Below, one piece after another: positions 1-64,000 of a DNA stretch of 64,000 bases. Source of the DNA: Zancudomyces culisetae HAW-14-8 (Eukaryota; Fungi; Kickxellomycota); the NCBI GenBank assembly GCA_052426225.1, contig JBNJNM010000011.1, positions 186,001 through 250,000 of the forward strand, in the 5' to 3' direction. Numbering within the stretch: position 1 is the first letter of the stretch; every line of letters begins with the position of its first letter. The notes beneath the pieces were generated by a model. That model was not told the origin of the DNA. It made no database searches and saw nothing but the letters and a program-made list of their open reading frames with translations. Both the position numbers and the translations under genes were made by a program.

Positions 1-906
1 CCCAACAACGCTTCCAATGTGTTGGCCTAAAGCGCATTTTCTGTGTATGTTAGCTCTACGTCTAGTGAAAATCTGCACGAGTCAAAGTAATATTCGCCTG
101 TAGGCTGAGGGGACCTAGGCCGCAATTGGTCTCTCACCGGTTGTGCTATCTTGGGTCACTATCAAGATGAATCCTAAACAAATAGTTATAGTGCAAAAAG
201 CGAAAGATAAAGCACAAAAGACACAATTATTGAATAAAATAAAATACAAGAAAATTTAAGAGAGGTTAAACACAAGTGATGGAACACATTCCGATAGACT
301 TGCATCTCTAAAAGAGAAAAGCAAAGTCCTGTTTACTCAGGTACGCTCTAGTCCCACTTTTTCCCTTTTACGAAGACGTTTAATGTGACGAAGTTTGGAG
401 CTGGTTCAATATACGCTTCTTTCTTTATTCTACAAGCAAAATTTTCTTGTAAAGTAAAAGTATAATTTTGATGTATACCTGACAAGCAGATCAAAGTGAA
501 ATGATTTGCGTTCCAAAAAAGGATTTTTTTGAGGCTGAAGAAATCAATAGATTGCCATCAAGAAAAATGAATGAGAAAGGTCACTAGGGTTTTATTAGCA
601 AAAAGAACTGTATTTCCATGTGAATGTTTTTAGTTACTTTGTCCATATTGCTTTGGCTAGCCAACAGAGTTTTAGAAAAATATTTATTCTCGAGTCTGAG
701 TACATAGGGAAACATGATAAATCGCATTTATTTCTGAATGAGATTGTCAAAAGAAGAGAAGATGATATAACATGTACTGATGTGGATGATTTCCAAAAAG
801 GAATATAACCCAGCTGGCATTCATCGCGCCGAAAGTGGAAATTTTACTCTTTCTAGAGCCTTTTTAGGTTATGTGTGTGAGTCAAGTAACTACAGGGTGG
901 ATATCA

Positions 907-924
907 TGTGTGTGTGTGTGTGTG
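907..924. repeat. (TG)n dinucleotide microsatellite
   Basis: Run of tg repeats seen directly. Confidence 0.9.
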
Positions 925-2425
925 CGTAGATATTTATTCTGTACCTAATTCCATATAGAAACTCGTAATCAATCTCGTATTGTGAAACTCGATATTTTTT
1001 ATGCGAGGTTTAATGGAGTTAAAAGGCATATTGAAAGCTGTAAATAAATATATATTCATGTATTACTAAATATTGATAGGTGGAGCAACTATAATAGCTT
1101 TTTTTCTAATGATTTATGAGCTATCCTAGTCAATATAGAAGAGTCTTTCAATTAGCCCCTCTGCTGTTCATTTCAAAGTACAAATAGATACAAAGAGCCC
1201 ATCATTGTTTTACTGTTGTTCTGAGAACAACCAGTGTTTTTCTACTCAACTTTGCAGCACTATACTGGGAATTACGAATGGTACTAACAGTCTAGAACTT
1301 TGAAAATTTAAATCACATAGGAGTCAAATTAGACAGGAACATATTTAATCCAGCAGCTTCAATAAAGTTGTTTCTGAGTGCTATTTTGAAACGCCTTGAT
1401 TACACGTGTGTTACCTATTTTCATAATCCTGCCGGCCACAAGTATTACATCACCTTCAAAATTTTACCATCATTTAAGACCACCGTCTACGGCTTTGACT
1501 ATTTTTCACGCCAATTGCATATGGAACTATAGCATACAGGTAAAGAAGACACGTAATTTTTCTTGAGATTCAAACGCATCAAATACTGTACTAGATGACT
1601 AACACAACCAGATGATGGGGCTGTTTCTTCTACCGAAAAGAGAAAGTGTGACGTCCACTTGATACCCAGTCCAGTTTGGTCTATAAGCCTGTGACTACTA
1701 AAGAAAATCATGTGTGAAGGGAAAACACTGTTTGTGCGTAAAACAATATTTTTTACTTGGAAAAAAGCAAAAGTCAGATAACCAAGTGTAAGCTAGCTAC
1801 ACCGAGGGGAATGGTACCAGTGTGGTACTTAATATATCAAAAGGGAGCAGGGAATGGTGAAAAGGATGGAAACCAAACAAGATATTTTTTTCATAAAGCA
1901 CAATTTAGTATAATTGATTTGTTTTAATTAGCAGCGCGGACAAAGTGCATGTACTAATATAGGCAAATTCTATTAATTACCGCGTTCTAGTAGCACATTG
2001 ATTTTTCTATGGATTTTACTTTATTTTTCCATCTGTTTTCTCCACTAGGTTAAGTAAAATAAGCTAAATAAAAGGTCACGTTTTATTACTGGATATTAAA
2101 ATTCAAGAATGCCATTTTTGAATTAGCATTTTATGTCAATTTTAATTTGTATAAACTGGGAAAAAGCTGCACTGTCTCTAAATTTGGTTAAAAGCCGCTC
2201 AGTAGTTTCTCAGCTAGGAAGGAAAAGCAAAGTTATGATCCAAAAAGAAAAAACAATATAAACAAAAAAGGAGCGAGCCAGCTTCAGTAAAACTTTGTCA
2301 AATATTTTTCAACGCAAAAAGTGATACTACCTCTGGAAGAGTTATGAACAAATAGTGGAATTTCACCTAAACGAATTTAACGCAAGAGAATAAATTACAA
2401 CTCAATTCACAAAAAAACTGGAAAA

Positions 2426-3228
2426 ATGGGGTATTGTTGCAGTAAGGTACAAAATAGCGTAGTCTCGACAGAGGAGGAGGTGTTGCTAGCACAACCAGAG
2501 CAAGAAGTAATCAATGACACCGGATATCAGTACATGTCGATAGATGATTCAAAACCCGAAGGGGAGGAGGAACGCTTTCAGCGGATAATAGACGAGACCA
2601 CAAACAGCCTGATTAACATCAGAAATGAGAATTTTATGTTTGACACTTCAATGCCAATAAAAGAAGTCAGTACGAGCTACAAGAAGATGCTGGAGGAGTT
2701 CGATAAACAAACGGACATGTCTGAATATTTTCCAAAAGAAAGGGTGGTAAAGTATAATGCAGATGGAGGTGCAAATGATTTTGATATAGTGAAAGTTTTG
2801 TTGGCTAAAGTCAACGAGGATGATATCAAACTTGTAAGTATTTGTCAGTATATTTGAAACATAATGGTCATGGGGATTTGTTTGTGTCCAAACTGCTGTT
2901 GTAGCGCAAATATTCGAGTAATTTCTCATCTCTAACAATTACCTGGAAATAGATTAACGAGGCGTCAAAGAATATCGCCGATATATTAGATAACTATAAG
3001 CTAGAGTACAGTGGCGAATTTTTTGTCCCCCTTGGAATGGAAAGGCACGAGCTAGAGGAATATGAAAACATAAGGAAGGAAAGTTTGGGGTGGGAAAATC
3101 TGGGTATACACGAACAGCAAGGCTACACAGGAAGAAACGGCGAGAGATACGAAGAAGAAGGACGAGGGGTTTTGGATGTAGACTATGAGGATGAGGAGGG
3201 CTATACAAAAGATAGATATCTAGCATAG
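2426..3228 (+). CDS. Ragulator/EGO complex anchor subunit (LAMTOR1/Ego1/Meh1-like); exons 2426-2833 and 2953-3228, about 227 aa
   Basis: N-terminal MGYCCSK (myristoylation plus palmitoylation), acidic dileucine EEEVLL, LAMTOR-like helix ERFQRIIDETTNSLINI. Intron GTAAGT(2834)..CTAAC..TAG(2952) is phase 0 and joins the 143-aa ORF in frame to INEASKNIADILDNYKLEYSGEFFVPL and the 3037-3228 ORF. Confidence 0.75.
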
Positions 3229-4218
3229 CCTTGACTTTACGTACGATGCTGTGGAGGTATTCACGCACGCATGTGGTATTTCTAAATTTATTTGGAGGGA
3301 TGAGGAAAACAAGAGATTAATAGACAACTCATCCGTAATATTTGTAACGCCATTTTTCTATCAAAAAAAGGAATGTTCATACGTTTTCGGTTGGTAGAAA
3401 AGTTTTGAAAACTGATATTTTACGCGCATGTTATTACAGTACTATTTCACACAAACGGGACATTGCCATATATGTCAAAATTATTACGCTTTTTTCTTAG
3501 TATTTTATCTAGCACATTTAAAAGTGGTTTAAGCTTTTTGTATTTTTTGTTGTACATTGTTTAGATTAATGTACGTTATAACTATTGGCTCAGGTGATAT
3601 ATCTACATGAGTTCAAAGGTACATATAAGGTGGTTTTTTTTCTGGACGCGAGCTTGCGTGTCTCACCTTTGTATACCACCTCGGATAGAACTATACCCGT
3701 TTTTCATTTTTTTCAAAATTCTGTTTTTCTTTGTTAGAGGTTGCTACTCCATACTTTTACCAAAGAACAAAGGGCAAATGTCCAAGCCCAATTTGAATTT
3801 TTTTTTTCTGGTGAAGAACTTGAGAGCAAAAATAGAAAATAATGAAAAAAAGGAAGGTCAACTTATGTTGAGTAGCCCACCTTTGCTTCATGTTATTTTA
3901 TTTTTATTCTTCTCTATAAATGTTGTGCTCAGATAATTGCTAGCATTACAGCGCTGTGTTTTGCTGAATGAACAAATAAAACAGGTGTAACATTCTCGTC
4001 TTCCGCTCTATCTGATTAGCTCTCCAGACATGGTTAAAACCCTTTACCACCCCTGTGCGGATATACATGTCCTTTCTTGTAGCAGAAAAAAAAAGAAAAC
4101 AAATCCAATTGTATATATGGGGCAAACTAGACATTTATAGTTGGTTTCTGAGTGTCATCAAATCAAAGCCAATATCAATAACACGCCGTCAACGTAAAGG
4201 TTGTCAATTTTGTATATA

Positions 4219-4248
4219 TTGGAATACTTGGAATACTTGGAATACTTG
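4219..4248. repeat. Tandem 9-mer (ttggaatac) x3
   Basis: Seen directly. Confidence 0.85.
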
Positions 4249-4547
4249 AATAACATTTTGCAAGGTCAAAGAAAAAACCTGTCAAAAATGTGACAACTTT
4301 TGTGTCAAGCGAATAAATAAGCATATATAAGAGGACGGCTTAAGCGAAATGTCGCTAACAGTTGTTCCGAATCTTTTTCAGCTTTGCTTTTTTCGCAGTT
4401 AACATAACAGCCTCGAAACACTGCATCAAGATACGGGTTAGAGATAGATACTCTTCGTTTTTTTCACTAAAAATAATCATTGTAATCGGTATTTTCTCAG
4501 ATATAGGATACTGTGTGTTGCCATACTAGATAGTCAGTACAAAAAAT

Positions 4548-5459
4548 ATGAAAGGGCCCAGGTAAGTTTGGTGATGGTTGGCATAAGGAGACTGTACATT
4601 TTCCTAATTTTATCAAGTTTTCTTTGACAATAAAGAGGAGGATCAAAACCGATATAAAGCTAAAAGTTGTTACCAAAATAGTAGTTTTGGAATAGAAAAA
4701 AATGAGGTCTACTGGAGAAAAAAGACATGTGAAGCAAAGGAGTTGGCGCTGGAGCTCTATACTGAACTGGAACATATGCGGATAAAAATAGAGGACGTCG
4801 AGAGGCTCCACAAAGAGAAAATTGCAAACCTAAGTAGGGAGCTTAAAAACGTGAGCCAGGAAAATGTCAAGCTGAGAGCATTGGCTGATCGATTACAGGT
4901 CCGAGCATTTATTTTTTTTAACGGGTTGAGTCATTTTAAAGAAACACATTATATATAATAACTAGAAAACAGTGCTAGACCATATTTGCCCCCATGTGGT
5001 GTTGATGGTAATGGCAGTATACACAAGTGTTTCTATTAACAATGTGTATTTTGAGATGTATAGAATATGAGCGAAGTAAGAAAGACCAATGAAGAGCTGA
5101 AGACGCTGAGTATAGATCTAGTACAAAAACAAGGTAAATGATGTCTATAAACTGTTAAAAGAAACACTCCCTTAAGACAATATAAAAGGTGAATAGCGAA
5201 TAATAAACGATAAACGCCTGTTTTAGTGAGAGGTCGAGAAAAGGACTTTGCAGAAAAGGAAATAGTAGGCGATATAGCAGCTTTGACCGGGAAAAGTAAG
5301 CATATAAAAAGCAAAAAGACAGTCGTAGAAGGAGAAATGAGAGTCCAACACTTTTTAGAGCCGGCTGAAAGTCGAGAGTTAAAGATTGGTGCGATCCAGA
5401 ATGTTCTGGATTGTATTTCGCGGATTGAAAAAAGGTTAGAACACAGCGAGATTTTATGA
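4548..5459 (+). CDS. Coiled-coil protein, weakly NudE/NDE1-like; exons about 4548-4561, 4682-4898, 5064-5133, 5227-5459
   Basis: Three GT..AG introns keep the frame and join ORFs 4743 and 5226. N-terminal EVYWRKK plus heptad coiled coil and a C-terminal helix IQNVLDCISRIEKRL resemble NudE family termini; family call is tentative. Confidence 0.55.
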
Positions 5460-5543
5460 GGTACAAAGTACAACCAAAGCAAGACAAAAGAATCAATGAC
5501 CAATACTGTCCACGTAGTATTTACGTATATACATAATCCATGT

Positions 5544-6784
5544 TTACAAATCGTTTTCATTTGTATTTTCGGTAGTATTCTTCTTTCCTCTTGTTCTTTT
5601 CCTTGTTCTCTTTTTAGGAAGTTTCCCACTCTCAACCGAACCTTGTTTTTCGGGATGTTGAGTGATATCTACACCAGAACCACCGACAGTGCTGGGCTTG
5701 TTACTACCACCATTATCGGTGCTCTTTTGAGGATTAGTCTTTTTCTTTTTGATGGATAGCGGATTGGGTTCTTTTGAGCGTTTAATTTTTGGTTTTTTTA
5801 GGGCGTTCTTATTTTTGCTCTTATTATTACGACTTGAAGATCCGTCATTTGATCCTTCAGATTCTGCTTTACGTTTTAATCGATTTAGTTCTTGTTTGTC
5901 GCCTTGTGTCTTTTTAAATTCGATCTATTGGTATAGAAGATGGTAGGGGCGTGGTCATTATAAGGTTCATGATTAAATGTTTTGATAGTATTTGGTGTTG
6001 TAAAGCAAGTAGTGTTAATGATATAAAAAAAAAGTAAATTCACCTCTTTATATTTTGCTAGAGTTCGGTGTGAAGGTGGTTCAAGGACCATCACACTTTT
6101 TTTGACATGTAGCAGAGGAATTCCAGGAATGTTTCGCAAAAAGTAGCGCAGGTCGTTACTGTCTGCCGCCACACAATAGTTTAGATTTTCATTTCCCTGA
6201 GCTAATAGTTATGATATTTCATTTTAGTACAGGATTTAGTGTGAAATTAAAAGTATCATACTAGCATTAAGCAATTCAGGAAACCAACCTAGTATTTCTT
6301 TGATACATTCGATTCCTTCGATAGGTTCCCGATGTTTGCATCTTCTTTTTTCAAATTTTCTGGCCATTACAAACGCGCCGATATCCTCTTCTTTTTTCTT
6401 CAATTCTTGCAGACTGCAGTTTGTTATTACTATTTGTTCAATACGAAACAGTTGCTTTCTTTTTTTAAAACATGTTTTTTAACAACTTTATTGACAAAAG
6501 TTAGCAGCAACACACTTACATAATTTCATAGTTCCAATAATTTCGGTAAGCTGGGTCTTTAGATCCAATTTAGACTTTAGGCAGGAAAGAATGAAATCAC
6601 TATGAACTAGATACGATAGATAAAAATGTTTATATATAAATTGCATGAATCGAATATATACATACAACTCTGTAAAAGAAAAAAAGCAAAACTAACCTAG
6701 GATCTGGAAGGGTTCTCTGAATCCAAATCCGAATTTGTAGATCGTCATGCATCTTCTGTACTGTTTTGCTCGTTTAACTCTCAT
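5544..6784 (-). CDS. UTP23: rRNA-processing protein UTP23 (PIN domain, Zn finger, basic tail), multi-exon
   Basis: Starts MRVKRAKQYRRCMTIYKFGFGFREPFQIL (exon 6697-6784); contains FEKRRCKH..EC, LRNIPGIPL, VLEPPS and C-terminal PNPLSIKKKK; stop at 5544-5546. Confidence 0.92.
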
Positions 6785-7376
6785 TTTTGTGAATAAACGG
6801 GTGTGGAATATGTTTGAGAGAGTATTTCTTTTTCAAAAAACAATAAACAATGGGTAATATATTAAATCGTTAAATCAATAAATTGAAATCAAGCCACTAA
6901 AAATTTTCGAACTTTTTTTTTTTTCTTTTTTTCAATTTCTTTTTTTTTTACTCTCCAAGGTTGTTTTCTACAAGATTTGGATTGACGGAAAAAAAAAGCA
7001 AAAAAAAAAAATAGAAAGTAAACAAATAGTCAATAATTGTAAAAAACATTAAGCTGGGTTTATGGAAAATTCAAATCTAATAAGCTTGGATTTGAACAAT
7101 ATATAAAGATAGCCGAGTAGGACAAAAAACAAGAGATAGTATCACCAAGTGAACACTAATTCATAAATACAAGAACCAAGGTGCATTCTGCTGAAAACTT
7201 GATGAATATTCCATAATCTGGTATTTTTTCTCACTAGTTCAAAGATATTAATATAAGCGCACTCTTTTCCCGCTTTCCAACACCCCCCCCCCCCCCCACC
7301 CCACACACACAAAAATAAGAGAGAGGAGCGAGGATAAAAAACTAAATACAGATAGTAGAGGTAAAAGAGTATCAGA

Positions 7377-9985
7377 ATGGATATAGACGACATATTTAAG
7401 GTAAGATGCATATTTATTCTATTGTAATATCCAAGTAAAAAAATACACAGCATAATGTATAAAAAAATACTTTTTTTAACATAGGGTAAGAAAATAAGCA
7501 AAGACCCCAGAGTTATAGAAGTGCAGGATTCAGAGACACATAAGGTAACAGATGGCGGCACCAAACGCGTGAAAACAAGCCAGGAGTACAATGCTGATCG
7601 CGGAAAGAGGTTCAGGGAGGAGGAACAAGGAGGAAGCCGAGAAGAAGAGGAGGGAGAGGAGGAGGGTAGATTTTTTAGTGATGGATTGAGTAGAAAGGAA
7701 AAGTTGGTACTGGATTGGGTTGACATGGTTCAGGTAAATAGGCTAGATAAGAAATAAATCTATATAAATAATCGGTGTATTATCTTTGTACAAAAGAGTT
7801 TTTTGCTAGCAAGAAATTACAGCGTCGTTAACATGGAGTTATTATAAAATAGAACGAGGAGGTGGTAGATGAAGAAAATAAAAGACAACAAGAGTCAAAA
7901 GCACAAGGAGTGGGTCAACTTGATTCCAATCTTGCCAGTGGTTCAAGTATTATTAAAGGGTTACAGAGGCGGCTGGAGCGGGTAATAACGAAAAACCGGG
8001 AGTTGCGGATCGAATATGGTGACCAACCACTCAAGTATATTGAATCAGAAACTGAGTTGGATGCAGTTCTGATGGAAATTGTGTGTTTGGAGGTTAACGA
8101 AAAGTATCAAGAATTGATATTATCAGCTGCGGGGGGAAATAGCGGCAATAGTAAAAGCAGAGACGAAGATAGTGGTGGAATGTTGCAACTTTTGGTGGGG
8201 TTGTTTATGGAGCACGAAAATAACGATATATTAATAGATGTGTTGGAAATAATTAAAGAATGGACTACTATTTCGACACCAGCACTAGACGAGGAGGATG
8301 AAAGTGATGCTGATGAGGGTGAAGGTGAAGGTGGAGGTGGAGGTGGTAATAGGAGTGGAGAGAAGGAGGAGCGAGAAAAAGAAATAGGAATAGCAAAACA
8401 GATAATTTCAGTGATCAAAGAACATGGATTTTTCAAGGCTGTATTTCATGTACTAGAGAGCGACCGGTTCAGCAAGTCACTGGCTTTGGCAAGTACGTTA
8501 GACCAAAACCAAGACCAAGACGGAGACGAGAATATTGATGATATAAGCATGGCAAACGATCGACAGGGACTTGAAAGTATAATGACTATAATAGAAAACA
8601 TAGTCAACATATATTCGACCAATAAAGACAAAGATGTGAGAGATATGCAGGATGTTTTATCACAAAGTGGAATTTATGAGTGGATAACAAGACAGCTAGG
8701 CACTAGTAGCAACGCAAGTAAAGAGAAAAGTAAAAGAAAGGGAAAAGATAAAGGCAAGAAATTTGGTAATGTTTCAGAGCTCAAGCAAATGGCAATTGAA
8801 ATGTTATCTATGTTGATAACCACGAGTATTGGTATGGCCAATGGTACACAAAGCGAACATACTGAATCCAATAGTGCAGCACTGGGAGTGGTTAACCAGG
8901 ACAACGAAGTGCAACTCATGGAATTATTGTTGGTTGAGTACAATGATGCACGCAAGTCTTTGTTTTCGAAAAGCAGATTTCAACCAAAGGCAAAGAATAG
9001 GGTTAATGCTGGTGGTATTAGCAGTCGTATTAATGCAGGGTCTGGTGCTGATGAAGGGTTAGAGTTGGAAAGGGAAAGGGAAAGAGAGATGGAAGAATAT
9101 TATAAAAATGTCTGCGACTGTATTGATGGTATTCTTCTTATGGGCTATAAAAAGGGATTTTTAGCTAATGAGGGTCTGGAATTGATGACGCTAACCATTA
9201 CCAACAACCTAAAGTATCTTGAAGCTATTGATGCTAGTGTAAAAGAGAACCAGAACCAGAACCAAAATTCCAAGATTGATACTGGTATTGATATTGACAT
9301 TGACATTGGAATTGTCACTAGACAATTGGTAACCATCAGTTATTGCCTCGAACAACCCATACAAACGAACCAAAAACACATTGAGAGCAATGTAGAAACT
9401 GAATTGGCCCACCGGTTTATCCAGTCTGGTGGTCTAGATATCCTAACTCATAGACAACTATTGTTTGTGACATCATCTAGCTTTTATGCATCTACATCTA
9501 AAAAATCAAAAAAGCTAAAACAAAAAAAACTGGCAATAATTAATCCACTCATTTCCATTCTCTTCAATACACTCAGACTTACACTTCCCTCAAATCCTGA
9601 CCGCTTCAAAATCCTCGCAAAGTTTCTGCTTCCAAACTCGTCAGATGACAACAGTCCTACTTTTAAAATGTATAAATCTCGACTTGACAGACTCATTTCA
9701 TTCCACCCCTTCCTTGTTTCTTCTTCGTCTTCTTCCGTTGGTGACCCAGACCACTTATCCCTCTACAAACTCGATTCAGTCCTGGCTCTTCTATATCATA
9801 ACTCTGCTGCCTCAAACAAAACACGCTCTCACATCTCCTCCACACTCTCCTCACGCTATGACATCGATTTGGTCGCTGGTATCTTCAAAAACGTACTCGA
9901 ATATCTCCATCTCTTGCAACTAGAGGGGGTCTTTAAGGTTTCCAATTCTTTCTACGCTGAGCTTTTAAATTCTACCATTCCATGA
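7377..9985 (+). CDS. CTNNBL1: Beta-catenin-like protein 1 (spliceosomal PRP19-associated ARM protein); exons 7377-7400, 7485-7733, 7853-9985
   Basis: MDIDDIFK start, EEEGRFF, KNRELRIEYGDQPLKYIESETELD (cf. KNQELRIKFPDNPEKFMESELDL), HENNDI, FLANEGLELM; two phase-0 GT-AG introns keep the frame. Confidence 0.88.
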
Positions 9986-10063
9986 TATATATTCATACAC
10001 TACTACATTTTATTAGCTACTTTATAATATATTAAACTGTAAATATAATAAAATCATATACAT

Positions 10064-13000
10064 CTAACCAAAAAACTTCTGGTCAATGCCCAATAAACAC
10101 GCCTTGGCATCACAAAAACTAGCTACATTCTCTCGCACACAGTTTCTGCTCTGCATGAACACCCTTTCCAGCGATGAATTGATGTTTTTACCCTCAATTA
10201 CCAAAATCGCCGCATTCACTGCCTCTGCCAGGCTCTCCAACGTATCCTGATTGTCACAACTATGGCTATGACTATGGCTATTACGATGGCTATGGTTGCT
10301 ACTACAGCTGGATGCTCGACGGTCCTTTGCTCTCAACTTATTAAGTCTGATAGCAGCTCTGGACTTGGGTTTCGCTCTAGGTCTCAGCGCTTTATCCTTT
10401 AGCCTCCCATCAACACTTCCAACACTTCCAGCACTTCCAACGCTTCCAACGCTTTCAATGCTTCCAACACTTCCCCTATCGTTGAACATTCGTTTTGTTT
10501 CGCGTTGTAGATGCGGGTTTTTATACGCCAACAATGAAAACGTCTCATTTAGCGTCTCTATGATGTTCTTATTCGAAAACTGCCCATCACCAACAAGATC
10601 CAAAGTATTGGAAGTGGATCCCGTGGCTGTAGAGTACCTGTTGTTGTGGTGATAGTTATAGTAGTACTCGTGTAGTATCTTACCATAGCTAAAAATATGC
10701 TGGGCTGCCTGCTTGTTGGTCAGCTGGTGTAAATCGCCAACATGATATTTGGGGAAATCATCCGTAACTATTACGTAATTAAACTCATGGCTGGTTGCTG
10801 AAGCAACACCCACGCCCACTCCGTTAGTTCCAATACTGTTGTTGCTTATGCTGCTTTTTTTCTTGGGGCTGCTGCTATTTTCAACACAGGCGGCACCACT
10901 ATTGTTGGTAGCTGCACTATTCCCATTTCCGCAATAATATGGATAGCTTGCTGTAAGTGGCGGCTCGTCATCCACATCCATAACATCGTTGCTTGAACTA
11001 ACAAAGTTTACATCAGCCATAAGATCTACCAGCGTAGTGCCATTTCCCTCTCCACCCTCTCCTTCATTATATACTACCTTAACCAGCTCAACGAACCCTT
11101 GACATCGCATCTTGAATATCAACTCCGGATTCATGCATATAAGATTTGGATAAAAGCTGCGGATTTGGTCCAGCGCCAAGAAAACCTGCCCAGCCTTGAT
11201 CAGTTGGCATATCCGCTTCCGCTGCTCGACATAAGGCTCTCGTAGCATCTTTGCTGCCCTGGAATCCCCATGCTCATTGTGAGTTTGGTTTTGCCGCAAT
11301 GTCACACTGTTTTCCACAAAGGCATCAGCAGTCGCTCCATATCCATGGTGAACGAGATACGCCAGCACCAGCTCCTCAATAATTTGCTTTTCATCTACTT
11401 TTTTGCTGGAGTCTTCCACGTTTGCTAAGTACGGCTTAATATTGGTGGCTTTGACTTCGCTCCAGAGTTCTTGTCGCTGCTTCGACACGTAGCTTTCAAT
11501 ATCAAACTGAAACTTCTTTTGTCCAAAATTGGCATCAATCTTCTCCCCCACAGTTCGCATACCAATACATCCATAAATCGCACCCTTAAAATCCAACTTG
11601 CTAAACGCAGTACCCAAGTATACTCCATTCTTAGTGAAAAACCCTTCTTTGGTCATAAAATTAATACCACAACCTATAACATCATCTGTACCATATGTCG
11701 GCCCATAGCTTTTGCCATGTCCATTGCATAAGAACGAATTTCCGTCATCGCCATGATATCCCCATGAATTCGGATCCCAGCCCGGCAGTCTGCCCAATGG
11801 CACATCACGTCCACAGAATCCCACTCCAATATACCCCTCCTGCCCCTGACTAATTACCCGAACTTCAAAATAGAAAATACCTGCCTCTTTGGGAATTGCA
11901 TAATTTGTGCGTACCATTCCTGCGTCTGCATCATCTTTGCCTTTTCCCACATAATCCACCTGTAAACCTCGCTTGCCACTTATTACCTTGACCGTGCTGT
12001 GACTGTCCTTTCTGTTCCATCGATTCGGAAACTTCATTTGATGCACAATCTTTTTTTCCCCATCTCTTATCTGGGTCTCTTGCCTATCTAAAGAGTGCCA
12101 TTTCTGCCCAAATGCAGTCTCTTTTAGGTACTCAGGAAGCTCAAATGATTTTACTTGCTTGGCTTTCATTTTTCCTCCCCGCGTTTTCCCTCCCCCTTCA
12201 CTTTCCCCTATATCGTGTAGGATCTGTGAGTCCACATTTACATCCACATCCATATCTCCCTCCCCTATCTGTTCTTCTTCTTCCTCTTCTACCTCTTCTT
12301 CGAGCTCCTCGTCTTCTTCGTCCTCGTCACTATACATACTATCTTCATCCGAGCTATTCAGTACTTCCTCCCCAACATCTTCCTCTTCAGAACTGTTGAG
12401 CTCTAAACTTTCTTCCGACTCCTCCTCGCTATCATCCTGTTCGTCACTTTCATCATCACTTTCGTCCTCTTCTTCTTCTTCTTCCTCCTCCTCCTCTCCA
12501 CCTGCTATATCTAGATGGTCTGATGTAAAACCACCCAACCCAATATCAACCACAGTATCCCTTCCTCCCCCACTTCCTGTTATCCCGCGCCCTCTTATCG
12601 ACCCGGTTCCGCCCCCACTCCCACTACCTCCCAATGCTAGCCCCAAGTTCAGTCCCCTATTAAGCATCAACTCTGCTGCTCCTGTACCCCCGAACCGTAC
12701 CCCTCCTCTTGTAAACGTCCAATCTCCCAAGTTTCCCACTCGGATCCGTGTTCCAGTTCTTGTCCCTGCTCTTGTTCCTGCTTCCAATTCTATTCCTTCT
12801 TCTGCCTCTTGTCCAACCCCTTGTTGTCTCGTTCTCCCTCTAGCTTGCTCTCTTTCGCTGTTACCGCTATTGATATCGCCACTAGCTTCAGCACCACTAC
12901 TACCGGCTCGTGCTACCCCCATCTCTAAACCTCTCCCTCTTACCATATTACTACCTCCCCTTGCCACACCCAAGGTTTGTGATATGTCTCCCTCTTCACC

Positions 13001-13339
13001 TGTTTCTCGTTGCGACTCGGATATCGACGCCTGTCTTCCACCTATCCCGCTCAAAGTACTTAATCCCCCCATACCCATCCCCGCTCTTTGCCCCTCCAAA
13101 CGCTCCATCAAATCCCCAAATTCAATAAGTGAAACATACGTTTCCTCATGTCCTACATTTCCCACATCTCTACCACCCTCTCCGCTAATATCCATTCCTG
13201 ACCGTGTACTTCTTTGTCTCAAAGTCGCTGGACCCTGCACCACTTCCTGTTCTGCTCTCACATCTCTTTCATTGTTGTTATCATTGTTATTGTTATTATC
13301 ATCATTGTTGTTGTTATTTCGTGTATTTTGTCCATCCAT
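10064..13339 (-). CDS. RanBP9/10 (RanBPM/Gid1-like) GID/CTLH E3 ligase subunit: SPRY-LisH-CTLH-CRA with long acidic, Gly-rich N-terminus
   Basis: SPRY motifs FYFEVRVIS, RLPGWDPNSWGYHGDDG, DVIGCG, ANFGQKKFQFDI; LisH LVLAYLVHHGYGATA; CTLH FKMRCQGFVE; CRA FSLLAY..LAEAVNAAIL. Confidence 0.92.
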   Translation of the reverse strand: MDGQNTRNNNNNDDNNNNNDNNNERDVRAEQEVVQGPATLRQRSTRSGMDISGEGGRDVGNVGHEETYVSLIEFGDLMERLEGQRAGMGMGGLSTLSGIGGRQASISESQRETGEEGDISQTLGVARGGSNMVRGRGLEMGVARAGSSGAEASGDINSGNSEREQARGRTRQQGVGQEAEEGIELEAGTRAGTRTGTRIRVGNLGDWTFTRGGVRFGGTGAAELMLNRGLNLGLALGGSGSGGGTGSIRGRGITGSGGGRDTVVDIGLGGFTSDHLDIAGGEEEEEEEEEEDESDDESDEQDDSEEESEESLELNSSEEEDVGEEVLNSSDEDSMYSDEDEEDEELEEEVEEEEEEQIGEGDMDVDVNVDSQILHDIGESEGGGKTRGGKMKAKQVKSFELPEYLKETAFGQKWHSLDRQETQIRDGEKKIVHQMKFPNRWNRKDSHSTVKVISGKRGLQVDYVGKGKDDADAGMVRTNYAIPKEAGIFYFEVRVISQGQEGYIGVGFCGRDVPLGRLPGWDPNSWGYHGDDGNSFLCNGHGKSYGPTYGTDDVIGCGINFMTKEGFFTKNGVYLGTAFSKLDFKGAIYGCIGMRTVGEKIDANFGQKKFQFDIESYVSKQRQELWSEVKATNIKPYLANVEDSSKKVDEKQIIEELVLAYLVHHGYGATADAFVENSVTLRQNQTHNEHGDSRAAKMLREPYVEQRKRICQLIKAGQVFLALDQIRSFYPNLICMNPELIFKMRCQGFVELVKVVYNEGEGGEGNGTTLVDLMADVNFVSSSNDVMDVDDEPPLTASYPYYCGNGNSAATNNSGAACVENSSSPKKKSSISNNSIGTNGVGVGVASATSHEFNYVIVTDDFPKYHVGDLHQLTNKQAAQHIFSYGKILHEYYYNYHHNNRYSTATGSTSNTLDLVGDGQFSNKNIIETLNETFSLLAYKNPHLQRETKRMFNDRGSVGSIESVGSVGSAGSVGSVDGRLKDKALRPRAKPKSRAAIRLNKLRAKDRRASSCSSNHSHRNSHSHSHSCDNQDTLESLAEAVNAAILVIEGKNINSSLERVFMQSRNCVRENVASFCDAKACLLGIDQKFFG

Positions 13340-16300
13340 TTTGTCTTTCCTCTTTCTAGTTAGCTATTACTTGTTTCTCTATTGTTTATTTTTACAATTA
13401 TTTATCGATTCTTTTGAACAGTTATAACATTACTCGCGTCCAAAGTCTGTTTTTACTTTTTTCTTTTTTGCCCCTCTATTTCCTTTGTATGCCTAGATAA
13501 TGAGAAGATTCAAAATCAAAACAGTGGTACTAATACAGTTCAGTTTAATTGATGCCTTTCCAATTCCTTTATTCTTGGGTAAACTTAAATTTTTATTTCT
13601 AAATTCACAAAGCTTCTGTTCTTCTTCCCCGTCTTGTCCTTCTTTTCATTCACCTAGTCAGTTTTCTTTGCGCGAATTGACTTTGATTGATTGGTATTAG
13701 GCCTATTACTCTCTTTTTTAAATACAATCTTAAGTTTCAACTTAAATCCTTTAATTCGTATTTCAACACTTCAAACCCAGTTCTTTACAGGTATTGCAGT
13801 GCTAACAATACAGTTTTTTATTTGCATTCAGTGCTACTAAAATGTTGTATTTTCCCAAAACTTGCAGTAATTCCTATTCCATCATTCACATAAAATCCAT
13901 TTTGATTGGAATTACTAGCATCCATAATTTCTTCTCGGCGTCTTTATTGGCCCATTTTTGCACCACAAATTTGTACAGTTCGTCAATTTTCTATTTGTTT
14001 TCCTCCTCCCCCTTTTTTCTTTTTGGTTTGGCCTGCCATTTATCGGAAGATTTGTCCAGCATAAACAGGAAATAGTCTGCAGAATATTCGCTCAAGCACA
14101 CTTTTTTTTTGTTTCCCATCCTCTTTTCACTCCTTCCTCCTTAAATTATTCAACATTGTTCTCTATATATGCTCTTTTATTTTTTTTAGTTCCAGAATAA
14201 AAGAAAGAGTTTTGCTTGCACGTTTGCCAAACTCGCTGCATATATTTTCTGAATCCGGTAAAAGCATTTAAAGTTTACCCTTGGTTTCCCATTTAATGTT
14301 AAAAGTAAAGCAAATAAAACTTTTGTTTGCTCAACTGACCAAGCATCTCCACCAAATGGGATTCTACCTTGGAATTAACAAACGAATCAGCCTGCAAAAC
14401 CAAAATTAGCTGTAAACTTAAAAGCAATTAACAAACACACAAACAAATCAATCAGAAAATTAATTAGTGTAGTAAAAATGAGCAGCTTTATTACCACGAG
14501 GGTTAAATATAATGATATAGTATAATAATTCTATTGCGAAAACAAGTGAAACTAAAGCTAATTATCAACTAGGTTAGTTTCCCATTTACAGCTCATTTTC
14601 TCATTTCCAACGGCTCTTTGTTATTAATTATACCTTCTCTTCCAACTTAATATTCTGTAATATGTTATGATTAATATATTAATATATATAATAATAAATG
14701 GAAATGATCCTGGATCGATTCCTTCAGACTGTCAGTGTTCTTTGTGCAGAGACACTTTTCATTGTTGATGCTCTATGTATAAAGATCCTAGTCCATATCG
14801 GTACTTTTCTACACAGACTTTGGTTACTAAGGGAACTCTTTGTACTTTGTTTCTACCATGTCTACCGTCTCACTGTCCTATCAATTCCATGCTGAAGTTT
14901 CACAAACCAGGATCCCAAAAGTCTTTTTACTGCAAAAGCAATAACCACCTCAGCTACCTACCTACTTTGTATATTTTATTCCATGAGGATATTATAATTA
15001 CCAAAATTATAGAATCATGGATTTACTTGCACTTATATTAAAAAAAACATGTTTGCATTACCAATCACCATATACCTAACAAAATTATAATGATTTCTTG
15101 CCCTACTATTTATTTCATTTGCAAAAAACACCACAGACCACAGTTTACTTTATAAATTTTGTTATCTTCCGGTTATTTATAACTAATTTCATGTTTATAG
15201 ATTTCCACGAGCGTGGTAGTCAGTTAGAAAAAGTACTCCTGTTTGCCAAGATGTTTGTCTGCGCTCAGCTACTTACACGTATGTTCTGATGACTATAACG
15301 ATACAACAGTTTATTTAGAATTATTAAAGCCTCAATACCTTATATTGTCACCGAATTAATAATCTATTTTGGCCTAATTTATCTAGCACACTAAAGCTAA
15401 GGTTGATAATAAAAGACACTGAGAGGCTTGAACCCTGTTTTTTTATAAAACAAACCTTATCATCAATAACGACATGGGTATGGTGTTCAAAATGACTCAT
15501 AAATTCTCTTTAGCCTTTCAAATACCTGTATTTTTTCTGATTATATTAATAATAAGCTTTCGTTCAGCTAAAAGAACTAGTAAATAAATAAAAAATATAT
15601 TATATCCTTTCCATACACTATCCTCTCTAGCTGGTGGTTCCTTTTTTGTATACACACACATACATTCTCAAACACTATTTCCAAATGTGTGCGCATATTT
15701 TTATGCCCACTACTGTATTCTACATCGTATATAGTTAGTTACTGATTTATCTGAAACACAGCTTTTGCAATAATAAAATCAACTAACGGCATATTACATA
15801 TAAACTCGAACTATTTAAATGTCTATCACTGTTCACACCTTTGTAAGCCTAGCTTAACTGGATATCACTTTAAGGCGTTGTAATAACCCACTGAAAGGAA
15901 AATAAGAATTTTGCAATCAAATAAATAACCCAATATGTCCTGTTTAAGAAGTTACAGTTAGATATACATAAGCATACTTACAAACATTGGGCCATGTGGC
16001 TAGGCTTATAGCACTGTTCTCCTACTCCAATACTCGCCATCTATCTCTATATTAGAGCACTCCTCCCCCTCCCGTTTTATCTTGTATTTCATATGCATGG
16101 TTATTGATTATATTAGTGACACCACAGGTTTTATTCCATTTCTTCACTGTTGGTCATTGCTTTCAGTCACATTACCCGAAAAAAAAATCTGGAAAATGAT
16201 TTTCCTGTTTAGGCTCGTAATTTTTTAATAATAGAAATCGGTTTTAACCTTAGCCTTACCTTTATTCCATTCACTAAAATTCTGGTAGTTATAACCCTAC

Positions 16301-16682
16301 GGATGCAAATCTGGGCTACAGCGCGTAAACCTAAATGCTCGCGAAATAAAAAGCATCCACATGTACATCAAACCTGTTTTTGAAATCATTGTATATCAGG
16401 GATATACGGGTCCAGATATGAGAGTCTTCTATTATTATTTACTCCTTCAACTAGCAAAAATGGTATTACCAACAACCCATTTTGTCATCTTGTCAGCAGA
16501 TTTTTTCTTTATCTTTTTTTAGAAAGGTGAGGAAAAGTAAAGAAAGTATCAAAGTACTACAGTACATATTTACCAATTGGTAATGTGCTCGAATATATAA
16601 ATCGCAGCTGGTTGTATATCTAAAAAAATTACACACTAAACTAGCAAAAAATATGATATAAGCCGGCGACGCTAATACGCTA

Positions 16683-16710
16683 TATTACTATTATTACTAT
16701 TATTACTATT
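16683..16710. repeat. Tandem 9-mer (tattactat) x3 upstream of the MFS gene
   Basis: Seen directly. Confidence 0.8.
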
Positions 16711-16788
16711 AACGGTTTCCGAGTATTAAAAGACCGAAGAGAAACGATATTACTGATAACAAAAAAACACCCTCAAGTGCTTAAAAGC

Positions 16789-18150
16789 ATGCAGCATATC
16801 AAATCTATGTACTACACCACAAAATTTCAGATTGTGCTTTTGGGGTTGATCTGTTTTTGCGTTGCTGGAATGTTCAATGCCTTAAACTCCATGGGTGGTG
16901 CTGGACAAAAGGACGGTGCTATTGCAGCACATGCAAGTTTTGCGATGGGAGTTGTTTATGGAACACTTGGTTTTTTTTCCTCCGCTATAATCAACATCTT
17001 TGGGATTAAGTTCCCACTCTTTTGCAGTGGCATTGCGTTCGCAATGTACACAGCGAGCTACCTAGTAATAAATGAAACGGGCGTTTCACATTTCACAATA
17101 ATCATCGGTGGCATCCTAGGGTTTTTTTCAGCAGTATTATGGACCGGACAGGGAATGCTGATGACAGCATATCCGCTCGAAAACGAAAAAGGAAATTTTA
17201 TATGTATTTTCTGGGTAATATTCAGCATCGGTGGTGTATTGGGCAGCGTAATACCCATGGTGTTAGGCTTAGAGGGCAAACAACTGCCAAATTCTGGATA
17301 TGGTGCGTTTTTAGTAATTCAGCTTTTTGGTGCGTTTTTGGCTTTATGCCTATCACCACCATCAAGAGTACACCGATCAGATTACACAAATATATCCTTG
17401 GAAAACTCTCAAAATATCGTTATTGAGCTCAAAGAGACATTGAAGTTATTTACCAACAAAAATATGTTGCTAATAGTCCCACTTTCGCTTTACTCCAACT
17501 TTTATGTCGCCTATCAGTTTGGCGTATATAATATAAAAAACTTTGACACAATGTCAAGAGGATTCAACAACGCGGTATACTTCCTCTCAGCAATGGTCTC
17601 TTCTTTCATATTCTCCAAACTACTTGATTCTAAGCTTTCTAGAAAAAAAAGAGGATTTATATCGGTACTTACACTGTATGGCTTTTTGAATGCGGTTTGG
17701 ATACTAGCATACTTCCAGCACATAAATTTTGAGGCAATACTCAGTGAGCACCAAGGGCACATACACACACCTGCTCTATACAACTACAAATCTACAGGAA
17801 GTGAGTATATACTACCATGCCTAATATATTCGTTTTTTGGAATGCTTGATGCGATGATCCAGAGTTTGCTTATATGGTTGATCGGCTGCCTTGATTCTAA
17901 CAACATTGTTTTGTCAAGGTATTTTGCGTTTATGAAAAGTGTCCAAAGTATTGGCTCGGGGATTGCATGGGCTCTTAATGCAAATAAAATAAGTACAACG
18001 GCACAGTTTTTTATAACCTTTTCGCTTCACTTGCTTTCAATACCAAGCACACTGTACCTGTGTTCTGTTATTCAAAATACTGAAGAGATTAAGGAAAGTT
18101 TGACCAAAAAAGACGAGATAGTATCAGTTGAAGAGAAAGGAAGCCCTTGA
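16789..18150 (+). CDS. UNC93-like MFS transporter (DUF895/MFSD11 type)
   Basis: CFCVAGMFNALNSMGGAG, LWTGQG..AYP..EKG.FI.IFW..F..GG..G motifs; many TM helices. First ATG at 16789 (the track start is GTG). Confidence 0.88.
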   Translation: MQHIKSMYYTTKFQIVLLGLICFCVAGMFNALNSMGGAGQKDGAIAAHASFAMGVVYGTLGFFSSAIINIFGIKFPLFCSGIAFAMYTASYLVINETGVSHFTIIIGGILGFFSAVLWTGQGMLMTAYPLENEKGNFICIFWVIFSIGGVLGSVIPMVLGLEGKQLPNSGYGAFLVIQLFGAFLALCLSPPSRVHRSDYTNISLENSQNIVIELKETLKLFTNKNMLLIVPLSLYSNFYVAYQFGVYNIKNFDTMSRGFNNAVYFLSAMVSSFIFSKLLDSKLSRKKRGFISVLTLYGFLNAVWILAYFQHINFEAILSEHQGHIHTPALYNYKSTGSEYILPCLIYSFFGMLDAMIQSLLIWLIGCLDSNNIVLSRYFAFMKSVQSIGSGIAWALNANKISTTAQFFITFSLHLLSIPSTLYLCSVIQNTEEIKESLTKKDEIVSVEEKGSP

Positions 18151-18712
18151 ATTTTTTGGCTAGGTCAACAAAAACCGTATCATAGCGGCCTGGCTAGGCT
18201 AGAACCTGTAACAAACTCGGATTTTCATACCTTGATTTTTAAGGGTGTACATATAAATTTCCACTATACAAAGTTAGGCATACCATTGTTATAACTAGTA
18301 CACTTTTCTCTTACTCAACTACATACCTTTTTTTAAAAACATAAAAACAAAAAAAAATGAAAACATTTTCAATTGATTGATGCATCGATGACCTGAACAT
18401 TCGCCCTTAAGTTAGTTGTAATAGTAAGCTCATAACGGTATTTTTATTTCCGAATACGGGTAAACTTGATCGAAATGTTAAATTTGTGTTTTTCAATGTT
18501 GCACATTCACAAAGTTTAATAGCATGACATACCTTTAGCATTGTAAAAAGCCACCATAGGCTATTATTCTCGTTTCTTTGAGATATAACCTCCAAATTCT
18601 AGCACAACGCATGTAATACTACATCCCTCTCCCCTAGTACTACGAGCTTTGGTAGACATAGCTTGAATGTCTTGAGAAATATTCACTTGAAGCATACAGG
18701 TATTAACTCAAT

Positions 18713-18744
18713 TTATACTATATTATACTATATTATACTATATT
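18713..18744. repeat. Tandem 10-mer (ttatactata) x3
   Basis: Seen directly. Confidence 0.8.
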
Positions 18745-18862
18745 TATTTGATATCAAACTCATAGAAAATGCAGCTTTTCACACCAGGTCATCATAGCTG
18801 GTTCAAACAAGAAACCTCTCATACCAAAAACCACTCATAACGACATTGTAACAAAATTTAGT

Positions 18863-19786
18863 CTAGATTCTACGCAAAAAGTCCTTAATTAAGGTTTGAA
18901 GGTCAAGAGCTCTTGCATTCGCAACCTCCATCACTTCTTCATGGTTTGCGAAATTCTCAACCTTTCTTTCAATTGGCTCGTTGTTTAGTTTGGCTCTGGC
19001 AATATCAAGGGAGCTGGGCTCTTTAGTGAGAACAGCTCTGTTGGTAATGAGGGATACTGCAAGAACTTCCAATCCGCAGTGTTTGGCCACAACAACCTCT
19101 GGAACAGTGCTCATACCGACAGCATCGCAGCCGAGCTTCAAGAGTGCGCGGCACTCAACTCTGGTTTCGTAGCAAGGGCCAGTGACCATCCCGTAAACTC
19201 CTTCGTGAACCACCAAGTTTTTCTCGTCTTTAAGGTGTGTATTTGTAAGGTAGCACTCTGCAAACAATTCACGGAGACGTGGTGTGTATGCATCTGAGAT
19301 GGCAGGAAAACGTGGTCCAAAATCGTCAATATTGGGTCCGATAAGTGCGTTCAGCCCAGCCATTCCAGCATGTGCATAGTGGTCAGAAATGAGCATCAAA
19401 TCACCAACATTGAAGTCGGGGTTCAAACCTCCAGCCGCATTTGTTACAATTACTATCTTTACACCCAAGAGTTTAAAGACTCTAATAGGGAATGTCGCAA
19501 CATGAACACTGTAGCCTTCGTAGCAATGGAATCTGCCCTTCATGCAAACAACGTTCTTTCCTGACAGTTTACCAAAAACTAGTTCGCCTGCATGGCCATG
19601 AGCTGTGCTTCCAACAAATCCTGGTATTTTTTCATAATTAACGCTTAGTACATCACCTTCTAGAGATTCTGCAAGACCTCCCAGGCCGCTACCACATATT
19701 ATAGCAATTTCAGGAAGTTCGTGTCCCTTTCTGAGTTCTTTGATGGAGTTTGCAGATTCTTCGTAATCTTGAAGAGTAAAAGCCAT
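18863..19786 (-). CDS. PNP1: Purine nucleoside phosphorylase (trimeric type)
   Basis: ICGSGLGG, GRFHCYEG, TNAAGGLN, GPCYET, DAVGMSTVPEV, SLITN, NHEEV motifs. Confidence 0.96.
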   Translation of the reverse strand: MAFTLQDYEESANSIKELRKGHELPEIAIICGSGLGGLAESLEGDVLSVNYEKIPGFVGSTAHGHAGELVFGKLSGKNVVCMKGRFHCYEGYSVHVATFPIRVFKLLGVKIVIVTNAAGGLNPDFNVGDLMLISDHYAHAGMAGLNALIGPNIDDFGPRFPAISDAYTPRLRELFAECYLTNTHLKDEKNLVVHEGVYGMVTGPCYETRVECRALLKLGCDAVGMSTVPEVVVAKHCGLEVLAVSLITNRAVLTKEPSSLDIARAKLNNEPIERKVENFANHEEVMEVANARALDLQTLIKDFLRRI

Positions 19787-20398
19787 TTTGTTAGTCCTGG
19801 TACTTTTTTTAAAAGAAAACTATATTGTGTTTTTTTTTTCTAATTAAAATGTAAAAAAGAGAAAAAGTTTATGAGAGGAGGGAAGGCATATTTTTGACCA
19901 AAAGCGCTGCTTTTTATAGATAATTTCCAAAACTGCCACTTTGGAACAGTTACAAGAATCAAATCCATGAAATTATTTAACCAGTTGGAGAAAAAGAAAA
20001 AAACTCGGAATCTTTTATTTTGCAAACCCGTATGTTCAGAGTCAAGAATCTACTGTTTCTCAGTTTATTTTGTAAGAAATTAGGTTCCAACTAAACTAGT
20101 TCTACGCTTGGAACTATATGATTTGATTCTTGCCATTAGGTCACTATAATTTTGAAATTCTGAACTTTCTAAATCCAGTAACTAGCTTTTTGTAAATCCG
20201 TTATAATAAACACTTGCTGGATCTGGTTGGTAGTTTTTTTTCTTTGAATAGGACAGGCTGGCAAGGCGTACACCGAACTGCACGATTAAATAGAAATACA
20301 AGTACAAGTACAAATAAAGATATAAACAAAAATACATGCATATAGAAAACGAGAACGAGAGATAAATCAGGCAGTTAAAAAAACAAAGGAATCTAACA

Positions 20399-21861
20399 AT
20401 GGTCGACGTAGCCCGAGGAATCAATAGAGCGATGAGAGTTCATGGTTTTTTGGCCGTAAATAAACCAAAAGGTCTATCGAGTGCGAGCGTCCTGCGGTTT
20501 TTGAAACAGCTTTACTATCCCTCTATGAATAAGAACCACAGAAAATCATTTTCCGAATATTTTTCTGTTGAAAATGAAAGAGTGCTTGAACGAGTAAAAG
20601 CTGGAGAAAACGTTAGAAAATTACCTTGGAAAGTTGGACATGGTGGCACTTTGGTGAGTCGAACAATTTATTAAAAGAAATTGACAAATTATGATAACTT
20701 TCAATGGGATTTAGGCTTAATCCGTGTTAAATTAGATATCGTGGGACAGGCTAAAGTGTTTTTTATTTAAAATAGGATCCTGAGGCCTCAGGGGTACTGT
20801 GTAAGCATGGTTTCTCTTTTTTTGAATCTATCTGACTCTGAAACTTTTTAGTGTGGAATTTGATATGCAAAAGAAACAAGGAATATCAGCCTCTGTTATA
20901 CAAAAAGCTTGCTAAAATACTGAATAGTAATCACGCTTGGGAATGGATGCAAAAGCCAAAAATACTTTGAAAATTTTCACAAAGTAAGAAATACTACGAT
21001 TAATCTGTTCTCTAGAAAAGGCAGTTGTAAGGGGGACGGTGTTTGTATAATTTCTATCCCGAGTTAAATGATGAAATGTGGCAGAGTTGATAATGCTAAT
21101 GCTTGACAAAAAAAAACTGTGCGATAGGCATATATAGGTAGGGCTATACTTGGATACGCCACAGATACATTGGATATGGATGGAACAATTGTAAAAAAAG
21201 CTCCGAGGCTGGAAGATACCAAGAATAAGATATTATCAGTAATCCCAAGATTTATTGGACAGATTAACCAGGTTCCTCCTTTGTATGTTGCGATTAAAAT
21301 ATATACGTAGTATGTAAAATTCTTCTCTGAGACATGTCTTCAAAATAAACTAGATATTCTGCTGTAAAGCTTTTGGGGAAACCTCTATATTCATATGCAC
21401 GCAAGGGTATTCCCGTAGATTCCACAGCAAAGTTAAGAAAAACCACCATAAATTCGATAAACTTGGATTGGTATTACGACTCAATTACTGAAAAACTCCG
21501 AGAACAGCCTTCAGATAAAGGTCAGCTTGCATACCAAGGCACTAACAGAATTGAAATCGGGGATCCAGCAACCAAGCTACTCAGTACAGACGAGGGGAAG
21601 GGGTACTTTCAAGTATCTGTAAAGTGTAGTAGGGGTACATACATAAGAACATTGATTGACGATATGTGTAAGGAGATCGGAAGTTGTGGTGTCACCTCTG
21701 ATATTATCAGAACTGAAGAAGGGCCGTTTAAGTTGGGTGTAAATACAATAGAGCTTAGCGAGCTTGAAAATGTCGAAGGTGTTCTAGCTGCTGTTTCCGA
21801 ATGCTGCAAACTCCTGAACTATAACGGAAACCCTGATGGGGCCATAACACTTAGTGTATAG
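20399..21861 (+). CDS. PUS4: tRNA pseudouridine-55 synthase (TruB family); exons about 20399-20653, 20776-20800, 20928-20983, 21128-21282, 21354-21861
   Basis: VNKPKGLSS; GHGGTL|DPEASGVL (catalytic Asp just after intron 1); K|AY..LGYATDTLD; PPLYSAVK..GKPLY; CSRGTYIRTL. Confidence 0.92.
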
Positions 21862-22177
21862 AAATCACTCACTTGATACTGTCCGGTTCTACTAATGGTT
21901 TTATTCCCATCTTTGAAACGTGCCTCCGAGCAATGTTGAGAAGCAGAAAAACTGAACCAGAGGCAATGGTATTTAATTTGTGAGCTTTTAATAGATTACA
22001 CTAGATTTATTTAAAAAAAGTTTTAACAGTTCAAACTCCTAACTAGAAATTGAGCTTGAACTTAAGTATAAATATAATTACAAACATATATTTATCAAAT
22101 TCCATCTCGACTTTATCATGAAATTGGTAAAAAGTGCCATTTTTTAGCAGGTAACTGAACAAATCACAGCAAAGATA

Positions 22178-22516
<339 letters not shown>

Positions 22517-22731
22517 TTATTGAATATTCTTATAAAGTTCAACGATTTAAAAAAAAATGCGCTGACACTCTTCAAACTGGCTGGAGAATTAAATTTTTTG
22601 ATAAGTAATGTATTTGTGTATGTGGGAAATGTGAAGTATTTATAAGAAATTGGTTCCATCACGTTGTTCCTTGCAACCTTCAGGAGCAAGTGGAAAAAAA
22701 AATCCTCTCATCTACACAAGGTTTGAATTTG

Positions 22732-22749
22732 CACGAAACTTGGACGCGT
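22732..22749. promoter_or_regulatory. SCB-like CACGAAA and MCB-like ACGCGT upstream of H4
   Basis: Motifs at 22732-22738 and 22744-22749, about 250 bp upstream of the H4 ATG; function inferred from known G1/S elements. Confidence 0.4.
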
Positions 22750-24404
22750 TTGACTTTTTTTTTTCTTGAATAATTTTTCGGTTTCTGTTCAGCTTGATGT
22801 CATCTTAAAGTGGCATCTGTTCTTGTGGATGAAAAAAAATGGTTGATTTAAATTACCTCTTCACCAGATATACAATTAGAAGTTCGCAAAAATGATTTTC
22901 TTTGGGGGCTACAGGCAGTTTCATTGGTCAGACATTTTTTGTATACAGCATTTCGATTATCATTTTGAAAAAAAACTTGTGATGCAGATGCGATATCACA
23001 TCCAAGTGTTGCATTTTTCTATTTTCGTATCACTTATTTGTGTGCGTAGTCCAATTTAAAATTTTTTCACATCCAGAAAAGAAAAAATCCAACTTTGAAA
23101 CACGAACCTTTGGTCAGCAAATAAGCATTGATTCTAGTTGAGGTTAAACCAAAAAGAGGAACAGGGGAAAGGAAAAGAAACAAGCAGAATTTTTTCTTTG
23201 TGACTTTTTTATCCGAGTCATGCTAGGTACAAGACCCGAAACTTTATGGGTAATTGCAGTGATTTTAAAAAGTAAAAAAAGTGCTGCTTGCCTAGAAGTA
23301 TGATTACAAAAGTAAGAGATGTTCCAAGCAGACGAAGAGTACTTAGTCCGCTCCTTTTTCGTAAAGGCGCCAACTTACGTGAAATAAAAAAAAATTTTAC
23401 TTCAAATAAAAATTCAACAAACGCCAAAGTCTGTTTAATGTAGTGCCCCACCAGATTTGCACTATCCGCACTTAGCAGGAAATAGGCTTGGTAGAGTTAT
23501 AGCCTTTTTTTTTATCGTAAAATAGTAGAGTTGGGAATTGTGTTTGTAATAAGCAAACAAGCAAAAGCAGATAGGCTAAGAAAATTGTTGTGGTTCATCT
23601 AGAACAAGCGCATCAATTCTATATTTTTCAGCAAACTCTATACAGAAGGGCTGGGTGAATCAAGAAAGTAAAAAAAAAACAAAAAAGAATAGCCTTGGGC
23701 TTACACTTTTCTCCACATACACACAAGCATCTCCATCCCAATGTTTTATTAAAAACTTGAATTATGTTGGCCATACTGCTCGTTCTTGCCATCCTAGTTT
23801 TGGCTATTTGGGCTACCAGTTGATACAAAAAGAAGAGCTCTTGTATTACAAAAAATAGTACTGAATGTACCTGTGCACATGTATCCATATTTAGTGTCAT
23901 ATTTACAAAAATAAAGCAGCTAAAAGACGTTAACCAGCGCGGTTTAGCACATATCGCGTTAAAGAGGACGTGTATATTAACACATGATTGCCTCTACACA
24001 CGTACACACACATACACACGCTATTTTCAAATATACATCATATACACAAGTGAAAATGGTGGTTAGGATAATTACAGCCACAGTTGTAGCTTCACAACTA
24101 TACAAGGCAGGATTTGCAAACCATCAAAGAAAAAACTCCCCAAAAGAATGAACTCTTTGTGTCAGTGCCAGTAAAATATCAAGCTGTACAACTTATTGTA
24201 ATAATAAAAAATGCTATTAATAGGTTCTTTTGCTATGGGTGGCGTTCGAGTCCATCCCAAGATAGATTGTCACTCACATTATTTGGACTACATTTAAGGT
24301 TTATTTGCTGCAAACATTTAAAGCGCATTTTGGATTTTCTCACTTAGCCAATCCCCACCCATGCCGTTAATAATAATAAAAGTAAAAGATGGGGAGGAAG
24401 TAGG

Positions 24405-24451
24405 AGTGAGAGTGAGAGTGAGAGTGGAAGTGGAAGTGGAAGTGGAAGTGG
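24405..24451. repeat. Compound hexamer microsatellite (gagtga)n(ggaagt)n
   Basis: Seen directly. Confidence 0.85.
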
Positions 24452-24671
24452 GTGAATTTAGTCTAGTGGATAAAAATGCTTTAAGCGCAATTTACTTTTT
24501 CATTTTAAGAATCGCGCGACCTTCGATTTCTGAAGGTTAGCTTCGAATCAATCTGCACAAACAATATTCTAAATTTGAATTAACTCGGGAATTTATCTTC
24601 CAAAAGTTGATGAAAAAGTTTGTTTTTTTTTTTTGAAAAGCTAACAATACAGTCATGTCACGAATTTGAAA

Positions 24672-24795
24672 ATTTCGCGAAATGATAACTCAAAAGAGTT
24701 CAGCGTTATTTTCCCGGAATTTATAATTTGGCATATTCCTGCTCCTTTGCGAAAAAAAAAGCATAGGAAAATTTTTTTACTGTCGAGTATAAATA
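24672..24795 (+). promoter_or_regulatory. H3 promoter: palindrome ATTTCGCGAAAT (SCB/E2F-like) and TATA box TATAAATA
   Basis: Palindrome at 24672-24683; TATA at 24788-24795, about 130 bp before the ATG. Confidence 0.5.
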
Positions 24796-24875
24796 TCCCA
24801 CAAATGCGCCCAAGTTGAAAAAAGTCATTGTACTCTAATACTAGCTTTCCAAGTCTGAAACAGAAATATTATTAA

Positions 24876-25334
<459 letters not shown>

Positions 25335-27510
25335 GGATGGATGGCTGTGTGTATTCATAGTTAGAGAACATCTTGTAGTTGATATTTTTATTATTAGTTA
25401 ATCGAGTTGGTAGTTTAAAAAAACATGCAAGTGTATATATAGTACTGAATAAAACTAGTTCAGATAGATGTATGGTGGCAATATGGTCATTTTGTATTTT
25501 TGGTATTATTTTTTTCTCTTCCTCTTGAATGAAAACCAGAGGCAGGAAAATGCTGAACTTAACTCATTATCAAAAATGTGTGTGCCGAGAAAACGCGTCA
25601 GTTGGAGAAATGTACCCTTATATACTGGAGGTCTCCATGCTTGGTGTCGTTTGAGCTTGTCGCATTCAGTCTCTGCGTGCAGCTGCCAAAATGTTGGATT
25701 AAACGGTACAGTTCGCTTTTGTTGTTCTTGTTACTCTACATAAAGGATGCCACTACACGCATGGCTATGTGTGTAGTGGTTGGGTGTGCTATGTGGTGAA
25801 TGATCTGCGTAGCTCAGGTTGCCGATAGTATTTTTTTTTAAAAAAAAAGACTAATCATTGCCAAATACATACTTTGTATCGCTACTGTTCTTGTAAGTTT
25901 AAAAAAATTAAAGGCTAGTTAGTTGTTCATTGTGTACAAAATACAAGAGAACAGGGCAAAGGTAGTTAAACCATACCCATTTCATCACGAAACTTTATGC
26001 ATATCACGTTTTCGTGAGCAGTTTTTAGAATACATGTTTTAAGATATTTGGTTCTAACACTTTATCACATTTTTATTAGCTGTAGCATGGTGGTTGAACT
26101 CTGACAGCTATCGCCCTGCCTTTACACGTTGATGATATCAGGTGCTAATATACTTTTTGGTACCATTTCTGGCACACTAACCCTAAAACTTGGTATACAC
26201 CGTCACCCACTCTGCACCTATGCATGATTTGCGTGTCAATCTGTGTTATATAATAATTTTATTGGGAAACAACTGGCATATTATTATTACAGCAGCCTAT
26301 AAGCGCAAAAACAAAGGTGTTTTTTATCAAAGCTCTGTTTTTAATATACACATTACCTTTATTTTTGTTTTTTTTTTCTCTAACCTTGGTTCCTTTTTTG
26401 CACTCATTTTTTTGCGAAAATAGATGCAAGGTTTCTGAAAAAAAAATTGACCAACAATTTACAAGCTGGAGAAATGTTAATTGTTCAACGCAATCAAGTC
26501 AAAAAATAACCACAAAACAAAGTAAATAAAGACTAGCTATAATTAAACCAAAATGTTCATCTCAGCCCAAATACAAAGATATTTGCCCAGTTTCGCCCTT
26601 TGGGACCTTTAAGGTGATTTGCTTTGACACCTTATTCTAACATCTGAAACCTGGGTTTTCACGCAAAAAATAAAATAATAAAATTCAGACAATGTTCACA
26701 CAAATATCAGCAATAAACTTTGTCTTACGCAGGTCCGTGGTAAAAAAAAGCATAGCAAAACAAAGCATAACAGGGCTGACTTGATATTCAATTTTTAAGT
26801 GATACAGAGCATCTGAGTACCAAATATACTCGGATGGTTACCTCTTTCCACAAAAAGCTCTATATCTCATACAAGGACCAGAATACTATCCATCACACAG
26901 CTCAATTTAGCCATCCTCCAATAATGTAGTAAAATACGAAAAGCTACCTAAATATCACTACCTATACCCTGGAGACAACACACATCAGTATTATGGAAAG
27001 TTTCTTGATATCGTAAATACCGGTATAGTTGCCTTACACGTATAATTTAAATATTCTCGACTGAACATAAGGGTTACTTTATGTGTAGAGTATATAATTT
27101 TTTATGGTGATTCGGTTTTTTAGAAAATTCTATTATTAATTTTGAGGTTTAGAACGATCTGATAGAAAACATATACATGTAAGGATAAAGAGAACAAACG
27201 ACGAATATATTTGAACTTTAGGGTAGAACAAGAATATTTATGTATGCTTATGTGTGTTAGGAATCGATCGTATCACATTTTCATACTTACAAGATATTAT
27301 TCCAGGCAAAAGAAATTGTTGAACCTGAACATTTTGATTCATAGTAAGGGAGTAGAGCAAGAATAGTTACACAGATCGGGACGACTGAAATAAGACCCAG
27401 TCTCGAATATTATTGTATAAAAAGTCCTATCGGTTAGAAACCAGTTTCTGAAGAAAGAGTGGGAAAAAAATAATAAAGAGAATAAAGAAGGAGGGAGGAT
27501 CAACATCAAG

Positions 27511-30500
27511 ATGTATGCTGAATCCACAAGTCAACACTACAGGGAAAATGACATCACCATCTTAGAAATAGATGGGATGTATAGTACATCCTGTGTTGAA
27601 AGTATAAAAACAATACTGCAAGCCGCCGAAGGAGTATTTGATATAAGCGTTGATTTAGATACAGGAGAAGCGACTATAGTACATTGCCTAGAAAGCATAA
27701 CCAGTGATGACATATTGAGTATAGTTGTGAGAATGGGGTATAGTGCAACTATAAAGCAAACTGAGAGGCCTCTGTATAATCATACATCCATAAAGCTTAG
27801 CAACAGTTTACAGGTGTGCAGTGAACTTGATGGCGAGGATTATGCGCTGCAGAATAATGAAAGCACTTTGAGCAACTTTGAACATATTCCACAAGATAAT
27901 AGCTCATACTTGGAAATAAAACTAAAATTATCTCCTCCAATAAAGGGAATTATAGAAGGAGAGTGTATAAAAAACCTTGTCCTTGGAAAAAAAGGGATCT
28001 TAGGAGTAAACGTATGTATATTCACCTCAGAAGTGTTGGTAAGATATATACCTACATGTGCCGGTCCAAAGGAGGTAATTTCTAAAATAGAAAGACTGGG
28101 ATATTCAATAACTGAAAAAAATAAAGATGAGTTGTTGGTAAATGTGAAAGAGTCATTCTTCTGGATTATGAACGAATCTATAAACGAACTAGTTAAAAGG
28201 AAAAAAAAAGATAAAAACAGGATGCTGAAGTCGGTATATCTATCAATACCAACAATCTTGATAGCTTCCATACTTAGTATAAAAGAATATACATCGTCTG
28301 GCCTATATTCATTTTTTAACAGATATCTATTCGAGGGTATACGACTAAAGGCAATAATTTCGTTGCTTTTCGCTACAACATCACAAATCTTTTTTGGAAT
28401 CAGAATTTACCGAAAGATGGTGCTTTCAATTTTAAAGAAAAGGATGGATGTAGACTTATTATATGGAGTTGTGTTGATTCTCATGTTTTTGGAAGGAATA
28501 GTAGCTTTGTTGATAAAGCAAGGTGATACAAAACACTTCTTGGATTCTGTAGTTATTATCACCACGTTATTCTTGCTACAGGAATATATTGAATCAGCAA
28601 AGAAACTACACACATATAATATGTATCAGAAGAATATAGAAAAATCAAAAATGGGATACTTGGTTGTATTGGAGAACACCGGAACTGACACTGTTTCAAA
28701 TAAACTAGGGCTATACAATGTACAGGAGTTGCAGATAGGCGATTTGATACAACTAGGAGTTAACGAAGTAGTACCTAGTGATGGAATTCTAGTGAGTAAA
28801 ATCGGTGTATTCAGCAATCTTGACTTTATGGGAAATAAATCTCCGCTACTAAAACAAAGAACCGATTCAATAATCGCGGGTTCTGTAAATATTGGCGAGG
28901 TGTGTTATATCCGGTTAACCAAAAAGATAAACGAGTCGATACTGGATACTATATTTCAAAGCATTTACTATATTTCAGAACACAGCAAGTCCAAGTTTCA
29001 ACTACTAACCGAAAATATTGATAAAGTGTTTTTTCCATTAGGGGTATGTATGTCAATACTGGTATTTATAATATGGACCAATCTAAATATTTTTAATTCC
29101 ACGTCATCCAATTTTTCCCAAAACAAACTGATACTGATTCTCTTTAAAGACTATTACATAAATACACGCAATAATGAACAAACCGAAAACGTGATACCTG
29201 CTGGAGGAATAAGTAAAAGTGGAATAAACAACCTTGTATTTAATGGAATAACTCAGGCCACAACAAGTGCTTTAAGTATAATCATTATCTTATGTTCGAT
29301 ATCTTTATCAAAATACGTCAACTATATCATAAACTTGAGTGTTTGTGCTCTTGCAAAAAGCGGGATATTAATAAAAGACAAATATTTGGTATTTAGCAAG
29401 GCTGCAACCTCAAATGTGGTTGTATTCAAAAGAACGGGTGTCTTGACTGTCGGGAAACCAAGGGTGCTAGATTTTGTCTCTGATTTTAAAAGCCAAGTCA
29501 GAGTACCCAAGGAATTTGAGGAATTTATTATTGGAGAATTAACCTGTTACTTTGAGAACATTGTTAGTAGTGCTGAAAGTATTAAAAAAAACCACATTGC
29601 AAAGGCTATTGTAGAGCATATCCAACTCAAAAAACCACCACCGCAAAAATACGTTACGCAAAATAAGGATCCAGTAATCTACCCCCGTATCACCAGGGAT
29701 AACAGTTGTCAAAACTCTGCTGCTTCATCTGAAAATGAAATTAATATCAGCCTAGCATCGAACAATGATAGTATTTCAGAAAAAAGAAATCCTGGTGTTA
29801 GCTGTATAAACTCACTTTGTTCGTTCTCCATAGGCTCAGTAGCTTCGTCAGATATAAAACAAGGCTATGGTAGTTCCTTTTATAGTGTGGGTGATGAGAC
29901 AAAAACTAAAGACAACTCCCTACTAGATACCTTTCATGTTGTCAAAGAAAACTATGATATGACTGGAAAGGAGGGTTGTGCAACTGATAAAATGTTTAAA
30001 AATATCATAGACTCATCTGTGAACCCCGAAAACCCGGACGATTGTATTCAGCAAATTTTAGATATTCCAGGAAAAGGGATGGTAGTAACAATTAGCCCAT
30101 CTGTGTTTATAAAAAGTCATCTAAGCACCAACTCTGATTTAAAGGCAATCAACCTGTATATAGGGGGAGTAAAATGGCTGATAGAGAGTGGATTCAAACT
30201 TTCCGAACTCATGCAACTAAAAATTTCTAATTGGGAAAATCAGGGGCTAACGTGTATTGCTGTCGGAATTTCAGAAGTGTTGGAGAAGCGGCCATCCAGA
30301 GTTAAAAATGAGTGTATCTCAGAGTACTTTTTAAGATCAATATACACTCCAAATGGTGACCTCAAACAAAGCACTCATAAGACAAACATGAAACATGTTT
30401 CTTTTTTTGAGAACGCAGATGAGGATAAAGATGGCGACTATGATATCGGTAACAGCTATGTGATATGTGCCTATTGTGTAGGAGACAGTGTTAGGGAAAC

Positions 30501-31392
30501 TACCAAACATGTTGTAGAGTATTTGAAGTCAAGTGGTGTGCAGGTATGGCTTGTTTCTGGTGATTCAAATGCAAGTGTCAGGAATTTTGCGAGTAAAGTT
30601 GGCATAGAGGAGTGTATAGCTGAGACTCACATCAATAAGGTGCCTCAAATAATTAAGTTACTACAAGAAAATAGGATTCAGAGCAATGACACAGGTGTCG
30701 AAAAATCCAATGATGGAGGTGAATCTGATATTTTTTCCGCATCCAAGACATATATAAGTTCCTTTCGGAATAATAAAATCAAGTTATCGACTGATTACAA
30801 TTTGGAAAACTACGAGTCGTTGACGCAAAAAACACTGAAAGGTACATCTTTGCCTGCAAACAGGAATCGGTTTTATAACAAAAGGAAAAATATTTTTGCG
30901 CAAGCATTTTATGGGACTTTAGACTCTCTTTTCTATCTTGTGAGATTAGTGAAGAACAAGCTAGCTAAGAAAAGTCACAATTCTTTTTGCAAAAACAATA
31001 GCAATAAAAAATCTAGGGTTATATTTGTATCCAACAACAGTACAATGGACAGTGTCTTTAATGCAGCTGATATTGGGATCTTGATGCACACAGAAGTAGA
31101 ATTAGCACGTTTAGGTAATGCTCCGATTGTTGTCCTGAATGAAACTCTCTCTTCGGTTCTGAGAATTATACTATTTGTAAAAGCTACAAATGTTTATGTA
31201 ATTGTGTGCATATTGTTGTGTTCTATTTACTTTGCGCTTGTAGCGATAGTTGCAACTGGTATCTTGGTTCCTGGTTCTGGGATTGGTGCCGACCCTGTAC
31301 TCTCACAGGGCTTTTTAATAGCTTTAAGTGGTTTTATGCATTTATTGAATATTGTTTTTATAAAATATTGCAGAGTTAGACTTTTGAGTTAA
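27511..31392 (+). CDS. P1B-type (Cu-ATPase/Ccc2-like) ATPase homolog with degenerate catalytic motifs (putative pseudo-ATPase)
   Basis: Two HMA-like domains, TM region, VPSDG and AGSVN (A domain), VVVFKRTGVLTVGKP (normally FDKTGTLT.GKP), PGKG, GDSVR, LVSGD, AADIGI. Domain order matches P1B ATPases. Confidence 0.9.
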   Translation: MYAESTSQHYRENDITILEIDGMYSTSCVESIKTILQAAEGVFDISVDLDTGEATIVHCLESITSDDILSIVVRMGYSATIKQTERPLYNHTSIKLSNSLQVCSELDGEDYALQNNESTLSNFEHIPQDNSSYLEIKLKLSPPIKGIIEGECIKNLVLGKKGILGVNVCIFTSEVLVRYIPTCAGPKEVISKIERLGYSITEKNKDELLVNVKESFFWIMNESINELVKRKKKDKNRMLKSVYLSIPTILIASILSIKEYTSSGLYSFFNRYLFEGIRLKAIISLLFATTSQIFFGIRIYRKMVLSILKKRMDVDLLYGVVLILMFLEGIVALLIKQGDTKHFLDSVVIITTLFLLQEYIESAKKLHTYNMYQKNIEKSKMGYLVVLENTGTDTVSNKLGLYNVQELQIGDLIQLGVNEVVPSDGILVSKIGVFSNLDFMGNKSPLLKQRTDSIIAGSVNIGEVCYIRLTKKINESILDTIFQSIYYISEHSKSKFQLLTENIDKVFFPLGVCMSILVFIIWTNLNIFNSTSSNFSQNKLILILFKDYYINTRNNEQTENVIPAGGISKSGINNLVFNGITQATTSALSIIIILCSISLSKYVNYIINLSVCALAKSGILIKDKYLVFSKAATSNVVVFKRTGVLTVGKPRVLDFVSDFKSQVRVPKEFEEFIIGELTCYFENIVSSAESIKKNHIAKAIVEHIQLKKPPPQKYVTQNKDPVIYPRITRDNSCQNSAASSENEINISLASNNDSISEKRNPGVSCINSLCSFSIGSVASSDIKQGYGSSFYSVGDETKTKDNSLLDTFHVVKENYDMTGKEGCATDKMFKNIIDSSVNPENPDDCIQQILDIPGKGMVVTISPSVFIKSHLSTNSDLKAINLYIGGVKWLIESGFKLSELMQLKISNWENQGLTCIAVGISEVLEKRPSRVKNECISEYFLRSIYTPNGDLKQSTHKTNMKHVSFFENADEDKDGDYDIGNSYVICAYCVGDSVRETTKHVVEYLKSSGVQVWLVSGDSNASVRNFASKVGIEECIAETHINKVPQIIKLLQENRIQSNDTGVEKSNDGGESDIFSASKTYISSFRNNKIKLSTDYNLENYESLTQKTLKGTSLPANRNRFYNKRKNIFAQAFYGTLDSLFYLVRLVKNKLAKKSHNSFCKNNSNKKSRVIFVSNNSTMDSVFNAADIGILMHTEVELARLGNAPIVVLNETLSSVLRIILFVKATNVYVIVCILLCSIYFALVAIVATGILVPGSGIGADPVLSQGFLIALSGFMHLLNIVFIKYCRVRLLS

Positions 31393-31699
31393 TTTCAATT
31401 TTTGATAGTGGAGGGGATAAAGATAGAGGTAAAATCCATGTGTGAATATATATAAATATGTGTTTGTGATCAAGAAAAGGTATTGAATGTAAAATATAAT
31501 ATAATACGTCAACAATAAGTTGATGAGATTTAGATTTGTGCATAAGTTTATTGTATACACTGTTGGTTGTAGATTACTAATTTTATGAAAGTTCACTCTT
31601 GATATGACAGTTTCAAAAAAACTGTAAATAAAAAACTTGGTGAGTAGATAACAAAAATGGTGAGGAAAAAAAATACTAAAATAGGTAAAAACGAGCTGG

Positions 31700-33142
31700 T
31701 CAAAGCGTATATCTAAAGTTGGGATGTGCATCATAGAGAAGCATTTGCTCATCTTCGGATAAATTTGTGATATCTACAGGGCTTTTATCTCGCCTTGCGT
31801 TTTCGCTCTTAAAGTACTGAGCCATAAAGAATATCAACACCATCCCAATGACACCACAGGCAATGTTATAAACAAAACCAATTGTATAGCTAGGACTGTA
31901 TTTGGTGGTAAACATAAATGGTACAACGGCACCAGCTGCATTTCCGAATGCAAAACAAACGGCGGAGACCACCAAGCGCTTACCAATACCACCCTGGTTT
32001 ATAGACATCCACGACAAAAATATAGGAAACGCTGGATTGGTGAATCCACCAAGTGTGAATGCAATTAATCTTATTGTTTTTCCTTTTGCAAATGCCATTA
32101 TTGTACCAAATGTCGTGGCAATGAGCATCATAGATACAATCACAACATACATAGGAATTCGTTTTGGAATAAAAATCGAGCCTATTATCGCAACTACACC
32201 AAGTGCTGATGGTAGTATGGTTAGGTACGTTGCATTTACGCCACTGTATCCCAAAGATACCATAAGAGTAGGTCCAAAATAGCCGTATGTGATTAGTCCA
32301 TTTGCAATACCAAGGCTTCCCATACAATATACTACTGTTTTCCAGTCAAGCATGGAGTTAATAATTGTTTTAAAATTGAGCGTTGTTTTGGAGGCAAGAC
32401 CCTGGTCAGCGCTCAGTTTCTTTAAGAGCACTGCTCGCTCTTCATTTGTTAACATTGTACAAGTCTCTGGGTAGTCTTGTATTAAAAAGATAGCAACAAT
32501 TCCACAAATAAGGGTTATCCCCCCCTCTACCAAAAATATCATCTGAAATGGGTGTAGGTTAGATTTAATTGACGCTAGAGCAGCGGCCAGGGGACTACCA
32601 ATTATTCCTGAAAGTGGAAGTGATGCAAAAAATATTGACATTCTTGAGCCAATCTCCTCTCTCGTATACCAGTATGGTAGGTATGCAATAATCCCAGGTG
32701 AGAATCCAGCATCAAATGCACCCAAAAGCGTTCTAAGAATTATCATGACCAATGCAGACTTTGCTAGTGCTTGGAGCATACAAGTAATTGACCAGCATAT
32801 GGCAAGAGTACAAAACCAAACTCTTGGCTTTAGCTTTTTTAAAAGAACATTAGCAGGTAGTTCGAGCGTTATGTAAAACAAGTAAAACATGGATGTTATC
32901 AGTGCTTGCTCAGTGGGAGTTAGTTTCATAGTTCTGATCATCCCGTTTACGAGTGCTGCACCAACATTTGCTCTGTCCATTAAAGACCCAATATAAAGAA
33001 CCACGAGTGTGGGGAGGAGTCTGGTATCCAATTTTCTCAAAACCCTTTTTGCAGCAGCCTGCTCCTGTGGTGTCAGCACCACCTTTGTGTTGAGTGTTAC
33101 TTTTTCATTATATGCTATACTGCTCTTTTCAACATCTTCCAT
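31700..33142 (-). CDS. MFS transporter, anion:cation symporter family (Tna1/Dal5-like)
   Basis: KLDTRLLP, DRANVGAA, ELPAN, RTLLGAFDAG, WYTREE..R, IFLVEG, HPNFRYTL. Confidence 0.92.
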   Translation of the reverse strand: MEDVEKSSIAYNEKVTLNTKVVLTPQEQAAAKRVLRKLDTRLLPTLVVLYIGSLMDRANVGAALVNGMIRTMKLTPTEQALITSMFYLFYITLELPANVLLKKLKPRVWFCTLAICWSITCMLQALAKSALVMIILRTLLGAFDAGFSPGIIAYLPYWYTREEIGSRMSIFFASLPLSGIIGSPLAAALASIKSNLHPFQMIFLVEGGITLICGIVAIFLIQDYPETCTMLTNEERAVLLKKLSADQGLASKTTLNFKTIINSMLDWKTVVYCMGSLGIANGLITYGYFGPTLMVSLGYSGVNATYLTILPSALGVVAIIGSIFIPKRIPMYVVIVSMMLIATTFGTIMAFAKGKTIRLIAFTLGGFTNPAFPIFLSWMSINQGGIGKRLVVSAVCFAFGNAAGAVVPFMFTTKYSPSYTIGFVYNIACGVIGMVLIFFMAQYFKSENARRDKSPVDITNLSEDEQMLLYDAHPNFRYTL

Positions 33143-33343
33143 GGCTTTTGGATGGCAATACCTTTTTTTCTAAAATTGTATAATTAGCAGTATCAAAACG
33201 GTTTTTGTTGTTTTAATTCCCTCTTTTGGTTTTAAAAATATATATTTCAAAAACACAAACTCGTGTTACAGAGAGAAAAAAAAGGAGTGTAGTTGTTGGA
33301 TTTATAGACCTTTTAAGGCTATGTTACCCGCGTGGAACGTTAA

Positions 33344-33347
<4 letters not shown>

Positions 33348-33393
<46 letters not shown>

Positions 33394-33395
33394 AA
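33348..33395. repeat. Hexamer microsatellite (gtgaaa) x8
   Basis: Seen directly, about 200 bp upstream of the MFS start codon. Confidence 0.92.
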
Positions 33396-36300
33396 ATGGT
33401 TTAAAAGTCTGTTCCCCTTACACCCATTCAATCATATATTCCTGTAGGGTCAGGATGCCTTCTTGCTTTCACGAGTAAAGCTGAAACAACAGACACACCT
33501 TTTTGTTTTGATGAATATACTAAACAGATGCCACATGAAACACCAAAAAAAAAATTCACATAAATCTAGCTATATCCAACTTTCACTATCCTGTTAGGAG
33601 CCTACATGCTTACTGGGGGGTGGCGCAAATATCAAAAAGAGAACAGATGAAAAAATGTTGATTCATCAACAGAAAATTCCAAAATTTACTACATCTACAA
33701 ACCTAGGCGCTACTATTTTAAGCTTTGCATTGTGGCAGACAAAAAAAAAGGGGAAGGGGGGGGGAGAAGACAAAAAGGTAGATGAAAAAAGACTAATTCT
33801 AAACATCAAAGACCTAGTAAATCTGTTTTCCATTTGTTCCAGTATACCAATAATCAGTAGAGCGAGTATTAGATGTCTTTTCAATCGATAGCTCATTTAT
33901 CACATATATTTATAGTGCAAAAAGTCGTTAGTTCTTTGGATAAGAAGGAGAAGAGGGGGTCCTTATAAATTTATGTGAAAAATTATTGTGAATATAATAC
34001 CTAATGTTTTTTACGATGCGTATCTTTTCAATTCAGATGGATGTTCAAAACTAAAAGATACCAATTTTACAACATAAAGATCAATCGTTACTTATCGCAA
34101 AATAGCACAAATAGCTGGTACAGATACTACATTTTAAACACACTATAAAAAAATATGGGTTCAAGACACAGTACATGGCGTTGAAAGACTGATAGCACGG
34201 AAATCAATAGTGTTTGTGACTTATACAGTATGTATATAGATAGCTACACTATCACTTCATGGTTTACTATCGAGTGTCACCACGTGCTACCAAGTGCCAC
34301 CATTTAACTAACATTACCGGTGTTAATTTGTTCTCTAACCATATATACTATTTTTTTGAGGGTTTAATTTATCCCTTTTTGGAGAGGACCAAAATGCATA
34401 ATATGAATGAGAATTAAATCTTAGATAGCTTTGGCCGTTTCCTGTACAATACTGTGATTTTTAATTGAATTAACAAGTAGAACTCGTTGTAAAAAAGGGA
34501 AAGCCCATACATAGATGTGTAACCGCATTTTGTTAGCAGGTAGTAGGGCTACTGGTGACAGTGATCACACTGGCTAATCTCAGTACACTATGAGCTGTAC
34601 AAAATACTAACTTCATCTCAATACTGTAAGAAAGAACAGTTTCATTTAAAGAACCGCTTTAAAATATTACATGGTATTAAAGTAGAGGATATTTATTACA
34701 GCGTGAAAAGACACCAAAAAGACAGAATACACGTTTTGTGTATGACCACGCGTCGCCTGTAGACTTACTAATGCTAAGCTTTACAAAAAAAGGATACTAG
34801 TTGTGCTGTTTTAGTAGGCAGTTTAGTCATTTAGGTGCGGATAAATACAGCTTAATCAATAGAGTTTTTTTTTGTAATTAGAGATTACTGCTGTCATTTA
34901 GAGAGTACCTTATTTTTATATATGCACATGCTTATAGTTGTATATAAACAAAAGATAATAGATTTTTTTCGTTCTCTGGTTTTCCTATCTTTTCCCCCCT
35001 GTTATTAGTTAAAACAACGCAAATTAAAGGTATTGGGTGTTTTTACCACCATAACCAGTGATATAAACAGAGAAAATCTATCAGTTTGCATGTGGTCTGT
35101 TCTCTGATGATAGTAAGGTCTGGTTGTGTAGTCGTAATGCTCAAAGCATCCCCAAATATATTAGTGAGAAATCCAAACTAACCAATCACATGACACAAAT
35201 GTACAAAACAATGCGATTGGATGCAAGATTTGAACAAGATGTGATGTCTATTTAGTTTTTAAGGTATTTGTGAGAGAGAGAGGTGGGTGGGGTGATAAGT
35301 AAAGTACCCTTTTTTTTAGTGGGAAGGTCTATCGTAATGGCTAGAGGCTAAATTAAAAACGTGTACAATTGTTGCAAGCACTTGAGACCAAGCTTAAGTC
35401 AGGTAAAAGTCATTCGTTACAGCCAGTCAGCATAACCCTAGATATTTACACAGATAAATAAATATAGCCAGCCTCCTAGGGTATACTTGTTTGGTAGTGA
35501 TTTATAGAAAGGTGTGCGTAAAATATATACTTTAGTAAACGGTAGTAGTAGTAGTAATGATTGAAAGATGACACGATCCTATGAGCTAGAATGATCTTTT
35601 GATGAAAACTGGTTTTTTCAATTATGGGTTCGGCCATAGGGGTTAGGAAAACATCAATTTACTTTTATTAGTAAAGGTTTGGAATATTTGAAGCAAGGTT
35701 GGGTGTGTCTGCTTTTTCTTGACTCTGGCTCATTTGGTTTAGCATGCCTTGATATTGAATTAAAATTGATGACATGTATATACTTGGGAGTGGTTTTATT
35801 TTCTGGTAGAAATTTGTCAGCTGAAACTGAAATAAATAATACAGCTTTACTCTAATAAAATTATAAAATGAGGATTTTGCGAATCAGCTCAATAAATGAA
35901 TTAAAATCACACACTCGTACTACCTTCCAAGACATGGCTAGTCGTTCTTTGGTTATTGATTAATTACAAAACATTTGGATGATGGATGTTTAAAGGATGT
36001 CAAAAGTATACAAAGCCCCTATCTTTTGTCTGAATAGAAGAAAAGGGGTATAAAAAATGAGGTGTGATAAATACCCTTAGCTATCATAAAGTGACGCTGA
36101 GAACTACGCTACTAACACAAAACAAATAAATAAAGAAATAATATCAGGCAGAAAATGCTGGAACCCTGGTTGCAGTTTTATGTAACGCTAAACTATGCAC
36201 TATTTTTTGCTACAAACACAGTACCACCAATCAACATTAGTTATCATCGTCTAAGTGATACAAAACGAACTATTTAAGCACCAAATTGTGAATAAAGAGG

Positions 36301-37387
36301 TCAAAGAGAACAGGATTGACAATCTTGGGAATTTGCTTCATAAGAATTAATAATACTTTGCAAAAGAAAAGGGGGAGAAGAGGGGATGGCTTTGGGTAGA
36401 ATAATAAGTTATGGAATCTTGGGAAACATGGAAGAGTTATGCTTTAATAACGCCTAAGAACGGATTGGTTATAACCCACAATTTTATGTGGATATTATAT
36501 ATTTTCAAAAAATCAAGTCTCATTAAAAGAAAAACAATTTATCTTTATTTGCCAATACAGCAGTTATTTATGAGGAACCATATCAACTTCCTAATTAGCT
36601 TATTTCTTAAATAGTAAACTCTCAGAAACAGGAAGGGAATCGAAGACGTCAAAGTTAAAGAAAAAATAAACGGAGTATTGCAATGATACCAGTATTGGGG
36701 GCAGGTTTATTTTTTTTGAGAACTTTTGATTGGCTTTGTAGGAGCTTCTGTAGAAACCATAAACAAATGCTGACCTCACGAAAACACAAATCCGAATCCC
36801 TATCAACTGGTCAAGTCATTTACAAAAACAATAGTCTGCAAATCTTAAAGCGAACAATAGAAATTTCTGTCAATTTTATCAGGTAAAAAAGAAAATCAGC
36901 AATAAGGTGATAAATGCATAAATTCCCATAAACTAGTAAATAATAGGCGCGAAATGAAATAACAACAACATAAACTATATAAGAACTGTAAGTAATTTTG
37001 TAATGGTCATTGAAAAAAGAAAAAGATTAGTGGTATACTTGATATTCATTAGCTGAAATAAAAAGGATTTGTAATTAATTTAGATCAAAAGCTAATAATA
37101 GGAATACCTTTAATTTCCGTTGATTTTGTCCACAAAAAAATAATAAACCATACCCTTCCTTTATATATAAAGGCTTTGAAGCAAAGGAAAAAAAGTTTGT
37201 AGACTTATCTTAAGTTATATTTACGTCGTATCTCAATAAAAAAATAAGGTTGAAAGAAATAGACTTTTTTTCAAACAAATACATTTTTGTGCATAGAGTG
37301 TAGTGTAGTAACGTTAATACTGACGACTTTTAGTGACCTGGATATCATTAGGAGTAAATAAAAACAAAACAACATATAATAACGAAA

Positions 37388-38560
37388 ATGAGGATTGTAA
37401 ACAAAGTTTCACTTGTATTGGGAGCTCTCACGTCGCTGGCAGTCTCAGCGCCAATCGATCTTTCAGGAGCGGTTAAACAGCACAATAAACGTGATGTAGT
37501 TGTAGTCACTAACTATGTGTATGTCGACGAAATGTCTCACGAACAACAGTCAGCTGACTTAGCCCCAGCCCCAGCACCATCTGCTGAAGTTCCACAATAC
37601 GCACCAAGTGCAAACCCAGAGCAACAGGTAGAGACTGTGGTATCTCTAGCACCAGAATCAGCCCCAGAATCAGTTCCGGCGCAAGAATCAGCTCCATCAT
37701 CAACACCAGCCCCAGCAACCTTGAGCAATGATAGAGTGTTCTCCGGACTGACATATTCCCCATACCAAAGCGACGGTAGCTGTGGAACTTATGAATCAGT
37801 AGCTGCCGACCTTATTAAAGTAGGGCAAATAACAGGGAACATTAGAATTTACTCTACAGATTGCTCACAGCTTGACTACATTACACAAGCAATTACACAA
37901 AACAATCTATCACTCAAGGTTCATGCTGGTATATGGACCTCGAACGGAAGCGATAGAGTAAGCTCAGAAACTGCTGATCTTATCCGCGTACTCTCAAACC
38001 CAGCCAACCGCAATGTCATTGCTGATGTGTCTGTAGGTAATGAGGAAATTTACAAGGGTGCAATGGATGAGGCCACACTGATAGGCTATATCAACTCTGT
38101 AAGATCAGCATTGAGGCAAAATGGCTATTCTCTGCCAGTTTACACAACCGAAATTGACAGTTTGTATTCATCAAACTTGATTGAGGCTAGCGATTTAGTA
38201 CAGGCAAACATTCACTCCTGCTTTGGTGGCGATAATGTATCACCAAAAGACTTGGCTACTCTCACCGTAAACCGATACAATGCTCTTAAGGCACGTGCTG
38301 GATCCAAATACGTCAGAATTGGTGAAACAGGTTTCCCATCTAGCGGACAAACCAGCAACTGTCAAGGAAGCATTGAGAACCAAGATGCATATACTGCCAG
38401 CTTTGTTTGTCAAGCCAGAGCTAACAACATCGATTATTTCTACTTTGAAGCAAAGGATTCTCTTTGGAAAGTAAATGCTCCATCCTATGAAAGAAGCTAT
38501 GGAGTCTTGAACTCTGATGCTTCCGCCAAGATAAACCTTGGCTTCCTTGGCCAATGTTAA
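37388..38560 (+). CDS. Secreted GH17 beta-1,3-glucanase/transglucosylase (Scw4/Scw10/Bgl2-like)
   Basis: Signal peptide, Kex2-type KR site, Pro/Ala/Ser linker, TYSPY, IRIYSTDC, both catalytic Glu motifs VGNE and IGETGFPS, YFEAKD..WK. Confidence 0.92.
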   Translation: MRIVNKVSLVLGALTSLAVSAPIDLSGAVKQHNKRDVVVVTNYVYVDEMSHEQQSADLAPAPAPSAEVPQYAPSANPEQQVETVVSLAPESAPESVPAQESAPSSTPAPATLSNDRVFSGLTYSPYQSDGSCGTYESVAADLIKVGQITGNIRIYSTDCSQLDYITQAITQNNLSLKVHAGIWTSNGSDRVSSETADLIRVLSNPANRNVIADVSVGNEEIYKGAMDEATLIGYINSVRSALRQNGYSLPVYTTEIDSLYSSNLIEASDLVQANIHSCFGGDNVSPKDLATLTVNRYNALKARAGSKYVRIGETGFPSSGQTSNCQGSIENQDAYTASFVCQARANNIDYFYFEAKDSLWKVNAPSYERSYGVLNSDASAKINLGFLGQC

Positions 38561-39872
38561 ACGCGTTTTAATATGCCCACTTATACTGGCTTTCTTATAT
38601 CCCAAGAATTTATTATGATTACATCCCATGACTTCATCCTTTTTTGTAACCAACTCTCTCGTTTAGGATTCAGGAAATCTTCACCACTTAGCCTGTGGCT
38701 ATTATTTCTCTAACACCTTAAAGTAGATCTTTACCTCATACTGTCTGTGTTCCGGTTAACACAGATCTGTCTCTTTTTCATAACTCTAACTTATTACATT
38801 TGGTTGCTTTTACGAAGAAATGAGCTTCTTTATTTTTAGAGCAACTAGATTTTGCATAACATATATTTTATATTACGAATAGTTTTGCCATTCAATAAAC
38901 TATGCTACAAGTATTTACAAACTCTTTGCGTTTTGCAAATTGTCCTCTATATGTTTGCACATGAATATGTGTATGTGTATACTTGTGATAGCAGTTTAGT
39001 TGTTTGCACAAAGCCACTTTTCTTGTTTTTGCACCCATGGGTTACCAAAACCCACTTGGCTCAAAGCACAATAGTCTCTTCAGCTGTTAGCCCATCTGAG
39101 ACCCTTTACATCATCGAAATTCTTGTAACAAATTAATATATATATATACATATTTGCAATCGGTGATGGCAAGGTGTTTATATATTTTTATATTTAATAG
39201 GTACACCACGGCTGTAGTAATCGCTTGGATGCAAAAACAATATTTTACACTTTATTATTGATAACTGGTGACCAAAATATTCGAACATTCTTTATGATAA
39301 AAGTCTTGATTTACGTTGGTGTTGCTTTTCCAAATTAATATCTAATATGCAACTCGTCAGTATAAAGGTATATGACTCCTTATGGTAAGGGTCGTTAATG
39401 TGAATATAACCTAGAAGCCTCAAGTTAACTTGGTACAGGCTTTGTATGTAACAAAAGAAAAGTTCAGGACATAAAAGTTACAGCCTTAAACCAATTTGGT
39501 CAAGGTCTGATCCAATTGGCTTGCTAAAAAAAAAAGCTCAATTTGAATAAACTACTGCATATACTGTTACCCAGTCAATAAACTGTTTTATTAGTAAAAT
39601 GAGTTAGGTGTATCTAAATGGTCTGCGAAAAAAAAAACGATAAAAAAAAAAGCAAAATTGGCCTACCCAAATTGGCCAATTATCTTGTGAAAATAGCATC
39701 ACAGTAGTTAAACACTGTTGAATCCAAAGATTGCCAATATTAATTCCATTTACATAAAGCGAAAAAAAAGTGTAGAAAAATTTTTAGGAAATAATAACTG
39801 AAACTGAGTATATCTTTTTTTCATTATCCTAAAGTCCACTCCTAAGAGCATAAACTTGTAAGACAAAAAGAG

Positions 39873-40258
39873 GTAAGAAATGGTTTATTTTCGACATGAC
39901 TATGCGTGTATTGTGTCAACAGAGCACTGTTGCATTTTGTGAGAGGGGATATACCTTTTGTTTCAACAGGTTAAATAAGCAGCGATTCTTTTTCGAGTTC
40001 TTAATTTGGGATTCGAATCGTAAATGCACTATATATACGAGCTTTACTTGTAAAGGAATGGAATTGAGTTGATATAAAATTCTAGCAGAGAATTTATCGT
40101 TAAAGAACTTTTGACCAACTTACTCTTCAGTGCTGTATTTGCCTGGTTGTTGTGACACGTACCAGGGTTTTTATAACAGATTTTTATGATATACACTATT
40201 GTATCACTGACAAAATATAGAATTAATGTTTTAATATCTAAACTATATTACTCTTTAG
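39873..40258 (+). other. Probable 5'-UTR intron of RPL2 carrying a structured RNA (candidate H/ACA snoRNA)
   Basis: AG|GTAAGA donor at 39873; CTGAC branch site at 40207 with AG at 40220 (alternative TTTAG at 40258); several hairpins inside. Confidence 0.55.
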
Positions 40259-40282
40259 GGATAATTTTGTAGAAAATCAAAA

Positions 40283-41047
40283 ATGGGTCGAGTTATTCGT
40301 TCACAGAGAAAGGGTGCCGGAAGTATCTTCAAATCACACTGTCACAAGCGTGAGGGAGCGGCCAAATATAGATCAGTAGACTTTGCCGAACGAAATGGTT
40401 ATATTAGAGGATTGGTAAAGGAGATCGTTCACGATGCCGGACGTGGCGCTCCTCTTGCTCGTGTACAATTCAGAGATCCATACAGATACAAGACCCGTAC
40501 AGAATTGTTTATTGCTCCAGAAGGTATGCACACTGGACAATTTGTGTTCTGCGGAAAGAAGGCATCTTTGGTTGTTGGAAACGTCTTGCCAGTTGGAATT
40601 CTTCCAGAAGGTACCGTTGTATGCAACGTCGAGGAGAAGCCAGGAGATAGAGGAGCATTGGCTCGCACATCCGGAAACTACGGTACCATCATTGGTCACG
40701 GTGATGATGGCCGTACAAGAATCAAGCTTCCATCCGGTTCCAAGAAGACCGTCTTGAGTGCATGCAGAGCAACCATTGGTATTGTTGCTGGTGGTGGTCG
40801 TATCGACAAACCATTGCTCAAGGCCGGAAGAGCATTCCACAAATACAGAGTCAAGCGCAACTCATGGCCCAAGACAAGAGGTGTTGCTATGAATCCAGTG
40901 GACCATCCTCATGGTGGTGGTAACCATCAACACATTGGTCACGCTTCTACTGTTGCCAGAGACTCCTCAAAGGGTCAAAAGGTTGGTCTTATTGCTGCCC
41001 GTCGTACTGGTCTTTTGCGTGGTTCCAAGAAGACAAAGGATCAATAA
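40283..41047 (+). CDS. RPL2: 60S ribosomal protein uL2 (yeast L2 / mammalian L8)
   Basis: [48 protein letters not shown]. Confidence 0.98.
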
Positions 41048-41164
41048 TTTACATGTTTGTTTCTTCTATTTTGTCTTTTTTTGTTAAAATTCGTACTTCA
41101 TATCACTAAATAAATACTTTTATTTAAGGTAGAATAAAAACTTGACTTTTCACTTTGTCTTTTC

Positions 41165-41880
41165 AATGTTTCAAGAGATTTGGTTAATATATTAAAAATG
41201 AACGCAAATGTAAACAGGTTGATAGACAAGTAAAATATTACAAAGTGGATAAAGGAAGTTGGAGCAGGCCGACAAAGAAATTGGGTCGACTTACAAGCGG
41301 CCTTTCCACAGTACATGAAACACATTCTTTTCGTAGGTCGAATTCGAATAGGTCAATTTTGGACCGCCACGAGATTAGCAAATTCGGGTTTTATAGATCC
41401 AGATTACAAAGCCAAATGTCCGTTCTGTAAGAAAGAAGAAAAAGAAACAGTTGAGCATTACTTATTAGATTGCAGCAGATGGGACGAGATTAGGAAGGAT
41501 TTACTTACTGAATTTATAGATTTTTATAGCTCTTTTTTATCTAGCACGATTTCCGAGTGTGTTGAGCTTCGCAGGAAAATCGTGGGTAAACTCCTGGGGG
41601 AGGAGTTAAAGCTCAAACTACCTGGGATTCTTCGGGATCCAAACGCCACTTGCGTTAGAGCGGTGGTTTCCACAGCCCGGTTTCTTAACGAGACCTTTTT
41701 ACCTCGCTACCTAGTGTTGAAAGACATTAGTGTAGTCCCACTCCCCTTGAACCAATGCCCATCGGGTACGGAGACTCTAGAGAGTCGAAGGGGAATAGGA
41801 TGAGTTTAGAATATAGATTGTTTTTATTTTTAGGAACTTTTTATTTTCTAAATAAATTTTTTTTCTACCAAAAAAAAAAA
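41165..41880 (+). mobile_element. 5'-truncated non-LTR (LINE-like) retrotransposon fragment: ORF2 C-terminal CCHC zinc knuckle, short 3' UTR, A-tail
   Basis: CPFCKKEEKETVEHYLLDC is the post-RT CCHC motif. The frame extends upstream of 41315 through one TAA (41231). The ORF ends RRGIG*, followed by a T-rich UTR and an A run at 41870-41880. No RT domain and no clear target-site duplication; the left boundary is approximate. Confidence 0.8.
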
Positions 41881-41941
41881 TAATAAAGATAAAACCACAA
41901 TAGATAAAAAAGAAGCGCATTATAAGAGCAAAATTTTAGGG

Positions 41942-42391
41942 TTAGAGACCGGCAATAGCAATACAAATAAATGCGGCAACAATGCAAACCAACTTACCAC
42001 CTCCAGTTCTGAAATTGTAGGCATCGCTACTTTTGGTGGAACTATTGGAAGCAGAGTTAGAGGCTGAATCAACAGAGGCTGAAGCAGCAGAAGAACCAGG
42101 TGCAGGGCTAGAATCAGATGTTGTAGAGGTGGTGCCTGAGGCTTCACTTGTGCTGTTCATTTCGTTGCCTGCCATCTTCATACAATGCACCATGTTGGGG
42201 CTCATTGTCATACATGTACTGGATGCATCACAGTTCTCGGTAACCCAGTCAGGGTGTCCACAACTGGCGATCTGACTCTCGTTAACACAGGTTATTGGAT
42301 AGGCTGGACAGTTGTGAGCTTTAACTGCTAGGAGCACTGCGAAAAGCTGTAGAAGCAAGAGTTGTACCAAGGTTGGAAGTTTTGCAATCAT
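41942..42391 (-). CDS. Small secreted Cys-rich, probably GPI-anchored protein with CBM19-like (chitin-binding) module
   Basis: Signal peptide; C..CVNESQIASCGHPDWVTENCDASSTC..C; Ser/Thr-rich stalk; omega-like SSDA followed by a hydrophobic C-terminus. Confidence 0.7.
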   Translation of the reverse strand: MIAKLPTLVQLLLLQLFAVLLAVKAHNCPAYPITCVNESQIASCGHPDWVTENCDASSTCMTMSPNMVHCMKMAGNEMNSTSEASGTTSTTSDSSPAPGSSAASASVDSASNSASNSSTKSSDAYNFRTGGGKLVCIVAAFICIAIAGL

Positions 42392-44483
42392 TTTCTGAAT
42401 CTCTGAAGGGATTTGTGGGTTGTGAAAAATATTATATTTTCTATAACAAGAAAGTTGTTTTTTTTTATGTTCCTTTCGGATCTCGAACCGAGGTTGTCCT
42501 TTTATATCTTTTAGTCATTTCAGAAGACCAGGTTTTTTTTTATAATATAAAGTTGGTTGGTAGTACTTGAAACAATCATTGCTCAATTTATGACTTTATC
42601 AACAATCAGGGCTTATGAATTTGACCAGAAACAAAAATCAAATACATACACCCTCTCTTTGGTCATTCATTTATTTTTTATAGGCCTTCAGTTCTCTTAG
42701 TAAGTCGTGTTAATTTGTTGCCAGGAAAATCTCGTATATTTCTAAACACTGATATCTAATCATCTCAAATCATCGGAGTTTCTGCTGTATTTACTTTACT
42801 AATGAGTGCTATTTTTCAGCGCCTGCCTAGACCTATAGATTTAGTGAAAAAAAATTTTTTTTACTTATTTCATATTAGGATTGAGGATAGGCTGTTGTTA
42901 ACCCAAAACCTGAAGGGATTTTCTCAAAAAAAACATCCGAGAATCGCCAACAAATAGCGGCACAAGATAAATCACTTCGTTTTATAATTCCAGCGGTTTC
43001 TTTCGGTCCGAATTCTAATTTACTCATATACACCTTCACACAAAATAAATTTCACATGATTGCAAATCGCTTTTAATTGACTATGATAAAAGAAAAAGTA
43101 AATATGTGAACATGAATATATGAATTTTTATCGCAGACAAATCTGAGTTGAGGACAAACAAAAAAGTGTTTTGCTAATGGTCGTGTGTAACGGATAAGTA
43201 GGCTGAAATAGATGCTGAGTACATCGTGTAATGACTCCGGTATAAGTAGAATGGTGTTTTGGAAGCAAGCGCTGGTTAAGGTATCTGGGTGTCCGGTTCT
43301 TTTTTTAAAATGTTCTGAATACCTTTGTAATTTATATTTTCTGTCATTTTTTTATGCCTAGAAAGATATGAAGGATATATTGAAATATAACTATCACAAA
43401 CTGGTTGGGATTGTTCAAACCAACGTAGCTATGAGATATAAAAACAATTGAAATAGTGATATTTTAAACCCATAAGACTTAAAAACAATAGTTATTTTTA
43501 TAACCGTACCACCTTAATCTAGAAAGTATTCATCTCTTGCTAAAAGCTTTACAGTTACCCAATTCAATCTAAAACAAAATTGAAGCTATATGAAGCTCTT
43601 ATTGGCGAATTTTATGGTATAGGTCAAGCTGAATATCATAAAATATGTTGAAATTTTATAATAATACAATTTAATTACTAAGAAGATTTCATACCAAGGA
43701 AGAGACCAAGCTGCACCAAATTTATCATATAACGTGTGTACGAAATGTTAAAGTTTTGAAAAAAGATAATTGTATGGAGTAGTGTAGGTGAGTCTAGTTT
43801 AATTCTTAGACAGAAACTATACCCACACTGTTTGTGCATGATATTTTCAAACAAGACTAGGATGATAATAATCCTTTGATTAGTGTTTTGTCTTTTTTTT
43901 TTTACGAGAATCGCATTGACATGAAAAAAATGTACTATTTGTATCAAATTGGATCATTGTAAGCATTTAAGCCAATAAACAAGAAATAGGTACAATGTGA
44001 ATTGATAATGGCTAGATGTAAAAGTGAAAAATGTAGTACATGTAATACCATAGTATCTGGACACAAAAAACAATAAAGTGAATACAATTAACTCTCGAAC
44101 TTTCCCACCTTTTTTCTACTAAAACTAGACTTGTTGATAAAGACATCTCAATGTTGTCCCAAACAACACAATTAACCATAACTAAAAAAATAGTTGAAAA
44201 ATCCAGAGAGCTCCAGGTATAGTACTAATACCTATGTATGCCATGTATGCCATGGTATTAAGTTAGAAAGTGAGAATGCAAAGTGTTGTGCAGACATGCT
44301 TTTCTTACGCTATGGCTTGTGTCAAAAAGAGCTAAAGTTTCAACTATGAAATACGTCTGATGTGTGAGCAGTTTTAGATTGTTACCTATTTGATGCATAT
44401 CATACAGGCAACTGAGTTGATTTATTACGCCCTATTCACAAAAAACAGCAGATAGACATAGCAAGTAATATTGGGTGGATGAA

Positions 44484-44521
44484 TGCGGATGCGGATGCGG
44501 ATTTGTATTTGTATTTGTATT
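44484..44521. repeat. Compound hexamer repeats (gcggat)3(ttgtat)3
   Basis: Seen directly, just past the stop of the F-BAR gene. Confidence 0.8.
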
Positions 44522-44576
44522 ATTTTTATTTTAGTTTAATAATCTAAACGTATATTGTAAAATATAGATAAATAGC

Positions 44577-45346
44577 TTAATAAGTATAAGGTTCAGTAAA
44601 GTTAGAGGGGAAGAGGCCACGCTTAATAAAACCCGTTTTAGGATCAGTTATTTCTCCATCCCACCAGCCATCCTGAGTAATGGAATATACAGTAATAATG
44701 GCACCTTCGTATAAAGACAATTCCTCAGGAGCTTCAGCTTCGTAGTCATACAATGCCTTGACATAAGAAACAATGGGGCGGTTATTGGGGTTTAGATTTG
44801 GATCGTTGGAATTGAGGTTAGAAGCAGGTGTGGGAGTGGTGTTTGGAGGGCGGTAGCGATTTGTGGCAGCAGATGTGAGGGTGGAGGAGTTGATGGATGG
44901 GGATGATGAGGCATGAATAATAGGTTGGGGTTGAGGTTGGGGTTGAGATTGTGGTTGAGACTGAGTTTGAGGTTGAGTTTGGATTGGCTGCTGGTTAATA
45001 TATTGTTGTGGATAGTGAGAAGTGGAAGCGGAGGAGGTAGGACGTCTGGAGAAGGTATAGGAGTTTGAGCGTTGTTGTTGCTGAGGAGAAGAGTATTGAT
45101 AATAGTTGTTGTCTGGGCGAGACATAGATAAGCGCTGTGTATTTAGATTGGAGTCAGAAACCATAGAATAATTAGACATTGCCGAAGAAATGTTCATACG
45201 GCCATCGTTGCGTGATTGGATAGTGGAGTTTCGATTAACCATATATCCAGGAGGTGGTTGATTATGAATGGATGGAGATGAAGTGGCGTGATTAATAGGT
45301 TGTTGTTGTTGTTGAATTGATTGTTGCTGTTGCTGTTGTTGTTGCT

Positions 45347-45395
<49 letters not shown>

Positions 45396-47060
45396 TTGTT
45401 GTGAAAACTGATTGTTGAAGGAATTATTGGCACGCCCATCATGTGTAGAGGAAGCTGCTTGGTTTTGGATATTTGCTACAGTGTCGCGTGACAAAAGTGT
45501 CTGACTCTGCATATTTGAACTCATATTTCCGCTGCTATTGTTAATGTTTCCACTACTACCATTGTTGCTTTTGTTACCCAATGAAGCGGCTGCTAGCTTT
45601 TCCTGGGCATCAATTATTTCTACCTTTTCCATCGTTCCATTGCGAATTGTTTGTTGATGAATCGATGAGTCATCCTGCATTTTTCCCGTTCCAAACATTT
45701 CAATAAATTTGGCGATATCCTGCTCCACAACCTGGTCCTCCAAAACTACACGAATTCGTTCCATTGCCTCATCATCGCTTACACATATTTCAGAAACATG
45801 ATTTGCATATGACCACAATGCCGTCTTTACATAGTCCAGCCGCCGCTCCTCCAAAATCTGGAATACGTCACACGCCGTTTTCCAAATACCCTGCCATTCG
45901 TACTCGGCATCCTCTAATCGTTTTTCTAGTTCGACGATTTGTGCTGCCCCCGCGATTGCATTCGCTCGGGATTTTTCGTACTTATTTACCAACTATTTTT
46001 CAAGTTTTATGGTTTTGGTTATACATATATTTTTCGCTACATATTTTTTACAACATCACCTTTGCTAAGCAAAAGTTAGGCTAACGTTACCTTTTGATCG
46101 CCCATCCCTTGCACGTCTCTTAGTTGTTGTTCGTACTCATTTGCCTTCTTGTCGTCGTTTCTTTGTTTTTCCCTGATCTATTCTCATTTCAATTCCAGTA
46201 CCCAACAATTTATTAATAATCTTGTAAGGGTTTCTGTTCTGTATAGAATACATGTATATATATATATATATATATTATTACCTTTGTTAGCTGCTGTTTG
46301 ATATTACTTCTATTTCTTGCGCTTTTTTCTATAATACTAACTTGCGTCTTCCGTTGTTGCCGCTGCTGTGCTATCAATGCTGCAAGAGGTTTTTCTATAT
46401 CCTTTTTTAGATGCTGTGAAAGAGTCATATGTGCCCTACCCGTACTTTCCAACTCGGTTCTTACGGTAACCAGTGTTTTTTTTATAGTCCTATTCACCAT
46501 CATGTACCATTTCACGTTTTATTAGATTTTTTTTTGTTTTGGCAATACTTTTCGAGTCTTATGAAAAAGAAAAACACCTGGAAAACACCTGGAAAACACT
46601 TGTATTTACCCTATTTCTTCTGATCCCAAACTAGCCTTCGATAATTTGAGTAGCTTTTTACCATAGTCATCTTCTAGTTGTGCCCTATTTAACCCATATC
46701 CACCATAACATTATTATCTAGTCATCTATACCTCAATATTTGAATACAAAAAGTACATGTATCTATATATTTCTATTACCTTGTTGTTATTATGTTCAGT
46801 ATATCAACACAAGTATGTTTCGCGCTTTTTAGCTTATGCAATAGTACTGATACTCCTCGGTCATCATCGGACTATAACAACAATCGTTTTAGTTTTATTA
46901 TCTTTATTATAATGCTGTCAATTATAATCGCGTTGAAATTCAAACGGCTTATTACCCAAAAGTTTTCGGAAAACTTGACTTTGCTGAGTATCTTTTCCTC
47001 AGCACTACCGCTGCCAGCGTTGCTACTTGACGCGCCCATTGCTGAGGTTTCGTTAGACAT
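44577..47060 (-). CDS. F-BAR plus SH3 cytokinesis protein (Cdc15/Imp2/Hof1/PSTPIP family), multi-exon
   Basis: FSENFW|SDDDRGVSVLL..R|AQLEDDYGKKLLKLS; FQILEERRLDYVKTALWSYAN..S..CVSDDE; C-terminal SH3 ALYDY..EELS..DGWW..GLFPSNF. Probable ATG at 47060. Confidence 0.9.
45301..45402 (-). repeat. CAA/CAG trinucleotide tract encoding polyQ in the F-BAR protein linker
   Basis: (tgt/tgc)n on the + strand; long Q run in the translation. Confidence 0.95.
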
Positions 47061-48809
47061 TCTGGAATTGTAACTCTTTTCGCCTTGTTCTTTAATCGCT
47101 TCCTGACTGTTTGAATTCCTAAGCTTTTTTTCTAATGCCCCACTTTCACCCAACGATAAGAGCTTGAATTTTGAGCTATTTTTGATTTTCAATGTTCATA
47201 AGCCTCTCTTTAATTTTTTTTGTGAGCTTGTATGTTTCTATGATTTATAGTGCTTACCTTAATCTTTTCATATTTTAGTTTTTTCAAATATAAACAAACC
47301 AAGTTTATTAAATATCTGTTATTTAGTTTGTGTGTTGCTAATACACAGTTTTTTTCTTCTTTAATTTAGCTGTAATTTTACACGGAAATTAGCTGTTTTC
47401 CGTTTTTTTTATCGGTATTTTGGACGAACGCGTTATATTTTACTGAAATTAATAATAGCAGTTAACAAACTAGGAGAGCTAACAAACCATTTTGGTGATT
47501 TTATTAGCATTACGTTTGTACCTTTATTTTTCAGGTAAATATTGCTTAATTTCCATTTCTTCTAGCTGACCTTTGCAGCAATTGGAAATATATGTTCTCG
47601 TTTACAAAATTCACTAGCACCATATGGCGTAATAATTTTCACCATGTGAGTTGGCCCAATATGCGGCGGGCTTTTGTGATTTGCCAAATTCTGCTTTACC
47701 ATGACCAATTTTATTCGTTGATTTGGGGTTTATAGAATTTTTTTCTTAATTGGTGAAAAAGTAAAAAAGGAATTCCTGGCATTGTATACTCTGTGTATTT
47801 CATTTTCAAATCAATTAGCCGAGCTTTTGAAAAACAAACTAATCAAAACTAAAACTAAAACGAAAACTAAAATGTGTTTTGCAAGATTGGCTCATTTTTC
47901 GTGTGCTGGTTTCAGTTTTAATTTGGTAATAACCTTTCCTTTCTTTAATGAAATCAATTGGTTCTTGCGTAGTCTTTGTTTTTGATTTCAGTAGCTTGGA
48001 AAGAATTAAAGAAAACGGAAAAGTACTGTTTTGTTTTCAATACTCTTGATAATATACTGTCCATCTAAATATAGGACAAAAAACCGTCCTTTCAGTGTAG
48101 TTGCGAGAAGTGTGTGTTGTATACTTAATCACACATTTAATCTGCACCCAAAACACCTGAAAATGCTTGGCACTAAATTTACTAGCATTTTCTGCTCAAC
48201 ATCTACACTCTACCCAATTGCACTATATTTGCTCCAGTTTATGTAAAACAAGCTTTCGCCCTAAGGTGTTAGATTCAATTTTATTATCCCAAATCCAATG
48301 GTATCGTTGGCCTCAGTTAGACCCTATAACTTCTTGTGTGTGTACTTTATTTTTATTCAAAACTAAACTCAATTCTGAAAAATACCATCATCTATCAACT
48401 ATCATTTTCTAGTTTCAAGAGGTGGTGGTAATTTCAAAACTACTTTTATATTTAAATTGTCAGAGAAGTACTGTTGTGCCCCCAGCGCTATTTCGCTATC
48501 TTTGATTGACATCCGATGGTTGTGACACCCCTCCCCAGTAGGTTTGTGGCTCTTTAGCACATTTGAAATGAGAGTAGGCAACCTTTTATTCAATTAGTAA
48601 TTTTTCTGCCCCATTTTCTTGGCTCTTGCTTACTTGAAAGACTATTGGACAGCATAAATTGAAAACGATTGGTAGTGTGTAACTTTTTTTTGTTTGTTAA
48701 ATATGCAACATTACTTGGTAGTTGTGCTAATACTACCTTTCTGGGTATTTTCCAAGATTAGTATACACAAGACATAGATAAATAGAAATAGCATCCAAGA
48801 AAACACAAA

Positions 48810-50294
48810 ATGAATGACATACCTAAAGATCTTTTAAAGATCCTGCCATATGTGCAAAGGGGCAAGGAAATGTCCACAGCAGATTCTGTTATCGCGTATT
48901 ATTGTAATTTCAACCTTTGTTAATAGCTTGAATTTGCTTCATTTATTATATCCGTTATAACTTTTATATTGAGGTCACAGCTAGATTATTCTGTGTTAAA
49001 GATTTACTTTGCTAAATTTTCTCAAAATGAAGTATAAACTCAAGTAAATTTGAAAATTCAATAGGTATACATTATGCGGTGAAAGTTGGTCTTGGCTTAA
49101 ACCAGGGAAATCTAAGCGAAGAAGCAAATCAATATATCTCGTCTTTGTTAGACACTCTCGAAAAGTTAAAAGAAGAGTTGAATGAAAAAGAGGAGGTGAA
49201 AAATGAACAAGCTGGTTTTGAGTATTTGAGGAAATTTGCACTAATGATATTTACAAAGACAGACAACGAGGATCGACTACAAACACCAACTGCGTAGGTG
49301 ATTATTCCCTTTGTTTTTTTGTTTTTTATATTATATCCAAATACAAATTCGACGTATGAAAGATAAGAACAAGACCTAATAAGGTTGAGTAAATCTGTGT
49401 ACCTGTGTTTTTAACATTATATCTATTTTTAGAGTGACAGCAAGGAATTTTATAATATCGACACATTTTATGGAGGTTTTAGCTGACTTTAAACCCCTGG
49501 AGTCGGATGTAAGTTTCTGTAACTTTATTTCTGTTTTTTCGTTTTTAATAATCTAGCATTAATATCTTGTGTATAAACTAATATAGATTAAAGAAAAAAT
49601 CAAATATGCAAAGTACAGGGCTGCAGGGATAATGAGAGCCATTAGAGAGGGTCGAGATCCAACTTTGAGTATACAGACAGAAGCTCAACCACGGGTACAA
49701 ACATCAACAGCTGAGGACCAGCGGGAAACGCATTCGACCCTAGACGCGACAAAACATTCGTTCGATCAAAGTAGTAGCACTGCAGACAAGAACAAAGGCA
49801 GTAGTGATATAGGTGATATAAGCGACATCCTAAATTTTGCATCACCAAAAGCTACCAAATCAAAAAAATCGGATACCTCTACACCACAAGAAATCAAATC
49901 TTTTGATGAATTCAAGTATCCAAGCTTTAACCACAACGACGACCTTATGAGCAAGCCAACTATATCACGACCAGTACCCCCATTATCACCTCCATCATCA
50001 GGAATGATGATGAGCAGGGGTTTAGAAGATACTAAGAATGATTACAGTCAAACTCTTGTCACTAAAACCAAAGGTACAGCTACAGCTGCTGCCACACCGC
50101 TTATTAGTACATCTAATTCACCTACAATAGCGTTTAGCGAAGTTCAGCCCCCCGTTTTAGATCTGAGTGCATCAAAATCTGCTGCAAAGCATGCCCGCTG
50201 GGCGATCAGCGCCTTAGATTATGACGACGTTGAAACTGCAATAAAAAACCTGGAGCTAGCTATCAACACGCTCTTACCTTATAGAAAACGGTAA
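48810..50294 (+). CDS. VTA1: Vacuolar sorting protein Vta1 (ESCRT/Vps4 cofactor), multi-exon
   Basis: MNDIPKDLLKILPYVQRGKEM..DSVIAYY, LLDTLEKLK, FALMIFTKTDNEDR, KIKYAKYRAAGI; C-terminal VSL domain AAKHARWAISALDYDDVETAIKNL. Confidence 0.93.
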
Positions 50295-50761
50295 TGAGTT
50301 CAGTACACCCACCCATACCCCCCCGTGCACTTTTTTTGTACTAGTAGCATTAACCCATCCTTTTGTAGCATCTATTTTATTTTATTTTATAAACCTTGTA
50401 CTTAGAAATGGTAGCAGCCTAACGCGCTTATACTGAAATAAGAGTGCTAGATACTTTTACTACTTGTTCAATTTTATTGAGCATATAGCAAATTTCGGTT
50501 ATTAAGCATTATTCCGTAGATTTGACAACAAAATTTTAATTACACTTTCAAATTTGTTTGGCAGTTTTCATTTGTCTTTCCTATTTGTTTACTTTTTTTT
50601 TTGCTCATGAAATGCAAAGAAACTAATTTTGTTTGATACTTTTTTTTGGATCAACTGTTCTATATAACTAAACGGTATACAAATCTTGGGCTAATACTAT
50701 AGACAGAAATATACTAAGGCGAATTCTTTAGAATTTTGGAAAAATAAGGCAAAATCAAGCA

Positions 50762-51595
50762 ATGAAACAAAATAATTCCAAAGAATATATGGAGAGGGAT
50801 AAATCCTCAAGTGAACGATTGAATTTCTTGTTGACCAAACACAATCAAAGGAACTCAGGTGTTATTACATCAGAGATAAAAAAGAAATCGGAATATTTTT
50901 TTTCTCAGAGAAAAGGATCATCTGGGCTTGATGTGAGTGAAGCAAATGGTCATTCTGAGGTTAAAAGAACTGGAATTCTGAGCCGTAATAGTGCAGCTCA
51001 GCCACCATTCATAAATGATAATCCATTACACAATACGAATAGCACGGCTACAATTGAAAAGAATGTTCTACCTCATGCGGAGAGTCATAAATACTCAACC
51101 GAAAATGTTCCTAGCGATGAAATAGTGCTCTCAATTTATAACTCTCTTACAACTCAGGAAATTCATCAATATGGTAAAATTTTTGACAAAATGGACATTG
51201 AAGGCCGCAATCTATTATATGTTAAACACCTACCGATAATCACCAAGGCAATTACGATTGTTGAGATTGACAAACAAAAAATTATAAATACACTAAGGAC
51301 GCTACAATTGAATAAAAAGTCGCAGCTGCACAAGAATGAATTTATAGTTTATTGTCATCAGCTTATCCAATCAATTGAAAGATCCGAATATAACTATGCT
51401 GTCTTCAAGTTGTTTTGCTCTGGTTCATCTACGATTATTACTATTGACGATCTGGCAAATGTATCTAATCTTTGTGGTGAATCTTTTAGCACCGAAGAAT
51501 TGGAAGAAATGGTTGATATTGTTGATATGGATGGGAATAATGTTATTGACTTTTTCGAATTTGAAAGCTTTATGGAAAAGGCTGGCGTTTTCTAA
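50762..51595 (+). CDS. Divergent centrin/calmodulin-like EF-hand protein with long N-terminal extension
   Basis: ITIDDLANVSNLCGESFSTEELEEMVDIVDMDGNNVIDFFEF resembles the centrin C-lobe; only the last EF loop looks canonical. Confidence 0.75.
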   Translation: MKQNNSKEYMERDKSSSERLNFLLTKHNQRNSGVITSEIKKKSEYFFSQRKGSSGLDVSEANGHSEVKRTGILSRNSAAQPPFINDNPLHNTNSTATIEKNVLPHAESHKYSTENVPSDEIVLSIYNSLTTQEIHQYGKIFDKMDIEGRNLLYVKHLPIITKAITIVEIDKQKIINTLRTLQLNKKSQLHKNEFIVYCHQLIQSIERSEYNYAVFKLFCSGSSTIITIDDLANVSNLCGESFSTEELEEMVDIVDMDGNNVIDFFEFESFMEKAGVF

Positions 51596-52392
51596 ATAGT
51601 GAAGCTTACACTATTCTCAAAAGTAAAATCCTAGATCACAAGCGCCACATACACTCGTCTTGTCGTTACCTCCTTAATATTCTCATGGTTTTTTTGTCGC
51701 TTTTTGTTTAACCAGTTTTTTTTAATATCTCATCATCCTTTATTGTAAAGGTCTATACCTTTCTGTAACATTATTTTAATGAAATTAAAGCATATCACTG
51801 TACAACGTAATAAAACCAGTATATATATTATTTATTAATGAAATGACGGGTATCAAAACATATTAAAATAATCACTTTAATGTTTTCAGAGTTACAAAGT
51901 AACCTATCACATATTTATTACTTTTTGTAGAAAAATTAGCAAGGATGTGTATTAAACACCAGTCGATAGAAAGGAATGTGTTCTACAACAGGGTTTTTAT
52001 CATTATTTGTTTATAAAAGTTAGTAGACTACAGTGATTCAGTAATCATGTGTTGAGATGATATCTGTTGACTTTTAATAGATACAAGTTATACTCTTAAG
52101 GTTTGTGCTTAAATGAAAACACCTGTTTCAGAAACATGATTGCACCAAAAGGTTTTGAGTTTAGTGGCATCAATTATATAGAGAATAAAAACTTTTGAGT
52201 GTACTTTCTTGCATTAAAAAGCTTTTTGGAAGGCCAAGCTATGCTTTTTCTATCAAAACCTAGATAAAAGAGGTAAATCTTCCAAACGATACTCGACTTA
52301 AATTCTTCTTGCTATCATTCTTTTCACAAAAAGTACAGTTTGAAGTGCAAGTATAATAGCACTAAAAAATAGGACAGAGGAACAAGATAAAA

Positions 52393-52998
52393 ATGAAGCT
52401 CGTAGTGCCAACATTGTGTGCTTTTACACTTATTTTCCAACGCGCGACGGTTGTGCTGGGATTTGAGGACGAGATACTGCAGTTAGTCAAAGCTTCGGGT
52501 AGAACAGACTACATACTTTATGATAGCGATACTCTTGCTACAAGAGGTATTGAGTATGCTTCAATGTACCAGAATGATCCGAATGTAATAGGGTTTACAA
52601 GAATTCCTTTTTCAGAGTACTTCATAGACGATGCTGAGAGTAATGATGGCACAGTGCCTCGAACCAATAAAAAACTATTGATTAAAGAGGTTTGCCAGGT
52701 TAATTATATGGAAAGCGTGAAGAGTATATTATGGGATTATACCACTAAAAAAGTAGATAACTCACAGCAAGGCTACCAGTGTACCTATCCCATATATGAT
52801 GCAAGGATTTGGCACAACGATTTTGCTTACGTTGTTGATAAAAATAGATCATTCTTACAGATTGAATTGTGTGTCAGAAATTTTGAGGTGGATATAAAGT
52901 TTATGGTTCTGCGTATTGCTGAGGGAAAGAGTTTGCAGAAACCCATAAACGCAAATTGTGCGTATTCTTTGTATGCTACTGTGTACAAAGTTGAGTGA
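52393..52998 (+). CDS. Hypothetical secreted protein, 201 aa
   Basis: AAAATG context, signal-peptide-like N-terminus, 606-bp ORF in AT-rich surroundings; no recognised domain. Confidence 0.7.
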   Translation: MKLVVPTLCAFTLIFQRATVVLGFEDEILQLVKASGRTDYILYDSDTLATRGIEYASMYQNDPNVIGFTRIPFSEYFIDDAESNDGTVPRTNKKLLIKEVCQVNYMESVKSILWDYTTKKVDNSQQGYQCTYPIYDARIWHNDFAYVVDKNRSFLQIELCVRNFEVDIKFMVLRIAEGKSLQKPINANCAYSLYATVYKVE

Positions 52999-54808
52999 AA
53001 AAAATAAGATATGGTTTTATGGTTTTATGATTTTGTGGTGTTGTGAAATAATCAATGCTTTATTTGTGGGTATCTTGCGAAAATAAACACGATAATATTA
53101 GGGTATTGTCGTTCATTATATTTTTCAGTATTACATTATACACGTTTAATTCTGCAAATAACAATCGCAATATTATTACACAACATTTCGGGAATAAAGC
53201 CGTGTCCTAAAAAAAGTATGAGTTTAGCATTCATCCTTTCTCTTTCTGCTTTGAAAAGGTAAAAAGTGTTTGGACAGGCAACGTGAATACCTACGAACAT
53301 CCAATAAACGCGAGAATTAATGGTTCAAAATACTACCCAACAATCTACTCTTAATTTTTTGCGGAAATGCTTTGGTGAGATTCGACAACAAGGTAGTTGG
53401 TTTACGGCTTTTCAAACAAATTCCCCCCCAGAAAGAAAATGCTTGGGAGCGTTCGGAAATGCAGTGGTGCAAACATTTTATAAAGCGTTTATATTTTTCT
53501 GGTTTTGTTTGGTGTTTATTTGGGCCGAATAGTGATAAACTACATGCCAGGCTGCACCCATCTGCTTTGCAACTGCATTAGCAGGCTCTTCCCAGTAAAG
53601 TATATGCTTCGTTTTGACCACACGGATCAACAAAAAAAAAACCTAGTGGGGCGCTGTCTGGACTTTCTTCATATTTTTTTTCAACACAAATATTTGAATA
53701 TTTTTCGAGCTTTTTCATAAAAAATTACCATCTCTTCTATGAGGTCAAGAGCAAAAGGCTCACAATAAAGCCATTTGGGTGAGCAAGATTATTTGCTTGA
53801 ATGTTAGCAGGCGCTTGGTATCATAGAGCTTCTTTGCTCAGCTAGTATACTAAAGGCTCGGCAGCTTTTGTACGATGCTGCCAAGATCCTCAGAAACTGG
53901 TATTAATTTCAGGGGCTTTCCATCTCCTAGATGTGATTTTCGGTATTTTATCCGATTTCCTCCCCCCCAAAAAAACTCCTTTCCTGTTTCTATAAAATAA
54001 TGTATTTTTTTTTGGGGGGGAGTTCGCTGATTCCCGGTCATTTGTTTCAGCTAATTTAAACGATTTCTTTCCTTTTTGTTCCAAGTTCTGTAATTCCAAT
54101 TTTTAATTATACTTCCAATTAGCTTTACCTTGGTTTTTGAACAAGTTGAGTGGACTATTGGGAAAAAAGATTCTATAAAACAATTACCGTCAATTACAAA
54201 CCTGCTTGATAAAAGAAAAAAAGAGCCAATAAAAGGCTACAAACCAAACTACTTACTAGCCGCTGTATAAGGGCTTTTTAGGCTTGGGAAGGATGTTATT
54301 ACTTGCAGTTTTATAGATATTGCACAAAGTACTAAGCTCAAGATTATCTGTTTTCTTCCATATATATATATTTTCGCTTTTAATTGAATTCGAGAGGGTA
54401 GAGTCTAGAGACACAAAACAGCAAAGAACCGTTCAAACAATGCTTTACTCAATCGACGCACATTCAATTTTTATACAAACATTCTGAAATCTTAGTAATA
54501 ATAAACGACGGATTTAAGAAAGCCACCTAGAGTGGTGTCAAAATATTTGCTGTATATCATATCTGCTTTAAGAATACCGATTCGGAACTTCTAGGCTCAT
54601 CAACAAAGATTAATAAATGCAAAGAAATAAATCCCAAACAATAGGAAGGTGCGAAGAGCAAATTATATTTCAAATTAAGACGAATCGAGACCAATAAAAA
54701 CTATATAATCGAATTAAACTAAAAGTATAAGAAAACGACGAAAAAATTACAGTATACTCAAATAAAAATAGCTGAATCAGGTGCCCACGTATTAAATAGA
54801 AAAACAAG

Positions 54809-56506
54809 ATGGAGTGCATAGATATAAATAATAACAAAAACATGGAAGAAAGTAGTGAACAACGTAATGGTCGTGTTGCAGAGCTCGTAAAAAGCTATAC
54901 TAATCAGATTAATCGAGTTTCAGTGGATGAGAAAGACGCTAGAATTGCAAACGACTGTTTTTTGGGGACAAAAAAAAATATAGAAGGAGAAAATGAGGGA
55001 GGAGAGGGATTTTATAAAATTAAATCCGAACCAGCTCGAGCAACCTCGCCACCGCCTATGACAACAAATGAGAGTAGGGCAATGAATGCAGCAGCAGAGC
55101 AATCGCCTTTTGTAGAGCAGGTAAAGGTAAAAGAGAGAGGAAGAGAAACGCGGAAACGTACAGTCAAAGACTTTTTTTTTGGACGAACATTAGGCGAAGG
55201 GTCATATTCAACAGTGGTTGAAGCAACAGAGGTTGAAACAGAAAAAATCTATGCAGCCAAGATTCTGGATAAGCGGCATATAATCAAGGAGAAAAAAACC
55301 AAATATGTAACAATAGAAAGAAACGTGCTACATAAGTTGCGACACCCTTTTATTGTAAGACTACATTATGCATTTCAGGACAAGCAGAGTTTGTATTTTA
55401 TTCTTGACCTGGCAGCCAATGGGGAGCTTTTGTCTTGGGTTAGAAAGTACGGAGGATTAAGCGAGCCAGTAGCAAAACACTATATGGCAGAACTAATACT
55501 AGCCGTTGAATATATGCACCAAAATGGTGTTGTACATAGAGATTTGAAGCCTGAAAATATTCTACTGGGGAGTGATATGCATATACTAATAGCCGATTTC
55601 GGAACAGCAAAGCTTCTTGGTGAAAATGACGGTTCGAGGACAAATTCGTTTGTTGGAACCGCAGAATACGTTTCGCCAGAACTTTTGATGGATAGACAGG
55701 AGGCAAATATTAGGGGTTCAGATATATGGGCTCTTGGTTGTATTGCTTATCAGCTCCTTGCTGGAAGACCCCCATTCAAAGCAACCAACGAGTATCAAAC
55801 ATTCCAGAAAATCCTAAAAAACGAGTACGAATTTCCTCCTCATTTCTCTGTTCACGCAAAGGATTTTATCAGGCGCATTTTGGTTTTGGATCCAAATTAT
55901 CGTCTTGGCTGCTGCTTTTTTAAGGACTCGGACCCTGACACTATTCCCAATTTTGATGATCTGAAATCCCATCCGTTCTTTACCGGGATCGATTGGTCCA
56001 ACTTATCTAACTCTAATCCTCCCCAAATGTCCGGCCTTTTATCTGATTCCTCTTCCAAGAAACTCAGTACTCTAAATGTTTCCAGAGTTTCTATTGATAA
56101 CTTTTCTGTTATCTCTGATATCAAAAACTCACCTGTACATCTAGTCTTTAACAAATCCAGTGTAGTGCCCAATGGCAAAACTGCTGTATCCTTATCACCC
56201 TTTCAGCCAGTGAGTATAGCTGCTCCGACGAGTTTATATGTCACCCCTGCCTCTAGCCCAAATGTTGACTACATTGATGCCGTTTCCTTTGCTCCCAAAA
56301 ACAACAACAATAGCAATAATCCTATATGTAAAGAGTACTCTTCCTCAACAAGCCCCATCCACATAGAGTATCCTACTGGATCTAATAATAACAACGCCTA
56401 TGCGCCCCAGAAAAAGTATACTTCATCATCGTCTTCCTCCCTCAGTTCCTGTCTTGCCACATTAAAGGATATCTTCTCATGCTCTTGGTGCAAAAATAGC
56501 TCATAG
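54809..56506 (+). CDS. PDK1/Pkh/Ksg1-family Ser/Thr kinase lacking a recognisable PH domain
   Basis: LGEGSYSTV, KILDKRHIIKEKKTKYV, HRDLKPENIL, DFGTAK, RTNSFVGTAEYVSPELL, EYQTFQKI. Confidence 0.93.
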   Translation: MECIDINNNKNMEESSEQRNGRVAELVKSYTNQINRVSVDEKDARIANDCFLGTKKNIEGENEGGEGFYKIKSEPARATSPPPMTTNESRAMNAAAEQSPFVEQVKVKERGRETRKRTVKDFFFGRTLGEGSYSTVVEATEVETEKIYAAKILDKRHIIKEKKTKYVTIERNVLHKLRHPFIVRLHYAFQDKQSLYFILDLAANGELLSWVRKYGGLSEPVAKHYMAELILAVEYMHQNGVVHRDLKPENILLGSDMHILIADFGTAKLLGENDGSRTNSFVGTAEYVSPELLMDRQEANIRGSDIWALGCIAYQLLAGRPPFKATNEYQTFQKILKNEYEFPPHFSVHAKDFIRRILVLDPNYRLGCCFFKDSDPDTIPNFDDLKSHPFFTGIDWSNLSNSNPPQMSGLLSDSSSKKLSTLNVSRVSIDNFSVISDIKNSPVHLVFNKSSVVPNGKTAVSLSPFQPVSIAAPTSLYVTPASSPNVDYIDAVSFAPKNNNNSNNPICKEYSSSTSPIHIEYPTGSNNNNAYAPQKKYTSSSSSSLSSCLATLKDIFSCSWCKNSS

Positions 56507-57545
56507 TATCACTACTTTTTTTTCTTTTTTATGTAGAATTTTTCTGTTGGGTATACATATACATACATACATAGATATGATTATGCTGCTTTTTTCTGTG
56601 TTGGCTTTTTTTCTAAGAGGAGCCACTTGCTTGGGTAAATTGATCTTGGATGAACTTAAAGTGCAGCAGGCCGCTATATCAAGTATGCAAATGGTTCCCC
56701 TATGACTTGGAACTGCAAGGGTTTATTTTTGTTTCAAAGTATTCATTAGTAAGCTTATAGATGTGTGTAATTGCTAGATGATGTCTTTTTGGATAAATAT
56801 ACTTGGCAAAAATTTTGAAATAAACTTTGAGCGCTATGAATACTCAAAAGTTAAGAACAGTATTTCTTATTTCAACATACCTATAGTTACTGGCCGGTAT
56901 TATTGGTACACTATCTGATGCTATAATGAATTGGTCAAAATGCAGATATATTTTCGAAAACAACTTTTTAATTTAGCAAACTCTTTTCTAAGGTGGTTAT
57001 AGAATCCCCCTCTCTTATCCCTTTTCCCTCGCTAGGCCAAGGATATGTATCCTTTTTTTTGCATTTGGAAATTATACCTTTTTTGAATGACGTTTCTTTA
57101 TGTATGGTTGCATCTTATGCTATTGAGTCAAGAGTATATTTCAAGGGGTTTCAAAGTCTACTCTATCATGAAGGTATTTTTGAAGTATCATCGTTTTTTA
57201 CCTCATAATTTACATATAACGACGAATGGGGGGGGGGGTATTATGCTAACCTTCGTGGGTGTTCGAAACTATCCGATAACATATTCAGTCCCAACTATAT
57301 CTATATGCTCACACACCTTTTTGGATTTGGTATTGCCGACAGCTGCATTTTTATTCGATACTGCTATAATAACTGCTGTTCACGAAGTGTATTGGCGCTT
57401 TTTTTTTTAGGTAGTGGGTGCAATCTTGGTTTATTAGGATTAATTTGCATATAATTTTTTTTTGTTTTTTCAGCTTCAATGGAATACTTAAAAAGCTTTG
57501 CAAACTTGTTCTTTTCAACAATTAGTAAAGTCAAAAGCGCCAAGA

Positions 57546-58291
57546 ATGTCCGAGTATGAACATGGTGCGGTGAGAGCACCATTGAAATTGAAATTGAAGG
57601 GCACAGCGAACAAAAAAAGGTATTGTATTGTATTGTATTGTTTTAGCTACATTCGCTTCATAAAAGGCATCAATTTACGTGAAGAAGTGGAATTAAGATT
57701 GGCTAACACTTCCTATAGCAAAAAGCGGAAATGCAGCACAGAAGATTCAGAGAAGATCAATGTACTCAAATCGATGCCGAAAGCACAAGGACACGATGAA
57801 ACGATAGGTGAAAGCTCTGAGGATACCAAAGTAAGGCTCACTGGAGGCCTTTCTTCGGACACATCTAGTTTAAAAAGAGATCAACCTCTCAAGAACCCCC
57901 ACGAAATTAAACTTACCGAAAGCGAAAGACGTTTCAAAGAGGTTCAGGACAAAAGAAAACGCAAAAAGATTGAGGAATTTGTTAAAAAGTCACATAAGGA
58001 AAAGGTTCAGGTTAGTACAGTAAAAACATTTAAAATTAATTTGTACATGGAATGCTATTTTACTACCAAGTAGTAAGGATTTCCAGTAATTGCCACAAGT
58101 ATTATTAAATAATAGGAATTCAACGAGAGGCTTGCTAGACTACCTGAGCACCACGATATGCCAAAGGTATGTTAAATTGGTTTGCACTTTGATATACAAA
58201 AATGGGCAGTTTTATGCGTTTTACATTCATTTTTTATAGCATAAGCTTAACGTGAGTTAATATACCCCTTTTTTAGGTTGGCCCTGGTTAA
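57546..58291 (+). CDS. FAM32A/DUF1754 family protein, 4 exons
   Basis: MSEYEH..LKLKG; LTESERRF..KSHKEKVQ|EFNERLARLPEHHDMPK|VGPG* assembled across GT-AG introns. Confidence 0.88.
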
Positions 58292-59578
58292 ATTTTTTCT
58301 TTACATTTGTTTTTTCTTGCCTAGTTTATTTTGTATGTATTTTATGATTCTGCTCTTTATACCAAACTTTACTAAGTGAGCTTATAGAAGCTGGCTTTAT
58401 CTTTATTTATTTTGAACATAGTAATGTGGCTTTTTTTTTCACTCTCTATTTGTTCGTTTAACTTTAATTAATTTTTTTTCCAGATCTTTGCGACTAAAAT
58501 GAATAAGGTCGTTGATTACAAGAGCCAGACACTGGCAAATCAAAGTCGGAGAAACAGTAACAATCCATCTTCCATTTGATTTTTATATTTTTTTATGCAA
58601 AAAGAGGACACAGTCTCGAATTACCACATCGTTCACGCCTACAAGACATTAGAATCCATCTGTACCAATATCGTGAGCGGTATTGATTTGAAAAGAAGGG
58701 ATAAGCGCGATAGTTTCTCGAATAGAATTTCTATAAAAATCCCCTTTTTTGCAACTTGCGTTTCCGCTACTCTTGTAGTTTTGAAAATCTTGGAAATAAC
58801 ATAATATTTTCAGCGGACAGTTATCCAAAACTCATTGGATTGACTCTACATGCTAGACTCTTTTATGACCACTAGTTGGTGTTTATTTTTCTGTTAGAAG
58901 ATCTTGCTTTCTTAAAACAAGTGACAAAAAAGGAAACGCAATAAAACTCTAAACTAGCTGTACAGCTTTCATATCCCATCTACTCTAGAAGACAAGACAT
59001 AACTTCTAGCAATATTTGTACAGTCGAATGGGGTGGCTACAGGGAAGCTTTGGTGTATGAGTATTTTTAACGTTTCAAGACAAAGTATAACTCAGTGATC
59101 CATGTTAATGTTGAATTGGTGGCTTTTTATCCCAGGAATGAGTAACTTGTGCGTGAAGATATTTAGATAAGACTGCTTCATCCTCTTCCATATATTCAGC
59201 GTACTTGCAATTGGTTCTTTCAATCACCTTCTGTATTTTGTTTTTGTGCTTGCCTTAAATACTAGCAAACGCGTTATAATCTTTTGAAAGTAATTATAGC
59301 CTGATAGTTTCTAAACTGTAATAGCAATAATATTTGCGAGAATATATACAAAAACAATAATAACTGTACACTTGATATTCATTACTAGTATTTTGGTTAC
59401 ATTTTGTCAGAATTAACTAACGTATATGCTAGCTACTAACTAAAAGACAACTATAAAATATCAAAAAAAACAAGAACATAAACTGCTAGAAAGTTACAAC
59501 TATACTACAGGTAGAAGAAAATTAATGTGGGAATACTAACAAGAAAAGCCAAAGAGGGACAATAAAAAATTCTAGAAA

Positions 59579-62101
59579 ATGAGTTCCCTTCCTGCCGAGC
59601 TTATAATAACGCTGTTGGTAATATATCTCGCCTCGGGGCTGATAATGTTCGCACTATCCATCCTACTGAGGATTAAGTTTCCGAGTCAATCAAGAATTGT
59701 TCAGATAGGGCATTCGCCCTATATCGCACTGTGCGATATCGGAATGGCAACAGTTCTAATAACTTCGAATTCGCTGGATTTCACAGAAATAAATACCTAT
59801 GTAATCAAGCTAATAATATACCTATACTACTTTTTCCCAACATTCTATATTTTTCTGGTGGCAACAATAGCGCTCGATTTGCAACTAGCATTTATATATC
59901 GATCAAAGAAAGCCAAAACGCTTAAAAAACATTACCCATCATTTTGTTTTTTTGTAGCTTTTATTATCACTTGCCCAGTATTTGTAGGTGATATTATTAT
60001 CAACGAAACACGAACACGGATATTTGTCATTTATGGAAGCTATGCGTTAAATACGGCTGTAGAACTAATTTGCAAAATAATTCCTTATACTTTGAGCATA
60101 GTGTATATTTTTGTTGTGCTTGTCCAATTCACTGCATGTATAGTGTTGAATAAAGGCTCCAGCCAGGGTTTTCAAAAAAAGACTCAGATTTTGTCGGAAA
60201 AATATGTAAAACAACATGAAAAAGAATCGGCAGCCAGCACACCCTCATCGATTAATACATTCGAAGCGTTGGTTGGAACACCCGAGAAACCATCTACTGG
60301 TAACGATGGAAAGATTTCAAGAGCTATCCGTTCTATTCGTCAGATAGGAAGAAGTCGTACCAGTCCTATTCACGAACCCAGTGTAAGGAAAAGTTGTGTC
60401 AAAAGAAGTTTAGAGCGAATTGATTATTTTTCCTTTTGCTCGGGGTCACGTAGGGCTAGCAGAGCAAAAAGAAGTGGTGATGGTAAGTTTTTATCTTTAT
60501 TTTTTTTTAGATATCATGTCAAGAGATTTTTTAAACTGGAGTATTTATTTTTCTTAAAAAAAAACAAATTCTTATAGCCGAAGAAGAACAAAAAGATGGT
60601 GGTGCAAGATCCTCTAAAGCTTCGGTGTATACCTATAGTGGTGGTGATGGGAAGAAGAATATACGTGCAGAGCCTGTGAGCTTGGCTGATGATGGAGCAT
60701 GTCGATTAACGGATACGTTTCCATTACCCAAAGCGTCTAATAAAGGGCCAGAAAGTATAAAAACGCATAAAGGTAGAGTCTCTTTTAAAAAGCGTAGCAT
60801 TATGAATCAGCTACAACGAAAGGCGAATGAGAAAAAAATACGATGGCTGGTTATTCGCTTGGCGCTCTTCCCATTGGCCCCACTTACATGTCAACTCTGG
60901 GAAAGAATAAGCACCTTTTTATTCGGTATTAAGGTGGGTGTGGTAACTGGTTCTACACCAATTACAAATCAGACTTACGACTGGCTAGACTTTCTGATGA
61001 TTTGTTTGTTGTGTTTTCAAGGACCGTTGAATTTGATAATCTTTTTATTAAATCCCACCGTTTTTGCATCGTTGAAGTTACTTTTGAGACGTGTTCGATA
61101 TCTTGAGCTTGGTGGAAAAAATAGGTATGATGAATTCAGTGATCTCGGAAAAAATCATGTTTACAATGTTCCTTCTCGAAAAGTAAGTCTTGAAGGCGCA
61201 GACAATGCAATACGTTTTGGTGAATCCTCGTGCATACCCCAAGACACGCAGCAGCAGCGTTCAGTAGCCAATGAAAAAAACGGTGATAAAGGGCATGTAT
61301 CCATTTTTTTTACCGAGTACAGCAAGAAGGGTAATCCTAAAGCCTCTATATCACCTGTTGGTATCTATGGAAAAACCAACACAATTCCAACACAGGAATG
61401 TAAACTCACCAAACCAGGTTCAGCAAACACACACGAAGGCAGAGGAATAGGATCAGTCTTAAGTTTTAATACTAGCGATGCACTATCGAAAATATCATCA
61501 TATATTAGAGCACCGCCGTTACAAGCTGTCGGAACAAGTAGGACAGTACATAGTACAATAGAACCCCAAACCACCAATGATAGACTTAAACCTATCAGCG
61601 ATATGTCTAAGAGGCTTGATCAAAATCTGCCAAAGAATAGTAACACAGAAATACCCTCGTTGTACTCAAGGACAGAGAGTAGCATTTCTTCAAAAAATGA
61701 TGTACAGGTGGGTGGTTCTTCCGACACTCAAAGATATCCGGAGTGCGCATACGAAGAGGCCTTCTCAAAAAACACTGTTTCCGTTATTAACTTTACAGAC
61801 ATTGCAGAGCATACAAATGTTATAAATACAAGTGAAGAGCCTGGCGTGTTTGGCCAAAAAGATTCCCACACAGAATCCTGTACATTAAGCACGTTTTTAT
61901 TTGAAAGCAGTACCAATGCAGGTAAGTTTATGAACCCGTTTACCATTACGCGTATACCAGCTAAAACATGATGCTAGAAAAGTATGTTGTTATTAATATT
62001 ATTACTCCATCTATATATCTTTAATAGATGACCATGATAGTATCAATCCTGACGAAATTTACCAGTCAATTCCACCACCACCATTTTTTTTAAAATTTTA
62101 A
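59579..62101 (+). CDS. Seven-transmembrane receptor-like protein (cAMP-receptor/Git3-like GPCR type); exons 59579-60482, 60578-61921, probably 62028-62101
   Basis: Five TM segments in exon 1 (including IALDLQLAFI), a long loop, then RLALFPLAP and QGPLNLIIFLLNP as TM6 and TM7. Both introns are phase-1 GTAAGT..TAG and keep the frame. Without the second intron the ORF stops at 61971. Confidence 0.72.
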
Positions 62102-62590
62102 GTTTAGAGTGTTTAATGTGATATATTTGAATTGCTTTTATAATCCCACTAATTTTATTTAATACTTTATAGCATGTAATAAACAAGTTGTGAAATATTT
62201 TAAAAGAAGTCCTAAGAGTGTGATATTTAGCTTGCACCTTTGTCTCAAATATTTATTGTTCTAAGTATGTGGAAATAGTACTCAACCTTCCGAAGGGGAG
62301 GGGGGGGGGGGGCGAGGCTTTTGTTTATTTTTATTATTGTATTTACCGTTTTCCTCAACTTGCTTAAAAAATACAGGAAATAGAATCTACTAGGAAAACA
62401 TTTAGCTCCAATTCGGAAGCTACTTAACCAGGCTGTTTGATCCCAAAAAGCTGAAAAAGCACCTTTCCTGAATCAAAAAGCATTTATAGTTAATAACAAA
62501 GTTTTACTTTTATTGAATATCGTGATACTAAAACACACTTTTCTATTGAAACATTCCGATTTAAGGAATATTAAAAGTTATACAATATGG

Positions 62591-63073
62591 TTATTTCAAA
62601 GTAATTCTCTTATGGCTTAATATAAAATATAAAACAATAAACACAGCTATCAAAGAAATAACTAAAAAGGCCAATATAGATATTACTATTAATTTTTTCT
62701 TTTTTGATCTCCCTGAACTTTTATCTACAGTACCTCTCTCAATATTAGAAACCCAAAATGAACTTGAGCCTAAATTTCCCGAATAGGGGGTTTTTTGTCC
62801 ACTTACTTGGGTTCCATCCAGAGACACATCCCTTAGATTTAGCTGATCCATAGTAATTTTAAAATCCTCTTGTAAGGATTCAGTGCTCTTTGTATCCGTC
62901 GGTGACGGTTTCTTAATGGTTATTGTTTCAAAATCTACAGACACATCCTCTTTTGATGTGTTGATTTCCTGTACTTTTGGAGTGGCGTTCGATGTTGAAG
63001 TGGGTGGTTTAGGTAATTCTTTATTTTGTGGTAGTACTGACTGCTTCAGGTTTATTTTTTTTGATTGGTACAT
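62591..63073 (-). CDS. Hypothetical tail-anchored membrane protein, 160 aa
   Basis: Disordered S/T/K-rich N-terminus, KKKK, one hydrophobic C-terminal helix and a short basic tail. Confidence 0.6.
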   Translation of the reverse strand: MYQSKKINLKQSVLPQNKELPKPPTSTSNATPKVQEINTSKEDVSVDFETITIKKPSPTDTKSTESLQEDFKITMDQLNLRDVSLDGTQVSGQKTPYSGNLGSSSFWVSNIERGTVDKSSGRSKKKKLIVISILAFLVISLIAVFIVLYFILSHKRITLK

Positions 63074-64000
63074 ACTTCGGTTATGAACTGATTATTGAAA
63101 AGTGAATGAGGGCGCTATTTAGCCCTTATTTTTAAGGGAATGCTGTGGGATTGAGTATCGACTATAAGAAATACCAAAAGTTTTGAGATGTTGAATTAAA
63201 GTTGCACTTGATTTGTTTTATGTTTATTTTATTATATGTGGTGCAATTTATTTCCTTTTGTGCAATAGGAGCGGATAAAGGAATATATCACCGAGTTTTA
63301 ATGTAACCTAGTTTGTACAATATTAAAATAGTAAAAAAGAATAATAAGCTTACTTTATATATCAACACCTTATTTATATGCTGTAATTGTATACACCGAG
63401 CTTTTGTTGTCTTAGTCAACTGTCAGAGTTATAAAAAAAGCTCAACCGATCTCTCACTCTCTCGCTTTCTCTGACTCTCTTGTACAATCCAGTGTTTTTC
63501 AATGCCAACTACACTATTTAATTACTAAACAACCGCTGATATAGTTGAAATAGTAACTGTTTATTCGGCATCACAAAAAGTACTTCGTTTCGCCCGTATG
63601 CGGTCAGCTCGATATAATTTAACTGTAAAAGTCAACCTGTTCTTTTAATAAACCCAGGGTATGACACTTCCTTTTTGCTTTTATTTTTGCTGTTAATAAT
63701 GTTAGCTTTGAATTTAGTATATAAAATGCCTTATTTCTGTTTGCAGTGTTGAGATAGTTTTAAAGAAGCTATATGCATATAAAACTGATATTCCTTTTTA
63801 TTTTTATTTTCGAAAGCATTCAACACTTTATTATACTGTGAAAAAGAAAAAGAAAGGTATATTTATCTCGCTTTGAATTAAAACTGATCTTTCATCGGCT
63901 TATTGGGATTTTCCAATTTTTTTCATCCCAATGTAATTCAGACTACAATCCTATAACATTTTCTACTCGTGTTAGTCTATTAAACAGATACTAGCAAAAA

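Follow-up and report, generated by a model that had tools for sequence, protein, structure and literature searches.

P-type ATPases are regarded as enzymes without exception. Among them, the Cu+ pumps of the P1B-1 group (ATP7A/ATP7B, Ccc2, CopA and HMA4/5) are among the closest known counterparts of the protein reported here, which shares their domain order of two HMA domains, MA-MB, M1-M2, A, M3-M4, P/N and M5-M6. Fungi also possess a second, non-Ccc2 clade of Cu-ATPases, which is canonical in Kickxellales. Its members that are closest to our protein by phmmer, in agreement with the tree, are those of Coemansia sp. RSA 988 (KAJ2077987.1, 2.7e-46) and Kickxella alabastrina (XP_051390584.1, 4.8e-32), both fully canonical. 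Reports of P-type ATPases without catalytic residues are scarce. In a recent review of open questions on P-type ATPases, the word 'inactive' does not occur and 'pseudo' appears only within a species name (PMC10654040), and literature searches returned 'pseudoenzyme' paired with 'P-type ATPase' in a single, unrelated paper. Only one published precedent for a probable pseudo-P-type ATPase came to light, a degenerate flippase module carried by P4-ATPase-guanylate cyclase chimeras of Cryptosporidium, Plasmodium (GC-beta), gregarines and Tetrahymena. Herein, the Asp of DKTGT and the Glu of the A domain are altered, and the module is nevertheless retained and needed (PMC13466520). Those modules are fused to a working cyclase and conserved across lineages, whereas the protein described below is a stand-alone P1B homolog that is joined to no other enzyme, lacks a larger number of motifs and is known from one species only.

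The locus lies in a 64,000-nt window of the genome of Zancudomyces culisetae, a harpellalean fungus of the mosquito gut (Table 1). Its reading frame begins with ATG and contains no internal stop, whereas 133 and 108 stops occur in the two alternative frames; the chance that 1293 random codons stay open at 35% GC composition is about 6e-46. The first-pass annotation had described an uninterrupted 3.9-kb ORF with the Cu-ATPase domain order, and the ORF call, Pfam, PDB and alignments all agree with this and show it to be colinear with Cu+ P1B-ATPases. In the protein, Pfam recognizes HMA (aa 18-77, 1.5e-9), E1-E2_ATPase (aa 402-526, 2.7e-16) and Hydrolase (aa 965-1039, 5e-6), and the solved structures nearest to it in sequence belong to the copper pumps ATP7B, HMA4 and CopA. 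The PDB matches include 7si3 (5.5e-34), which the sequence search names 'P-type Cu(+) transporter' and the fold search lists as ATP7B, and 7xuk ('Copper-transporting ATPase 2', 3.9e-33). Together with the tree, hydropathy and the predicted model, the colinear homology, 8-TM topology and A/P/N architecture place the protein in the P1B family by descent. It is about 22% identical to all canonical Cu+ P1B-1 members. An older annotation of the locus gives a mis-spliced protein of 515 aa (OMH79051.1, OMH80241.1).

Table 1. Features of the degenerate P1B-type ATPase locus of Z. culisetae; positions are those of the window.
Feature	Position	Strand	Evidence
Intact single-exon degenerate P1B-type (Cu+) ATPase homolog, 1293 aa	27511..31392	+	ORF, Pfam, PDB, alignment; another assembly carries the same frame on two contigs
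Stretch with little divergence between strains: the gene and its flanks (~300 bp on the upstream side, ~200 bp on the downstream side)	27217..31605	.	Strain comparison
HMA1 fold, aa 18-77; CxxC replaced by S25-T-S-C28 (nt 27583-27594)	27562..27741	+	Pfam HMA 1.5e-9, alignments
HMA2-like ferredoxin fold, aa ~145-205; CxxC replaced by E149-G-E-C152	27943..28125	+	Alignment to HMA of 7si3 chain, AlphaFold
Transmembrane helices MA, MB, M1, M2, aa 239-362	28225..28596	+	Hydropathy, per-domain identity, AlphaFold helices
A (actuator) domain, aa ~380-495; TGE replaced by M440-G441-N442 (nt 28828-28836), DES before TGE also gone	28648..28995	+	Pfam E1-E2_ATPase 2.7e-16, alignments
M4, aa 585-607; CPC replaced by C595-S596-I597 (nt 29293-29301)	29263..29331	+	Alignments, per-domain identity
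Former phosphorylation motif DKTGT, now K640-R641-T642-G643-V644, no Asp	29428..29442	+	DNA letters, alignments
N-domain SEHP replaced by K692-K693-N694-H695	29584..29595	+	Alignments
Insert 1, aa 714-838, N-domain, Ser/Asn-rich, predicted disordered	29650..30024	+	AlphaFold pLDDT <50, composition, gapped in all homologs
Insert 2, aa 928-977, predicted disordered	30292..30441	+	AlphaFold, alignment
S1016-G1017-D1018 (TGD), sole surviving catalytic-core motif	30556..30564	+	Alignments
Insert 3, aa 1064-1134, P-domain, Asn/Ser/Lys-rich, predicted disordered	30700..30912	+	AlphaFold, composition, alignment
Hinge GDGxND replaced by S1174-N-N-S-T-M1179, then D1180	31030..31050	+	Alignments
M5, aa 1230-1248 (YN replaced by Y1240-F1241), and M6, aa 1266-1284 (MxxSS replaced by I1270-A-L-S-G1274)	31198..31362	+	Hydropathy, alignments

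The fold is predicted with confidence to be that of a P1B pump interrupted by three disordered inserts of about 50-125 aa, which distinguish the protein from the Cu+ P1B-1 pumps. The AlphaFold model, for which canonical pumps supplied the driving alignment, has a pTM of 0.71 and a pLDDT of at least 70 in 716 of 1154 residues, and its best Foldseek matches are ATP7B (6.7e-33) and CopA (7r0g, TM-score 0.80, normalized to the target). The HMA2-like region is modelled as a beta-alpha-beta-beta-alpha fold at pLDDT 82-93, and hydropathy indicates that all eight hydrophobic helices are retained. The two-HMA architecture is common to the second fungal clade; there, the core amounts to about 1000 aa, compared with 1293 aa with inserts in Z. 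culisetae.

The motif register was set by alignment to the genome's own canonical pump and to 49 canonical P1B pumps, and every substitution listed in the first-pass annotation was found in its place. Of the elements on which a working P-type ATPase depends (the Asp of DKTGT, the TGE loop, and the TGD...GDGxND hinge with its Lys), only TGD is retained, as SGD, the sole survivor just as had been claimed. The replacement of the phosphorylated Asp can be seen directly in the DNA, where Lys640 is encoded by AAA at 29428, and the conserved P-domain Lys has become V1044. In the putative nucleotide site of the N-domain, where SEHP reads KKNH, the His in register is Asn694 and a His sits one position later; the GxG is kept (P853-G-K-G-M857, nt 30067-30081; G854 and G856), as is G885. 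The transmembrane Cu+ signatures CPC/YN/MxxSS read CSI/YF/IALSG, and the two HMA folds bear STSC and EGEC instead of CxxC. M4 is the most eroded segment (identity ratio 0.33): the invariants G/L/P/T/A/V/G/G that follow CPC are all gone, and so are its Gly and Pro residues equivalent to G809 and P813. Because the Asp, TGE, GDGxND, the phosphate-binding Lys, the three Cu+ signatures and both CxxC motifs are lost, the protein, as judged from its aligned motifs, is incapable of the E1/E2 aspartyl-phosphate cycle or of canonical Cu+ transport. The earlier claim that neither a P-type cycle nor Cu+ binding at the canonical sites is possible thus stands on the same footing. As an enzyme homolog without its catalytic residues, the protein is a candidate pseudoenzyme.

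The Z. culisetae genome contains just two P1B genes, including the degenerate one, of which a genome search found no further copy. The other, on a separate contig (L025:1697-5737, 1346 aa), is the canonical CCC2 paralog whose presence the first-pass annotation had proposed to check; it is a Ccc2-type pump in which every motif is present, and of its four HMA matches three are canonical CxxC repeats and one lacks CxxC. An Atx1-like HMA gene is also present, and copper pumping is left to the single canonical Ccc2-type pump. In the phylogeny, the degenerate gene falls within the second fungal Cu-ATPase clade (SH-aLRT 99), of which it is the sole member in its genome, on a terminal branch that is saturated at the program ceiling of 10 and more than 10 times longer than those of the Coemansia and Kickxella proteins. 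Placement with the Ccc2 clade is rejected by the AU test (p = 0.005), and with the tree this rules out a recent duplicate of Ccc2. A second degenerate P-type ATPase, ENA-like, occurs in the same genome (L043, contig C10), whereas an apparent ENA-like pseudo-pump on C15 proved to be a 1227-aa ORF for a canonical P4 flippase. RNA data are deposited under PRJNA1254182.

Orthologs in related genomes, which had been suggested as a check on retention, did not appear. An exhaustive phmmer search of 1.84 billion representative proteins found none outside Z. culisetae, and none was present in other annotated proteomes, including those of five Smittium species. Among the best 150 phmmer matches, only a mis-modelled fragment from the same species lacks all motifs, the remainder being canonical pumps or partial losses; three matches with partial losses turned out to be unrelated, two being prokaryotic and one belonging to a eukaryote with a 47-kb gene. 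A word-indexed protein search returned only bacterial CopA at about 21% identity, JGI metagenome contigs gave no match, and an exact-match look-up for Smittium synteny through the neighbouring histone H3 yielded only unrelated fungi and the same species. Since no ortholog was found and the second clade is unannotated in any Smittium, the gene appears dispensable in the sister genera. Intact ORFs with several substituted P-type motifs do occur elsewhere, namely in the P1B paralogues P0249, P0274 and P0295 and in L043. However, these are not orthologs, and they keep the phosphorylated Asp (or a Glu instead) and some motifs. The two prokaryotic ones among them adjoin canonical P1B pumps.

Comparison with a second strain (GCA_001969505.1, an independent assembly) recovered the ORF in two contigs at 99.74-99.77% identity, with 9-10 differences, none of them in a motif, and no indel. 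Between strains, the ORF has accumulated 9 substitutions (2.3 per kb) and 0 indels (P = 0.011), similar figures being seen in neighbouring real genes (2.2-2.6 per kb), compared with 7-13 substitutions per kb plus indels in flanking intergenic DNA. The gene is therefore 3-4 times less diverged than its flanks, and its 7 non-synonymous changes fall well short of the 29 that the intergenic rate would predict (P about 1e-6). These 7 stand beside 2 synonymous changes, a pN/pS of about 1 on 9 changes only, and the ratio of 2:7 differs from the 16:4 of neighbouring genes (Fisher p = 0.01). Such a pN/pS fits relaxed constraint, but the counts are tiny and the oddity is a synonymous deficit. Of these between-strain results, the pN/pS speaks against retention and the low-diversity trough with 0 indels speaks for it.

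The survival of the frame is more telling. With the local indel-to-substitution ratio of 15:123, and 4.7% of point changes in the ORF creating a stop, each substitution should be accompanied by about 0.145 events that disable the ORF. An intact ORF then has a probability of 0.005 once neutral divergence reaches 0.95%, and of about 1e-84 at the level of divergence that a loss of 54% of the 113 family-invariant positions implies, yet the 3.9-kb frame is unbroken in three haplotypes. Neutral decay cannot explain this frame, because half of the invariants have changed without a stop or frameshift, and a neutral ORF would be broken at about 1% divergence. Furthermore, the erosion is uneven: with per-domain identity scaled to a working paralogue, the ratio is 0.87-1.14 in HMA1, HMA2, MA-MB and N-core b, and 0.33-0.48 in M4, the C-part of the P-domain, M5-M6 and the A domain, and the similarity of the MA-MB platform to the second fungal clade equals that of a working paralogue. 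Together with the trough and the predicted P1B fold, these results uphold the earlier view that the loss is not random decay. The accompanying idea of a concerted loss of motifs did not hold, since motif residues (11/30 kept) are not lost significantly more than other invariants (40/82 kept); specific targeting of the motifs is rejected, and what is seen corresponds rather to a general erosion across the whole catalytic and ion-transport core.

Several explanations can be weighed against this evidence. An assembly or sequencing error hiding canonical motifs, or a spliced gene with its motif exons elsewhere, finds encouragement in the older 515-aa spliced model. This explanation is effectively refuted, as the HiFi assembly and the two short-read contigs of the other strain agree base for base at every motif, colinear homology extends over the full unspliced ORF, also where the older model had spliced sequence out, and no other copy exists in the genome. 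It is also improbable, though less decisively so, that the protein is still a transporter or channel with an ion path remodelled to work without aspartyl-phosphate chemistry, as a passive leak, a carrier or a system driven by nucleotide binding. The eight hydrophobic helices, the N-domain GxG with the P-domain SGD, and the predicted fold would be in keeping with such a function. However, erosion is strongest in the ion path from M4 to M6 (identity ratio 0.33-0.47), the M4 Pro has disappeared, of the Cu+ ligands only one Cys, one Tyr and one Ser remain, and coupling is not possible once the Asp, TGE, Lys and GDGxND are all lost. No P-type ATPase is known to behave as an uncoupled channel unless toxins are present.

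A gene on its way out deserves more weight, while still being unlikely. On this account, the second Cu-ATPase became dispensable in gut Harpellales, was lost in Smittium and persists in Zancudomyces as an unconstrained relic whose earlier non-pump function has ended. The pN/pS between strains, the lack of an ortholog in other annotated Harpellales, and the second degenerate P-type ATPase in the same genome are all consistent with it, as is the reductive evolution of this genome, from which about 20% of BUSCO genes are missing (PMC12611240). Nevertheless, the frame outlived the loss of 54% of invariants, which is impossible under neutrality, so that any relaxation would be very recent at most (under about 0.5% divergence). 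In addition, the diversity trough, the absence of indels in three haplotypes, the roughly fourfold shortfall of non-synonymous changes relative to intergenic expectation, and the ordinary paralogue-level similarity of the peripheral domains argue against it. Retention under selection thus has survival arithmetic, the indel-free trough and uneven erosion on its side, against a pN/pS near 1 on nine changes. We consider it rather more probable that the protein descends from the second fungal Cu+ P1B clade, is copper-blind and devoid of catalytic activity, and is kept as an intact 8-TM protein whose HMA, A, P and N domains still fold; the gene is a probable lineage-specific pseudo-pump. Selection would have preserved its reading frame through a very long period of sequence change, and for this reason the protein may have, or may until very recently have had, a role that needs no catalysis. 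Conservation is best in the HMA folds, the MA-MB docking platform, the first part of the P-domain and a portion of the N-domain, and poorest in the ion path; this pattern would make transport unlikely and protein-protein interaction at the membrane the most likely mode. Of the hypothetical roles named in the first-pass annotation (scaffold, regulator of a true pump, sensor or leak channel), a scaffold or regulator would then be the most likely, possibly on the Atx1-Ccc2 copper route. A bolder version, to be held only tentatively, is that selection made a stand-alone, metal-blind pseudo-P1B-ATPase that regulates or scaffolds Atx1-Ccc2 through its HMA and MA-MB regions. The second degenerate, ENA-like ATPase would then hint at a wider dead-pump habit in Harpellales.

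Altogether, these results bear on how P-type ATPases are annotated and understood. Homology would name this protein a 'copper-transporting ATPase', and the locus has already been mis-spliced once, making it an annotation trap. If expressed and selected, it would show that the scaffold of a pump can be turned to a role other than transport, and it would provide a natural, complete 'dead' mutant with which to probe what the HMA domains, MA-MB and the headpiece do beyond pumping. For mosquito-gut fungi, the findings suggest that copper handling has shrunk to a single pump.

Zancudomyces culisetae (Harpellales, Kickxellomycotina) lives as an obligate symbiont in the guts of mosquito and black-fly larvae. 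The HAW-14-8 genome analyzed here totals 27.09 Mb in 25 contigs, the window covering C11:186001-250000, and its PacBio-HiFi assembly was reported with 26 contigs and a GC content of 35.6% (PMC12611240). On the forward strand at 27511-31392, 1293 codons were found to run without a stop, the remaining two frames containing 133 and 108 stops; the probability that a random frame of the same composition stays open over this length is about 6e-46. Pfam profiles recognized HMA, E1-E2_ATPase (A-domain/TM) and HAD-type hydrolase regions in the product, and the nearest solved structures were copper pumps, namely ATP7B, plant HMA4 and CopA (lowest E 5.5e-34). In the older assembly GCA_001969505.1, from another strain, a 22-kb locus bearing the ORF is present twice (LSSK01001684.1, L026; LSSK01001253.1, L027), compared with once in the new one. 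The two ORF copies differ at 1 nt (I413L), and the doubling probably represents alleles or an assembly duplicate. Both copies are annotated alike as a mis-spliced 515-aa "hypothetical protein" (OMH79051.1, OMH80241.1), a model that was rejected because homology is colinear over the unspliced ORF, including the segments spliced out.

The first-pass annotation had listed a concerted loss of pump signatures: TGE to MGN, CPC to CSI, DKTGT to KRTGV, SEHP to KKNH, GDGxND to SNNSTM, YN to YF, MxxSS to IALSG, and the CxxC motifs of the HMAs. Alignments to the genome's own canonical pump with bacterial CopAs, to the nearest relatives among eukaryotes and to a set of 49 canonical pumps confirmed every substitution in place, and the Lys codon AAA at 29428 was read directly from the DNA. 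In addition, the conserved P-domain Lys is gone (V1044), the M4 'CPCALGLATPTA..VG.G' block is almost wholly gone, and the SEHP His is out of register. Judged from these alignments, the protein is incapable of Asp phosphorylation, TGE dephosphorylation and catalytic Mg2+ binding alike, and Cu+ ligands are absent from its membrane site and both HMAs. In ancestry the ORF is a P1B ATPase; measured against the functional criteria, it falls outside the working pumps.

Structure prediction with AlphaFold covered residues 140-1293, using 56 homologs in the alignment, and gave a model with a pTM of 0.71 in which HMA2, the membrane domain and the A, P and N cores were confident. Its closest structural matches were ATP7B and CopA. 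As the model leans on canonical homologs, it shows that the sequence is compatible with a predicted P1B fold, short of proof. The inserts predicted to be disordered are listed below together with the trough in between-strain divergence.

Positions of features in the ORF protein (aa) and in the window (nt)
Feature	Position	Extent	Basis
Disordered insert 1	aa 714-838		AlphaFold
Disordered insert 2	aa 928-977		AlphaFold
Disordered insert 3	aa 1064-1134		AlphaFold
Low-divergence trough	nt 27217-31605	gene and immediate flanks	two-strain comparison

Across the genome, the P-type A-domain profile gave 26 matches, and only two genes were P1B: the 27511-31392 ORF and a Ccc2-type pump at 569196-573236 on contig C21, 1346 aa long and fully canonical. 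The canonical CCC2 paralogue that the first-pass annotation had proposed looking for therefore exists, with all motifs intact (TGE, CPC, DKTGT, SEH, TGD, GDGIND, YN and MALSS). This pump (L025:1697-5737) shares 56-60% identity with Smittium proteins. Of its four matches to the HMA profile, three are canonical CxxC repeats and one has no CxxC; in this fourth HMA-like repeat 'GMGEEDEG' is aligned at the expected GMxCxxC. An Atx1-like HMA gene is also present, at C11:2131425. Among further copper proteins, C21:836004-836306 gives a weak hit to Sod_Cu (E 2.2e-5) within a 180-aa frame, and three strong Cu/Zn-SOD loci occur elsewhere. Furthermore, two near-identical pairs of P-type ATPases with equal scores were observed, at C6:2375469 and C12:487355 (frames of 1407 and 1407 aa) and at C12:784928 and C6:2073986 (1508 and 1507 aa), which points to either a segmental duplication or a haplotype left uncollapsed between C6 and C12.

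An exhaustive profile-free protein search recovered the ORF protein within the same species and no ortholog outside it. The next-best relatives, Coemansia KAJ2077987.1 (2.7e-46), Kickxella and an ENA protein, are members of a second fungal Cu-ATPase clade, whose proteins carry two HMAs and span about 1000 aa. The maximum-likelihood tree placed the ORF protein within this clade (SH-aLRT 99), on a terminal branch that reaches the upper limit of 10 changes per site, compared with a median of 0.58. Forcing it into the Ccc2 clade was rejected by the AU test (p = 0.005), a result tempered by the long branch and by a grouping defined only once the tree had been seen. A search with the Coemansia protein found the second clade to be canonical in Kickxellales, Basidiobolus, Mortierellales, Glomeromycota and chytrids, and detected no annotated member in Smittium. 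Among annotated proteins, the Ccc2-type pump occurs in five Smittium species, all of which lack the second-clade one. Given this distribution, the ORF appears to be the only remaining, extremely diverged copy of a paralogue seemingly lost by sister Harpellales.

Whether such divergence reflects decay or retention was addressed through the reading frame. Across 113 columns with a conservation of at least 90% among 49 working pumps, the ORF protein keeps 52, and neutral loss of 54% of the invariant residues needs about 0.35 substitutions per site. Stops are created by 4.7% of all point changes in the ORF, and in the intergenic DNA around it 15 indels accompany 123 substitutions between the strains, giving about 0.145 disabling events per substitution. 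The frame would survive with a probability of 0.005 at 0.95% divergence, and practically never at the observed divergence, which argues that the ORF changed while selection kept a full-length protein. Erosion, measured as identity to second-clade pumps relative to that of the working paralogue Ccc2, was also uneven: HMA1, HMA2, the MA-MB platform and part of the N-domain stand at 0.87-1.14 of the Ccc2 level, compared with 0.33-0.48 for M4, the C-terminal P-domain, M5-M6 and the A-domain. All eight hydrophobic helices remain. A remodelled, uncoupled transporter is considered improbable.

Comparison with the older strain bears on the other explanations. The ORF is 99.8% identical to both contigs (L026/L027:8861-12742); the frame is open there too, and the 9 and 10 base differences all lie outside the motifs, so that the intact 1293-aa frame first described in the window holds in all three copies. 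As that strain was sequenced independently, sequencing error is ruled out, and an artefact of any kind is scarcely credible. The ORF differs by 2.3 substitutions per kb with no indels, its neighbors PNP, GH17 and RPL2 by 2.2-2.6, and intergenic stretches by 7-13, with 15 indels in 13 kb. DNA immediately flanking the ORF was seen to diverge normally. Seven non-synonymous changes were observed against about 29 expected at the intergenic rate. Synonymous differences are scarce too, 2 against the 8-12 expected from neighbors or intergenic DNA. With 2 synonymous to 7 non-synonymous changes, pN/pS is about 1, compared with a pooled 16:4 synonymous to non-synonymous ratio in five neighboring genes (Fisher p = 0.01). 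Counts as small as 2 and 7 fit both weak purifying selection and recent relaxation. The earlier reading of a retained, non-pumping role is partly supported: frame survival and uneven erosion speak against random decay, but a pN/pS of about 1 on nine changes does not; a relic freed from constraint only recently is rather unlikely, though clearly less so than a transporter.

On sequence grounds, the ORF is classified as a probable pseudoenzyme derived from a P-type pump, known so far from one species. Its product would be a non-enzymatic membrane protein acting there by protein interaction, possibly with a link to the Atx1-Ccc2 route. In CopA and ATP7B structures, the HMAs and the MA-MB platform provide the docking surfaces for chaperone and HMA. 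Because the best-kept parts, the HMA folds and MA-MB, correspond to these surfaces, such a role is hypothesized in preference to any transport role. Among published proteins, the closest parallel is the degenerate flippase module in the P4-ATPase-guanylate cyclase chimeras of some alveolates (PMC13466520). No paper on a stand-alone pseudo-P1B pump was found, which, with incomplete literature coverage, is absence of evidence only.

Other degenerate homologs were also observed. On the minus strand of contig C10 (965500-972500, locus L043), an intact 977-aa ENA/P2-like ORF shows TGE to TGA, PEGL to PKGL, DKTGT to DKTGV (Asp kept), KGA to RGV, TGD to TED and GDGVND to GSKLGD, and is 26% identical to a canonical P2-type pump on C15 (L041:1964-4813). 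Two prokaryotic P1B paralogues are partly degenerate: P0249 (SPY, DKTGI, TGN, SNSVNN; L029:8001-10400, JGI metagenome 3300022562) and P0274 (TGN, SPC, EKTGT; Logan SRR22388025 contig). Each lies at most a few kb from a putative pump on the same contig, recognized by its complete set of HMA, E1-E2_ATPase and Hydrolase domains. A eukaryotic P1B homolog, P0295 (1089 aa, 47-kb gene; L030, GCA_964442445.1, OZ207727.1:1923148-1986351), has substituted motifs as well (TGD, VPY, DKTGI, GDGNKD, YH). Given the degenerate metagenome paralogues and the second degenerate ATPase in this genome, motif-poor pump homologs may be less rare than the literature implies.
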